DNA of 64,000 bases from Anaeromyxobacter sp. GTDB lineage: Bacteria; Myxococcota; Myxococcia; Myxococcales; Anaeromyxobacteraceae. The position numbers and the translations under genes were made by a program. How positions within the stretch are numbered: position 1 is the stretch's first letter; the number at the start of each line of letters is the position of its first letter. Below, in pieces: positions 1 to 64,000 of the stretch. The notes beneath the pieces were generated by a model that saw nothing but the letters and a program-made list of their open reading frames with translations, was not told where the DNA came from and made no database searches. The DNA lies in contig JASGJN010000004.1 in NCBI GenBank assembly GCA_049840735.1, forward strand, positions 185,184 through 249,183. The letters are read 5' to 3'.

Positions 1-127
1 TGGAGGCGCGCCACCAGGACAGCGTCATCAAGCTGCTGGTCCCCGACGGCGCCGCCATCCCGGAGTCCGGCCACGTCCGGTTCGACCCCGACCACACGCA
101 GCTCTACGCGGACGGCTGGAGCACGCG

Positions 128-131
<4 letters not shown>
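1..131 (+). CDS. C-terminal end of ABC transporter ATP-binding protein (partial)
   Basis: Open frame ...SVIKLLVPDGAAIPESGHVRFDPDHTQLYADGWSTR*; stop overlaps next ATG (ATGA); position before two permeases. Confidence 0.7.
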
Positions 132-1902
<1,771 letters not shown>

Positions 1903-1915
1903 AGGGAGGCCGCGC

Positions 1916-2212
1916 GTGAGTCCTGAACTGCATGGCCTCGGCTGGATGGCCTGGACGTGGCAGACCGCGGCGTTCTTCGCCTTCATCGGCCTGCTCCTGG
2001 CGCTGATGATGGTCTGGGAGTGGCGCCGCCCGGGCGGCGCGCCGCGGCGGGGCGTGCTGCGCATCGTCACCACCCGGGGCGACCGGCTCTTCATCTCGCT
2101 GCTCTCGGCGGCCTACCTGCACATCGGCTGGCTGGCCCTCACCTCCGTGACGCTGTGGGGCGCCACCGCCGCCTCGGCGGTGCTGGCGGTGCTGGTGTTC
2201 CGGTACGTCTGA
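1916..2212 (+). CDS. DUF2160-like small membrane protein of glycerol ABC operon
   Basis: WMAWTWQTA...RRGVLRIVTTRGDRLFISLL motif; RBS GGAGG. Confidence 0.8.
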   Translation: MSPELHGLGWMAWTWQTAAFFAFIGLLLALMMVWEWRRPGGAPRRGVLRIVTTRGDRLFISLLSAAYLHIGWLALTSVTLWGATAASAVLAVLVFRYV

Positions 2213-2366
2213 AGCGGGGGCTGCGCCCCCGCCCCGCCGGCAGAGCCGTCGGGGCCCCACCCCTGCTACGCTGGGTCCCAGCGCGCTGCGGCCTTCGGCC
2301 TTGCGCGCGACCCAGCGCCGAGGGGCTTCGCCCCTCCCCCGGCCACATGCCGGAGCCCCCACCCCA
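2211..2366 (+). repeat. ~155-bp dispersed intergenic repeat, copy 1
   Basis: Nearly identical to 23131-23289; internal hairpins such as cgctgggtc...gacccagcg and aggggcttcgcccct. Confidence 0.85.
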
Positions 2367-2443
2367 GCGCCCCATCCAGTTCACGCTCGGGCAGTCCCGG
2401 CGGCCCCTGGCGCGGCGGGCCGGGCCGGGCCATGCTCCTGGGC

Positions 2444-3622
2444 ATGCCCCGCCCGCCCGCCACCTCGACCCACGCCGCCGGCCTGTCCGCCAACGTGTAC
2501 AGCGCGCTGGTGGAGCGGGCCCGGTCCATGCCCGGCCCCATCTACCCGCTGCACGTGGGCGACACCTGGCGCTCGCCGCCGGAGGGGGCGCGGGCCGAGG
2601 ACCAGCGCGAGGCGGAGTTCCCGCGGCTGCACGCCTACGCCCCGGTGACCGGCGAGCCGGAGCTGGTGGAGGCGGTGCGCGAGCACCTGCGCGCGCGCCA
2701 CGGCCTGGCGCTCGCGCCCGAGCAGCTGCAGATCATGCCCGGCGCCACCGGCGGGCTGACCACGGTGCTGACCGCGCTGCTCGACCCCGGGGACGAACTG
2801 CTGCTCCCCTCGCCGTTCTGGCCGCTGATCCGCGGCATCGCCGCCGCGCGCGGCTGCCGGGTGGTGGAGGTGCCGTTCTTCACGCGGCTGGGCACGCCCG
2901 GCTTCGATCCGGAGGCCGCGCTGGAGCGGGCGGTCACGCCCCGCACCGCCGCCGTCTACGTGAACGACCCGCACAACCCCACCGGCCGCGTCCTCGACGA
3001 CGACACCGTGGCGGCCATCGCCCGGGTGGCGCGCCGGCACGACCTGTGGGTGGTGGCGGACGCGGCCTACGAGGACCTGCGCTACGGCGAGGCGCGGCCG
3101 CCCCCCTGGCTGCGGCCCGAGCTGGTGGAGCGGACCATCGTGAGCGGCACGGTGTCGAAGAGCCACGCCATGGCGGGCGCGCGGGTGGGCTGGTCGTTCG
3201 GGCCGGAGGCGCCCATGCGCGCGGTCCGCGGGGTGCAGACGTTCCAGCACTACTGCGCCGCGCGCCCCATGCAGCGGGCCGCCGCGCGGGCGCTGCGGAT
3301 GGGCGAGGGGTGGCTGGCCGGGCTGCGGCGCGAGTACGCCGCGGCCGGCGCCGCAGCGGCCGCCGCGCTGGGCCTGCCCGCGCCGCAGGGCGGGACGTTC
3401 CTGTTCGCCGACGCCACGCCCTGGCTGCGCCCCGGCGAGGCGCTGCAGGGCTTCCTGGAGCGGTGCCTGGAGGCCGGCGTGCTGCTGACGCCCGGCCTGG
3501 CCGCCGGGCAGGACTTCGGCAGCTGGGTGCGGCTCTGCTTCACCGCCGTGCCGCCGGGGGACCTGGCGCAGGCGCTGCGGCGGCTGCAGCCGGTGCTCGC
3601 CAGCGGTCCTGGAGGTCCGTAG
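2444..3622 (+). CDS. PLP-dependent aminotransferase class I/II
   Basis: PHNPTG, DAAY, TVSKSHAMAGARVG (PLP lysine). Confidence 0.9.
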   Translation: MPRPPATSTHAAGLSANVYSALVERARSMPGPIYPLHVGDTWRSPPEGARAEDQREAEFPRLHAYAPVTGEPELVEAVREHLRARHGLALAPEQLQIMPGATGGLTTVLTALLDPGDELLLPSPFWPLIRGIAAARGCRVVEVPFFTRLGTPGFDPEAALERAVTPRTAAVYVNDPHNPTGRVLDDDTVAAIARVARRHDLWVVADAAYEDLRYGEARPPPWLRPELVERTIVSGTVSKSHAMAGARVGWSFGPEAPMRAVRGVQTFQHYCAARPMQRAAARALRMGEGWLAGLRREYAAAGAAAAAALGLPAPQGGTFLFADATPWLRPGEALQGFLERCLEAGVLLTPGLAAGQDFGSWVRLCFTAVPPGDLAQALRRLQPVLASGPGGP

Positions 3623-3636
3623 CGAGGACCGGCGGT

Positions 3637-4589
3637 TCACTGACCGTCAGCTCGGGGGCGGACCGGGAGCGGGACGCTGCACAGGTCGATCCGGCCGGCC
3701 GGCACCTTGTACCAGGTGCCACCGCGGTTGCGCCGGGACTCGACCAGCCGGTCCCACGTGGTCCCCTCGGTGCGGAGGAGCTCGAGCTGCGGGCGTCCGG
3801 CAGCGGGCAGATCGGCGAGCACGCGCACGCTGCGGATGGGCGTCCTCAGCTCCGGCTGCTCGTGGAAGCCCATGGGCGCGGGGCCGCGCGGCAGCGAGGA
3901 CAGGTGCTCCATGCCCTGGACCACCCGGCCGACCACGGTGATGTTCCGGTCCAGCGTGCGCGGGGCGTGGCCGATCACCGCGAACAGGTTGGTGCCGTCG
4001 CCGGTGGCCGGGTCGTCTGCGCGCGCGAGGCCCACCGCGCCGTAGCAGTGCGTCAGCCAGGCCTCGCCGGTGCGGGCGTCCCGGGCGGCCGGGAACCCGG
4101 CGGAGAAGCCGACCTCCGGCGCGTACAGGTCGCCGTCCGGCAGGGGCGTGAACGGCAGGTCCGCGGCGGCGCGGGTGAACTCCGCCGGGAGCGCGGCCGG
4201 GCCGGCCTTGATTGGCCGCGCCTTGGCCGGCTCGTCGCCGTCCGGGTCGCCCCACTGCGCGACGTAGCCGTCCTGGACGCGATACACCGACAGGCCGTCG
4301 AAGTAGCCCTCCCGCACCAGCGCCAGGATCCGCTCCACGTGCCTCGGCGCGAAGTCCGGCGCCAGCGCGATCACCACGCGCCCCCCGGGCAGCTCCATGA
4401 CCAGGGTGTGCGCGGGATTCGAGCGCCGCCCAGTCCCCCGGCGCTGACGCGGCCAGGACGTCCTTCATCTCCAGGCGCGCCGCGGCCGGCGCCGCGGCCG
4501 AGGCCTGCCCGACGCCGCGGCAGCCGGCGAGCATGGTCCCGCTGACCAGGACGAGGGAAGCGACCAGACCGGATTCGAGAGCTGGGCAT
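3637..4589 (-). CDS. Cyclophilin-type peptidyl-prolyl isomerase lipoprotein (two apparent +1 frameshifts at 4572-4576 and 4416-4420)
   Basis: [47 protein letters not shown]; removing one base at each GATTC gives [23 protein letters not shown] (lipobox) fused in frame. Confidence 0.85.
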
Positions 4590-4684
4590 TCGTCACACCT
4601 TATCGCGACCTCGACGGGGGCGCCGCGCCCCGGCCAGGGAGGCGCCGAGACAGGGGGCCTGGGGCGCGCATAGAGTCGGCTGCA

Positions 4685-5672
4685 ATGCCTCCCACCGACG
4701 CCCCTCGCATCCTCGTCCGCAGCGCCGAGCGCGGGACCCCCGACGCGTTCTCGCATCCGTACAACCCGAGCTCCGAGATCCACGGCTGGACGCTGGCGGC
4801 CGCCGCCGGGCTGACGCGCATCGGCGTCAGCCTGGCCTGGCTGCCGCCAGGGAAGGAGTCCTTCGCCTTCCACCGCCACCATCGCGAGGAGGAGTGGATG
4901 TTCGTCCTCTCCGGCAGCGGGACGGTGGACGTCGACGACGCGTCGCTCCCGGTCGGGCCGGGCGACTTCCTGGGCTTCCCGCCGGGCGTGGCCCACCTGG
5001 TCCGCAACACCGGGACGGAGGACCTCCACTTCCTGCAGGGCGGCGAGTCCTTCGGCGACGTCGAGGTGGCCGACTTCCCGCGCCTGCGCCGGCGCATGGT
5101 CCGCACCGGCCACCAGCTGACGGTCTACCCGCTCGACGCCGAGGTCCCCTTCCTCCCGCCCGGCGTGTCGCTGCCGCCTCCCCCGCCCCGGCCAGCGCCG
5201 CGCGTCCTGGTGCGCGCCGCCGACCGCGGCGAGCCCCGCGCCTTCCACCACCCGGAGAACCCGGCAGGCGAGGTCCATCTCACGCCGCTCTCGCGCCCGG
5301 CGGGGCTCTCGCGCGTGGCGGTGGTCCTGACCCGCGTCCCGGCCGGCCGCGACGCCTACGCCTTCCACGTCCACCAGCACGACGAGGAGTGGCTCTACGT
5401 CCTCTCGGGCCGCGGCGAGGCGCTGGTGGGCGACGCCGTGCACGCCATCGGCCCGGGCGACTTCCTCGGCTTCCCGCCCCGCGGCCCGGGCCACGACACC
5501 CGCGCGCTGCCGGGCGAGGACCTCGTCTACCTCTGCGGCGGCGACGCCTGGTCGCGCTCCACCATCGAGAATCGTGGACTTCCCGCGCCTGGGCCGCCGG
5601 CGCACCTTCGTCGGCACCCGCGAGGCGCTCACCTTCCCGCTCGAGTCTGCGCGGGAGCGCCCGCCGCGCTGA
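4685..5672 (+). CDS. Tandem two-domain cupin protein (apparent frameshift at 5569-5573)
   Basis: Two repeats of H-x-H...EEW..VLSG...GPGDFLGFP...H; second domain continues EIVDFPRL after correction. Confidence 0.8.
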
Positions 5673-5848
5673 GGGCGCCAGGGCCGGCTGCCCGCGATCC
5701 AGGCAGCCGCCGCCCGGTTCGCGGGCGCGCCACGCCGCTGGCCTTCGCGCTTTGCGCGCCTGCGCCGCGCTGCCGCCGGTACGCCGGCTGCAACCCCGGC
5801 CGGCGAGGGGCAGCGGCCGGCCGGCCCGGCCACGGACGAGGAGCGAAC

Positions 5849-6187
5849 GTGAAGCGGATCGAGGCCATCATCCGGCCGTCCAAGCTGGAGGACGCGAAGC
5901 GGGCGCTGGCCCACCCCTGGATCGCCGGCATCACCGCCGGCGAGGTGAAGGGGTACGGGCGCCAGCGCGGCCACGTGGAGGTCTACCGCGGCGCGGAGTA
6001 CGCCACCTCCATGGTCCCCAAGATCAAGATCGAGATCGTGGTCCCGGACCCGCTGGTCCCGCGGCTGGTGGGGGACCTGGCGGACTGGCTCAAGACCGGC
6101 AAGATCGGCGACGGGAAGATCTTCGTCACGCCGGTGGACGACGCGGTCCGCGTCCGGACTGGGGAGCGGGGCGAGGCGGCGCTGTGA
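5849..6187 (+). CDS. glnB: Nitrogen regulatory protein P-II family
   Basis: GTG start after GAGGAG; IEAIIRPSKL, T-loop YRGAEY, TGKIGDGKIFV, RVRTGERGEAAL; glnB versus glnK not resolvable. Confidence 0.85.
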   Translation: MKRIEAIIRPSKLEDAKRALAHPWIAGITAGEVKGYGRQRGHVEVYRGAEYATSMVPKIKIEIVVPDPLVPRLVGDLADWLKTGKIGDGKIFVTPVDDAVRVRTGERGEAAL

Positions 6188-6264
6188 CGGCCCGGGGCTT
6201 GGGGTGAAGCCACGCCGCGGGCGCACCGGCGCGCGCCCCGCGACCGCGGCCCGGCGGCTCCGGC

Positions 6265-7290
6265 TCAGGCCTGCCGGCTGGCCTTGAGCCACTCCAGCGC
6301 GGCGATGGCCGCGCCGCGGGCGCCGGCCATGTCCAGGTGCTGGACCACCTCGAACCGGGCCACCTGCTCCTGCTCGGCGCGCAGGTACGTGTGCTCCCGC
6401 ACCTTGGCCAGGAACCAGGCCCGGAACTCGGGGGCCGCCTCCACCACGCCGCCGCCCAGGAAGTAGGCGTCCGGGTCGGTGAAGTTGGCGGCGACCGTGA
6501 AGAGCCGCCCGATGGCCATGGCCTGCTGCTCGAAGATCTTGAGCGCCAGCGGGTCCTGCTTCTCGCCGTAGCCGCGGACCTGCTTGGCCGCGTCGGCGAC
6601 CGGCAGCTTCGCCAGCGGGTGGTCGGGGTGGCGGGTGAGCCAGTACGGCAGCAGGTTCTCGCGGATGCCGGTCAGCGAGGCCACGCTCTCGGCGTCGCCC
6701 ACGAACCCGCAGTTGCAGCGCGGCATGGGCTGGCCGTCGCCCAGCAGGCCGTGCATCGGGATGTGCACGTGGCCGAGCTCGCCGGCCATGCCGGCCGCGC
6801 CCTTGACCACGTTGCCCTGCTCGATCACGCCGCCGCCCAGCCCGGTGCCGACGATGGCGGAGACCGAGGAGCGCCGGTGCGCGTCGGCGCCGAAGCACTC
6901 GTAGTGCGCGTAGAGCGCGGCCGCGTTGCCGTCGTTGTTGTAGATGACCGGCAGGCCAATCCGCTGCTCGACCGCGCCGCGGAAGTCGAACGAGCGCCAG
7001 CCCGGGTGGGCGAAGTTGGTCGAGCCCTTGGCGGTGATGACGCCGGTGGCGCTGGCCGGGCCGGGCGTGTCGAGGCCGACGGCGCGCACGCGCGTGCGGT
7101 CGATGCCCAGCTTCTGGAGGACGCCGTCGAAGGACTGGGCCAGCGCCTCCACGGCGACCTCCGGCCCCTCCTTCACGCGGCTCGGGTTCTCCACCAGCGT
7201 GTGGACGAGGAAGTTCCCCGCGAGGTCGAGGACGGTCGCGTTATTGGCGGTGCCCCCGTTGTCGAGCCCCACCACCACCCCGTGATCCAT
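6265..7290 (-). CDS. ROK-family sugar kinase (glucokinase-like)
   Basis: GLDNGGT, NNDGNAAA, GTGLGGG, AGELGH, CNCG. Confidence 0.85.
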   Translation of the reverse strand: MDHGVVVGLDNGGTANNATVLDLAGNFLVHTLVENPSRVKEGPEVAVEALAQSFDGVLQKLGIDRTRVRAVGLDTPGPASATGVITAKGSTNFAHPGWRSFDFRGAVEQRIGLPVIYNNDGNAAALYAHYECFGADAHRRSSVSAIVGTGLGGGVIEQGNVVKGAAGMAGELGHVHIPMHGLLGDGQPMPRCNCGFVGDAESVASLTGIRENLLPYWLTRHPDHPLAKLPVADAAKQVRGYGEKQDPLALKIFEQQAMAIGRLFTVAANFTDPDAYFLGGGVVEAAPEFRAWFLAKVREHTYLRAEQEQVARFEVVQHLDMAGARGAAIAALEWLKASRQA

Positions 7291-7439
7291 TGCGTCGCTC
7301 CTTTTGCCCCGCCGCGGCGCCGCCCCCCGGCCCGCCGGCTGCGGGGCGGGATTCTATACGGAACCCGCCGGCTGTCGCCCCCGGCGAGTGCGTGCGTCTG
7401 TCGCAGGAGCGGCCGCCCAGGGGGCCGGCCGCAGCCGCC

Positions 7440-8258
7440 TCACCGCCCCGGTGCGGCGCCCCCGTCCGCGCCCAGCCCCATGGCCTCGCGCAATTCGCGC
7501 GCCTTGGCCTGCAGGAGGCGCGTGTTGCGGGGCCCCATGCGCAGCAGGTGCTTCTCCGCCTCGGGCAGCCGCTCCAGGGCCGGGTCCTCGTACAGGTAGA
7601 CGCCCCCCTCGTCCACCACGGCCAGGTCCCCGTCCCGGACCGGCGCCCGCTCGATGCGCCGCAGCGCGCGCCCCACCACGGCGTCGATGGACGCCTGCGG
7701 GTAGCCCAGCTTGCGGTAGGCGCCCTCCAGCACCCGCTTCAAGGACCGGTAGGCGCTCCCCAGCGCCCGCGGGTCCACGGAGGCCACGGCGTCGCCGAAG
7801 GCGTCGTAGCGGGCGTAGGCGCCAGGGTCGATGACGGTCTTGCCGTCGCGCTGGACGACGCTGAACGCCTTGGACGGCGCGAGGAACGCGAGCTCGCGCC
7901 GCGGCGAGACCCCCTCCCCCAGGTTGTCGGCCACCACCGCCGCCTTGCGCAGCAGGTCGCCGCTCGCGAGCCACTGGCGGTAGAGCGGGTCCTGCGAGGC
8001 CGGCTCCAGCAGCCCGCGCACGTCGGCGTCGCTGGCCGTGGCCAGCGCGGGCGGCTCCTGCGCCGGCGCTCCCGCCCCGATCTCGGCCGGGCCCGAGCCC
8101 GCCACCGGCTGCAGGTCGGGGACCGCGGGCGCCTGCCGGCCCACCCACCAGACGACCAGCGCCACCACCGCCGCGGCGACGGCGACGCCGCCGATCACCC
8201 AGGGAAGCTTGCCGGGGCGCCGCAGCGTGGTGCGAGGTCCGGTCTCCATCGGCTCCAT
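7440..8258 (-). CDS. DUF3014-like membrane-anchored protein
   Basis: N-terminal TM; YARYD, AYRKLGYP, YLYEDPALERLPEAEKHLLRMGPRN; RBS GGAGGAG. Confidence 0.8.
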   Translation of the reverse strand: MEPMETGPRTTLRRPGKLPWVIGGVAVAAAVVALVVWWVGRQAPAVPDLQPVAGSGPAEIGAGAPAQEPPALATASDADVRGLLEPASQDPLYRQWLASGDLLRKAAVVADNLGEGVSPRRELAFLAPSKAFSVVQRDGKTVIDPGAYARYDAFGDAVASVDPRALGSAYRSLKRVLEGAYRKLGYPQASIDAVVGRALRRIERAPVRDGDLAVVDEGGVYLYEDPALERLPEAEKHLLRMGPRNTRLLQAKARELREAMGLGADGGAAPGR

Positions 8259-8505
8259 GGCTCCTCCTGCTGCGGCCGGCTTGCAGCCCCTGGCGCCCGG
8301 CGTGGCACCCGCGGGGCTTGGGGGACGCGATGTGGGAGGACAGCCTCGCACGAGGCCGCCGGCACCTCCAGCGTCGAGATCGGGCCCGACCCTCCGCCGG
8401 TCCCCGAGCGAGCCCGCCTCCACTGGCGGTCGGTGAGCAGGTTCTCGTACGATGCCCTCGCCCGCCTGCCCGGCCCGCCCGGGCGGCGCGAAACAGGAGC
8501 TCGAC

Positions 8506-9135
8506 ATGCCCCTCCGGCCCGGACGGCTGACCCTGCTCACGCTGGCGTCGCTCCTCGCGCTCGTCGCCGCTCCCGCGCACGCCGCGCTCACGCTGGAGCT
8601 GGACTACGGCCTGGCGCGACCGCCCAGCGGCGGGCTCGAGCAGGCGCTCGACGGCGCGGGCAAGGAGTCCGACCTCTTCGCCACCTCGCTGCAGGTGATC
8701 GGCGGAGCGGTGCTGCTCGACCTGGGCGGCCTGGAGCTGGGCGCGGTGGCGGACAGCACCAGCGGCAAGGACTCCCCCTCCCAGACCGCCGTCGGCGGGC
8801 TCTTCGGCGTCCGCTTCGGCGACAAGCTCCGCCTCGAGCTGCTGGGCGAGGCCGGCGGCCACCGGTACGGAGACTTCCTGCAGAACCCCGACGTCGTCAC
8901 GGCCTCCTCGAAGGAGGAGTGGCTCTTCTACGTGGGGCTGCGGCCCGGGTTCGCCTACCGCTTCGACCTGATCCCCAAGGGGCCGGGCCTGGTGCTGGGC
9001 ATCTGGGCGTTCGCCCGCTGGGACGTGAAGAGCAAGGACGTCCCGGTGACGGTGGGCAGCGGCGGCTCCCCCGGCACGCTCTCGCTGGGCGGCACGAGCA
9101 TCGGCGCGACGCTGCGCGCCGGGATCGAGTTCTAG
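8506..9135 (+). CDS. Exported hypothetical protein, probable outer-membrane beta-barrel
   Basis: Signal peptide ending AHA; amphipathic strands; C-terminal LRAGIEF. Confidence 0.6.
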   Translation: MPLRPGRLTLLTLASLLALVAAPAHAALTLELDYGLARPPSGGLEQALDGAGKESDLFATSLQVIGGAVLLDLGGLELGAVADSTSGKDSPSQTAVGGLFGVRFGDKLRLELLGEAGGHRYGDFLQNPDVVTASSKEEWLFYVGLRPGFAYRFDLIPKGPGLVLGIWAFARWDVKSKDVPVTVGSGGSPGTLSLGGTSIGATLRAGIEF

Positions 9136-9240
9136 CGGGGGCTGGCGGGCCGCTTGCCCAGAGGGGCCAGTTCGCGGCGTGCAGGGTGGGGGCCCCAGCG
9201 CAGCTTGAGGGAGGGGCGCAGCCCCCGGGGATGTCAGGCC

Positions 9241-9468
9241 CTACGCCCGGGCGACGGCCGGCCGGGCCTGCAGCGCGGTGCGCGCGCGGTTCACGCGACG
9301 CGCGCTCGCCACCGCGACCAGCACGACCAGCGAGACGGCGGCCACGAACAGCACCGGCATGGAGAAGCCACCGGTGGTGGAGGCAATCCCTACGAAGGCG
9401 GCGCCGGAGAAGAGCGCCAGGAAGAACGAGGCAACCTCAAGCGGCTCGAGCAGCATGTCGGTCAGCAC
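9241..9468 (-). CDS. Small two-TM hypothetical protein
   Basis: RBS GGAGG; two hydrophobic segments. Confidence 0.5.
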   Translation of the reverse strand: MLTDMLLEPLEVASFFLALFSGAAFVGIASTTGGFSMPVLFVAAVSLVVLVAVASARRVNRARTALQARPAVARA

Positions 9469-9625
9469 GAGAACCTCCCGTAGGACGTGCTCACGTTAAG
9501 CCAACCCGATCGTGACTGATCTGCGGCCTGGTGTCCTCGGACCACGTGTCGCAGCCGATCGTGGGGTGGGGTGTGGGGATGGCGAGCTGTCGCACACTCA
9601 CGGGGGGACACCCGCCGGGCGGCCG

Positions 9626-10375
9626 TCACTCGGAGGACGAGCTGAGCGCGAACTCGCGGAGGCCGGCCACGCGGTGGAGCGCCAGGGCCAGCGGCTCGCG
9701 GTTGCGCTGGTCGTGGGTCCAGAGCGAGAGCCGGTACTCGAAGTCGCCGGAGACCAGATCGGCCCGGTAGCCCACGTCCACCACGCGGAAGCCGTGCTCG
9801 CGCAGCAGCGCCCGCAGCTCGGCCTCGGGCATCACCTGGTCCGCGCCGAAGCGGACCAGCCCCGCGGCGAAGTGCTGCGTGGGCACGCGCCGCTCGATCT
9901 GGCGGAAGACCGTCAGCACGCCCAGCGTCATCACCGCGGAGGTGTACGCGGCCCCGTACAGCCCCACGCCCATCAGCACGCCGATGGCGGAGGTGATCCA
10001 GATCGAGGCCGCGGTGGTGAGGCCCCGGACCGAGAGCCCTTCCTTGAAGATCACCCCGGCGCCCAGGAAGCCGATGCCGGTGACGATCCCCTGCGCCATG
10101 CGCGTGGGGTCCACCCGCACCGCGTCGAGCGACCGGCCCACGAACCACTGCCCCTCGAACACGGTCACCAGCATCAGCGTGGCGGAGGCGAGCGAGACCA
10201 GGGTGTGCGTCCGGAACCCGGCCGGCCGCCCGTGGTAGCTGCGCTCCAGGCCGATCGCGCCGCCGGCCAGCAGCGCCCCACCCAGCCGCGCCAGCACGTC
10301 CTGCCAGGCCCCGGGCGTGAGCGAGAGCGCCTCGCGCAGCGCGTCCGCGTCCAGCGCCGCCAGGAGATCCGTCAC
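9626..10375 (-). CDS. MgtC/SapB family protein
   Basis: IGLERSYHGRPAGFRTH, DPTRMAQGIVTGIGFLGAG, GLTTAASIW. Confidence 0.92.
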   Translation of the reverse strand: MTDLLAALDADALREALSLTPGAWQDVLARLGGALLAGGAIGLERSYHGRPAGFRTHTLVSLASATLMLVTVFEGQWFVGRSLDAVRVDPTRMAQGIVTGIGFLGAGVIFKEGLSVRGLTTAASIWITSAIGVLMGVGLYGAAYTSAVMTLGVLTVFRQIERRVPTQHFAAGLVRFGADQVMPEAELRALLREHGFRVVDVGYRADLVSGDFEYRLSLWTHDQRNREPLALALHRVAGLREFALSSSSE

Positions 10376-10529
10376 GGGCTGCCTCCCCTCCGGCCGGCCG
10401 ACCGGCCTTCACTTGAGGATAACGCCGCGCGGCCCGGGGCGGCAGTTTCCGGGCAGGGCGCCCGCCGGCGCGCTCCGGCTTGCGCGCGGCGGCTCCATCC
10501 GTTATAGCGGAGACCCCGACAGGAGCGCC

Positions 10530-11234
10530 ATGTCCGCCGCCAAGCCCCGCACCGCCGACCCCTACGGCGACCTCGCCGTCATCGACGCGCGCGCCCCGCG
10601 CTTCAACCAGGCCGTGGTCGGCCTCCTCTCCGCCGCCGGGGCGCTCACCGGCGCCTGGTGGCCCTTCCTGCTGGTCTCGGCCCAGCTGGCGCTCGGGCTC
10701 TGGCTGGGGCGCCGCTTCTGCCTGCCCTGCCGCTTCTACTTCGACGTGATCCAGCCGCGGGTGGGCGAGGGGCCGCTGGAGGACAGCCGCCCGCCGCGCT
10801 TCGCCAACCAGCTCGGCGCGGTGGTCACCGGGGCGGCCGCGCTGGCCGGCGCCGCCGGGCTGGGCGGGGTGGCGGCCGCCCTGGGCGGCCTGGTGGCGGC
10901 GCTGGCGCTGCTCTCCGCCGCGACCGGCTTCTGCGCCGGCTGCTGGCTCTACGCCACCACCGCGCGGCTGCGCGGGCTCCGCACGCGCCAGCTCGACCGG
11001 ATTGACCTGGAGGAGCTGCAGGTGCCGCCCGGCCGCGAGGTGGTGGTGCAGTTCACGCACCCGCTCTGCTCCGACTGCCACGCGCTCACCGGCCGGCTCC
11101 GCGCCGCGGGCGAGGCGCCGGTGCTGGTGGACGTCTCGCGCCGGCCGGACCTGGCGCGCCGCTACGGCGTCGCCGTGGTGCCCTTCGCCGTGCGCGTGGC
11201 CCCCGACGGCCGCGTGTGCGCGCAGGTCGCCTGA
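10530..11234 (+). CDS. DUF4395-like membrane domain fused to thioredoxin-like domain
   Basis: IDARAPRFNQ, EDSRPPRFAN, GFCAGCWLY; C-terminal FTHPLCSDC...LARRYGVAVVP. Confidence 0.75.
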   Translation: MSAAKPRTADPYGDLAVIDARAPRFNQAVVGLLSAAGALTGAWWPFLLVSAQLALGLWLGRRFCLPCRFYFDVIQPRVGEGPLEDSRPPRFANQLGAVVTGAAALAGAAGLGGVAAALGGLVAALALLSAATGFCAGCWLYATTARLRGLRTRQLDRIDLEELQVPPGREVVVQFTHPLCSDCHALTGRLRAAGEAPVLVDVSRRPDLARRYGVAVVPFAVRVAPDGRVCAQVA

Positions 11235-11366
11235 GACCACCAGTACGTGCCTCCGGGACCGCGCCCCGCCTGACGCGGCGAAAGTGTTTCTCCCTCCGCG
11301 ACCCGGGCTCTAGACTCCCGGCCCCGTGGCGCAAGCGGCCAGGCGCCACCCCAGGAGGAGAGAACG

Positions 11367-13985
11367 ATGAAGCACGGAGCGTGGAAGACGCTGCTCGCCT
11401 GCATCGCCGGGGTTGCGATGCTGGGGGGCTGCGGCGACGACGAGAGCACGCCGGACTACCAGCTGCACGTCGCCTCGCCGGAATGGCAGGACCAGATCGT
11501 CTACTTCGTCATGACGGACCGGTTCGACGACGGCAACACCGGCAACGACGACCAGGGGGCCGGCGAGTTCGACCGGACCAGCAACGCCAAGTACAGCGGC
11601 GGCGACCTGGCCGGCGTCAAGAACCGGCTCGACTACATCAAGGGGCTGGGCGCCACGGCGGTCTGGATCACCCCGCCGGTCGCGAACCAGTGGTGGGATC
11701 CGCACGTCAACTACGGCGGCTACCACGGCTACTGGGCGCGTGACTTCATGTCGGTCGACAAGCACATGGGCTCGCTCGACGACTACAAGGCGCTCTCCGA
11801 CGCGCTCCACCGCAACAGCATGTACCTGATCCAGGACGTGGTCGTGAACCACATGGCCAACTGCTTCTGGTACGACGGGGACTACGACCCGCTGGACCCG
11901 ACGCTGCACGTGGTCACCAACGGCTCCGCCGCGCCGGCCTGCGGGCCGACCCGCGCGCCGTTCAACCAGTGGAACCCGCTCGACCCGGCGTCGCTCGCGG
12001 CCAAGGTCTTCCACTGGACCCCGTACATCTCCGACTACGCGAACCAGGACCAGGTCTGGAACTACCAGCTCTCCGACCTGGACGACCTCAACACCGAGAC
12101 CCCCGAGGTCGTGGCGGCGCTGAAGGAGCAGTACGCGTACTGGATCTCCACGGTGGGCGTGGACGCCTTCCGCGTGGACACGGCGTTCTACGTCCCGCAG
12201 GACTTCTTCAAGGCCTGGTACCACGACGCGGACGGCATCGACGCCGCCGCGAAGGCCACCGGCCGCGAGGGCTTCCTGGCCTTCGGCGAGGGCTACGCGT
12301 CCGACAATCCCTACGAGACCACGCAGCAGGAGCGGATCGAGTCCTACATGGTGGACGGCCAGGAGCCGGTCCTGCCCTCCATGATCAACTTCCCCATGTA
12401 CCGGACCGCCGGCGACGTCTTCGCCCGCGGGCACCCGACCGCCGAGCTGGGCCACCGCATGGCCTCGGCCGCGGCGCTCCACGGCGCGCGCTGGCACGTC
12501 ATGCCCAGCTTCCTCGACAACCACGACACCGACCGGTTCCTGGCCGGCGGCACGACGGTGGCGCTGCAGCAGGATCTGCTCTTCATGATGACCACCCCCG
12601 GCATCCCGGTCATCTACCAGGGCACCGAGCAGGGCTTCACCGAGCAGCGCGGGTCGATGTTCAAGGGCGGCTTCGGCTCCGGCAACCTCGATCACTTCGA
12701 CCCCACCCACCCGCTCTACCAGTACATCGCGCAGGTCGCGCAGCTCCGGAAGGCCAACCCGGTGCTGAGCCGCGGTGAGCCCACCGTCCTCAAGCAGACC
12801 TCGGGCGCCCCCGGCGCCTTCGTCTACAAGATGGAATACGCCCACGACGGCACCACCGAGACGGCGCTGGTCCTCTTCAACACCGCGGACGCCGAGGTGC
12901 TGGTCGACAACGCCGAGACCGGCCTGGCCGACGGCGCCGTGCTGCACCTGCTCTACTCGCTCAGGCCCGGCGCCACCGAGCTGGTGGCCGGCGCGGGCGG
13001 CAAGCTCACCCTGCCGCTGGGGGCGCGCGAGGCGCGCGTCTACCTCGCCACCGGCGCCACCACCACCGTCCCGACCCCTGGCCACCTGACGCTCACCATC
13101 CCCGGCGGCAGCGAGCAGTCCGGCGACTTCACCGTCAGCGGCACCACCGACGTGGCCGGCGTCGAGCAGGTCAAGATCGTGGTGGACGGCGACCTGGCCC
13201 ATTCGAAGAGCGCGAACGTCGTGGGCGGCGCCTTCTCCGCCACGGTGGACACCAGCGCCATGTTCGACGCGTCGGCGGTCCACACCGTCACCGCCTACAT
13301 CCGCACGGTCAACCTGGCCTCGGAGACCGCCACGTTCACCGTGGACCAGTCCTTCCACGAGCGGGTGAGCTACACCGACCCGACGGGTGACGACCTCGGG
13401 CCGGACGGCACGTACGCCTATCCGACCGACGCCTCGTGGGGGGACCACCGCCAGATGGACATCGAGGGCGTGCAGGTCCTCACCTCCGCCCGCACGCTCC
13501 GGCTGCGCGTGAAGACGCACGACGTGACCGACGACTGGAACCCGCAGAACGGCTTCGACCACGTCTGCTTCAGCGTCTTCATCGACCTGCCTGGCGTCAC
13601 CGGCGCCTCGGTGATGCCGCAGCAGTCCGGGCAGGTGCCGGACGGCTTCAACTGGGACTACAAGGCCCGCGTCCACGGCTGGTCCAACGCGCTCTTCTCC
13701 AGCGCGGGGGCCAGCGACACGGTCGAGGGCACCGCCAGCGCACCGGCCGCCATCGTGTCTGTCGAGCCGGAGGCCGACGTGATCCAGTTCACCTTCCTGC
13801 CCGCCGGCATCGGCAACCCGGCCACCCTGGACGGCGTGAAGATCTACATCACGACCTGGGACTACGACGGCGGGTTCCGCACCTTCACCGAGACGCCGCA
13901 GCCGTGGAACTTCTCCGGCGGCGTCGAGGGCACCGATCCGAAGGTGATGGACGACACCGCGGTGCTCACCATCACGAACGACTAG
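11367..13985 (+). CDS. GH13 alpha-amylase/pullulanase-family lipoprotein with C-terminal glucodextranase-like domain
   Basis: Lipobox LGGC; YFVMTDRFDDG, GYHGYW, DVVVNH, DAFRVDT, FLDNHD; C-terminal DPTGDDLGP...WNPQNGFD. Confidence 0.9.
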   Translation: MKHGAWKTLLACIAGVAMLGGCGDDESTPDYQLHVASPEWQDQIVYFVMTDRFDDGNTGNDDQGAGEFDRTSNAKYSGGDLAGVKNRLDYIKGLGATAVWITPPVANQWWDPHVNYGGYHGYWARDFMSVDKHMGSLDDYKALSDALHRNSMYLIQDVVVNHMANCFWYDGDYDPLDPTLHVVTNGSAAPACGPTRAPFNQWNPLDPASLAAKVFHWTPYISDYANQDQVWNYQLSDLDDLNTETPEVVAALKEQYAYWISTVGVDAFRVDTAFYVPQDFFKAWYHDADGIDAAAKATGREGFLAFGEGYASDNPYETTQQERIESYMVDGQEPVLPSMINFPMYRTAGDVFARGHPTAELGHRMASAAALHGARWHVMPSFLDNHDTDRFLAGGTTVALQQDLLFMMTTPGIPVIYQGTEQGFTEQRGSMFKGGFGSGNLDHFDPTHPLYQYIAQVAQLRKANPVLSRGEPTVLKQTSGAPGAFVYKMEYAHDGTTETALVLFNTADAEVLVDNAETGLADGAVLHLLYSLRPGATELVAGAGGKLTLPLGAREARVYLATGATTTVPTPGHLTLTIPGGSEQSGDFTVSGTTDVAGVEQVKIVVDGDLAHSKSANVVGGAFSATVDTSAMFDASAVHTVTAYIRTVNLASETATFTVDQSFHERVSYTDPTGDDLGPDGTYAYPTDASWGDHRQMDIEGVQVLTSARTLRLRVKTHDVTDDWNPQNGFDHVCFSVFIDLPGVTGASVMPQQSGQVPDGFNWDYKARVHGWSNALFSSAGASDTVEGTASAPAAIVSVEPEADVIQFTFLPAGIGNPATLDGVKIYITTWDYDGGFRTFTETPQPWNFSGGVEGTDPKVMDDTAVLTITND

Positions 13986-14075
13986 CCGCTCCCGCCAGCC
14001 TCCCCGCGTCCGCGCGGGGAGGCGCGCGGTGTCCGGGCGCCGGCCTCGCGAGGGGCCGGCGCTCGGCGCTTCCGG

Positions 14076-14126
14076 AGGGGTCGCGTCCTTCTACATTACA
14101 CTTTCGGACCCCGGAGCGGGCGGGCC
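14076..14126 (-). repeat. Junction motif copy 1 (diverged)
   Basis: Reverse complement ggcccgcccgctccggggTCCGAAAGTGTAATGTAGAAGGACGCGACCCCT matches 46296, 48649 and 50313. Confidence 0.85.
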
Positions 14127-14129
14127 TGC

Positions 14130-14340
14130 CGGCGGGACGGGGCGCGGGACGGGCCTGCCGGCGGGACGGGGCGCGGGGGGCCCTGCCCCCGCGCCGCGGG
14201 CGGTGGCGTGCGGACGGAGGGGGGTGGGGCTGGGGACGGGGAGCGGGGGAGAGGCGGGAGTGGGGTGGAGGGGAGCGGGGGAGCGGGGGAGTGGCGGGAG
14301 TGGGGTGGAGGGGAGCGGGTGCACAGCCGGGGGTGGGCGC
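14130..14340 (+). repeat. G-rich low-complexity/tandem repeat tract
   Basis: Duplicated units gggcctgccggcgggacggggcgcggg and gagcgggggag(a/t)ggcgggagtggggtggaggggagcggg; 14151-14208 matches 35223-35280 inverted. Confidence 0.75.
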
Positions 14341-14514
14341 GTGCGCCCTTCGAGTCAACTGAGAGTTACTTACTCCAGCGCGTGCGCCCTTGGAGGGAGC
14401 CGCGGGAGGGGGCGGGATTCACACAAGGCCGCCCTGGCGGCGCGAGAGCGTGACCATGTCAGCCCGAATCAAGATCGGGGCCGGGGTCGTCGGCGGTTCG
14501 TCGTGCCGTTGCGG

Positions 14515-15159
14515 TCACGTCCCGATGTAGCGCCCGGGCCTGTGGTTGAACGCAAGCACCAGGTTGAGCGCCACCACGCCCAGCACCGAGAGCACCAGCG
14601 TGAGCGGCGAGACCACGAAGGCCGAGGTGGTGACGATGGCCGCGTCGATCGCCATCTGGAACAGCCCCGCCCGCACGCCGTACCGCTCCTGGAGCCAGAG
14701 CGCGAGGATGTTGATCCCGCCCAGCGAGGCGCCGTGCCGGAACAGCACCAGCAGCCCCACGCCCACCAGGAAGCCGCCCATCAGCGCCGCGTAGACCGGC
14801 AGCACGCCCGCGATCCGCAGCACCGCGCCCAGGTGGTCCGAGGCCACCGAGACCAGCACCACCGCCAGGAAGGTCCGGACGGTGAACCGCCAGCCCTTGC
14901 GCCGGATGGCCAGCCAGAAGAAGGGCAGGTTGAGCGCGGTGAAGAGCTGCCCGAACGAGAGCGGCGTCAGGCGCGAGAGCAGGAGCGCCAGGCCCGCCGT
15001 GCCGCCCATCACGAGCCGGGCCTCGTGCAGCAGGCCCACCCCGAGCGAGATGAACGCGGTCGCGGTGACGAGCGCCTGCAGGTCGTCCAGGTGGGTGTGT
15101 CGGACAGCCAGCGGGGGCAGGTCGTCCGGACGGTCGGCGGCGGGGGTGGGCTGGCTCAT
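14515..15159 (-). CDS. YitT family membrane protein
   Basis: GGTAGLALL, NLPFF, FRHGASLGGINILA, NHRPGRY. Confidence 0.88.
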   Translation of the reverse strand: MSQPTPAADRPDDLPPLAVRHTHLDDLQALVTATAFISLGVGLLHEARLVMGGTAGLALLLSRLTPLSFGQLFTALNLPFFWLAIRRKGWRFTVRTFLAVVLVSVASDHLGAVLRIAGVLPVYAALMGGFLVGVGLLVLFRHGASLGGINILALWLQERYGVRAGLFQMAIDAAIVTTSAFVVSPLTLVLSVLGVVALNLVLAFNHRPGRYIGT

Positions 15160-15404
15160 GCTGGCTCCGGGGGCGCGGAGAAGAGCACGGACCGGGTGCG
15201 GAGGTCACCCCCCTTTGTGACCGGCACGCCGGCGTCGCTGGACCCGGTGCGGCGGGCGTCCTGCCGGCCACCGAACCGGCCGTCAACAGGGCTGGTTTGC
15301 AGGGTCACGCACACACCGTCCGTCCCCGGCGCTCCCCCATTCGAGCGCGTCCAGAGGCGCCACTCCGCGCTTCCTGCCGTCGCCGGGATCCGGTACGCTC
15401 GATT

Positions 15405-15425
15405 TTAGTCAGTTTCTTGGACTAA
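15405..15425. promoter_or_regulatory. Putative XylR (ROK) operator
   Basis: AT-rich palindrome TTAGTC-N9-GACTAA upstream of the sugar operon; matches 26255-26275. Confidence 0.7.
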
Positions 15426-15589
15426 TTCCGGCGGGTAGGCCTGGTCCCACCCGCCGTGAACCCGGCACGGAGCGGAACGGGGCACCGGATCCGGCGGTCG
15501 GCGGCACCGGCTCACCCACGTCCACGCGACCCGCGACCGGCTTCGACTGGCGGCCCCACCGCGGCGGCCGCATGCGGAAGGAGCGGGAC

Positions 15590-16763
15590 ATGATCGAGGG
15601 CGGGTCCTCCCAGGGAGCGGGCGCCGGGCTGCGGTACGGGATGATCGGCGGCGGCCAGGGCGCCTTCATCGGCGACGTGCACCGCAAGGCCATCGCGCTG
15701 GACGGCGGCGCCACGCTGGCCGCCGGCTGCTTCTCGCAGTCCCACGAGAACACGCTCGCCACCGGCCGCGCGCTGGGGCTGGACGGGCAACGGCTCTACC
15801 GCTCGTTCGAGGAGATGGCCGAGGCCGAGGCGCGCCGCCAGGACGGCGTGGACTTCGTCGTCATCGTCACGCCCAACGGGCTCCACCACCCGGCCGCGAA
15901 GGCCTTCCTCACGCGCGGGATCCACGTGGTCTGCGACAAGCCGCTGACCTTCGAGGTGGCCGAGGCCGAGGAGCTGGCCGCGCTGGCGAAGAAGAAGGAC
16001 CTGCTCTTCTGCGTCACGTACACGTACACCGGCTACCCGACCGCCAAGCACGTGCGCGAGCTGATCGCCCGCGGCGACCTGGGGGAGCTGCGCTTCGTGA
16101 ACGCCGAGTACGCGCAGGAGTGGCTGGCCACGCCGCTGGAGCGCGAGGGGCAGAAGCAGGCGGCCTGGCGCGGCGACCCGAAGAAGTCGGGCAAGTCCAA
16201 CTGCGTGGGCGACATCGGCAGCCACGTCGAGAACATGGTGGCCTACATGACCGGGCTCCGGATCACCCGGCTCTGCGCCCGGCTGGACACCTTCGTGCCC
16301 GGCCGGCTGCTCGACGACAACGCGTCCATCCTGGTCGAGTACGGCGGCGGCGCGAAGGGGCTCTACTGGGCCTCGCAGATCGCGGTGGGCAAGGACAACG
16401 GCCTGCGGGTCCGCATCTACGGCTCCAAGGGCGCCATCGAGTGGGCGCAGGAGGACCCCAACTACCTCCGCTTCTCGCGCCTGGGGCAGCCCACCCAGAA
16501 TCCTCTCCCGCGGCCGCGACGCGCTCTACCCGCACGCGCAGGCCTACTCGCGCATCCCGTCCGGCCACCCCGAGGGCTACTTCGAGGCCTTCGCCAACAT
16601 CTACCGGACCTTCACCCACGCGCTCTCGAAGCGGAAGGCCGGCGCCCCGCTGACCGAGGCCGAGCTGGACTTCCCCGGCGTCGAGGAGGGGATCGCCGGC
16701 GTCCGCTTCATCGGCAAGTGCGTGGAGAGCTCGCAGCAGGGCGCGGTCTGGGTGGACCTGTAG
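15590..16763 (+). CDS. Gfo/Idh/MocA oxidoreductase (apparent frameshift at 16498-16502)
   Basis: GMIGGGQGAFIG, CDKPL, GDIGSH; after correction QILSRG...PSGHPEGYFEAFANIY. Confidence 0.88.
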
Positions 16764-16835
16764 CCCCTACCTTGAACCCGGAACCGGGGGCCCGGCCCGC
16801 GGGCCCGCCCCAGGACACGAACAAAGGAGCCGACC

Positions 16836-17831
<996 letters not shown>

Positions 17832-17844
17832 GCGTGAGAACCGG

Positions 17845-19346
17845 ATGCCCGGGGCCCTGATCCAGACCGAGGGGATCTCCAAGGAGTTCTCGTCCGTGCG
17901 GGTGCTCGATCGCATCTCGATCGAGGTCCGCACGGGCGAGATCCTGGGCATCATCGGCGAGAACGGCGCCGGCAAGTCCACCCTGCTCAAGAATCCTCTC
18001 CGGCATCTACACGCCGACCGAGGGCCGGGTGCTGCTGGACGGCCGCGAGGTGCACCTGCGCACCCCCGGCGACGCGCAGCGGCTGGGCATCTGCCTCATC
18101 CCGCAGGAGTTCAACCTCGTCGGCGACCTGAACGTCTACGAGAACGTCTTCCTCGGGCGCGAGCTGCGGCGCCCCTCCGGCCTGCTCGACAAGGCGGCCA
18201 TGATCCGCCGCACCGCCGAGCTGCTGCGCGGGCTGGAGCTGCAGATCGACCCCACCGCGCGGATCGCCGCGCTCAACGTGGCGCAGAAGCAGATGGTGGA
18301 GATCGCCAAGGCGCTGGCCTTCGACGCCCGGCTGCTGATCCTGGACGAGCCCACCACCGTGCTCACGCGGCACGAGATCGACCTGCTCTTCGAGCAGATG
18401 CGGGCGCTCCAGGCCCGCGGCGTGACGATGATCTACATCTCCCACAAGCTGCGGGAGGTGCGCGAGAATCTGCGACCGGGTGATGGTGCTGCGCGACGGG
18501 CAGTACATCTGCCTGGAGGAGATCGCGGCGCTGCCGGTGGACGAGATGGTGCGCCGCATGGTGGGGCGCGAGCTCACCCAGATCTTCCCGCCGAAGCGGA
18601 CGGAGCTCGGCGAGGTGGCGCTGGAGGTGGAGGGGCTCACCGTCCCGGGCGTCCTCCAGGACGTGACCTTCCGGCTCCACCGCGGCGAGATCCTGGGCTT
18701 CGCCGGCCTGGGCGGCTCCGGGCGGACCGAGGTGGCGGAGACCATCCTCGGCGTGCGGCGCGCCTCGCGCGGACGGATCCGCGTGGACGGCGAGCAGGTG
18801 CACATCCACGGCCCCGGCGACGCGGTGGCGGCCGGCATCGGCTATCTCTCCGAGGATCGCCAGGGCTCGGGCATCCTCACGGGCCACTCCGTGGCCAAGA
18901 ACGTCACGCTGGTCTCGCTGGGGAAGTACCTGCGCGCCGGCTTCATCGACGGCCGCCGCGAGCGGCAGGCGGTCCAGGAGCACGTGCACCGCTTCTCCAT
19001 CCGGGCGCCGGGCCTGGACACCTCGCTGGAGTTCCTGTCTGGCGGCAACCAGCAGAAGGTCTCGCTGGCCAAGGTCCTGGACGCCGAGCCGCGGGTGCTG
19101 ATCCTGGACGAGCCCACCCGCGGCGTGGACGTGGGCGCCAAGCGCGACATCTACCGGTTCGTGCACGGCCTGGCCGAGGCCGGCCTGGCCTGCCTCTTCA
19201 TCTCCTCCGAGCTGGAGGAGGTCATCGGCATGTGCTCGCGCGTGCTGGTGATGAAGGAGGGGCGGCTGGTGGGCCAGGTCCAGGGCGACCGGATCACCGA
19301 GGAGGAGATCATGTTCTTCGCCACGGGCGTGAAGGAGGGGGCCTGA
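17845..19346 (+). CDS. Monosaccharide ABC transporter ATP-binding protein, RbsA-like (apparent frameshifts at 17991 and 18466)
   Basis: GENGAGKST, LILDEPT, ISHKL, LSGGNQQK, DEPTRGVDVGAK across three frames. Confidence 0.88.
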
Positions 19347-19347
19347 C

Positions 19348-20334
19348 ATGGCCGTCGCCCTCCCCGCCCTCCGCGCGCCGCTCGTGAACCGGCTCCGGAG
19401 CTACAACTACGCCCCGCTCATCGCGCTGGTGGTGCTGTTCGTCATCTCCGCCCTGCTCAGCCCGGTGTTCCTGCAGCCCGGCAACCTCCTCAACATCGTC
19501 CGCCAGGTCTCCTACTCGGGCATCGTCGCCCTGGGCATGACCTTCGTCATCATCTCCGGAGGGATCGACCTCTCGGTCGGTTCGATGATGGCCTGGGTGG
19601 GCGCCCTCTCCGTCGCGTTCCTCAACTACGCCCTGGCCGCGCCGTGGGCGGGAGGCGAGACCGGCGCCATCGCGCTGGCGACGGTCGTGGCGCTGGGGCT
19701 GGGCGCGGTGATGGGGCTCGCCAACGGGCTCGTGATCACCAAGGCCGGCATGGCGCCGTTCATCGTGACGCTGGGCACCATGGCCATCTACCGCTCGCAG
19801 GCGCTCTACTACGGTGAGGCCGGCGAGATCCGCTCGGAGAGCCCGCTCTACGGCGAGCTGGGCATGAGCTCGGTGCTGGCCATCCCCACGCCGATCTGGG
19901 TCTTCGTGCTCCTCGCGCTGGGGCTCAACCTGCTGCTCAACAACACCCGCTACGGGCGCCACCTCTGCGCGGTGGGCTCCAACGAGAAGGTGGCCCGCTA
20001 CGCCGCCATCGGCGTGGACCGGGTCCGGACCTGGGCCTACGTGATCGTCGGGATGATGGTGGGCGTCTCCAGCGTGCTGCTCTCGGCCCGGATCAACTCC
20101 ACCTCCACCACCAACTTCGGCGTGGGCTACGAGCTGGACGCCATCGCGGCCGTGGCCATCGGCGGCACGCCCATGAGCGGCGGCCGCGGGTCGATCTGGG
20201 GCACGCTCATCGGCGCCATCATCCTCGGGATCATCAACAACATGCTCAACATGATGGGCGTCTCGCCCTACCTGCAGGGCACGGTCAAGGGGGCCGTCAT
20301 CATCGCGGCCGTCCTCATCCAGAAGAAGCTGTAG
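19348..20334 (+). CDS. Monosaccharide ABC transporter permease (RbsC-like)
   Basis: GGIDLSVGS, PFIVTLG, YELDAIAAVAIGGT. Confidence 0.92.
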   Translation: MAVALPALRAPLVNRLRSYNYAPLIALVVLFVISALLSPVFLQPGNLLNIVRQVSYSGIVALGMTFVIISGGIDLSVGSMMAWVGALSVAFLNYALAAPWAGGETGAIALATVVALGLGAVMGLANGLVITKAGMAPFIVTLGTMAIYRSQALYYGEAGEIRSESPLYGELGMSSVLAIPTPIWVFVLLALGLNLLLNNTRYGRHLCAVGSNEKVARYAAIGVDRVRTWAYVIVGMMVGVSSVLLSARINSTSTTNFGVGYELDAIAAVAIGGTPMSGGRGSIWGTLIGAIILGIINNMLNMMGVSPYLQGTVKGAVIIAAVLIQKKL

Positions 20335-20413
20335 TCGTCACAGGGGTGCAGCACCGGGCCGGGCCCGAGCCCGCCTCCGGATCCGTTCCAGGGAGACACA
20401 CAAGGGAGAGGTC

Positions 20414-21377
20414 ATGAAGAAGCTACTGCTCGCTCTGCTCGCAGCGCTGCTCATTCCGACCTTCGCGTCCGCGCAGGCCAAGGTGAAGATCGGCGTCTCC
20501 ATCCCGACGGCCGACCACGGCTGGACGGGCGGCATCAACTGGTGGGCGAAGAAGGCCATCGCCGACTGGCAGGCAAAGGACAAGAACGTCGAGTTCTACC
20601 TGGTCACCGCCTCCGACCCGCAGAAGCAGGTCAACGACGTCGAGGACCTGATGCAGAAGGGCATCAACGCCCTGGTGATCCTGGCGCACGACTCCGCGCC
20701 GCTCACCCCCATCGTGAAGAAGGCCTACGAGAAGGGCATCTACGTGGTCTCGGTGGACCGCGGCCTGACCGAGAAGGCCGAGAACGTCTACATCGCCGGC
20801 GACAACCCGGGCCTGGGCCGCGTCTCCGGCGAGTGGCTGGGCGCGGCGATGGGCGGCAAGGGCAACGTGGTGGTGCTCGAGGGCATCCCCTGCGTGATCA
20901 ACACCGAGCGCGTGGAGGGGTTCAAGCAGGTGATGGCCAAGAAGTACCCGGGCGTGAAGATCCTCGACTCGCAGCCGGCCTACTGGGACACGCAGAAGGG
21001 GCTGCAGATCATGGAGAACTACCTGCAGAAGTACAAGCAGATCGACGCCGTGTGGGCGCAGGACGACGACGTCCTCATCGGCGTGCTGCAGGCCATCAAG
21101 GAGTCCGGCCGCAAGGACATCAAGAATCGCCCTGGGCGGCGCCGGCTCCAAGATCATGATCAAGAAGGTGATGGACGGTGACCAGCTGGTCCGCGCCGAC
21201 GTCACCTACCCGCCGTCGATGATCGCCACCGGCATCAGCCTGGCGGTGAACGGCGCCCAGAACAAGAAGCTGGACGGCTTCTACCAGCAGAAGGTCCCGT
21301 CCAAGATCGTCCTCGCGGCCGAGCTCATCACCAAGGAGAACGCGAAGGACTACTACGTGCCCGACGCGATCTTCTAG
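20414..21377 (+). CDS. Sugar ABC transporter substrate-binding protein (apparent frameshift at 21124)
   Basis: Signal peptide; IPTADHGW, VSVDR, AGDN, AQDDD; after correction KIALGGAGSK...DVTYPPSM. Confidence 0.88.
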
Positions 21378-21594
21378 CCGGGATCGCGCTGGTGCACAGG
21401 CGCCGCGCGGTCGCCCCGGCCGCAGCGGCCCGGAGGCCGCCTCCTCCCCGGAGGCGGCCTCCTTCGCGTCGAGGGGCGCTCATCGCTCTCGGCCCTGATC
21501 GAGTCGGGCGCGGCGTGCAGCGCCTGAAGCACGAAAGGGCCAGCCCGCCACGCGGACCGACCCTTCGTCGAGACCCCTGCAGCGCCTGCGTCTC

Positions 21595-21780
21595 TTACTG
21601 ACCCGCCGCCTCGCTCCAGGCCGCGCGGCGTGCCGCGACGGTCTGCAGCTGGTTGACCCGAGCAGTGGCCCTGAGGAGCACCACCATCACAGGGGCGGCG
21701 AGGACGGACGTCGCCGTCCAGATGACACCGACCCAGGCCAGACTCGACGCGAACGCTGCCATGGTTTCATGTGACAGCAA
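21595..21780 (-). CDS. Small single-TM hypothetical protein
   Basis: 61-aa ORF with one hydrophobic stretch; RBS-like AAGGA. Confidence 0.35.
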   Translation of the reverse strand: MLSHETMAAFASSLAWVGVIWTATSVLAAPVMVVLLRATARVNQLQTVAARRAAWSEAAGQ

Positions 21781-21987
21781 GATCCGATCCTTCCGCGTCC
21801 TGCGTGGGAACCGAGGATCTACGAGCTCTTACGTCAGCATAGGCACGACCATGTACCGGGTACAGGGTACACCCGGGTAGCTACTTACCCCCGATCTTTC
21901 TACCCGTGCCCCCTTTTGGACACCCCGTTGACACTGCCTCGCCTCGGGCCATGCACCAGCCGTGAAGGGCTCGGGGCTCCAGCCCGA

Positions 21988-23064
21988 TCAGCCGCGCCCC
22001 TCGACGCCGAACCGGTACACGGTGGTGGTGGCGTACCGCTCCCCCGGGCGGAGGATGGTGGACGGGAAGCCGGGCTGGTTGGGCGAGTCCGGGAAGTGCT
22101 GGGTCTCGAGGCAGAACCCGGTCCGCCGTCCGTAGGCGCGACCGCGCTTGCCGCTGATGGAGCCGTCGAGGAAGTTGCCCGAGTAGAACTGCACGCCCGG
22201 CTCGGTGGTGAAGACCTCCAGCACGCGCCCGGAGCGCGGGGCGAAGACGCGCGCCGCCGGGGCCAGCGCGGGCGCACCGCGCACCAGGATCCAGTTGTGG
22301 TCGTACCCGCCGGCCAGCTGCAGCTGCGGGTGATCGGCGTCGATGGCGTCGCCGATGCGGCGGGGCTGGGAGAAGTCGAAGGGCGAGCCGGCCACCGGCT
22401 CCAGCGCGCCGGTGGGGATGAGCCCCGGGCCGACGGCGGTGATGTGGCGGGCGTGGAGCTGGAGCACGTGGGCCAGGACGTCGCCGCTCCCCTCCCCCTC
22501 GAGGTTGAAGTAGCCGTGGTGGGTCAGGTTCACCGGGGTGGGCCGGTCGGTGGTGGCCTCGTAGCTGAAGCTGAGCGTGCCGTCGGCGCCCAGCGCCACC
22601 GTCACCCCTACCACCAGCCGGCCCGGGAAGCCGCCGTCGCCGTCCGGGCTCTGCAGCCGCAGCTCCAGCGCCGCGACGTCACCGGTCGTGAACGGCCGCG
22701 CCTCCCAGACCGCCTTGTCGAAGCCGCGCGGGCCGCCGTGCAGCTGGTTCCCGCCGTCGTTGAGGGGCAGCTGGTACACCTGGCCGTCGAGCAGGAACCG
22801 GCCCTGGCCGATCCGGTTGCCGTAGCGGCCGATCAGGGCGCCCAGGTAGGAGCGGTCGGTCCGGTAGCCATCGAGCGTCGGGTACCCGAGCACCACGTCG
22901 TCAAGCCGCCCGTCGCGATCCGGCGCGCGCAGCGACACCACCGCGCCGCCGAAGGTGGACACCTCCGCCGCGAGGCCGCCCGCCTCGAGCGTGTACAGGT
23001 CGACGGCGGTGCCGTCGGGCAGGGTTCCGTGGGGACGCCGCTCCAGGGTCGGTCGCTGGGCCAT
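21988..23064 (-). CDS. galM: Aldose 1-epimerase (mutarotase)
   Basis: GRYGNRI, LHGG, NLTHHGYFNL, GYDHN, GFCLETQHFPDSPN. Confidence 0.93.
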   Translation of the reverse strand: MAQRPTLERRPHGTLPDGTAVDLYTLEAGGLAAEVSTFGGAVVSLRAPDRDGRLDDVVLGYPTLDGYRTDRSYLGALIGRYGNRIGQGRFLLDGQVYQLPLNDGGNQLHGGPRGFDKAVWEARPFTTGDVAALELRLQSPDGDGGFPGRLVVGVTVALGADGTLSFSYEATTDRPTPVNLTHHGYFNLEGEGSGDVLAHVLQLHARHITAVGPGLIPTGALEPVAGSPFDFSQPRRIGDAIDADHPQLQLAGGYDHNWILVRGAPALAPAARVFAPRSGRVLEVFTTEPGVQFYSGNFLDGSISGKRGRAYGRRTGFCLETQHFPDSPNQPGFPSTILRPGERYATTTVYRFGVEGRG

Positions 23065-23130
23065 GCCGCACTCTCGATCGGCTCGGGCACCCCGCCAACT
23101 TCCTGGCGGGGTGCCCGCGGCCGCGACGGT

Positions 23131-23289
23131 TGAAGCGGGGGGCTGCGCCCCCCGCCCCGCCGGCAAAGCCGTCGGGGCCCCACCCCCTGCCACGCTGGGT
23201 CCCAGCGCGCTGCGGCCTCCGGCCTTGCGCGCGACCCAGCGCCGAGGGGCTTCGCCCCTCCCCCGGCCACATGCCGGGGCCCCCACCCC
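23131..23289 (+). repeat. ~155-bp dispersed intergenic repeat, copy 2
   Basis: Nearly identical to 2211-2366; lies between xylA and galM. Confidence 0.85.
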
Positions 23290-23309
23290 GCCCCGCTCCG
23301 ATCGCCCGC

Positions 23310-24623
23310 TCAGAAGTACCGGTTGAACAGGTTCTCCAGCGCCTCCTGCCGCCCCGAGACCGGCGCCACGTCGCTGTTCCGCTCCAGCACCCGGGCCGAG
23401 AGGGCCTCGAGCCCCAGCTTGCCGGCGAGCACGTCCTTGCCGAACGGGGCGTCCCAGCCGGCGTAGCGCCGCTCGATCGCCTGGGCCAGCTTCCCGTCCT
23501 GGATCATCTTCTCCGCCACCAGCAGGGCGCGCGCGCAGACGTCCATCCCGCCCACGTGGGCGTGGAGGAGGTCGTCCGCCTCGAAGGACTGCCGGCGGAC
23601 CTTGGCGTCGAAGTTGATGCCGCCGGTGGTGAAGCCGCCGCCGCGCAGGATGGTGTAGAGCACCAGCGCCATCTCGCGGACGTCGTCCGGGAACTGGTCG
23701 GTGTCCCAGCCCAGCAAGAGGTCGCCCCGGTTCATGTCCACCGAGCCGAAGACGCCGAAGGCCAGCGCGGTGGCGATCTCGTGCTGGAAGGTATGGCCGG
23801 CCAGCGTGGCGTGGTTGTTCTCGATGTTGGCCTTGACCTCCTTCTCCAGCCCGTACCGCTGGAGGAAGGCGAACACGGCCGCCACGTCGAAGTCGTACTG
23901 GTGCTTGCTCGGCTCGCGCGGCTTGGGCTCGATGAGGATGGTGCCCTTGAAGCCGATCTTGTGCTTGTACTCGACCACCGAGGAGAGGAACCGGCCCAGC
24001 TGGTCGAGCTCGCGCTTCACGTCGGTGTTGAGCAGCGTCTCGTACCCCTCGCGCCCGCCCCACAGCACGTAGTTCTCGCCGCCCAGCTTGCGGGTGGCGT
24101 CCATGGCGCCCTTCACCTGCGCCGCCGCCAGGGCGTAAATCTCCGGGTCGGGGTTGCTGGCCGCGCCCGCCATGTAGCGGCGGTGGCTGAACAGGTTGGC
24201 GGTGCCCCAGAGCAGCTTCACGCCGGTGCGCTGCTGGTGCTTCGCCAGCTCGTCCACGATGGCCTCGAGCCGCTGCAGGCTCTCGCGCGGCGTGGCCCCC
24301 TCCGGCGCCACGTCGCGGTCGTGGAACGTGTACCAGCGCACGCCCAGCTTGCCGAAGAACTCGAAGGCCGCCTCCGCCTTGAGTTTGGCCGCCTCCATGG
24401 CGTCCGCCGGCCGGTTCCAGGAGCGGGTGAAGGTGGCGCCGCCGAACGGGTCCGAGCCGGTCGAGCAGAAGGTGTGCCAGTAGCAGACGGCGAAGCGGAG
24501 GTGGTCCTCCATCCGCTTGCCCAGCACCTTGCGCTCCGGATCGTACCAGCGGAACGCGAGCGGGTTCGGGCTGTCCGGGCCCTCGTGACGGATGGGCTGG
24601 AGGTCGGTGAAGTCGCTGGCCAT
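23310..24623 (-). CDS. xylA: Xylose isomerase (class II)
   Basis: [37 protein letters not shown]. Confidence 0.97.
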
Positions 24624-24655
24624 GTCTGTTCTCCCTTTCCTGTCAGTGCGGCGCG

Positions 24656-26128
24656 CTACGCCTCGGCGCGCCAGAGCGGGGCCACGGTGCGGTACAGCCG
24701 GCGGAAGCGCTCCAGCCTCCCGGCCAGCGCCGCCGCGCGCTCGCGCGACGGCTCGAAGGTGCGGCTCACCGGCGGCCGGGCGCAGACGGCGCGCTCGTCG
24801 CCGCCGCAGGCCAGGTGGCCCAGGCGCGCGGCCCCCAGCGCGGCGCCGGTCTCGCCGCCGGCGTGGGTCTGGAGCGCGACGCCCAGCAGGTCGGCGATGA
24901 GCTGCGCCCAGAGGGCGCTGCGCGAGCCGCCGCCCACCAGCGAGAGCACCTCCACCTGCGTGCCGGCGGCTCGCAGCGCCTCCATGCCGTCGGCCAGGCC
25001 GAAGGCCACGCCCTCGATCACCCCGTAGACGAGCTCGGCCGCGCCGGTGCCCGGCGTGAGGCCGAACAGGACGCCCTGCGCGCCCGGGTCGTCGTGCGGC
25101 GTGCGCTCGCCGGTGAGGTAGGGCAGGAACAGCGGGGCGCCCTCGCGCGCCGCCGCCGGCAGCGCCTCCACCCGGGCCAGGATCTCCGCCTCGCCGGCCG
25201 CGCCCGTGAGCCGCGTGGCCCAGCGCAGGCAGCTGGCGGCCGAGAGCATCACGCTCATCTGGTGCCAGCGGCCCGGCAACGCGTGGCAGAAGGCGTGCAC
25301 CGCCGAGCGGGGGTTGGGCAGGAACCGGTCGTTCACCACGAAGGTCACGCCGGAGGTGCCCAGCGAGACGAAGCCGCCGCCGGGCGCCACCGCGCCGATG
25401 CCCACCGCGCTGGCGGCGTTGTCGCCCCCGCCGCCCGCCACCGTGACCGGCGCGGAGATGCCCCAGCGCTCGCGCAGCGCGTCGCGCAGCCGGCCGGCGG
25501 GCGCGCTCCCCTCGACCAGCCGCGGCATGTGCTCCCGCGAGAGGCGCGTGCCCTGCAGCATGGCGTCCGACCAGTCGCGGCGCCCGACGTCCAGCCAGAG
25601 CGTGCCGGCCGCGTCGGACATCTCGGAGATCTTCTCGCCGGCCAGGCGCAGCCGCAGGTAGTCCTTGGGCAGGAGCACGGTGGACACGCGGGCGAAGACC
25701 TCGGGCTCGTGGCGCGCCACCCAGAGCAGCTTGGGGGCGGTGAAGCCGGGCATGGCCAGGTTGCCGGTGATGGCGTGCGTGGCCGGCACGCGCTCCACCA
25801 GCTCGCGGCACTCCGCGTCGGAGCGGGTGTCGTTCCAGAGGATGGCCGGGCGGAGCGGGCGATCGGCCGCGTCGAGCAGCGTGGCGCCGTGCATCTGGCC
25901 GGAGAGCCCCAGCCCGCGCACCGCGGCCAGGGCCGCCGGGGCCGAGGCCTTGAGCGCGTCCACGGCCTGCAGCGTGGCCTGCCACCAGGCCTCCGGGTCC
26001 TGCTCCGACCAGCGGGGCTGCGGGCGCGAGAGGTCGAGCGGCGCGCCGGCGGTGGCGGCGATGCGCCCCCCCTCGTCCACCAGCAGCGCCTTCACCTCCG
26101 AGGTGCCCAGGTCGATGCCGAGGAACAT
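24656..26128 (-). CDS. xylB: Xylulokinase
   Basis: [36 protein letters not shown]. Confidence 0.96.
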
Positions 26129-26254
26129 GGCGCTTCTCTCCTGCCGGCGCAGGGGCCGCACCCGCCCGCCCGGCTGTCCGTGAGCCGGGCGGGTGGGCGC
26201 GACCGGAGGGGACGGGGCCTCGCGGTCCGGGGGTTCCGGAGGCGCCCGTCCGAA

Positions 26255-26275
26255 TTGGTCCAGAAGCCTTACTAA
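26255..26275. promoter_or_regulatory. Putative XylR operator upstream of xylB
   Basis: Minus strand TTAGTA-N9-GACCAA, same 21-bp geometry as 15405-15425. Confidence 0.65.
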
Positions 26276-26369
26276 CTCGTCCAGAGAACCCGATCACGCG
26301 GGATTCGTCAAGCCCGCCGGAGGGGGCTGGGAGGGGCCGGCAGGGCGGCCGGACGGGCGCTGTCCCTGG

Positions 26370-26470
26370 GCTCGACTCCGCGAGCCCTTCGGGCGCGCAA
26401 CGCGCAGCCCGAACGGAAGGACCGTTCGGCCTGAGCGTAGCTGCCCCGAAGCGGCAGCGGAGTCGAAGGC
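26370..26470. repeat. Inverted pair of REP-like palindromes
   Basis: tcgactccgc...cagcccgaacgg followed by its imperfect inverse ccgttcggcctgag...gcggagtcga. Confidence 0.65.
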
Positions 26471-26511
26471 CAGGCGTCGAGCGCGAGCCGCGGGCGCGGG
26501 CGCGGCCTGCG

Positions 26512-27726
26512 CTACCCGACGCCGGCCGCCGCCTGGGGCTGTGCGTCGGCCTCGTCGTAGGCGTGCAGCACGCCGTGGAAGACGCTGCCCGCCGCGCCCA
26601 CGGCGCAGGCGTTGAGGCCGAAGCGGCAGGTGCGGACCGAGACGCGGTGCTCGGCGTACTGACCGTCGTTCTCGCGCATCTCGGCCAGCGCCGTCTTCAC
26701 GAACACGTCCCCCAGCTGGCAGAGCGGGCCGCCCAGCACGATCACGGCCGGATCGATGGTGTTCTCGAGGTTCTGCAGCAGGAGGCCCAGGTAGGCCCCG
26801 GCGCGGGTGGCGGCCTTGACGGTGGGGCGGTCCCCGCGGCGCACGCGCTCGACCAGCTCCTGCACCGGCAGGATGGGCTTCTCCTTGCCGGTCACGTCGC
26901 GGCTGACCGCCCGCTGCGAGACGAAGGTCTCGGCGCAGCCGCGGCGGCCGCAGGCGCAGCGCGGCCCGCCGCGCTGCAGGATGGTGTGGCCGACCTCGCC
27001 GGCGAACCCGTCGTGCCCCACGTAGAGCCGGTCGCGCAGCACGATACCGGCCCCCAGCCCCACGCCGATGCTCAGGTAGACCAGCGGGCCGGTGTGGTGC
27101 TCCTCGCCGAAGACGTACTCCGAGAGCGCGGAGGCGCGCGCCTCGTTGAGGACCGAGACCGGGAAGCCGCCGCACCCGGCGGCGGCCAGGGCCGCCTCCA
27201 GCCGCTCCTGCAGCGCCACGTCGTGCCAGCCCAGGTTGGGCGCGAACCGGAGCACGCCGCCCTCCGGGTCGAGCATGCCGGGCACGCCCACGCCCAGCCC
27301 CAGCGGCCTGCGGCCGCCCTCGCGCAGCGCGCCGTGCACCTCGCCCACCAGCCCGGCCAGCGCGCGCAGGGTCCGGCCCACGTCACGGTGCGTGTACGGC
27401 ACCATGCGCGAGGCCAGCACCTCGCCCAGCAGGTTGCAGGCCACGGCGTTCAGGTAGTCGACGCCGACCTCGGCGCCCAGCAGCCCCAGGCGCGAGGGGT
27501 CGAGCGTGATGGGCGAGGGGCGGCGCCCCACCCCGCCGCCGGGGGCCGGCTCGCTCTGCACCAGCCAGCCCTCGTCGATGAGCTCCTGCACCAGCATGCC
27601 GACCGTGGTCTTGGTGAGCCCGGTCCGCTTGGCCAGGTCTACGCGCGAGAGGCCCGGGCCGGCCTTCACCAGCCGGACGAGGGCGACGCGGTTGATGCGC
27701 TTGAGGAGGCTCTGGTCACCGGCCAT
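26512..27726 (-). CDS. xylR: ROK-family transcriptional repressor
   Basis: [39 protein letters not shown]; adjacent to xylBA. Confidence 0.88.
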
Positions 27727-27885
27727 GGCGCGGTCCCGGCGGGCCGGCACGGCCCGCCCGCGGGAGAGCGTAGCACCTCGCGGCGCGAAGGGCGCAGCCC
27801 CACGGTCGCGGCACGGATGGTGCGGGTCCGGCGCGCCCGGCCCCGGGACCACCCTCCCGGCGGGCGCGGAGGAGGCGTGCGGGCG

Positions 27886-28419
27886 CTAGCTGCGGCCCGG
27901 CTCCGGCTCGGCCAGCGTCACCTGCACCATCAGGTCGCCGGCCAGCTTCTCCAGCGTCTCGCGGAGCTGGGCCGGGTCGGTGCGGGGCGGGACCACCACC
28001 CGGGCCCGTGACCGGAACAGCAGCTCGCCGGACATGGCGGCGCTGGTGCGGTCGGTGGTGAGCTCCTCGATGTTGACGCCGCGCTCGGCCAGCGCGTGCG
28101 AGATCTCGCGCACGATGCCGGGCCGGTCGAGCCCCATCAGGTCGAGCAGCATGAGGCGGCCGCCGGCCTCCTGGGCCGCCGCCGGGCTGGCCTCCACGTT
28201 GATGCGCAGCCCGCGCGACTCCAGTCCGTGCAGCGCCTGCGTGAGCGGCTGGACCTGGTCCGCCGGCACCTCCAGCCGGAGGATGCCGGCGAACTTGCCG
28301 GCCAGGTGGGCCATGCGGCTCTCCAGCCAGTTGCCGCCGTGGCGCGCCACGGGCTCCGCGATGGCCTCCACGATGCCGGGGCGGTCGGGGCCGATCAAGG
28401 TCAGGACGAGGTCGGGCAT
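27886..28419 (-). CDS. Tandem ACT-domain protein (GcvR-like)
   Basis: Two G-x-DRPGIV motifs; NWLESRM. Confidence 0.85.
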   Translation of the reverse strand: MPDLVLTLIGPDRPGIVEAIAEPVARHGGNWLESRMAHLAGKFAGILRLEVPADQVQPLTQALHGLESRGLRINVEASPAAAQEAGGRLMLLDLMGLDRPGIVREISHALAERGVNIEELTTDRTSAAMSGELLFRSRARVVVPPRTDPAQLRETLEKLAGDLMVQVTLAEPEPGRS

Positions 28420-28529
28420 GGGCCTGATCCAGCACGGCCGGGGCGGCGTTCCGCGCGCCCTGAAGCGGTCAGGGCCCGCAGCGCGCAGCGCGCACCGCGG
28501 GCCCCACCCCCGACACCAGCCCGCGGCGG

Positions 28530-29096
28530 CTAGACCGCCGCCACGGCCGCCTGCCAGGCCGCCGGCTCCCCCAGCTCGAGGGCCACCGCGGTGGACTGGA
28601 TGATGGCGGCCAGCCGGACCGCGTCGTGGACGGCGTCCTCGGTCAGGCCGCCGGCCACCACCACCTCCTCGTGCGAGCGCACGCACAGCTCGCAGCCGTT
28701 GATGGCGCTCACCGCCAGCGAGAAGAGCTCGAAGTCCACCTTGGTGGTGGCGGGCTTCACCAGCCGGTTCATGCGCAGCCGGGCCGGCTTCTCCGAGTAG
28801 CTGGGCTTCCCGATCATGTGGCGGAACCGGTAGTACACGTTGTTCATCCCCATGATCGTGGCGGCCGCCAGCCCGTCCTCGATCACCGCAGGCTCCACCT
28901 CGGCGCGGGCGTCGGCCAGGACCGCGTCGCGCAGCGCCGGGTTGCGGGCGGCGGCGGCGCAGGCCACCGCCACCCCCCAGCGCTGGGCCGGCGTCAGGGC
29001 CGGCGTGCCGCTGGGCTGGAGCGCCGCCTGCAGGTTGAGGCGGGCGTCCTTGGCCGGCTCGGGGATGGCGTCCCGGATCGCGTCGAGGGCCGCCAT
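28530..29096 (-). CDS. ahpD: Alkyl hydroperoxide reductase AhpD
   Basis: MGMNNVYYRF, SAINGCELCVRSHE; coupled to ahpC. Confidence 0.93.
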   Translation of the reverse strand: MAALDAIRDAIPEPAKDARLNLQAALQPSGTPALTPAQRWGVAVACAAAARNPALRDAVLADARAEVEPAVIEDGLAAATIMGMNNVYYRFRHMIGKPSYSEKPARLRMNRLVKPATTKVDFELFSLAVSAINGCELCVRSHEEVVVAGGLTEDAVHDAVRLAAIIQSTAVALELGEPAAWQAAVAAV

Positions 29097-29635
29097 CACG
29101 CCACCTGCAGGGTGGGCTCGCCCTTCTTCCAGTTGCAGGGGCAGAGCTCGTCGGTCTGGAGCGCGTCCAGGGTGCGGATGGTCTCGTCGACGTTGCGGCC
29201 GACCGAGAGGTCGTTCACCGAGACGTGCCGGATGATCCCCTCCGGATCGACCACGTACGTCGCGCGGAGCGCCACGCCGTCGGTCTTGTGGAGGACGCCC
29301 AGGGCGCTGGAGAGCTCCCGCTTGGTGTCGGCCAGCATGGGGAAGGGGAGCGCCTTGAGGTCGGCGTGGTTCTTGCGCCAGGCGAGGTGCACGAAGTGCG
29401 TGTCGGTGGAGACGCCCAGCACCTGCGCGTCGCGGTCCTGGAAGTCGCGGTTGCGCTTGCCGAACTCGGCGATCTCGGTGGGGCAGATGAAGGTGAAGTC
29501 CATCGGCCAGAAGAAGACCACCCGCCACTTGCCCGCGTGCGTGTCGCCGGTGATCTCCTGGAACTCCTTGCCGGAGTCGAGGCTCACCACGCCCTGCAGC
29601 TTGTACTCGGGGAAACGGTCACCCACGGTCAGCAT
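29096..29635 (-). CDS. ahpC: Peroxiredoxin AhpC
   Basis: WPMDFTFICPTE, ELCPCNW. Confidence 0.95.
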   Translation of the reverse strand: MLTVGDRFPEYKLQGVVSLDSGKEFQEITGDTHAGKWRVVFFWPMDFTFICPTEIAEFGKRNRDFQDRDAQVLGVSTDTHFVHLAWRKNHADLKALPFPMLADTKRELSSALGVLHKTDGVALRATYVVDPEGIIRHVSVNDLSVGRNVDETIRTLDALQTDELCPCNWKKGEPTLQVA

Positions 29636-29719
29636 GTTGGAACTCCTCTCGGTCGTTCGAGTCGTTCGAGGCGGCGTCCACCGCCGCGTCGCGAGGAGGA
29701 ATCTGCCCGGAGCGGCCTG

Positions 29720-29766
29720 ATTGGGCCAATACATCATTCCGATGTGTGTGATAGCTTTCGGACATG
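29720..29766. promoter_or_regulatory. Probable OxyR-binding divergent promoter region
   Basis: AT-rich; ATTG-N7-ACAT and ATAG-N7-ACAT (LysR T-N11-A type) between ahpC and oxyR. Confidence 0.5.
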
Positions 29767-30675
29767 AGCGACGCTCCCCACCCGTTCACGCTCCGCCAGC
29801 TCCAGTACGCCGTGGCGGTGGCCGACACCCTCTCCTTCCGCCGCGCGGCCGAGCGCTGCCGCGTCTCGCAGCCCTCGCTCTCCACCCAGCTGGCCCAGCT
29901 GGAGGACGCGCTGGGCGTGCGGCTCTTCGAGCGCGATCGCCGGCGCGTGCTGGTGACGGCCGCGGGCGCGGGGCTGCTGGACGCCGCGCGGCGGGTGCTG
30001 GTCGGCGCCGACGACCTGGTCGAGACGGCGCGCCGCGCCGGCGATCCGCTCTCCGGCACGCTGCGCGTGGGCGTGATCCCGACCATCTCGCCGTACCTGC
30101 TGCCGCCCGCCTCCCCCGCCATCCGCGCCGCCTACCCGCGGCTCAAGCTGGTCTGGCTGGAGGACAAGACCGAGGTGCTGGTGGCGCGGCTGCGGGCCGG
30201 CGCGCTGGACGCGGCGCTGCTGGCGCTGGAGGCCGACCTGGGAGAGGTGGACCACGAGGAGATCGCCCGCGACCCGTTCGTGCTGGCGGCGCCGCGCGGT
30301 CACCCCCTGGCGGAGCGCTCCGGCCCTGCCACGCCGGCAGAGCTGCGCGGCGCAGACGTGCTGCTGCTGGACGACGGCCACTGCCTGCGGGCCCAGGCCC
30401 TGGAGGTCTGCTCCAAGGCGCGGGCGCACGAGCTCGCCTTCCGTGCCACCAGCCTGCCCACGCTGGTGCAGATGGTCGCCAGCGGGGCGGGCGTGACCCT
30501 CCTGCCCCGGCTGGCCCTCCCGGCCGAGGGGCGCAAGGAGCTGAAGCTCCGCCCCTTCGCCCCTCCGGCGCCGCACCGGACGCTGGCCCTGGTGTGGCGG
30601 CGCCACGCCCCCCTGGGCCCGGCGCTGCGGCGCCTGGCCGGCACCATCCGCGAGGCCTACCCGGACCATAAGTGA
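29764..30675 (+). CDS. oxyR: H2O2-sensing LysR regulator
   Basis: TLRQLQY, VSQPSLS, LLDDGHCLRAQALEVC, ATSLPTLVQMV; divergent from ahpCD. Confidence 0.92.
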   Translation: MSDAPHPFTLRQLQYAVAVADTLSFRRAAERCRVSQPSLSTQLAQLEDALGVRLFERDRRRVLVTAAGAGLLDAARRVLVGADDLVETARRAGDPLSGTLRVGVIPTISPYLLPPASPAIRAAYPRLKLVWLEDKTEVLVARLRAGALDAALLALEADLGEVDHEEIARDPFVLAAPRGHPLAERSGPATPAELRGADVLLLDDGHCLRAQALEVCSKARAHELAFRATSLPTLVQMVASGAGVTLLPRLALPAEGRKELKLRPFAPPAPHRTLALVWRRHAPLGPALRRLAGTIREAYPDHK

Positions 30676-30892
30676 AGTCCGCCCAGGGCCCCGCCCTGCG
30701 GCGTCACGCGGACGCGGGTCGCGGCGGCCACACCGTGGCAAGGCGTGCACGCCGCGCGAGCATCGGGCTGCCTGCGCGCGCGCCGCCGGCGCGCCAACCG
30801 GCTGGATCCTGGCCCCGTCAGGCACGGGAAAGCGCGGCCTCCGGCTTGCAATCCACTGGGGAGTGCCGGTCAACGACTCCGGAGGGAACGCC

Positions 30893-31129
30893 ATGATGCG
30901 CCCGCGCTCCATCTACGCCCTGCTCGCCGACCCGACGCTGCCGCCACAGCTGCGCGAGGCGCTCCACGCCGCCCGGAACGGCCGGCGCGAGGAGATCCGC
31001 AGCGACGCGGCCCACCGCGCCGCTGCGCTGGTGGCGCTCCGCTACCGGCTGCGCTGGCGGGAGGCGGCCGCGCTGGTCGGGCTGCCGGCCGAACAGCCGG
31101 AGGTGAACATGGTGGAGGCCAGCGCCTGA
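30893..31129 (+). CDS. Small hypothetical protein
   Basis: RBS GGAGGG; high GC3; no recognised motif. Confidence 0.5.
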   Translation: MMRPRSIYALLADPTLPPQLREALHAARNGRREEIRSDAAHRAAALVALRYRLRWREAAALVGLPAEQPEVNMVEASA

Positions 31130-31148
31130 GGCGTCGACGGCCGCTGCT

Positions 31149-31718
31149 TCAGCGCGGCGTCCAGACCAGGACGTAGCTGGCGCTGCGCGCCTGCGGATCG
31201 AACTGCTCCAGTCGGGCGGTCCCGTCGTCGGAGGTGATGGACGCCACGGCGGCCATGGCGCCGGTCACCGAGCGCGGCCACAGGTCGTCCACCGCGCACT
31301 CCGGCGGCAGGTCCTCGATGGCCAGCTCGGCGCGGCCCTGCGCGTGGCCGACCACCCGCCAGCGGCCGCAGCCCTGGAAGATCAGCTGCCAGCCGCGCGG
31401 CACCCAGGTGGCGGCGGTGCCGGGGTCGGCCCCGAACATCCTGAGCCCGGTCTCCACCAGCGTGCGGAGTAGCGGCCCCTGGAAGGAGGCGCGCATGGCT
31501 TGCTTGAAGAAGGCCTCGACGCCCTCGTCGACCACCTCGCCGACCGCCCGCGTCAACACGATGTCCCACTCCATCGGACACCAGTCGAACCCGAACGAAG
31601 CCTCGATCCCGGCCAGCAGCTGGGCCGGCACCCGGGCCCGGATGGCCGCGGCTTGCGGGTGCTGATCGATGGACTCGATCAGCGACTTGAGGTGCCGGGC
31701 TCTCACCTGGACCGACAT
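31149..31718 (-). CDS. Hypothetical protein, Myxococcales DUF2378-like
   Basis: FDWCPMEW, PRGWQLIF..CGRW, C-terminal YVLVW; family match by eye only. Confidence 0.5.
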   Translation of the reverse strand: MSVQVRARHLKSLIESIDQHPQAAAIRARVPAQLLAGIEASFGFDWCPMEWDIVLTRAVGEVVDEGVEAFFKQAMRASFQGPLLRTLVETGLRMFGADPGTAATWVPRGWQLIFQGCGRWRVVGHAQGRAELAIEDLPPECAVDDLWPRSVTGAMAAVASITSDDGTARLEQFDPQARSASYVLVWTPR

Positions 31719-31912
31719 GGGCGCCCCCAGGATAGGCGAGGGACGCCCCGACTGCACGCAAAGGGACGAGCGCCTCGCCGCACCGGACGGGGCGCGCTGC
31801 GCGGCTCAGCGGGGCGGCTCCGGCGCCGCCCGTCCGGCTCCGCCGCCCGTCCGGCGTGAAGGGCTTTCCACCCCGGGCCGCGCATGGACTAGCCTCGGGG
31901 CAGGAGGCGTGG

Positions 31913-32335
31913 ATGGCCATCGAGCGGATCGGGATCTCGCTGGAGCAGGAGCTGCTCGAGCAGTTCGACGCGCTCAGCGCGGAGAAGGGCTACGTGAACC
32001 GGTCCGAGGCCATCCGCGACCTGATCCGCGACGCGCTGGTGCAGCGCGAGTGGTCGGCGTCGAGCGGGCGGGAGGAGCGGGTGGCGGTGGTGGCGCTGGT
32101 CTACGACCACGACGCCTCCAGCCTGGCCCAGAAGCTGGCGCACATCCAGCACGAGAACCACCGCGCGGTGGTCTCGGCGCTCCACGTCCACATGGACGAG
32201 CACAACTGCCTGGAGGTGCTGGTGCTGCGCGGGCGCGCCCGGGACGTGATCGCCATGGGCGAGGGGCTGGCCAGCACCAAGGGCGTCAAGTTCGGCCGCG
32301 TGCTCCCGGCCACCACCGGCGAGAGGCTGCGGTAG
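31913..32335 (+). CDS. nikR: Nickel-responsive regulator
   Basis: RIGISL, NRSEAIRDLIR, YDH, LHVHMDEHNCLEV. Confidence 0.95.
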   Translation: MAIERIGISLEQELLEQFDALSAEKGYVNRSEAIRDLIRDALVQREWSASSGREERVAVVALVYDHDASSLAQKLAHIQHENHRAVVSALHVHMDEHNCLEVLVLRGRARDVIAMGEGLASTKGVKFGRVLPATTGERLR

Positions 32336-32336
32336 C

Positions 32337-32750
32337 TCAGGCCGCCAGCGCCGCCGCCACCACCGGCAGCACCACCGCCAGCTGCGCCGCCGGGCCGGTC
32401 ACGGCCCGGTGGAGCGCGGACAGCACCGCGTCCAGCGCGAAGGGCTTGTGCAGGTGGGCGGTGGCGCCGCGCGGGCGCGAGGCGGTGCAGGCGGACATGG
32501 TCACCACCGGCGGCCGCGCCGGCTCGTCCTCGAGCGCGGCCAGCAGCTCCTCGCCGGAGAGCCGCGGCATGCGCAGGTCGAGCAGGATGACGGAAGGTGA
32601 AGGTCCGCGCCGGAGCCGCTCCAGCGCCTCGGCGCCATCGGCCGCGCACTCCACCTCGGCATAGTCGGAGAGCAGCTGGACCAGCAGCTCCCGGATGTCC
32701 GCCTCGTCCTCCACCACCAGGATTCGACAGCCCGGCACCTCTCCCAGCAT
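32337..32750 (-). CDS. Single-domain response regulator
   Basis: ILVVEDE, LLDLRMPRLSG, HLHKPF. Confidence 0.88.
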   Translation of the reverse strand: MLGEVPGCRILVVEDEADIRELLVQLLSDYAEVECAADGAEALERLRRGPSPSVILLDLRMPRLSGEELLAALEDEPARPPVVTMSACTASRPRGATAHLHKPFALDAVLSALHRAVTGPAAQLAVVLPVVAAALAA

Positions 32751-32973
32751 TCGCCCGACCTCGTCTCCTCCGGCGCCCCCGTCAAGCACCGGATCGACGC
32801 CGAGTATCGGCGGGCGGAGGCGCGCTTGAGAAGTCCCGGCGCGCTCCCGCTTGGAGTGTCCAAGGACGTTCCGGGGCCGCTGGCGCAGTATCCACGCGCG
32901 CTCCACCACCCATCCACACTCCCGCACACACCGCTGGCGGGGCCCAGGTCCCACGGGAGCGGGACAGCGAGCG

Positions 32974-33693
32974 CTAGGCCGCCCCCAGCCGCGCGCGCGC
33001 CGCGTCCAGCTCGGCGCGGTTCAGGAGCGAGAAGACCTCGCCGCGCGCGGTGGAGCGGGCCACCTCGACGATGAAGCGCCCCACGTCGTCGGCGCGCAGC
33101 CACTCCGGCCGGCCGTGGGTGCGGGCGCGGGTCATGACCGGCCCCAGCACCAGCGCGTTCACGCGCAGTGGCGCGTCGGCCAGCTCGGCCGCCAGCACCT
33201 GGGCCAGCATCAGCTGCCCGGCCGCGCTGACGCTGACCGGGCCGGCCTGCGGGTAGGGCGCGCGCGCCGAGAAGCCGTTCACGAAGGTGTAGCTGGAGGG
33301 GTGATCGACCAGCTGCGGCGCCAGCGCCCGCATGACGCGGAAGTGGGCGCCGAGGCCGTCGTCGAGCGCGCGGCGGAAGACCGGCTCGGCCACGCCCAGC
33401 AGCGCCTCCCCCTGCGCCCAGCCGCCGAGGCTGGCCACCACCGCGTCCACCGGCCCGTGGGCGCGGGCCACCTCGCGGCCGAAGCCGGCGATGGCGTCCA
33501 CGTCGTCCATGGCCACCACCTGGCCGCTGACGCGCTCGCGCGAGGCGGCCGGCAGCCGCGCCAGGAGCCCGTCCAGCCGCTCCCGGCTGCGCGCCGGCAC
33601 GAACACCGCCACCCCGGCGGCCGCCAGCATGCGCACGATCCCCTCGCCCACTGCCCCGGTGCCGCCCGCCACGATCGCCCGGCTCAGCGCCAT
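32974..33693 (-). CDS. Atypical short-chain dehydrogenase/reductase
   Basis: VAGGTGAVGEGI, DAVVASLGG; canonical YxxxK not seen. Confidence 0.75.
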   Translation of the reverse strand: MALSRAIVAGGTGAVGEGIVRMLAAAGVAVFVPARSRERLDGLLARLPAASRERVSGQVVAMDDVDAIAGFGREVARAHGPVDAVVASLGGWAQGEALLGVAEPVFRRALDDGLGAHFRVMRALAPQLVDHPSSYTFVNGFSARAPYPQAGPVSVSAAGQLMLAQVLAAELADAPLRVNALVLGPVMTRARTHGRPEWLRADDVGRFIVEVARSTARGEVFSLLNRAELDAARARLGAA

Positions 33694-33844
33694 AGAGACC
33701 TCCACCCCAACCCTAATCGACCGCCCGCCCGGGCGCGAACGGAGAACGCGGGAGGGGGCCGCGCCCTGCGCGCGGGAGCGCGCTCCCGGAGGCCGGACGC
33801 AGGTCCCGCGCGACGGCGGGGACGCCTTCGGCTAGATTTCGCCC

Positions 33845-34981
33845 GTGCCCCGCTCCCAGCCCGTTCGCGCCGCCCCGGCCGCCGCTCCGACCTCCGCCGT
33901 GCTGCCCGCCGTCCTGCTCCTGCTGGCCGGGGTGGGCCTGGCCATCGCCGTCCGGCTCACCGTGCTGCACTGGCAGGCCCACTCCGGCCTGACCAGCGGC
34001 TGCGCCATCTCCGAGCGCGTGAACTGCGACACGGTGGCGCTGAGCAGCTGGTCGGTGCTGCTGGGCGTGCCGCTGGCCGCCTGGGGCGCCCTCGCCTACC
34101 TGGCGGTGGGCTTCCTGGCGGCGCTGGGCCTGCGCCGCGATCGCCCCGGCCCCGGCTTCCCCGGCGGCCTGCTGGTGCTGGTCACCGGGTTCATGACCGC
34201 GGTGGCCGTGGCCCTGGCCTTCATCTCCGAGCTGATCATCAAGTCGCTGTGCCTCTACTGCCTGGCCTCCTGGATCACCTCGCTGCTGCTGCTGGTGGGG
34301 GCCATCGTGCTGGCGCGCCGCGCCGGCGGCGTGGGCGCGGCGCTGCGCTCCGACCTCGGGCAGCTGCGGGCCCGCCCCGCCCCGTTCGCCGCCGCCGCCG
34401 CGGCGCTGCTGGCGCTGGCCGTGGCGCTGCTGGTCGGCTACCGGCTGGCCCCGCCGCCCGACCTGGTGGCGAAGCAGCCCGCCAGCGGCAGCCCCGCGCA
34501 CAAGCCGGCCGCGCCCGGCTCGCAGGTGGTCTACGAGTTCAGCGACTACCAGTGCCCCTGGTGCGCGCGCATGCACATGCAGCTGAAGCCGCTGCTGGCC
34601 CGGCGCCCCGACATCCGGATGGTGCGGCGCCACTACCCGCTCGACAACACCTGCAACCCGCTGCTCTCGCGTCAGCTGCACGAGGGCTCCTGCGACATGG
34701 CCCGCGCCGCCATCTGCGCCGAGGCCAGCAACCGGTTCGAGGCGCTGGACGACCTGCTGTTCGGGAACCTGGAGGCCAAGGTGCCGCTGGACGTGCTGCT
34801 GCAGCGGGCCGGCCTGGACGTGGCCGCCACCCGCGCCTGCATGGCCTCCCCGGCCACCGAGCAGCGGCTCAAGGCCGACATCGCCGACGGCACCGCCGCC
34901 GGCGTGCGCTCCACGCCCTCGTACGCCCATCAGGGCCGGCTCTACGGCGGCGAGCTGCCGCCAGTGTTCGCGGAGCAGTAG
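33845..34981 (+). CDS. VKOR-DsbA (thioredoxin) fusion
   Basis: C..SERVNC and CLYC in TM domain; FSDYQCPWC and STP in soluble domain. Confidence 0.9.
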   Translation: MPRSQPVRAAPAAAPTSAVLPAVLLLLAGVGLAIAVRLTVLHWQAHSGLTSGCAISERVNCDTVALSSWSVLLGVPLAAWGALAYLAVGFLAALGLRRDRPGPGFPGGLLVLVTGFMTAVAVALAFISELIIKSLCLYCLASWITSLLLLVGAIVLARRAGGVGAALRSDLGQLRARPAPFAAAAAALLALAVALLVGYRLAPPPDLVAKQPASGSPAHKPAAPGSQVVYEFSDYQCPWCARMHMQLKPLLARRPDIRMVRRHYPLDNTCNPLLSRQLHEGSCDMARAAICAEASNRFEALDDLLFGNLEAKVPLDVLLQRAGLDVAATRACMASPATEQRLKADIADGTAAGVRSTPSYAHQGRLYGGELPPVFAEQ

Positions 34982-35222
34982 GCGCCGGGGGGCCGGGAGC
35001 TCAGGCCCCGCCGCACTTGATTCGGGCGGATGTTGTCACGGCGCCGCTGGCGCCCCGCGCCCACGGGCACGCCCCCGCCCTCGCCTCCCCCCAAGGGCGC
35101 ACGCGCTGAAGCATGTGACCGACAGTGAACCAGAAGGACTGTGCGCGCGCAGCTGCGTCCCGCCCCAGCCCCGCGCCCCCCCCGGCACCCCGTCCCTAGC
35201 CCTTCAGTCCATCACCTCAGCA

Positions 35223-35353
35223 CCGCACCGCCCACGGCGCGGGGGCAGGGCCCCCCGCGCTCCGTCCCGCCGGCAGCCCCCTCCGCCCCGCGGTTCGACA
35301 AGCTCACCGCGAACGGACCCCGCCCCGCGGTTCGACAAGCTCACCGCGAACGG
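35223..35353. repeat. Composite intergenic repeat: 58-bp match to 14151-14208 plus tandem REP-like units
   Basis: cgccccgcggttcgacaagctcaccgcgaacgg occurs twice in tandem (~35284-35353). Confidence 0.75.
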
Positions 35354-35952
35354 GAGCCCTGCTGCTTCACGAAGTCGTCGATCTCCGCGAGCACCCCCGC
35401 GTCCACCTCCTCCTGCGTCCGCCCCGCCGCCTGCAGCGCCCGCACGCCGACCCTGAGCGAGTGGTCCCCGCCCTCCACCACGTGCAGCGCGCTCTCCGCC
35501 TGCATCCGCTTCCGCACCGCGGTCAGCAAGTCCAGCGGACAGAGCGCATCCCGCGTCCCCTGCACGAACAGCACCGGCACGCCGAGCCCCAGCAGCACCT
35601 CGTCCCGCAGCTTTCCGCTCGGGCTCCGCAGCGGATACCCCAGGCACACCAGCGCCGCCGGCCGCGGCTCCAGCTCCAGCGCCAGGTGGCACCCCACCCG
35701 CCCGCCCATCGACTTCCCCACCAGCACCACCTGCCGCCGGCCGGGGCGCGCCGCCTCCAGCGCCGCGCGGTGCGCCTCCACCAGCACCGGCAGCGGGTCC
35801 GGCCGCCGCCGTCCCGAGCGCATGTACGGATAGTCGAAGCGGACCACCTCGCCCAGCCCGGCCAGCCGCGCCGCCCAGGCCGACATCCAGGCCGAGCCGG
35901 AGGGCGCGCCGGCGCCGGGGGCGAACAGGATCAGCGGCGCGCGCGCGGTCAC
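35341..35952 (-). CDS. Alpha/beta hydrolase (KANL3/Tex30-like)
   Basis: PGAGA, RFDYPY, GKSMGGR, QGTRD, GGDHS; GTGA overlap with upstream gene. Confidence 0.85.
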   Translation of the reverse strand: MTARAPLILFAPGAGAPSGSAWMSAWAARLAGLGEVVRFDYPYMRSGRRRPDPLPVLVEAHRAALEAARPGRRQVVLVGKSMGGRVGCHLALELEPRPAALVCLGYPLRSPSGKLRDEVLLGLGVPVLFVQGTRDALCPLDLLTAVRKRMQAESALHVVEGGDHSLRVGVRALQAAGRTQEEVDAGVLAEIDDFVKQQGSRSR

Positions 35953-36797
35953 GGCAGCGCGAGCGGGAGCTGCGTCTTGCGCGGATCGAGCCCGGTCAGG
36001 ATGGCGGCGCCGTGCGGGCCCGCCCGGGTGCAGGCCTCGCGCAGCGGCAGCCCCGCCGCCAGGTAGAAGACCGTGGCCGCGGCGAAGCTGTCGCCGCAGC
36101 CGTAGGCGGCGCCGGTGATGCGCGGCGGGGGCGGCGCCGGGAAGCGCTCCGCCCCGGCCGCGGTGGCGATCACCCCACCGCGCGCGCCCTCGGTCAGCAC
36201 CACCGCCCCGGGCCGCACCGCGTACTCGGCCAGCGCCCAGGCCTCGCGCGGATCGTGGGCGCTGCCCAGCACCAGGTCGGCCCGCACGCCGGAGGCGGTG
36301 AGCGCGTCGCGGCGGCGGGCGGTGAGCGCCAGCAGGCGGGCGGCGCGGCAGGCGCGGAGCACCGCCGGATCCTGCGCCGTGAAGTAGACCGCGTCGCAGG
36401 CCGCCAGGAGCTCCCAGGGCAGCGGGTCCTCGCGGCGCGGATGGAGCGGCTCGCCCACCACCAGGATGGTCCGCTCGCCGTCCGGGTTGACCAGCACCAG
36501 GTCGCGGGTGTGCGGCTCCTCGCGCCGGGCGGCGTGCACGATCACGCCCAGGTCGGCCAGCCCCGCCTCCACCTCGCGCCCGGCCTCGCCGGAGCCGATG
36601 GCGGTGAAGACGTGGACCTCGGCCGGGCTCTTCGCGAGCTGCAGCAGGGCCACGCCACCGCCGCCGCCGGGGAAGCTGAACGGGTGCTCGAGGTGGGCGA
36701 TGTCGCCGGGGGCCGGGGGCGCCGGGACGCGACCCAGCGTGATGTGCTCGACGTGGCCGACGACAGCCAGGCGCAGCGTGCGGTGCGCGGAGGGCAT
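35949..36797 (-). CDS. PfkB-family carbohydrate kinase
   Basis: PGGGGG, TEGARG, GAAYGCGDSFAA. Confidence 0.82.
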   Translation of the reverse strand: MPSAHRTLRLAVVGHVEHITLGRVPAPPAPGDIAHLEHPFSFPGGGGGVALLQLAKSPAEVHVFTAIGSGEAGREVEAGLADLGVIVHAARREEPHTRDLVLVNPDGERTILVVGEPLHPRREDPLPWELLAACDAVYFTAQDPAVLRACRAARLLALTARRRDALTASGVRADLVLGSAHDPREAWALAEYAVRPGAVVLTEGARGGVIATAAGAERFPAPPPPRITGAAYGCGDSFAAATVFYLAAGLPLREACTRAGPHGAAILTGLDPRKTQLPLALP

Positions 36798-36836
36798 GGC
36801 CCAGGATCACGCCACCCCGGGCGCGGCGCAAGCAGA

Positions 36837-37250
36837 TCAGGCCGTCGCGCGCGGGGCGCCCTGGCTCGCGACCACCAGCCGATGGTCGGAGCCGGCGATG
36901 TGCCCCGCCAGCCCGGCGCGCAGCTCCATGGCGAAGGCCAGGGCCAGGTCGCCCTCCTCCCGGTCCAGCGCCCCCTCCACCTCGGCGATGGCCTGGAGGA
37001 GGGTGCGGTGCTCGCCGGCGTGCGCCTCCCGCTCCACGTAGCCGCCGGCCTCCATCAGCATCTCCTCGCTGCCGAAGTGCGCGCCGCTGTACGTGGCCAG
37101 CTGCGCAGCCAGCTTGCGGGCCAGCCAGGGCCGGCGCTGCTCGATGGCCTCGGACAGTGCGCTTACCAGCGCGATCTGCAGGTGGTGGTCGTGGTCCATG
37201 GCCTCATGGCCCAGGTCCAGCTTCTCGTTCCAGGTGTGCGCCTCGATCAT
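36837..37250 (-). CDS. Bacteriohemerythrin
   Basis: LGHEAMDHDH, HFGSEEMLM, HAGEH, HIAGSD. Confidence 0.85.
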   Translation of the reverse strand: MIEAHTWNEKLDLGHEAMDHDHHLQIALVSALSEAIEQRRPWLARKLAAQLATYSGAHFGSEEMLMEAGGYVEREAHAGEHRTLLQAIAEVEGALDREEGDLALAFAMELRAGLAGHIAGSDHRLVVASQGAPRATA

Positions 37251-37464
37251 CCGGATGCTCCTCCGCGCGGCCGGCTGTCTGCGCCAGCCAGCGCGCTCGA
37301 CCGCCTCTTTCGTTCCCGGCGGCCCGCTCGGAGGCAAGGCCCGCAGGGGGCCTTTGCAGCGGATGGGGTTCGCACACGCCACCACCGGCTGCGCGCGGGT
37401 CGCACCACACCGGCACCGTCGAGGGCCTCGCGCCGCGCCGCGGCGCGCCCCCAGCTTCCCCGGA

Positions 37465-38163
37465 ATGGGACCGCTCCTCGCGGTGCAGTTCGCGCTGTGC
37501 GCGCTCTCCGCGACGGGATGGGCGGCCCTGGCCGGCTGGCGCGCGCCGGGCGGCACGCGCCGGGCGCTGCTCCGCGGGCTGGCAGGTGGCGGCGCCGCCT
37601 TCGGCCTGGCGCTCGGCGCCTACGCGGCGCTCGAGGAGGCTGGCCTGGCCATCGCCTGGGAGCAGGTGCTCGCAGGCGGCTGGCCGGCCGCGCGGCTGGC
37701 GCTGTTGATCGGGCTGGTGGAGGAGGGAGCCAAGCTGTTCGGCATCGCCCTGGCCGTGGAGCGCGGGGGGCGGGGCGCGGCGATGCGGGCCACGGTGGGC
37801 GTGGCGGCCTCCTTCGCGGCGCTGGAGGCGGCGCTGGCCGCCGGCGGCGGCGCCACCGCGGCCGTGCTGGCCCGCGCGCTGCTGGCGCCGGTGGCGCACG
37901 CCCTCCTGGCCGCCCCGCTCGGCTTCGCGCTGTCCGCGCGCCCGGGGCGGACCCGCGCGCGAGCCCTGGCGCTGGCGCTGCCCGCGGCGGCGGTGCTCCA
38001 CGCAGCCGGCGACCTGGCGCTCTCGCTCCCCGGCTACGGCCGGCTCGGCTACGCCGCGGCCCTGCTCGCCCCCGCTCTCTGGGCCTACCTCCACCTGCGC
38101 CGCCTGGCCCCGCGCCGGCTGGCCCTGGCGCCGCCGCTGGCTGGCCCTGCCCGCGGAACGTGA
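37465..38163 (+). CDS. PrsW-like intramembrane metalloprotease
   Basis: VEEGAK, FAALE, AH, LHAAGD motifs in a multi-TM protein. Confidence 0.7.
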   Translation: MGPLLAVQFALCALSATGWAALAGWRAPGGTRRALLRGLAGGGAAFGLALGAYAALEEAGLAIAWEQVLAGGWPAARLALLIGLVEEGAKLFGIALAVERGGRGAAMRATVGVAASFAALEAALAAGGGATAAVLARALLAPVAHALLAAPLGFALSARPGRTRARALALALPAAAVLHAAGDLALSLPGYGRLGYAAALLAPALWAYLHLRRLAPRRLALAPPLAGPARGT

Positions 38164-38235
38164 CGCCGGGCCCGGGACGTGACAGCGTCGCCTCCCCGCC
38201 GGCGGTACTCGCCGGCGCGTCCCAGGAGGAACGAC

Positions 38236-38925
38236 TTGGACACCGCCGCCATCTTCGACCTCAACGGCACCGTGGTGGACGACATGCCCGTGCACGCCGA
38301 GCTGTGGCGCGCGCTGGGGCTGTCGCTCGGCCGCGACGTCCCGGCCAGCGTCTTCCTGGTCGAGCTGGCCGGCGCCAACGACACCGTCGTGCTGACGCGG
38401 ATCCTGGGCCGCCCGCCCACGCCGGAGGAGCTGGTGGAGCTCCCGGCGAGCAAGGAGCGGGCCTACCACGAGACCTACCGCCACCGTGTGGCGGAGGTGC
38501 CCGGCTGCCTGGCGCTGCTGCGCGAGCTGCGCGACGCCGGAGTGCCGCTGGCGCTGGCCACGCTGGCCCCGGCGCCGAACCGCGCGCTGGTCCTGGACGC
38601 GCTGCAGCTGCACGGCACCTTCGACCGCATCGTGGGAGCCGAGCACGTCACCCGCGGCAAGCCCGCGCCGGACATCTTCCTGGCCGCCGCGGCCGGGCTG
38701 GGCGTGGCGCCGGAGCGGTGCGTGGTCTTCGAGGACGCGCTCAACGGCATCCGGGCGGCGCGCGCCGCAAACATGTACGCGGTGGGCGTGACCACCGCCG
38801 TGGACGGCCCGGCGCTGGTGGAGGCCGGCGCCCACGAGGTCATGGCCGACTTCCGGGCGCTGCCGGCGCCGCTGCGGGCGCGGCTGGGGCTGGCCGTACG
38901 TATCCACCCGGCCGACCGCACGTAG
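38236..38925 (+). CDS. HAD-superfamily hydrolase (beta-PGM/CbbY-like)
   Basis: TTG start after AGGAGG; IFDLNGT, GKPAPDIF, VFEDALNG. Confidence 0.85.
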   Translation: MDTAAIFDLNGTVVDDMPVHAELWRALGLSLGRDVPASVFLVELAGANDTVVLTRILGRPPTPEELVELPASKERAYHETYRHRVAEVPGCLALLRELRDAGVPLALATLAPAPNRALVLDALQLHGTFDRIVGAEHVTRGKPAPDIFLAAAAGLGVAPERCVVFEDALNGIRAARAANMYAVGVTTAVDGPALVEAGAHEVMADFRALPAPLRARLGLAVRIHPADRT

Positions 38926-38944
38926 CGGGCCGGCAGGTGACGCG

Positions 38945-39255
38945 TCAGGCGTCGGCGGCGAGTGGGGTCAGGCGGCCGCGGACTTGTGCGCGGCGGCCCA
39001 GGCGGGGCGGGAGCAGCTCGCCGAGGCGGTGGTTGGGCCAGCCATCCGCGAGCTTCTGGAAGACGTTGGCGAGGTAGGCGAGCGGGTCGATCTCGGCCAG
39101 CATGCAGGTCGAGATCAGGATGGACGCGATGGCCGCCCGTTCTCCGCCCTGGTCCGACCCGGCAAAGAGGTAGTTGGCCCTGCCCACGGCCGCCTGGCGC
39201 AGCTCGCGCTCGGAGGCCGTGTTGCCGACCGGCAGCCGACCCGTCCTCGAGGAAG
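38945..39255 (-). pseudogene. IS66 TnpC C-terminal remnant
   Basis: GRLPVGNTASERELRQAAVGRANYLFAGSDQGGERAA...IDPLAYL. Confidence 0.85.
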
Positions 39256-39259
39256 TTCC

Positions 39260-39399
39260 TCGGCGATCAGAAATCGCCGTCATCAGCGGGCAGGGCGCGA
39301 CCGCACCACGAAACCGACCCTGCTCTCCGCGCGCGTCGGATCTTCAAGAGCCGCAGGCAGGAGCGCGGTGGCGCGAGGGGTCAGCGGGAATCAGGTCTG
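39260..39399 (-). mobile_element. Isolated left end of ISAs1-family element
   Basis: 39378-39400 is the exact reverse complement of 41099-41121; ~130 bp of diverged similarity inward. Confidence 0.75.
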
Positions 39400-39409
39400 A
39401 CGCGGGAGG

Positions 39410-39650
39410 CTCGCCACGGAGGTGACCGTGCAGTTGCACCCGGCCCCCGCGGCGTTTGAGGATGACGAACACGTGCCCGCAGAGCGGGTCCTCCCCTTCA
39501 ACCGCCATGGCGCGATCCCAGTCGCCTTCCGGAACGCCACGAACGCGAGGCGCTCGCCTCGAACGCCTCCAGCGCCGCGCGCCCTCGCTCTCGCCCCAGT
39601 ACCACCTGGCGGCGAGCCCGCGCAGCTGCGCCGCGGGCCCGTCAGGCTGG
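39410..39650 (-). pseudogene. IS66 TnpA/TnpB remnants
   Basis: EDPLCGHVFVILKRRGGRVQL (TnpB-like); AQLRGLAARWYWGESEG similar to 43560-43620. Confidence 0.6.
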
Positions 39651-39722
39651 AAATCCTCCGGACGCCCCGCGGACCGCTGAGTCGGGGACGCCCACGCCGT
39701 CGCGTGGTCCGGTCGCATTCGC

Positions 39723-40208
39723 CTAATCCAAATTGAAATAGACACGGTACTCGCGATCGCCGCAGCGCTTCGACACAAACAACAGCGGCATTTCGCTCAC
39801 ATCAACAAACTCCTCCGTGTCCCTCGGGTCACCGGTCACCTCCGAGTACCTGCGGATCTCCGTAGGCTTCAAGGGCGCCGTGCACGCAAGCCACCCGTCG
39901 TAGCTGCCGTGAACGCCCTCGTGCTTGAGCAGAACGCACCGCCGCCCATCGACTAACGCAACGACCAGAGCACGGCCGGAGCTTGAAGTGGACCTGAGTC
40001 CTTCCGGAAGCAAGACATACTCGCTCGTTCCTGGACCCAACCGCAGCCGTTCCGCCCACTCGAGCGCCTCACTCACATACGCCGGGCTACCCGAGCACGC
40101 CACCGCAAGCAGCACAACCCCTATAGCGAACGGCGCGCCCCGCCCGCCCACAAACCCGGCACTCCCGCCACAATGCCCGCCTCGCGCTCGAGATCTCACA
40201 ACCTTCAT
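39723..40208 (-). CDS. Hypothetical lipoprotein, candidate orphan immunity protein
   Basis: Lower GC; VLLAVAC lipobox-like; ATGA overlap with upstream fragment. Confidence 0.45.
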   Translation of the reverse strand: MKVVRSRARGGHCGGSAGFVGGRGAPFAIGVVLLAVACSGSPAYVSEALEWAERLRLGPGTSEYVLLPEGLRSTSSSGRALVVALVDGRRCVLLKHEGVHGSYDGWLACTAPLKPTEIRRYSEVTGDPRDTEEFVDVSEMPLLFVSKRCGDREYRVYFNLD

Positions 40209-40645
40209 TTCACGCCTCCCGCAAGCACAGGCGCAACAAGCGCGGGCCGAAGCACACTCTTGACCTTGTCCCCAATCCAACCAGGAACTTCCTTATTGAT
40301 AATCTGCCTTGTCTCCTCTCGCGCACTTTCCTTCCCGAGATACTGCGTCCAGTTGATCGTATTGAGTGAGTCCGGTGCCTCGAGCGGAATATCCTTCACG
40401 GCACAACGCGGCCGGTCCGCGGCGACTCACACGGATTCAGGATTGTCTCCGTACCATCCCTTTTCCGCGAAGGCCAGGGCGATTTCCCAGTTTGCGCCCC
40501 TACCCGGCGGCGAATTGGGCCCCTTGTATAGATCAATCGACAGCTTCATCGCTTCGACGGTGAACATTTCCCGCATCGGTATCTTGCCTTGGAGTGGCGG
40601 CGGAAGGTCCACGGGGCCGATCGTGTCGTAATAGTAGCCCGGATT
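40205..40645 (-). pseudogene. Low-GC 5'-truncated ORF, candidate orphan toxin C-terminus
   Basis: ORFs 40427-40672 and 40205-40399 share a frame split by one TGA; begins at an IS end. Confidence 0.4.
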
Positions 40646-41099
40646 CTGAAGGATCCCCTCATCCTGAGGCATCCCCTCATATCAGGCCGAAGACATCGCG
40701 GAAGATGCGCTGGGCGCGGATCATCTCGTCGAATGTGGCCATGAGCGGCAGGGCGCGTTCCTGTTTCATGTTGGGCAGGGCGGCGTAGTGGAACAGTCCC
40801 TGGTTCAGCAGGGAGAGGGTCCGGCGCTTCACCGTGTTGGTCTTCAGGTATTTGTCGATGCCGAGGGCCTCCCCGGCGGCGCCGAGGAGCGTCAGCAGGG
40901 CGACGGCGATGGCGCTCACCAGCAGCATTCGGTCCCGCCGGTCAGGGGAGCCGATGCGGACGTCGGAGAGCCCCATCCCGAACCTCAGGTTCTTCTGATC
41001 CCGGAAGCTCTCCTCGATCGTGAACCGCTTGGAGTAGAGCGCCACGATCTCCGCGGCAGTCTTGTCTCCGTGGCTCGTCGCGAGGTGCCAGGGATCCTT
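40646..41099 (-). mobile_element. IS4-family (IS10-like) transposase 3' remnant with terminal repeat(s)
   Basis: PWHLATS, YSKRFTIEESFRDQK (YREK), RRTLSL; ends CTGAGGCATCCCCTCAT and CTGAAGGATCCCCTCAT. Confidence 0.85.
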
Positions 41100-42798
41100 C
41101 AGACCTGATTCCCGCTGACCCGTCGCCTCGCGGTTCTCGCGCCTGGGGCGCTTGAGACTCCACTTCGCCCCGAGACGAGGGTGAGTTTCGTGGCTCGGGC
41201 CGGCTCCGCCCGCCATCGCCTCGAATTCCTGATCGGCAAGATCGACGCCGGGTTCCTCCTCGGCGATCATCCGTTCGCGCGTAGTGAAAGAGGGGTGGAG
41301 GCTTCGCGGGCCCCCACCCCCCAAGAACGGCCGGAACCTCGCGCGTAATGAAGTGAGGAAGGCCGAGAGGAAGAAGATCATGCCGATCACCGAAGCACAA
41401 GCCCGACGTGCCCTGCGGCACGCCGACATCCCCTGGGACCGGGAGGTCGAGGATCCTCGAGAGGACGCCTGGGTGGTCCACGACCACCTCGGCCTGCTGG
41501 GAGGCCTGGCCGCCGCCTTCTCCGTGGGCTGTCGGAGCCTGCGTCGCGCCGAAGACTTCTTCGCCGACCTCGGCCTCGGCGCCCGTCGAACGCTGGGGCT
41601 CTCGGTCGTGGGGAAACCATGCGACACCACCCTCTACCGCCTGCTCGCCCAGCAGTCGCCTGCCGGCCTGGAGCAGACGGTCCTGGCGCAGGCGAAGGAT
41701 TTCTTCGCCCGCAAGGTGGTGAGGCACGACCGCTTCCCCGTCGGCGTGATGAGCTTCGACGGCAAGGGGACATGGTCCCGGGTCGACGGCGAGCAGCTGC
41801 CGGGCGCCCTGCAGTCCGCCTACGACGCCGAGGGCTCGTCGGTGCAGACCTTCGGCGCCCTCCGCGCCGCGCTGACCTCGTCCGCGGCCTGTCCCTGCGT
41901 AGGGCAGCGGATCATCGGCTCCAAGGAGGGCGAGTCCCCGGCGTTCCGGGAACTGCTCCCCAAGGTCCACGACGCGCTGGGCGCGCATTTCCGCATCGTC
42001 ACCGGCGACGCCGGTCTCTGCGCCCGTGAGAACGCGGAACTCGTGAGCTCGCTCGGCTGCTGGTACCTGTTCGGCCTCAAGGGCAACCAGCCGTACCTGC
42101 ACGCCTTCGCCCGCGAGCACGGCGAGTACACGATTGGTGACCCGGTCGCCCGGACCGCCGAGCGGTACAGGGGCCACACCATCGTGCGCGAGCTGTACGT
42201 CCGCGACGTCGCCGGCAGCCCATCCGTCGTCATGGAGGGCGCCCAGCAGCTCTGGTACGTCTGCCAGACCACGACCGACCGGCGCGGCGAGATCGTGGCG
42301 GTCGAGCAGCGGTACTTCGTCACCTCGATCCCGGCTGGGAACCTGACCCACAACCAGGAGCTGGCGCTCGTCCGTCTGCACTGGGGCATCGAGAACCGCT
42401 GCCACTGGACCCTGGACGTGGTGCTGGGCGAGGACGATGGCCACCCCTGCCAGGCGAACCGCGCCGCCATCGAGACTGTCAGCTGGCTGCGGATCATCGG
42501 CTACAACGCGCTGAGCGCCTGGCGGGCCCTGGCGCCTCGCAAGGACGGCAGCCCCATCGCCTGGGCCCGCGCCGCGGAGACCCTCCGCGACGCGCTGCTC
42601 GTCACCCGGGTCGCCGATCAGCACGGGCCCGCCGCCGTCACCTGAATCACCGGCCCGCAGGCCGCCCCTTCTTCATTGCGCGCTGACAACCTGACCCGTC
42701 CCGCGGCCGACGCCGCTGGGCGACCTGCGTCCCGCCGCTGCGAGAGCGGCGCCGAGATGGCGGCGAAGATCATCCCGCGTCAGCGCGGATCGGGTCTG
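41100..42798 (+). mobile_element. ISAs1-family insertion sequence, apparently complete
   Basis: Imperfect TIRs CAGACCTGATTCCCGCTGAC / CAGACCCGATCCGCGCTGAC; no target duplication visible. Confidence 0.85.
41284..42645 (+). CDS. ISAs1-family transposase
   Basis: SFDGK, VTGDAG, LKGNQP, RLHWGIENRCHWTLDVVLGED. Confidence 0.92.
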   Translation: MKEGWRLRGPPPPKNGRNLARNEVRKAERKKIMPITEAQARRALRHADIPWDREVEDPREDAWVVHDHLGLLGGLAAAFSVGCRSLRRAEDFFADLGLGARRTLGLSVVGKPCDTTLYRLLAQQSPAGLEQTVLAQAKDFFARKVVRHDRFPVGVMSFDGKGTWSRVDGEQLPGALQSAYDAEGSSVQTFGALRAALTSSAACPCVGQRIIGSKEGESPAFRELLPKVHDALGAHFRIVTGDAGLCARENAELVSSLGCWYLFGLKGNQPYLHAFAREHGEYTIGDPVARTAERYRGHTIVRELYVRDVAGSPSVVMEGAQQLWYVCQTTTDRRGEIVAVEQRYFVTSIPAGNLTHNQELALVRLHWGIENRCHWTLDVVLGEDDGHPCQANRAAIETVSWLRIIGYNALSAWRALAPRKDGSPIAWARAAETLRDALLVTRVADQHGPAAVT

Positions 42799-42925
42799 AC
42801 GGGGGGGGGTGGTCATGGTGACTCAGCGTGGATAGGCTGATGGTGAGTCCTCGCCGCGCCCCGTCTTGCGAGCGGTGACGACCTGGGCGTAGCCGGCCGT
42901 CAGGACCGGGCCGCGAGTTCGCGAA

Positions 42926-43003
42926 CGCCCCGACCCAGAGGTCCGCGGAGCGGCCGGTCGGAGTTTCGGCCCGGGGAGGCCCCGAAGCTGATGGCTCGCC
43001 TCC
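42926..43003 (-). repeat. ~80-bp island repeat
   Basis: Inverted match to 51944-52024 and partly to 52130-52159. Confidence 0.75.
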
Positions 43004-43167
43004 GGCCGACGAGCCTGCACCATCCACCGGGCTCAGGCCCGCGCGTGCCGGGGTGCGGTCTGGCGGACGGTCACCGACAACGGACGTACGTAACTCCTCG
43101 CCCCAGCCCGTCGTGACCTGAACGTCAGCGCCGGAGAGCATCGCGCCCTTGCTCAAGGAGGGGCGTG

Positions 43168-43459
43168 ATGGACTTCGAGAAGGCGGCGGCGGCGTTCATG
43201 GAAGGCGTGCGGCGGGCCGGGCGGCGTGGGGCCGGACGGCGGTATCCGGCGGAGCTGCGGCGCCGGGAGGCGGCCTACCTGGCCGCACGCCGGGCCGCGG
43301 GCGGCACCGTGAGCGCGGTGGTACGCGAGATCGGCATCCAGCGTGACACGCTGGCGGGCTGGGCCCAGCCGGTCGGGTCGGCGGTGGCGCCGCGCTTCGT
43401 GCCGGTCACCGTAGTGGAGGCCACGACCGGCCGCATCGTGCTCCACGGCCCGCACGGCG
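43168..43459 (+). pseudogene. IS66 TnpA-like gene, interrupted
   Basis: RRYPAELR, TLAGW, PRFVPVTV; RBS AAGGAGG; cut by GTAAGCG at 43460. Confidence 0.7.
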
Positions 43460-43625
43460 GTAAGCGCCCGGTGAACCGCACCTGTCGGGCCTGATGGCGT
43501 CGAGACAGGCTTCGCCACGGAGGTGACCGTGGCGATGATGAAGCGGATCGGCGGTGTGGACCGGGCGCAGCTGCGCAAGCTGGCGGCCGGGCGGTACTGG
43601 GGCGAGGGCGAGGGGCGCCAGAGTT
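43460..43625 (+). mobile_element. IS66 left end plus TnpA start
   Basis: Begins GTAAGCG (IS66 terminus); RBS GGAGG then short truncated ORF. Confidence 0.6.
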
Positions 43626-43642
43626 CGTACGTAGCTGGTCAG

Positions 43643-45875
43643 TCACTTGAGCACCCAGCGTAGGCGGCGGTCTGGATCGCCTGGCAGGGAGAGGCGCATG
43701 CGGGTGACATCGCGGAGGAAGACGCGGAGCGCGTCGCGCTCGGAGTCGTTGGCCGCCGGCATCAGCGTCACGGTGACCGCCCGCGCGGACGTGCGAACGG
43801 TACCCGGTGCGCTGAACAGGGTGGCGAGCAGCTTCTTCACCTCGCGGGGCCGGGTGAGCTCTGGCGCGAGCTTCACCGCGAGGTCGGCTTCCGCGTTGGC
43901 CAGGGCGATGCGCAGCGTGTCCAGGACGTTCTTGTAGCCCTGGTCGTGGCGACGGAGCTTGCCGGCCAGCGGCGTGTCGCTCACCTTCGCCACGCTGGGC
44001 ACGCCGGGCGCGCTGGGCCGATCAGGTCCCGGCTGCCGGTCCATGGCCCGGTTCGGCGTCCTGGCCTCGCGTGGGCCGCGCTCCGGATCGTCCTCGGGCG
44101 CCCGGACCCACCGCCGCCACGCCTCGCCTTCGGCGGTGTGCGAGAGCTTGAGGAGCCGATCGAGCCGACGCCGCGCCGGGTTGGGGATCAGCGCGTCGGG
44201 CGGATAACTCCTCCACCCTGCGGCCATCGAGGTGGTTGATGCCCCACCGCTCGACTTCGTACTTGAGCTGGTTCTCCCCTGCCGACCCCAGCGCGCCACC
44301 AGGCCGCGGATGAGCGTCGCCGCCCGGGAGCTCGGACACGGCGAGCACGTTCACCTGCGCCCCGTCCTCGGTGAGCATCGCGATGCGCCGCACCCGGCCA
44401 CGCTCGCGACCCAGGATCTTCTTGCGGGCGCCTCCGCGTTAGGAGATCCGGATCGGGCGCCGCGGGTCGCTGGCCAGCGTGATGGTGAGCGACTCCGGGA
44501 ACTCGGTGGCGCCGATCTCGCGGTACGGCTTCCGCTCGTAGGTGACGAACTCGGCCCCCGCGTCGCGCAGCCCCGCCATCATATCTGGGTAGGCGCCGCC
44601 CCGGTCGAACACCAGCACCGGCTTCACCTCCTCGCCCAGCGCCAGGTCCGCGAACTCCACCACCGGCATGAGCCACGCGCAGAGCGAGTCGTGCGAGGTG
44701 GTCGAGAGCCGGAACAGCGGGCAGCCCTCCTCGTCGTGCACGTAGTAGTCCGTCGTCCCCGGCACCGCGCACTTGTCCTGCATCCGCCAGCCCTTGCGGA
44801 TGACGTGCTTCCCCCGTGTACGGCCGACAGGTGGTTGTCGCCACGTACAGCCAGACCCGGTCGCTCGCCCTCGCCAGTCCGGGCCAAGAGGCGCGTCGCC
44901 ATGAGCCCAGGGAACGTCTCGTTTGCAAGATCGGCGAAGTCGTGCAGCACCCTCCGCGCCCAGCTCGCCGAGAGGCCGTCGCGGTGGCGCAGCAGCGTGC
45001 CCACGGCTCGGCGTCTCCCAGCCGCCGGATGCCCTCGACCGAGCCCTCTCCCAGCGCCAGCGAGATGGCGACGGCGTCGAGCGCCGGCCGCAGCGAGGTC
45101 AGCGGCACGTCCCCTCGCTCTCCCGCCGCCACGTCGTAGAACCCCATCCGCTCCAGCATGCCGAGCAGGAGCCACGACCCGACGTGCTGCACCACCGCGC
45201 CGCGGGCAGGCGCCACCGCCTCCAGCGTCGGCTCCGCGGCCTCCGCCTCCGACTCCTCCGACTCCTCCGGCACCGCGGCCGGCGCAGGCGCGGCAGCGCT
45301 CGCCGCCTCGTCCCGCGCCGTCTCTGCCACGCACCCGCCGAACGCGAGCGCCGACTGGCTCGCCGCCGGCTCAGGGACCACCGAAAGCATCCCCTTCCCC
45401 AGGCGCTGCCGCTGCCAGTCCTGGTGAACCGCGTACACCGTGCCGTAGCTCGCCTTCTTCGCCACCGCCTGGTGCGCCGCGCGCGCCCCCAAGCCCTTTA
45501 TCGAACAGCTCTCCCCCAGCCGGCTTCTCCAGCGCTGGCGTCCGGACCCGCCTCCCGCCGTGCCTCCCGTGGTCGGCCACCGCGCGTAGCCCGCCTTCGT
45601 TGAACCGCGTGACCACCCGGCCCACCGTCGCCGGCGACACCCGGAACGCCCGCGCCAGCTCCTCTCGCTCGGCCTGATCCCTCACCACCGCGATGAAGAC
45701 GTCCCGGGTCCCCACGTCCTCCGCGGCGTACACGCCCAGGAGCTCGCCGCGCACGAACACGGCGTAGGTGCCGTACGTCATGCTGCTCGACGCACCCGCC
45801 GCGACCGAACCAGATCCGCCTCGGCTCCGTCTCCGCCACGCCCGCCAGCATCGCACCGCTCGCCGTCGCGATCAT
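43643..45875 (-). pseudogene. Frameshifted DDE-type transposase with N-terminal HTH (family unassigned)
   Basis: LARAFRVSPATVGR; RKGWRMQDK...TDYYVHD; LVFDRGGAY; ENQLKY...WGINHLDGR; IPNPARRR spread over several frames. Confidence 0.7.
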
Positions 45876-46039
45876 CGACTACCATCGTCCCACCGACGGC
45901 CCTTCGCCCATAGCTCCGGGCTTGTCCCATCCCCACCTGGATCTCGGGCCGTTCATCCCCGCCGAATCCCGCTCACGCGAGTTGACTGTGCGTCGCTCGC
46001 GCAACCCGCGGAACTCGATCGGTCTGCTCGGGCGGGACA

Positions 46040-46174
46040 CGGCCAGGTCCGAACTCTGGAGCCCGCTCGCCCTCCACTCCGCCACCCGCTTCGCCCAGAT
46101 CTCCCGACTCGACATGCGGGCGAGTCTGCGGCGAGGCGGCGCCTCGCGCTACCCGGGGTCGGTGCAGCGGTTAC
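46040..46174 (-). mobile_element. IS66 left end plus TnpA start
   Basis: GTAACCGC terminus; MSSREIWAKRVAEWRASGL. Confidence 0.65.
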
Positions 46175-46295
46175 TCACTACGGGGCGCGGCGAGGACTTA
46201 CCAGTTTCCGGCCAGCCGCACCCACGCACCGCCGGTGCCCCGGCCGCGGTGATGCCGATGGAAGTGGGCTCACACGAGACCGGTGGCGACACAGC

Positions 46296-46358
46296 AAGCC
46301 TGCTGGGCCCGCCCGCGGCCTGCACATCCGAAAGCGTAATGTAGAATGACGCGACCCT
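46296..46358 (+). repeat. Junction motif copy 2
   Basis: aagcctgctgggcccgcccgcggcctgcacatccgaaagcgtaatgtagaatgacgcgaccct. Confidence 0.9.
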
Positions 46359-46993
46359 CCCGCTTTGAGGCTGGGGGCCAGCAGCAAGGGAGCGCGCGCC
46401 TCGCGGCACACCTGCTCCGGCGTCCAGCGCAGGAGGTCCGCGGCGCAGTCCACCACCCTGCGGGCCGCGTGCGCTAGCAGGTTCAGCGTATCCTCGACCC
46501 GGCCGGCCCCCTCCAGCGGCGCCGAGTCGATGGCCACGCGCAGCGTCTTGGGCAGCTTCTTCCAGTCGAACTCCTTGGTGGCCCTCGCCAACTCGACCGT
46601 GCGGTCGAGCAGCCGCCGGTCCATATCGTGGGCGATCAGACGCTCCCTGAAGGCCTGCAATGCACCCTGGGAGAACGGCGGCTCCGTGGCGCCCAGGCAG
46701 CCGAGCACCATCTGCCACCGCAGGGCCATGACCGCCGCCTCGACCGCGTCCGCGTCCGAGAGGCCCAGGTATCCCTGCAGCAGCAACGCCATCGCGAGCT
46801 GGGCCGGTGGCCGGGGATCTGACCCGGCGCCGGTGTCCCGGTACATCGTCTCCCGCTCGCCCTGGAACTGATCGTCAAACAACTCGTGCCGGTGCCTGCG
46901 CAGGAACCCGAAGAGCTTTCGCTTGGTCTCGAGCCGCTTGAGGATGAACTGCTCCTGCTTCGTCGGCTCCCGATTCGGCTTCCACCGCTCCAT
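46359..46993 (-). pseudogene. IS1182/IS5-like transposase, 3'-truncated
   Basis: PPAQLAMALLLQGYLGLSD, RWQMVLG, FRERL, VAIDSAPLEGAGRVEDT; runs into the junction motif. Confidence 0.8.
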
Positions 46994-47116
46994 CCCCGCC
47001 GCCTCCCGCGCGGGCGACAGCCCCCGCGGCGCGCAGAAGTTCACGGCCGCATGGGGGCTGTCGATCCTCGGCGCGTAAGCGATGGGAATCAGGGGCGCTC
47101 CAAGCCGATCGGCGCT

Positions 47117-47572
47117 CTAAGCGTTAGGCCTCCCCAATACGGTCTGCCTATACACAAACATCCTGACAAGCACAATAACAATTAGACCCATTACCAGCCA
47201 CACCGCCAAACGACCCCGATTCGGCAGGAAAAGCTCACGCAATGGCTCACCAGTCGCCCAGGAATCACCCCAACACGTCGCGTACTCCTCAACCACGCAT
47301 CTCGCCGCCAATATCCCCACAGCAACAAACGTCGCGAGACTAAGCCACCATCGGCGCGCGATCGTCACAGCCAACACGAAGTAGACCGCCGCCGGCAGAC
47401 ACGCAAATAGCGAGACATCAAGGTAGATGCTCGCGTCCGAAAGTTCGATCCGGGCAGCGTCGCGGGATCGATAGCGCGAGAAGACCGCCCCCGTGAAGCG
47501 CCGCATCGACAGACGACAGAAAGAGGCTGCACAGAAGAACAATCGCCCCTCCACCAACGCCGGCCGCCGCAC
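47117..47572 (-). CDS. Low-GC membrane hypothetical protein, candidate orphan immunity gene
   Basis: Three hydrophobic segments; atypical composition; start uncertain. Confidence 0.4.
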   Translation of the reverse strand: MRRPALVEGRLFFCAASFCRLSMRRFTGAVFSRYRSRDAARIELSDASIYLDVSLFACLPAAVYFVLAVTIARRWWLSLATFVAVGILAARCVVEEYATCWGDSWATGEPLRELFLPNRGRLAVWLVMGLIVIVLVRMFVYRQTVLGRPNA

Positions 47573-48165
47573 AACGTCCGCCCCAACCGGTTAAGCGCCC
47601 CGTGGACATTCCCATCCGGCCTCCCAACCCGCACGAACTCTGCGGAGACCCTGAATTGCAGAGAGACTATACGAACAGCCACCCACCAAGCGAACAGCCC
47701 CGCCTCACTCACAGAACATCTGCCACGATCAGCGGCTGCAACTGGACGATAACCGCCCCCCCCCGTCTAGCGAGTTAGTGCGAAGGCCCTTCAGAGCGGT
47801 CCGCGCGTCGCCACCACACATTCAGGCCACATCGGCCTTGGGGCGGGAAGAGCGCGCTCCCACGCCACGTCCGACACCCCTCGATCGCTGCCAAGCCCAT
47901 CGGTCGAACGCCAGCGGCATTCGTCCACGCTCACGCGCCAGCACTTCCGAGCGCGATCTTCCCTCGCATCACCAGGAACGCTTGCGCCTCGTCGCCCATG
48001 GCCCCCATGACCCCTTGCGGCTTCCGCAGCTGATGAGGGCTGATTGGTCCCTTCTGGCGCAGGACTCGGCAAAGCATTCGGTCGGAACACCCACCAACCG
48101 GCGGGCTTATCTTCCGGCGAACCACCAAGCGCAGGAAGATAGGTCGCTCCCTCCGGGTTCCAGGC

Positions 48166-48648
48166 CAGACCCGATCCGCGCTGATGCGTGTTGAGCTTCG
48201 CCACCATCGCGGCGCCGCTCTCGCAGCGACGGGACGTACGTCGCCCAGCGGCGTCGCCGCGGGACGGGTCATGCTGTCTGCGCGCAATGAAGAAGGGGCG
48301 CCGGCTGCGAGGAGGGACATCTTCACCTCACGACGCCGTCGCGCTCCTCCACGAGGCCGCGCTCCGGCGGCATGCGCGACCGTTCGACCGCCTCGCCACC
48401 GGCTGCTTCCGCGAGGCCGCTCGCCGCAAGCGCAAGCTCGTCGAGCGCGACCTCCTGCCCCGGGTCCTCGACCGTGACGGCCTGGAGCGCGACGGGTGAC
48501 GTCTCCGCGGCTCGGCTGGCTCAGGCCATCACGGCCGTGCGCGGAACCCGCTCACCGGCGCGGTGGACACCAGCCAGCCGGGCCGCAGTTCCATCAACCA
48601 GCTTGCGCGGCAACACCAGCGAGATCGGGTCAGCGGGAATCAGGTCTG
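48166..48648 (-). mobile_element. Non-autonomous ISAs1 derivative (MITE-like, ~483 bp)
   Basis: 48166-48305 matches the IS right end 42660-42798 inverted; 48627-48648 equals the left TIR. Confidence 0.75.
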
Positions 48649-48701
48649 GCCCGCCCGCGGCCTGAATATCCGAAAGTGTAATGTAGGATGACGCGACCCC
48701 T
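48649..48701 (+). repeat. Junction motif copy 3 (5' clipped by ISAs1 TIR)
   Basis: gcccgcccgcggcctgaatatccgaaagtgtaatgtaggatgacgcgacccct. Confidence 0.9.
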
Positions 48702-50118
48702 ACCCCACTTACGTAGAACGCGCCGCGGTACTCGATGGCGGCCGTCCGGAGCCCGGCAGAGTCGTAGCGGTACTCCGTCACCCGCCCTCGGCGCTGAGCA
48801 CGAACCGGAGCAGGCCGCGCTGGGCAGCGTCGCGGACGTAGCGGGTGGTGAGCGGCTGGGTGGCACCGGCGCCGGCGTGGGCCGACTCGGTGAGGAGCTG
48901 GTTGCGCGCGTCGTAGGTGCGCTCCAGCGTGTTGCCCGCCGCGTCCACCTGCCGGAGCAGGTTGCCGCTGGCGTCGTAGGTCATGGCCACCGTGCGGCCC
49001 AGGCCATCGACGATGGAGGCCACGTCGCCGAGCGCCGTGTAGGCGTAGTCGAGCCGCGTGCGGCCGGCCGGGTTGCCGGCGGTGACCCCGCTCCGGACCT
49101 GCGTCAGCTGCCCCTTGGCGTCGTGCTGGTAGACCGTGGCGACGCCCAGCGGGTCGGTGACGGTGGTCCTGCCGGCCGCGGCGTCGTAGGCGAACTGGGT
49201 CACCTTCCCTTCACCGTCGGTGACCGAGGCGACCTTGTAGAGGCCGTCCAGCAGCACGTAGGTGAAGCTGAGCGTGGTGCCGTCGCCCTGGGTGAGGCCG
49301 GCGACGCGGTTGCTGGTGCCGTCGTAGGCGTAGGTCGTCTTGAAGACCGTCCCCGTCTCGCCCGCCGCCACCGCAGCCAGGCTGCGCGGATTCAGGACCA
49401 CGCTGACCGACTCGAGCCGGTTGAGCGCGTCGTAGCCGTAGGAGACGTCCAGGACCGTGAGCGCGCCATCGATCGAGAGCACCGTGCGGACCTCGAGCAG
49501 GTTGCGCCCGCTCGGCCCACCGTAGGTGAAGGTGATCGACTCCCCGCTGGCGCTGCTGATGCGCGTGAGCAGGTTGGAGGCGTCGTAGCCGTAGGTGAGC
49601 GCGTTCCCGCTCGCGTCCACCGAGGTCAGGATCCGCCCGAAGCTCCCCGCCTGGTAGGTCTCACGCCCGCCCGAGGCGCCGTCCGTCCAGGTGTAGGTCC
49701 CGTCCGCATTGACGACGATGGCATCGCGCGCCGAGCCCGCCGTGACCGAGGCCAGGTAGGCCTGCCGGGTCGCGTCCCAGGGATAGTCGCAGAACGAGCC
49801 GTCCGCGTCATGCCGCCGCAGCTTCCCGCCGCCCAGGTCCTCGATGGCCCGCGTCGGCGCGCCCTGCCAGCCGTCGGCGTTGCCGTCGAAGTCGTAGCCT
49901 CCCTGGCTGTTGTAGGTGCGCAGCGCCGCCGCATCCGGCCCCCGCCCCGCCAGCAGCACGTCGGCGCGCTGCAGGACCAGGTTGCCGGTGAACGCGTTGA
50001 CGTAGGCCCGCTCGCCGCCCTGCCCCTGTGTCGCCGAGCCCGACTGCCCCCGCAGACCGAGCGCGGAGAGCGAGCTGAGGTAGAGGCCGAGCGAATTCCC
50101 CGAGAACACCGCGACCAT
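48702..50118 (-). pseudogene. Orphan N-terminal fragment of a giant YD-repeat protein
   Basis: MVAVFSGNSLGL...YVNAFTGNLVLQ...RTYNSQG then YD repeats; -1 slip at ~48782; ends in the junction motif. Confidence 0.85.
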
Positions 50119-50312
50119 GCGTCACCCGTAGCCACCGCGCGCGGACGGGTCCGCCAGGTCAGGTCTGGCGGGCGGTCACGGGTGGTATGGGTTATCCGCG
50201 GGGTGGAGAGGGAGTTAAGCGAATGCCCCATCAGGGGTGTCACGGCTGGCTCCCTGCGAGTTCTCGCCCCAGGCGGGGAGCGCCTGCACGAGGGGCGTCG
50301 CCTTGTCCCAGG

Positions 50313-50376
50313 AAGCCTGCTGGGCCCGCCCGCGGCCTGCATATCCGAAAGTGTAATGTAGGATGACGCGACCCCT
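50313..50376 (+). repeat. Junction motif copy 4
   Basis: aagcctgctgggcccgcccgcggcctgcatatccgaaagtgtaatgtaggatgacgcgacccct. Confidence 0.9.
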
Positions 50377-51645
50377 CCCCCCCCGGTGGTGCGGGTCGAG
50401 CAGTTCGACCCCCCATCCTCGGAGGAAGCTCGTCGCGGATGGGAAGGCCGAGCGGTTCGGGTTCGAGTCGAGAGCCCCCCGAAAGGTGGCCCTGGCAGCG
50501 CGGCGGCGCGCGCGTGCTCGAGCACGCCCGGGCGAAGTACCGGGTGGTCGACCCGAACGGCGACTCGATGATCGAGACGACGCCGATGCCGCCCGAAGTG
50601 CTTCCCGCGCTCGCTGGCGGCGCCATCGCTCCTGGCGCACATCCTCACCGACAAGTTCTGCGACGGGCTCCCCGCTCCACCGCATCGAGAACCGGCTCGC
50701 CCGGGAGGGCTTCCACCTCCGACCGCGGGACGATGAGCCGGTGGGTCGAGGACGCGGGGGCGACCGCTGGCGCGACGGTGGATCGAGGCCGCGCGCGACG
50801 AGGCGTGGCGCACCGCCTTCTGGTCATCGCCACCGGAAAGACGCGACCCGGGATCCCCGGGTCCAGCCCGGAGGCCGCGCGAGGGACGGCAAGCACCAGC
50901 CCTGCCACCGGGGCCACTACTTCGTCCAAATCGCCGACCGCGATCACATCTTCTTCGAGTACGCGCGCAAGGAGACCAGCGCGACGCTGCTGGAGATGTT
51001 CGAGGGGTATTCGGGGTACATCCAGGCAGACGCCAAGAGCGTCTACGACGTGCTCTTCCGCGAGCCGGGACCAAGCCGCCCGAGGACGGCGAGGTGGGAC
51101 ACTTCCGGGTCGAGCGTTCGGACTGCTGGTCCCCCAACAACGCGCGACGGGAAGTTCTGGGAGGCAACCTGCACGAAGAGCGAGGTCGCCCGCGAGGGAT
51201 TGGCGCGCATCGGGTACGTGTTCGCGCTCGATGCACTTCTGGCGAAATGATCCGGCCCGGAGACCATCCTGCGCCAGCGTAGTCAGCGCCTGCGCGTGCA
51301 CCTGGTCGACTTCTTCGCCTGGGCCGAGGCGGAGTACGAGCGCGTCCGCGATCAGCGCGGGCTCGTTCCGCTCGGCGCTCCGGCTACGCCGTCCGGCAGA
51401 AGGACGCGCTCATGCGCGTGCTCGAGGACGGGCGGCTACCAGCTCGAGAACAACCGTCTCGGAGCGGCGAGCTGCGCAGGGTCGCCGTCGGCAGGAAGAG
51501 CTGGCTCTTCGTCGGCAGCCACGACCACGGCGAGGCCGCCGGCCACATCCTGTCCCTCGTCGCCTCGGCCCGGCTGCACCGGCTCGACCCCGAGGCCTAC
51601 CTGCGCGCACCTCTTCCGCGTCCTGGCCCACTGGCCGCGCGACCG
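50377..51645 (+). pseudogene. IS66 TnpC, 5'-truncated and frameshifted
   Basis: PLHRIE, RGTMSRW, YSGYIQADAKSVYD, LRRVAVGRKSWLFVGS, LDPEAYL. Confidence 0.85.
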
Positions 51646-51727
51646 CAGAGGCGAGCGGGGCGTCATCTTCCCGTACGGCACCTACCTGATGCGCGTCCGG
51701 TTCGGGGCGGCCTGCGGCGGCGGCTGA
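51645..51727 (+). pseudogene. Possible C-terminal tip of a Y1/RAYT-like HUH transposase
   Basis: RRGERGVIFPYGTYLMRVRFGAACGGG* resembles the FP.GTY.M tail recalled from myxobacterial REP-associated tyrosine transposases; very short. Confidence 0.4.
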
Positions 51728-51943
51728 CGCTCGCCGGGAAGTCCGTTGAGGAAAGCGCGTCGCCCGCCCGCTACGCGGCGGGCCCTCGCACGCCAGCGGA
51801 CGCGGTGCGCGTCCCGGCACAGGTGATGGGCGCTGGCCGTGGACGTCTCTGGCGTCCCTGGCGGTGCCGCATTGCCGCGTTTCCGGACCCGGACCCGGGT
51901 ATCCCCACCGCTCTCCACATCCGGAGACGCGATCGCTTGCAGC

Positions 51944-52159
51944 GGAGGGAGCGAGCTATCAGCTTCGGGGCCTCCCCGGGCCCGAAATCCGACCGGCCGC
52001 TCCGCGGACCTCTGGGTCGGGGCGCTGCCGCAGGCTGACAGGCGGCTGGCCAGGGCCTCTTCGCGGCGTAGCACGCCGCCCTGGAGATGCCGAACGCCTC
52101 GCAGGGCCTATCCGGCTGGACATCCGGTCGGCCGCGCCGCGGACCTCTGGGTCGGGGCG
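51944..52159 (+). repeat. Two direct copies of the island repeat flanking an IS3 OrfB-like scrap
   Basis: ggccgc(t/g)ccgcggacctctgggtcggggcg at ~51995 and 52130; minus strand between them reads CEAFGISRAACYAAKR. Confidence 0.65.
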
Positions 52160-52222
52160 CGGGGCTGGCGGGCGGCAACTCGTCGGCGGTAGCTCGTCGT
52201 CAGACGCGGCCTCGTGTCGGCC

Positions 52223-52927
52223 CTATGAATCGTCCAGCAGGTGCTTCGCTTCCAGCGCCCTCTTCAGGCTCTTTAGCCCTGCCAGGGTCACAGGGTCATT
52301 CGCGACGGGTAGGTGGCCCCGGGGCTGAATGAAGACGCCCTCCGCATCCGGCTCGCAAACAAAGCCTTCAGGAAGAGATTCGATAGCCGGTGCCTTTCGG
52401 ATATACGTCAGATAGCCGACAGCCCGGGTATCGAGGGCAGATATCAGCGATAGCGTGGTGACAGCGCCACCGTCAGCACGCCAATGCTTGACGCTGGCCT
52501 TGAATGCGCGAGCCACCGCTTCCAGCCCCGGCTCCCCGCCGACATACTCGATCTCCGCCATACTCGCGCCGCCATCGGCGGCGAAGATACTTATCATCCT
52601 CGCCGCATCCGACTCGGCAGCCGCGTCGGACAGCATGTTCGTGAACGCCATGGGCGCCGTAGTCATGGGATGAAACCGGTCGCCCGAGCCCTCCGGATGA
52701 CAGAAGGCCCATTCAGGAGGCTGCCCCTCGGCGAGCAGGGATCCGAACCCGCCACGGTCAAACGGCAGCCGCGCCCACGACCCCTTCGACTTGATCCGCA
52801 CAAACGCGACGTCCTGAAACTCCGGCAGGCCAAGGTATCCCGAAACCCAGGCCGCGTACTCGCCCCATCGAACAGGCCGATCGCGCCACCAGACCATCGC
52901 TCGAACGACATCCAGGTACTCAGTCAT
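52223..52927 (-). CDS. Immunity protein, Imm52-like
   Basis: Directly downstream of the toxin tip; lower GC; WWRDRP N-terminus and AVGYLTY...LPEG...GVFI C-terminus. Confidence 0.65.
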   Translation of the reverse strand: MTEYLDVVRAMVWWRDRPVRWGEYAAWVSGYLGLPEFQDVAFVRIKSKGSWARLPFDRGGFGSLLAEGQPPEWAFCHPEGSGDRFHPMTTAPMAFTNMLSDAAAESDAARMISIFAADGGASMAEIEYVGGEPGLEAVARAFKASVKHWRADGGAVTTLSLISALDTRAVGYLTYIRKAPAIESLPEGFVCEPDAEGVFIQPRGHLPVANDPVTLAGLKSLKRALEAKHLLDDS

Positions 52928-52995
52928 CCCTAGAGGCTCCAGATCTGAACGAACAACGCGGCGAGGGGCGGGAGAAGCAACTGGACGACAACTAT

Positions 52996-55900
52996 TTAGA
53001 ACGGCCGATAGAGAACCATCGTGTTCGTCAGCTTACGCTGCGTCACCAAGATATCGAGCGCTTTCTTGCCGGCCTCGGTCTGCACCTCCAGCTGCGAGAA
53101 GCATCCCGCCCTTGCCGCGATCTTGTCAGAGGTGGCGAGTTCGTCACCCATGTCCTTCCAGGCAGTGCCCACATCCGGCCTAGGCCACAAACCATTGTAA
53201 GCCTTTGCATCGATCATACAGCACACAGGAGTCGTAACGCCCTGCTTCCTCATGAGGCCGATGCCGAATGCATCGAACCACTTGTTGCGACTAGTCATCT
53301 CGGGCGCATCGACGCGGTATTCGAGCCACCCCTTCCCGTCACCATCAGGATGCATATCCGTCTTCGGCGCGCCGGTTCTCTGCATTTGATAGTCAATTAC
53401 GTCCTGAGGCTTACCCCTCAACTGCTTGGACCAACCCCATTCTCCGCCCGCCCCTGCGCCCTTATCACCCGGCTTCGCCCACGGTCCTAGCGATTCGCAC
53501 AGGTAGAAGTCTCGTTTATCCTTCTCCTTCGGCAGCTTGTCGGCCAGCAGCTCTGGATGCGCTCGAGCGTATGCTGTGTCTGCATCCCCAAGCAGCCAAT
53601 CGAGCCCCTTCTGAACAGCGAACGCGTCTCCAATCGCCAAAGCCGCCGTCTTCACTCCGGGGATGTACTTCTGAGCTAGGTAGCCTAGGCCGACCCCGGC
53701 CGGAACCGCCGGGACGAGCCAGCCGAAGGAAATCTCCGCCCCGAAGAGGGCCGCCAGCCCCCCTCCCCCTGCCGCCATGGCCTCGTTTGCTGCGACGGCG
53801 TTCCGCGCGAGTCCCACCGCTCTACCGACCTGCAGGGCCTCATTCGCTGCCGCGGCGCTTCGCGCAACCCCCACGGCCTCACCAACCTCACCGGCTGCGA
53901 CAAGATTGCGCGCAACCCCGAAGCCAGCCGCAGCCAATGGCACCAAAGGTGCCCCATCCCCGGGCTGAGGCGCCAGCCGCTCAGCTCCGAACAATGGATT
54001 GAGCGGCTCCTGCGACGCAGGCGCGTCCCGCCTTGCCAACCACTCCCCGAGTTTAGTTGCCCTGATGTCATCAACGGCCCGCTCTCCGGCGACCATTGCG
54101 CGACCATAACGGTCGAATTCCTTGAGCTGGTCCTTCGTCATCCCACCCAGGTCCACCGAGTACTCGGCCCCCTCCTGGGTCATTCCGCGGTTCAATTTAG
54201 CGTTGAACGACACTTGGCCAGAGGCATATAGCGCACCCAGCACGGCATAACGGTTCTCATGGTTGATCCGGCCTGCAATCGCCTCAGGTCCTTCCCCCTT
54301 TCTGGCCTTCGCGCTTCCGTACGCTGCTGAACGCTCCGCCCGTTCAGCAACCGCCTGCTCCGCCGCATAGTCCATGAGTCGCGCAATAGGACTTGAGGAA
54401 GGGTCTTCCGGCGAGGTCGACCCGCCCTCGCCACCCCAAGTGAAGCCACCGTCGTACTCGCGGCCGGAAGCCCGGTAGTCGAAGCGCAGCGGTCCCGACC
54501 ACTTTTCGTCGAACTGTTTCCTCGTCTCCTCGACCGCAGCCATCATTCTCTTGCTCGTCGCAGCCCAGGCTTCCGCATCGAGCTTGCGCTGGCTTTCGGC
54601 AGCCTCGGCCTGCCCGTTCACCGAGTTTGCGAAGGCGTTTCCAAACGCGTCCGCCGCGACCTGCTGGACGGCGATCTTTCCGCCCCGCATGACCGCCGTA
54701 GTCATGCCGGCAGCGAATCCAGACGTCGTGCCGGACACCAGGCTCTTCCCGAAGTCGAACCCCTTCGACGGGTCGTACTTGATTGCCGCGTTGGTTGCCT
54801 CTGTAGCGGCGGAACCCACGGCCGCGCCGACCGCGGACGACGCGACCGACGCCCAGTTGAACTCCTTCTGCAGGCCTACCGCGAGCGCAACTCCCTGGCT
54901 CGCAGCATTCGAGATTGTGGCCTTGGTGGCCGCAAAGGCTGCGCGGGTGTACCAGGAATCCTTTGCCACCTTGCCGGGTCCGCCGATCACTCCTCCCACG
55001 CCTGCGGACACCGCCGACGAGATCGCACTCATCGCCACGGCACCGAAGTTGATGCTCTGCTGCATCCCGGTCATGACACCGACCATCTGACCGGCGAGCG
55101 AGCCGAGGGCGCCGCCGATGGCTGCTGCAGCGAGGCCTGCACCCGCGCTAAGGCCAGATGTTCCAGCGAGCACCGCTCCGCCGGCGGCGAGCATTGAGCT
55201 ACTGCTCAGGCCCATCGCAACCGCGGCTGCGCCCGCCGTATAGACGGTCGCAAGGACTGTGACGACCACCACGAGGATCGTGCCGATGACCCCGCAGCCC
55301 TTGTTCGCCGCAGGGATGGGCAGGTTCGGCGAGGTGCTGCCGACGACCCTCGACGGGTCGTAAGGCTGGAACGTGGTCGAGTTGTTCTTCGAACCAGACG
55401 CGCCGTTGGGAATCGTGACCGTCTGCCCCACGCGGAGATCGCTGTCCCCGCGCAGCCCGTTCGCATCCGCGATTACGTACCAGAGGCTCGTGTCGCCGTA
55501 GGCGGCCTGGGCGATCGACTTGATCGTATCGCCAGCCCGGACCACGTAGCTGCCCACCGCCGCCGAGGGGTAGGCGTTGGTGATGGCCTGGTAGGTGAGC
55601 CCGAACTCTCCCTGGATCGTGTAGTTGGGGTTGCCCGAGCTGCTGACGGGCTTGTCCTGGTCCGTGCCCTCGCCGTAGACGCCGAGGACGTTCCCGTCCA
55701 CCACCAGCTGCCGCAGGACGCGCCCCTCCTGCACCTTCATCAGGACCTTGCCCTGCGCGTCGTTGATGAAGGTCCGGTTGAAGGCGGCCTTGGTGGAGTC
55801 CTCGAGGCCGATCAGGAAACCGTTTGCGTCGTACTTGTTCGTGGTCGTGCCGGGGTTGTTGGCGTTGTCCTCGCGGTACCCGGTGACGACCCCCTCCTTG

Positions 55901-58900
55901 TACGCGTCGAACAGCTTGAACTCGATGTTGTAGACCGACTTGGTCCCGTCGGAGCCGGACGAGGTGTAGGCCTTCACGTTGCCGGCGGCGTCGTAGGCGG
56001 TTTTGGGATCCCAGCGGTACACGTCGCGATAGCCAACGATCGTGCCGTTTCCGTACGAGTCGTACGTGTAGATGGCCTCCTTGTAGTCGAACTCCTTCTT
56101 CTCGTACCGGGTCTCGCTCTCGACGCTGTTGTTGGGCTTCCAGACCTTCACCGACTGGACGCGCCCGTTCTCGTCGTAGCGCGTGATCCGCACGCGGGCG
56201 CCGTTGGCCTCGGCGTCGTTCGCGTTCAACGCGCTTCGGTAACCAGCGGTCGTCTCACTGCTCAGGCCGACCTTGACCACCCGCGACGCTCCGTCATACA
56301 GACGCTCGTCGAGCCTGAGCGCGACGTTACTGTCGAGGACGGCATTCCAGTTCTCGTCGAAGAGGCCCGTCTTCACCGCCGTGAGCCGGTTCAGCGCGTC
56401 GTAGTCGTAGTACTCGTAGTTGATGCCCTCCCGCGCGCTGTAGACCGCGTACGTCATGTTCGAGCCGTAGTTGGGCCCGCCGACGCTCGCGACCACCTGC
56501 CTGCCGTACGACACGTCTTTGATGCGATTGCCGTTCTTGTCGTAGGCGAGGATGTGCCCCTGGTCCTTGGTGATGTTCCCGAGGTCGTTCGCGTTGCTGC
56601 TCTTCGCGCCGTCCACCAGGATCTGGCGGTTCATGCAGTCGTAGGCGAAGTAGGCGTGCTTGGTGCTCGCCGTGGTGTCGTAGACGGGATGTGAACCCAC
56701 CTTGACGTTCGCGTAGACGGCCTGGCCGTACGCATTCGTGCCGACCTGCTGGTAGACGTAGTCGTCGACCAGCCGGTACTTCTGCGTCTGGTAGTCCGTC
56801 CGCTGGTGGAGGCGGTTGCCGACCTCGTCGTAGTCGAGGGTCATGGTCACGCCGTCCATGGCCTCGACCCGGAGCAGGCGCCCCAGGTTGTCGTAGCTGA
56901 GGCGCTGGTTCTGGTAGACCACCATCCCGGCGGAACCGCCCGCGGTCACGTTGTAGTTGAGCGGCGCGCCCCTATACTGCGTGACCTGCTCGAGCGTCTT
57001 CTTCCCGGCCGCCGTGTAGGCGTACACGGTGGTCTGGTTCAGGGCCTTGTCGGCGATCTGCACCAGCTGGCCGGCGCCGTCGTAGGTGTACTCGAGGTTC
57101 TGTCCGCGACTGCTGGTCGTGCGCTTGAGCTGATTGGCGTTGTCGTAGAAGAACTGGGAGGTGGCGTTGCCGATGTCCTTGTGCGCCTCGAGCCGGCCGA
57201 ACCCGTTGTAGGTCCAGGTGGCAAGGGCATTGTTGGCGTCCTTCTCGGCGATTTTGCTTCCCGGCGGCGTCCCAGGCCGAGACCGTCGACTGCCCCATGG
57301 GCTGGATGGTCTCGACGATGTTGCCGCGCAGGTCGTAGACGTAGCGCGTGGTCTCGCCGTCGCCGTTGGTCTGGCTGAGCTTGCGCCCGGCCGCGTCGTA
57401 GGTCATCACGGTCTCGAGCTGCTTCTCGGCGACCTGGGTGACCTTGTAGTCCGTATCGGCGCTGTAGACCTTGACCGACTCCGTGACGATCCTGGTGTTC
57501 CGGTTGAGGCGGTCGAAGACGTAGTCGGTCTTGTGGTTCAGCGCGTCGATGACGCGGACCTGGTTCCCGAACGCGTCATAGACGCGGGTCACCACGCCGC
57601 CATACTCCACGCCGTTGTAGATGCCGCGGGTCTCCTTGACCAGCTGGCCACCGGCGTCCCACTCCTGCTTGGTCGAGTAGCCGCGGGCGTCCTTCACCTC
57701 CACCTGGCGTCCCAGCACGTCGTAGCGGATGGTGGTGGTGGAGCGCGTCGTGGCGCCGGCGGTCGCGAGCGGGTCGGTCTTGGACGTGACCTGGTTGAAG
57801 GCGTTGTACGTGTAGTCGGTCCAGAGCGTCGGGGCGGTACCGGACGCCGTGGGGTTGCTCTGGCTGAGCATGTTTCCCCAGCGGTCGTACTTCTGCTCGA
57901 CCGCCACCCGGTAGGCCGAAGTATCGAGGGCGTCCTGCCGGTTCGGCAGCACCTGGCGCGTGACGCGTCCCAGGACGTCGTTCTCGAAGTCCACCCGCCG
58001 CAGCACGCCGGTGGCGCCCACCGCGTCGGCAGCGGAGGCGGAGGTGGTAGGTGCCGACATCGACGGTGCCCAGGCTCGACAGCTCGGCGGTCTTCCGGCC
58101 CAGCAGATCGTACAGGTAGATCTTCCGGTTGCCGTCGCCGGAGTTGGTCCGCCACATCCGCCCGGCGGCGTCATACTCGAACGTCTCCGTCGCGAGCCCG
58201 GTGGTGCTGCGTTCGTACATCTCTCCGAACGCGTTGTACTTCATCGTCACCTTGATGTTGCTCAGGGCGATGGCACCGATCCCGTTGGCTCCCAGTCCGG
58301 TGGTCGTGCTCGGGGTGATGATGGCGGTCTGGTGGCCGAGCGCGTCGTACTGGAAGACCGTGTAGAGGGTGCGCGTCGAGCCGCTCGAGCCCTCCACGCC
58401 CTGCCACTGCTTCGCCAGGTGCCCGAACGCGTCGTAGGACTGGAAGTGGTTGATCTTCTCGGCGTCGGTGGTCATCACCGCCTGACCGCGCGCGTCGTAC
58501 TTCGTGTACGTCACGTGGTCCAGGACGTTCTCGGCCGGCACCGCCCCGGTGCTCGGATCGGTGGTCCCGGTGGCGTACTCTCGCTTCACCACCACGTTCC
58601 CGAACGCGTCGCGCAGGAAGGTGGTGATGGGGATGAGCGAGGCGCCGGTCAGCGTGCTGCTCCGGCTTGGCGCGGAGACGGCCTTGATTGGCCTGCAGCG
58701 TCGTAGACGGTGTAGGTCGTCGCGTAGGACGGGTCCCGCGCCCAGGTCTGGTTCCCCAGCGCGTCGTACCCGTAATACGTGTACAGATCACGACGGCCGA
58801 GCGTGCCCGCGGAGTCCACGCACTCCACCTGCTTCTGGCACTCCCAGGTCTTGCGGTTGAGCTGGTCGTAGCCGTAGGACCAGCCGCGGTCGAGCGCGCT

Positions 58901-61900
58901 GACCTTGGTGAGCGAGGCCAGGTCGTAGGCCGTCCGCCCGTTTGCCGTCACCCCGGTGAGCTCCTTGCTGTACTCCCACCTCTCGACGAGGTTCCCTGCC
59001 GCGTCGAAGGTCTGCTCCGTGAGGAAGCCGGCCGCGTCGATGGTCTTCACCTCCTGGCCGCGCTGGTCATAGACGTGGCGGACACCGGTCCACTTGGAGG
59101 CGCCGGAGAGGGACCATGCGTCCGTCAACTGGCCGAAGGCGTCGTAGGTGTTCTCCACGACCGCAGCGGCGTTGAACCCCGAACCCGGACTGCCGACGTT
59201 GACCCAGACCGTCGGCTGCGTGACGCGGGTCGCGCGGCCCATCTTGTCGTACTGGGTGACGAGGATCCGATCGCCCGCATGCTGCGCGGTGGTCAGGCCG
59301 TTCAGGGCAGTGGTGATGGCCGCCGCCTTGGGAGGTGCATACTCGGAGGCGCTCAGAGGCGGATTCGTCGCGTAGCGGGTGAGCTGGAGGACATCCCCGA
59401 AGGCGTTCCGCTGGTAGCCGGTGACGTAGCCCAGCGCGTCCACCTCGTAGCGAATCCGCCCGAGCGCGTCGTAGGCCTTGTAGCTCCGGTTCCCGCCCAC
59501 ATCGAGGCCAGCCACGGCCTCTCCGAAGACGTTGTAGAAGGTCTGCGAGCTCAGCACCTTGCTGGTGTCTTCCACCCGGCTGGCCACGCTGCTCGCGCCG
59601 TTGGCCGGGATGCTGGCCTCGGCCTCGTTGTAGACGCCGACCGGCGGGAAGGTGGTCAGCACCTGGCGGCCGAGTTGGTCGTACGCGTAGGTGGTGGTCC
59701 GCTGCTGCCCGCTCAGGCCGTAGGCCTCGATGCGCGTGGTCAGGTTGCCGAGCGCGTCGTAGCCCATGACCGTGATGATCGCGGTGGACTGGGGCGTACC
59801 CACCAGCGTGAGCTTGCCGTTTGCGTCCAGCCCGACGGAGGCAACGTCCACCTGCGGGTCGGTCTGCTGCACCAGCCGCCCCGCGGCGTCGTACCCATAC
59901 GTCCAGGTCGCCTGCTTCTTGTTCGTGAAGCTGACCTTGCGTCCGGCCCCGTCGTAGGCGAACGACTCGGCGACCTGGAGCGCGTCCTTGCTCGACTCGA
60001 GCCGCCCGGCCGCGTCGAACACGAAGGTGTCCGACTGGTCTCGGGCCGAGTTGACGGTCAGCTTCGAGAGGATGCTGGCAGCCGTCGCCCCCACGGTGAG
60101 CCCTGAGGTGGCCGCGGCGTGGAGCGTCGTGCCGGTGATCCGGCCCACGCCGTCGTAGCGGGTGGCCTTCACGTAGCCGAGCGGGTCGACCGTGTAGGCC
60201 AGCCGCCCGGCTGAATCGTACGCGTAGAGCGTGGTGCGGTCGTACCCGGCCGTACTCTGCAGGCCCTGCAGGTCACCGGAAGCCAGGAGCACGGGCGTGC
60301 TGCCGGCCGTGATGCCATACGCGTATGCGCGCGTCGCGATCAGGCTGCTCGCGCCGTCGTACCAGCTGCGGGTGAACGCGCCCGCCGCGTCCACGGTGTA
60401 GACCTGCCGGCCCGCTGCGTCGAAGACGGCGCTCGACACGCGCTTCTCACCGCTCCCGCCCAGCACCGGGTTCACGGCGGCCGCGACGCCCGCCGGATCC
60501 GTGGCCGCGGTCGGCGCCGCGATGGTATCGCCGTAGGCGATGCGCTGGATGGCGCTGCCGGTGCCGTCGTAGACGGTCTGGCTCACGCCGCCCAGCGCGT
60601 TCACCGTGAAGACCTGGCGACCAGCCTTGTCGTACGCGAACAGCGTGACCCGGTCGTCGGCCGTGGCAGCCACCGCGCTCGGCTCGACCGTGTTCGCGAC
60701 GGCCGTGGCGTAGGCCACCTGCTTCACCAGCTGCCCGGCGCCGTCGTAGATCTGCCGGGTGACCGCGCCGGCGCCGTTGGCCGTCCAGGCCACGCGCCCA
60801 GCGGCGTCGTAGCGCGACCGGACGCGGGAGTCCTTCGCGTCGTTCTTCACCGCGTTGACGGCGGTCCTGAGAATCCACCTCGTTCATCGCGGTCGAGGTC
60901 GGGACGACCGTCGCGTAGGCCACGCGCTCGAGCACGTGACCGACGCCGTCGTAGGTCTGCTCCACCACGGCGCCCACGCCGTTCATGGTGAAGCGGACGC
61001 GGTTGGCCTTGTCGTAGACGTTCCTGACCAGCAGATTGGGGTTGGCAGCGGTCCCCGTCACGGTCGGCGTGGTGCCGGGCGTCCAGGTCGAGAGGTTCAG
61101 CTTGGCCGCGTAGACGCGCTCCTCAATGAGGTTGCCGTTCGCGTCGTAGGCACGGGTCGTGGTGCCGCCCACGCCGTCGACGGTCCAGGTGCGCCGGCCG
61201 GCGGCGTCATAGCCATGATAGACGTGCTGATCCCGCGCCGCGCTCTTCACCACGGCACCGGACACGTCGGACTCGGTCGCCGGCGTCGCGGTGGAGATGG
61301 TCGTGGCGTAGCTGATCTGCTCGGTAACGTTGCCGTTCCGATCGTACTTCTGCTCGACCACGCCGCCGGTGCCGCTGATCGTGAAGCGAGCCCGGTTGGC
61401 CCGGTCGTAGACGGACTGGACCCGCTGGTCGCGGGTGTCGTCGGCCACCACGGCCGGCGCGGTCCCCAGCGTCCAGCTGCTGGTATCGATCCGGTTGACG
61501 TAGGTCCTCTGCTCCACCACGTTGCCGTCGGCGTCGTACACCACCTTCGCGACCCCGCCGGCGCCGTCGATCGACCAGGTGCGCCGGTTCGCGGCGTCGT
61601 AGACCGCGTAGGCGTGGCGATCCAGGACCGGGTTCCTGATCGCGGCGATGGCGCTGCCGATGGCCACCTCGGTGGCCGCCGTGGCCGCCGGGATCGTCCG
61701 CGCATAGGCGATCCGGTCGAGCACGTTGCCGTTGGCGTCGTACTTCAGCTCCACCACCCCGCCCGCGCCGTCGAGCGTGTACTTGGCTCGATCGGCCAGG
61801 TCGTAGACGGGTCTGCGACCGCAGATCGCGGGCGTCGTCGGCGACGACCGGCGGCGTGGGCGTGGTCGCACCGGTTCCAGCTCGCCACCGTGATGCGATT

Positions 61901-64000
61901 GGCGTACGTCCGGCGTTCGATGACGTTGCCCTTGGCGTCGTACCGGAGCTGGGTGACGCCTCCCTCCCCATCCACGCTCCAGGTCAGGCGGCCGTCGCCG
62001 TCATAGACCCGCTGCTCCACCACGTCGGGCCGGGTCGCCGAGCCCGGCTGGAGCAGCAGTGCAATCTGGTCGACGGTCGCCGCGATGGGCAGCGAGCCCA
62101 GCGCCGATGATTGTCCCGTAGGCCGTCGGGTGGAGATGACCCGTCCCTCGGCGTCGTACGTGCTCTTGCGAACGCCACCCTCGGCGTCCACGGTGAACAC
62201 CAGCCGGTTGGACGTGTCGTAGGCGAACCGGGTCACGTTCCCGCGCGCGTCGGTCCGAGCGACCACGTTCCCGTTCCTGTCGTAGGTGTAGCTCTCGACC
62301 AGGTTGAGACCGCCCGGATCCACCATGGTGGAGACGCGCCGGCCTGCGACGTCGTAGGTGTACTGCGTGGTCAGCCAGCCGGGGCTCGTCACCTTGAGCT
62401 GCCGGCCGGCCGGGTCGTACTCGTAGCGCGTGACGAGGTTCAGCCCGGTGGGATCGACGGCCTGCGTGAGGACGTGGCCGGCCAGGTCGAAGCTGATCGC
62501 CGTGACGGTGCCGCGCGGATCGGTGACGCTGATCTGCTGGCCCTTGGCGTCGTACGCGTAGCTGGTCGTGAGCCCGAGCCCGCCCGGATTCACGGTGCGG
62601 CTCAGCACCCGGTTGGCCGAGTCGTAGCTGACGCGCGTGATGGTCCCGCGCGCGTCGATCTGGTCCACCACCCGATCTGCGCGATCGTAGGTGGACTCGA
62701 GCGACGTGCCGTCCGCCCGCCGGGTGAACCGGAGGTTGCCGTCGGCGTCGTACTCGTACGTGGTGGCGTTCCCGCGGCCGTCCGTCACCCGGCACAGCTG
62801 GCCGTTGCGGGTGGTCTCGGTGGTGACCGTCACGCCCTCCGGCGTGGTCACGATCGTCTTGCGATTCGCCGTCTCGTAACGATAAGTGGTGGTCTTGCCC
62901 AGCGCGTCCGTCTGGGTGAGCGTGCGGCCGAAGGCGTCGTACGTGGTGGACCGGATCCCCCCCAGTGCGTCCACGGTCTGCACCAGCCGGCCCAGCCGGT
63001 CGTAGGTGGCCGGCGGGATTGTGACGCCGTTCGCGTCGGTCGTCTGGATGAGCCGGCCGAAGGCGTCGTAGACCGAGCTGCGGGTGATGGCGAGGCCGCT
63101 CGGGTCCTCCACCATCCGCGTGGCCAGGCCGCGCCGATCGAAGGTGCTGGTGCGGCCGAGCGTGCCGGCGTTCGTCGGCTGGGTGGTCTGGACCACCCCG
63201 CCGAAGGCGTCGTAGGTCGCCGTGGTCCGCACGTTGAGCGCGTCGACGGTGGCGGTGCCGCTGGCCGCGGGCGTCGTACTCGATCCGCGTGAGCGAGTTC
63301 TGGGTGGAGGCGGCGACCGCGGTCACCAGGGCCGTGGCCGCGCCGGCGTTGGCGCTGGAGGAGAGCACGCCGCCGACCAGGCTGGTCACCGTCGCCGCCG
63401 GGAGCCTGGTCGCCAGCGCGCTGGTCGAGGTGACGCGGCCCAGCGCGTCGTAGGCGGTCTCGGTGACCTCACCCAGCGCGTTGACCGTGTAGCGGAGCCG
63501 CCCGGCGTCGTCGTGGAAGAAGACGGTCCGGTTGCCGTTCTGGTCGGTGGTGCTGATCCGGCGGCCCGCGGCGTCGTATGCGTACTTCACGCCGTACTGC
63601 GCCCAGATGTCGTCCACCTGCGCCGGCGTCAGGCCCGAGGTGAGCAGCGCCGCGCCCACGGCGGTCAGCTCGGCGACCAGGCGCCCCTGAACGTCATAGC
63701 GCTTGTTGAGGATCCGCCCTGGTCGACCGTCCCAGCGGCGACGGTGGTGCTGATTGGGTTGCCGACGGCGTCGTAGACGTTGTCGGTCGTGAGCCCGTCC
63801 GCCGTCACCTGCCGGAGCAGCCGGCCCAGCGCGTCCCAGGCGTTCCGGCCGGAGCGATCCTCGCCGTTCGCCGCCGGGCGGAGCGTCGAGAAGGCTGGTG
63901 AAGGTCGAGAGCGTGGCCGTCACCTTGCTGGCGTAGCGGCGCGACTCGGACAGGCGGCCGTTCGAGTCGTAGGTCAGCTCGGTGAGGTAGCCCTCCGCGT
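52996..64000 (-). CDS. Giant YD-repeat (RHS-like) polymorphic toxin with LysM, TM region and Tox-REase-5-like C-terminus (5'-partial, several apparent frameshifts)
   Basis: Continuous YD repeats across ORFs 62001-63923, 61745-63232, 60447-61871, 58649-60850, 57576-58595, 56972-58174 and 52996-57063; LysM YVVRAGDT...LWYVIADANGL; tip YQMQRTG...EYRV...WFD...MIDAK. Confidence 0.88.

Follow-up and report, generated by a model that had tools for sequence, protein, structure and literature searches.

The closest described relatives of the system discussed here are the TIRYT enzymes, which were reported together with their two-ended elements, the TIRtrons, and with families of TIR repeats (Di Nocera et al., 2013, PMC3733652) and correspond to subclass 2.1.2 of the TnpA-Y1 proteins (Quentin et al., 2018, bioRxiv 10.1101/279083). 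Subclass 2.1 was found in 14.9% of strains and is among the commoner Y1 subclasses (bioRxiv 279083). In the accessible text of these papers, a GGGGWSAS tip is common to some or most TIRs, not to all, and TIRs also occur dispersed, as single, dimeric or grouped repeats (PMC3733652; bioRxiv 10.1101/279083); the same text says nothing of a mechanism, of where the cut falls, of one-ended units in nested form, of contact with stop codons or of any activity assay. A literature search, in which subscription papers were mostly uncovered, returned among the matches listed nothing on these ends beyond Di Nocera and Quentin, the two works in the collection searched that use the name TIRYT, and nothing that links RAYT-type enzymes to Rhs loci. 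In RAYT/REP systems, according to the available portions of the publications, the repeats form hairpins with a GTAG tag, and cleavage at C|T (or CA) is guided by this tetranucleotide (Ton-Hoang et al., PMC3333891; Corneloup et al., PMC8266576), and nicking, 3'-OH priming and rejoining have been proposed to amplify the repeats and to capture their flanks (Ton-Hoang et al., PMC3333891).

The motif, its family and its enzyme

The motif studied here is the terminal inverted repeat (TIR), of ~32 bp, of a TIRYT/TIRtron, that is, of a RAYT-related enzyme of the HUH-Y1 class with an HTH at its C-terminus, and the window, by which we mean the whole 64,000-nucleotide stretch of Anaeromyxobacter sp. DNA analysed, holds four orphan TIRtron ends. 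What the first-pass annotation had taken for a new one-ended element is one end of an element already described as two-ended. The 31-nt core does lie at the four places then reported, at 14078-14108 on the minus strand and at 46327-46357, 48669-48699 and 50344-50374 on the plus strand, with a chance expectation of 0 (100 shuffles). Annotated as TIRs with a 32-nt core, the last three are 46327..46358 (minus strand; family A, with a GGGGTC-type tip on the minus strand whose first base is altered), 48669..48700 (minus strand; family C) and 50344..50375 (minus strand; family B, in what is the ancestral setting, ahead of an RHS start). The fourth is a dispersed solo TIR at 14077..14108 (plus strand), intergenic and separated by 91 nt from the stop of an intact convergent ORF of 872 codons (11367-13985), so that no gene is truncated at this copy, first placed at 14076. 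By PWM the genome (G000) holds 34 copies, 33 of them at 16 bits or more, with a single match in the reversed-genome control; besides the TIRtron pair there are 32, 12 in two RHS loci and 20 dispersed. Of the 61 related genomes searched, G000 alone had the exact motif, which was found in 0 metagenome and viral contigs, Rfam gave 0 matches for 45-52 kb of the window, and the repeat showed no significant hairpin fold in 5/5 strands tested (z -1.1 to +1.5).

An intact two-ended element is present at G000:C17:604543-605629, and the gene within it encodes an HUH-Y1 enzyme with a C-terminal HTH, which bears out the earlier expectation that the cognate enzyme would be of the HUH class. This TIRYT gene (G000:C17:604621-605535, minus strand; 305 aa; Y1_Tnp, PF01797, E 2e-9) is bracketed by outward-facing relatives of the motif, which score 46 and 36 bits by PWM and agree with the window cores at 21-25/32 positions, and is the sole intact gene bracketed by PWM copies in the genome. 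Its catalytic residues H60, H62 and Y119 are invariant across 31 sequences, and its AF2 model (pLDDT 90) has its best fold match in TnpA-REP (4ER8, E 1e-7). The C-terminal domain, helical in the model, gives a weak Sigma70_r4_2 match (E 5e-4) and a fold match to the DnaA DNA-binding domain (3pvp; TM 0.73 on target, E 0.013), while positions 216-305 of the homologue HMM match a DnaA-like C-terminus at C21, DnaA being recognised by eye. By eye, the TIRtron has no matching flanks that would indicate a target duplication. Its own TIRs differ at positions 7-10 from the dominant dispersed type, to which 29/34 copies belong, and given this mismatch the copies may have as their cognate enzyme a paralog that was lost or is missing from the assembly; no second gene of TIRYT length was found in the genome, the assembly being 94% complete. 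The motif had been said to lack an inverted partner end, which is true near the dispersed copies, where a search up to 4 kb inward of all 20 gave no TIR-like GGGGTC partner and just two unrelated 7-mer matches, but not of the parent element at C17, which has one.

TIR sequences diverge among homologues, the PWM matching just 4/80 homologous loci, and de novo pairing, used instead, places an outward TIR pair around the gene in 57/77 examinable loci. Two of these homologous loci, L020 and L021, bear the window-type GGGGTCGC variant at one end, and the tip agrees with the published GGGGWSAS at 7/8 positions in window copies and TIRtron ends alike. The TIRtron and its homologues largely refute the reading of the motif as the end of some other element, whether the TIR of a DDE IS, the ori end of an IS91/ISCR, an integron/Xer site or the 3' end of a retroelement, which we find barely credible. 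Stacking with one fixed and one variable end would likewise be expected of IS91/ISCR and of target-primed reverse transcription, and one RT is encoded in the genome, but Y1 is the sole gene bracketed by the motif. The specific candidates tried gave these results. The one RT, an RT-trypsin fusion at C4:75-77 kb, is unlinked. An integron-like system would call for an integrase and for whole-gene cassettes, each with its own site; no integrase was found over the TIGR02249 cut-off, and the units consist of pieces of genes that vary in length. A DDE IS with a second end and a target duplication, which the first-pass annotation had set against its own reading, is not what is found here, there being no DDE gene between two ends and, by eye, no target duplication at the TIRtron, and Y1 being the only intact bracketed gene. 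For a RAYT/REP element (REPtron), there is no GTAG-tagged hairpin, and the gene is flanked by TIRs. PF04986 (Y2_Tnp) had no match in G000, a weak result since its control matched nowhere, and no Y2 gene lies beside the copies examined.

Joints in the window and in the two RHS loci

The neighbours of copies A, C and B are those originally named, a DUF772 fragment of an IS1182-like element, the N-terminus of a YD/RHS gene and a fragment of IS66 TnpC (Pfam), and each of these broken neighbours has a longer copy in the genome (91% to C13/C14, 94% to C17 and 93% to C25, respectively). The bases that follow the motif belong to the broken neighbour. The abrupt single end holds in so far as similarity ends near the tip, but not at one fixed nucleotide: donor homology begins 4, 12 and 7 nt past the last C in copies A, C and B, and short C-rich tails beyond the tip are common to several copies. 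At copy A the 5' part of the IS1182-like element (DUF772; 46362..47119, minus strand) breaks 4 nt outside the TIR tip, and the inner flank (46221..46326, minus strand) has 67 nt in common with family B before an IS-like end, and 138-142 nt in common with C17:350051-350192. The inner flank of copy C (48608..48668, minus strand) has ~21 nt in common with families A/B, followed by a DDE_Tnp_1 IS end that we take to be ISAs1-like, and 93 nt from the tip in common with C17:373449; its tail from tip to breakpoint (48701..48711, minus strand) is partly common to other family-C copies. Unit B (48712..50384, minus strand) comprises the TIR, the upstream region and the first ~470 codons of the YD/RHS gene, cut short at copy C, and has 94% identity over 1,675 nt with the 5' end of a long RHS gene (C17:347262-348922); judging from this alignment, unit 48712-50384 could be an old RHS paralog shortened by deletion, not transposed cargo. 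Beyond copy B, a 5'-truncated IS66 TnpC fragment (50382..51646, plus strand) breaks 7 nt outside the tip, with a GGG microhomology. The context, outside the element, includes a giant, frameshifted YD/RHS-LysM gene that runs to the contig end (52996..64000, minus strand) and whose predicted product is a probable interbacterial toxin. Head-to-tail units of the kind proposed as tandem cargo plus motif do occur, but the DNA they carry is on the inner side (upstream, plus strand).

Flank comparison traces the 12 copies beside two RHS genes to one insertion, of which the founding copy lies 213 nt upstream of an RHS start. Inward of the tip these copies have 22, 53-56, 67, 74, ~85, 93, 138, ~252, 280-323 and 1,664 nt in common, and outward at most 18 nt. 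The homology block begins 2-14 nt outside the tip in 7/12 copies (chance 3.1-3.6%, p 5e-8), the other five having unique outer flanks and hence not being scorable for breakpoints; TIR joints make up 7/74 of the block-start clusters in the two loci, where most joints lie elsewhere. The TIR end acts one-sidedly despite belonging to a two-ended element. The active strand-transfer end first suggested is accordingly retained as regards this one-sidedness, seen in nested variable inner flanks, breakpoints just outside the tip and head-to-tail units, while the enzyme is presumed to make the joints. The ends could instead be passive, REP-like singlets of TIRYT origin that were later copied by IS-mediated or homologous rearrangement, with joints and stutters owed to host repair, or to slippage at the G-run or at a TIR-bound protein. 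The 1-5 nt microhomologies at the joints are consistent with this, as are the crowding of the loci with IS66, IS3, IS21-like, IS1182 and DDE_Tnp_1 pieces, the many block ends not at TIRs, and the derivation of families A and C from the insertion of ordinary IS ends at 53-67 nt inside the TIR. Copies carried along in larger segments ought, however, to have long common outer flanks, and 0/12 do; we consider such passivity unlikely.

In its strongest form, the first-pass annotation amounts to a dedicated system that shuffles cassettes and so remodels the locus of the polymorphic toxin. An enrichment near RHS genes is seen, with 12/32 non-TIRtron copies concentrated downstream of two of them in 0.63% of the genome; the founding copy lies ahead of an RHS start, RHS 5' pieces (259 and 1,664 nt) recur with it, and the C17 copies flank low-GC accessory ORFs. 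This enrichment nevertheless represents one event, because the 12 copies stem from one insertion, and no RHS match was found in 94 + 57 related loci (flanks mostly 1.5-3 kb). Four other YD N-terminal paralogs and an IS-rich RHS neighbourhood at C22 are without a TIR, a duplicated toxin-tip module (C17:354233-357105) stops at an IS66 end and not at a TIR, and it is 5' ends and IS fragments that move; the two copies facing inward at C17:362346-364100 enclose nothing but IS fragments. At the TIR joints, neither a toxin C-terminus nor an immunity gene was found to have been transferred, and shuffling of the toxin locus thus finds no support; a dedicated system appears very unlikely, and on present evidence the link of the TIR to the toxin locus is one of local damage.

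Duplications across the tip and contact with stop codons

Across genomes, perfect tandem duplications spanning the tip occur at 47/269 TIR ends vs 14/3,869 non-TIR GGGGTC sites, 24 of the 47 coming from the single genome G061. Their starts fall at -9..-4 from the tip in 42/47 cases (mode -8), in otherwise unrelated sequences, this zone being partly built into the test at short periods (control, 9/14 in the zone); with periods of at least 14 nt, 22/27 are in the zone (22 counted by hand) vs 7.7 expected. The starts track the distance from the tip, with no visible dinucleotide. Were the ends passive, neither the scarcity of stutters at non-TIR GGGGTC sites nor the clustering of starts by tip distance in unrelated sequences would be expected. 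From the clustered breakpoints and duplication starts together, a nick at a set distance outside the tip can be predicted, followed by RAYT-like extend-and-rejoin chemistry. Stacking that begins at a fixed point and ends variably recurs in unrelated assemblies, which also speaks against the joints being assembly artefacts, chimeric long-read contigs around repeats. RHS genes do have many frameshifts, several contigs, including that of the window, end in RHS repeats, and the motif is in no independent assembly, but the copies differ by substitutions (88-99% identity) and have family-specific tails, and we hold an artefact to be extremely improbable.

The dispersed copies are found in a different setting, 13/20 lying within -1..+1 nt of a convergent stop vs 0.3% of tolerated positions. 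The genes whose stops abut these 13 look complete, and intact neighbours, which together with variable ends had been named as speaking against the original reading, are in this part of the set what is observed. Elsewhere such contact is seen in 4/15 copies in G064, 5/19 in G009 and G008, 2/27 in the metagenome and 0/42 in G061. A pure TAG target preference may be the cause of the contact; TA|G copies are at real stops in 10/13 cases vs 11% of tolerated TAG sites, a comparison in which gene calls cover 72% of the genome and which, assuming 45%, gives p = 0.02. The GGGGTC strand is the G-rich strand in 15/20 dispersed copies, a weak bias (p 0.02, or 0.13 allowing for gene orientation). Contact with a stop also means a joint exactly at the tip, and a nick 5-9 nt outside would need further trimming to fit.

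Proposed mechanism and comparison with described systems

The best overall explanation, and on sequence grounds a probable one, is that the orphan ends were made by a TIRYT through distance-set nicking and rejoining. The TIRYT would bind the TIR, probably as double-stranded DNA via the HTH, since the repeat forms no hairpin, and would nick the GGGGTC-reading strand ~5-9 nt outside the tip, the distance and not the sequence being set. The tyrosine would remain linked to the 5' end bearing tail and TIR, and this end would then be joined to a free 3'-OH. A 3'-OH first extended along the TIR would yield a head-to-tail copy that starts at a fixed point and ends at a variable one, and a 3'-OH further out or elsewhere an adjacent deletion or an ectopic unit of TIR plus inner flank. 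The same chemistry figures in the published model of BIME amplification by TnpA-REP, as given in the section consulted (PMC3333891 Fig. 7B). Where the outer DNA is dispensable, as in the IS-littered tails of the two RHS loci, a single founding insertion ahead of an RHS gene could have given rise to the 12 copies at broken-gene joints; where it is a needed gene, copies would settle at the stop codon of that gene, as in a stop-codon ratchet.

The locus and its relatives yield predictions for the strand of the cut, for its position (~5-9 nt outside the tip, mode 8) and for its products (fixed-start, variable-end duplications and adjacent deletions), and with a prediction so concrete the TIRYT mechanism is directly testable. 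If true, an HUH cut that is set by distance, independent of sequence and guided by a repeat with protein bound to it would differ from those of IS200/IS605 and RAYT. A broader reading, which we regard as decidedly doubtful, would see in TIRYT a ruler-type HUH recombinase, with an HTH-bound non-hairpin repeat, a distance-set cut in any sequence and a single end joined to arbitrary 3' ends, and in the orphan TIRs portable one-ended diversifiers that the host keeps beside polymorphic toxin genes, here by copying an RHS upstream region and N-terminus to new places in the toxin/immunity array.

Among described systems, IS200/IS605 has in common with the present one the HUH-Y1 core and the weak G-rich-strand bias of the GGGGTC strand, but its elements end in asymmetric hairpins and lack both TIRs and the HTH extension. 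IS91/ISCR elements, in which a Y2 enzyme gene lies next to the ori end and transposition is one-ended and of the rolling-circle type, are alike in having one fixed and one variable end and in carrying adjacent DNA, whereas here the enzyme is a Y1, distant from the copies, with two inverted ends around its own gene. RAYT/TnpA-REP systems resemble it in fold (4ER8), in their single enzyme gene and in their many intergenic repeats, and differ in that the repeat here has no significant hairpin and duplication starts follow tip distance. The likeness is greatest to TIRYT/TIRtron, with a RAYT-like HUH-Y1 bearing a C-terminal HTH between inverted repeats that start with a GGGG-type tip, and with TIRs that are also scattered as a moderately abundant family without a REP hairpin; the difference is that the dispersed copies of G000 are singlets or direct stacks, dimers being found in G009 and G064.

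The TIR family and its Y1 enzyme

The 31-nt core of the motif is present four times in the window and absent from 100 shuffles. One copy lies on the minus strand at 14078-14108, and three are clustered on the plus strand at 46327, 48669 and 50344, where the next sequence is an IS1182-like DUF772 fragment, a YD/RHS N-terminus and an IS66 TnpC fragment, respectively, all three being pieces of longer sequences found elsewhere in the source genome (G000, GC 74%). The window corresponds to G000:C4:185184-249183; its end is the contig end and falls inside a frameshifted RHS gene. A PWM scan retrieved 34 copies in the genome, with one in the reversed-genome control; two surround a single gene, 12 lie in two RHS-downstream regions (three in the window and nine at C17:348-374 kb) and 20 are dispersed. 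No significant hairpin was detected in the motif by a folding test.

The genome has six Y1_Tnp matches. One of them, a 305-aa gene at C17:604621-605535, lies between two relatives of the motif that face outward; these terminal inverted repeats (TIRs) are identical to the window cores at 21-25 of 32 positions. Its protein retains H60, H62 and Y119, all invariant across 31 aligned sequences, its closest relatives are from myxobacteria, which suggests a myxobacterial host, and its AF2 model (pLDDT 90) contains a DnaA-like HTH and has TnpA-REP (4ER8) as best match. TIRs with this type of GG(G/T)GTC tip form a pair at 57 of the 77 examinable loci among 80 homologous Y1 loci. The motif and the C17 gene belong to the TIRYT/TIRtron family, described in PMC3733652 and classified as subclass 2.1.2 in bioRxiv 279083; the one-ended element that the first-pass annotation took for novel is thus a TIR of a known, little-studied family, of which the G000 TIRYT is a new representative. 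In the genus survey, the TIRYT protein was found in 3 of 37 genomes and a looser TIR pattern in five, one of them by a single weak match.

Other elements were also seen. A different Y1 gene has three near-identical copies (C7:245.0-245.8 kb, C12:95.2-96.3 kb and C2:170.1-171.2 kb; L003, L004 and L006) with one sharp upstream boundary in common. An inverted match of 15 nt is present about 1.1 kb away at C12 and at C2, so that this resembles another Y1 element that is bounded by TIRs and moves whole. At C4:74.9-76.5 kb (L129:388-2049, minus strand), a reverse transcriptase carries a C-terminal trypsin-like protease fusion, an architecture we take to be retron-like. In another genome, the island at G017:C1:465.8-476.1 kb (L100) holds several TIRs and a recombinase fragment; two of the TIRs face inward about 8.5 kb apart with accessory genes between them, possibly a composite unit.

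One-sided flank sharing at the RHS loci

On the GGGGTC strand, the 12 RHS-locus copies have nested lengths of inner sequence in common (22, 53-56, 67, 74, ~85, 93, 138, ~252, 280-323 and 1,664 nt), and at most 18 nt of outer sequence beyond the GGGGTC tip, where BLAST found no shared flank in 600 nt. A homology block starts 2-14 nt outside the tip in 7 of the 12 (chance 3.1-3.6%), the other five having unique flanks in which such a start is unscorable; the joints show 1-5 nt of microhomology and short G-rich tails, and C17:350051-350569 is a head-to-tail stack of four units, 30, 90, 259 and at least 138 nt long. From the sharing, the block starts and the stacking it follows that the fixed end proposed at the motif is real, albeit a zone, and that it is the inner flank that moves along with the TIR; with a Y1 enzyme between TIRs, the proposed HUH-type, one-sided end was borne out as well.

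All 12 copies trace to one context, a family-B TIR (that of window 50344) lying 213 nt ahead of an RHS start, and families A and C (window 46327 and 48669) arose from IS ends landing 67 and 53-56 nt inside the TIR. The window unit 48712-50384 likewise consists of a TIR with its inner flank and matches the C17 RHS 5' end at 94% identity; this may be a transposed piece, or an older paralog shortened at the next TIR. At C17:362346-364100, IS scraps lie between two family-C TIRs that point inward, with inverted arms of 323 bp; this looks like a two-ended pseudo-element of recent origin or the outcome of an inversion. The joints in the RHS loci could be misassemblies, and no second assembly containing them was found among the related genomes, metagenome and viral contigs searched; such an origin is unlikely because the copies differ from one another by substitutions and the same stacking recurs in unrelated assemblies. 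At least four contig ends (C4 end, C11 start, C19 end and C22 start) lie inside giant, highly similar YD/RHS genes.

The C17 array has two different C-terminal tips and is probably a polymorphic-toxin array with probable immunity ORFs, roles judged from position and composition. The proposed shuffling of toxin cassettes by the motif is not supported: the duplicated toxin-tip module terminates at an IS66 end, TIR joints account for 7 of the 74 block-start clusters in the two RHS loci, no TIR lies upstream of four other YD N-terminal paralogs, and searches of 94 and 57 related loci, whose flanks were short, gave no RHS match. That 12 of 32 copies fall within 0.63% of the genome reflects a single founding event, amplified locally. 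Within C17:349-376 kb, an IS3 copy interrupts an orphan RHS C-terminal module, and probable immunity ORFs and a fragment of a colicin E5-like RNase (PF12106, E 8e-6) are also present. The RHS-downstream region of the window has low-GC ORFs without a Pfam match (47117-47712 and 52223-52927), possibly immunity genes.

Dispersed copies at stop codons

Thirteen of the 20 dispersed copies sit -1 to +1 nt from a convergent gene's stop codon, whereas 0.3% of tolerated positions do so, and the stop contacted is TAG in 12 of the 13 (31% genome-wide). A Pfam match was found in 12 of 14 abutting proteins scanned, and since several matches extend to the end of the profile or one position short of it (AdoHcyase 299/299, aldose epimerase 299/299, PlsY 164/164, Cys/Met 381/381, DUF1844 75/76), these genes do not look truncated. 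Such contact is rarer elsewhere: 4/15 in G064, 5/19 in G009 and G008, 2/27 at metagenome loci (one of them a joint also present in G009) and 0/42 in G061. Our preferred reading is a ratchet, in which outward deletions from the tip would pile up until a needed gene halts them; a preference for TA|G targets, with selection acting as a filter, is a possible alternative. Several solo TIRs (for example C11:122854, C25:103619 and C26:24073) have members of an abundant REP-like repeat family 10-45 nt away on their inner side.

Tip duplications and a predicted cut zone

Of 269 TIR ends, 47 have a perfect tandem duplication (period 8-60) across the tip (24/97 in G061, 6/27 at metagenome loci, 14/111 in homologous TIRtrons and 3/34 in G000), compared with 14 of 3,869 non-TIR GGGGTC sites. 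The duplications at TIR ends extend inward over variable lengths and start 4-9 nt outside the tip in 42 of the 47 (mode 8), in unrelated surroundings, although short periods land in this zone partly by definition (9 of 14 in the control); for periods of at least 14 nt, 22 of 27 fall in the zone against 7.7 expected, 18 of these 27 being from one genome. The G061 loci (L160-L206) contain 140 TIR copies, many in direct arrays, and a 69-bp period recurs there though the inside sequence differs between loci, which suggests a second length rule.

The duplication pattern is as expected if the GGGGTC strand were nicked outside the tip, the 3'-OH extended, and the extended end then attacked the tyrosine-linked 5' end, giving a tandem duplication; such nick-extend-rejoin steps correspond to the BIME amplification model in Fig. 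7B of PMC3333891. A nick 5-9 nt outside would require further trimming to give joints exactly at the tip, such as those of the dispersed copies that touch stop codons. Literature searches found no activity data for the TIRYT enzyme family; the analysis predicts, in a form that can be tested, which strand the enzyme would cut, in which zone and with what products. In TnpA-REP, according to PMC8266576, the cut site is C|T or CA, chosen by a guide tetranucleotide, whereas no dinucleotide rule is visible at the starts of the 47 tip duplications, which suggests that the TIRYT cut would be placed by a distance rule.
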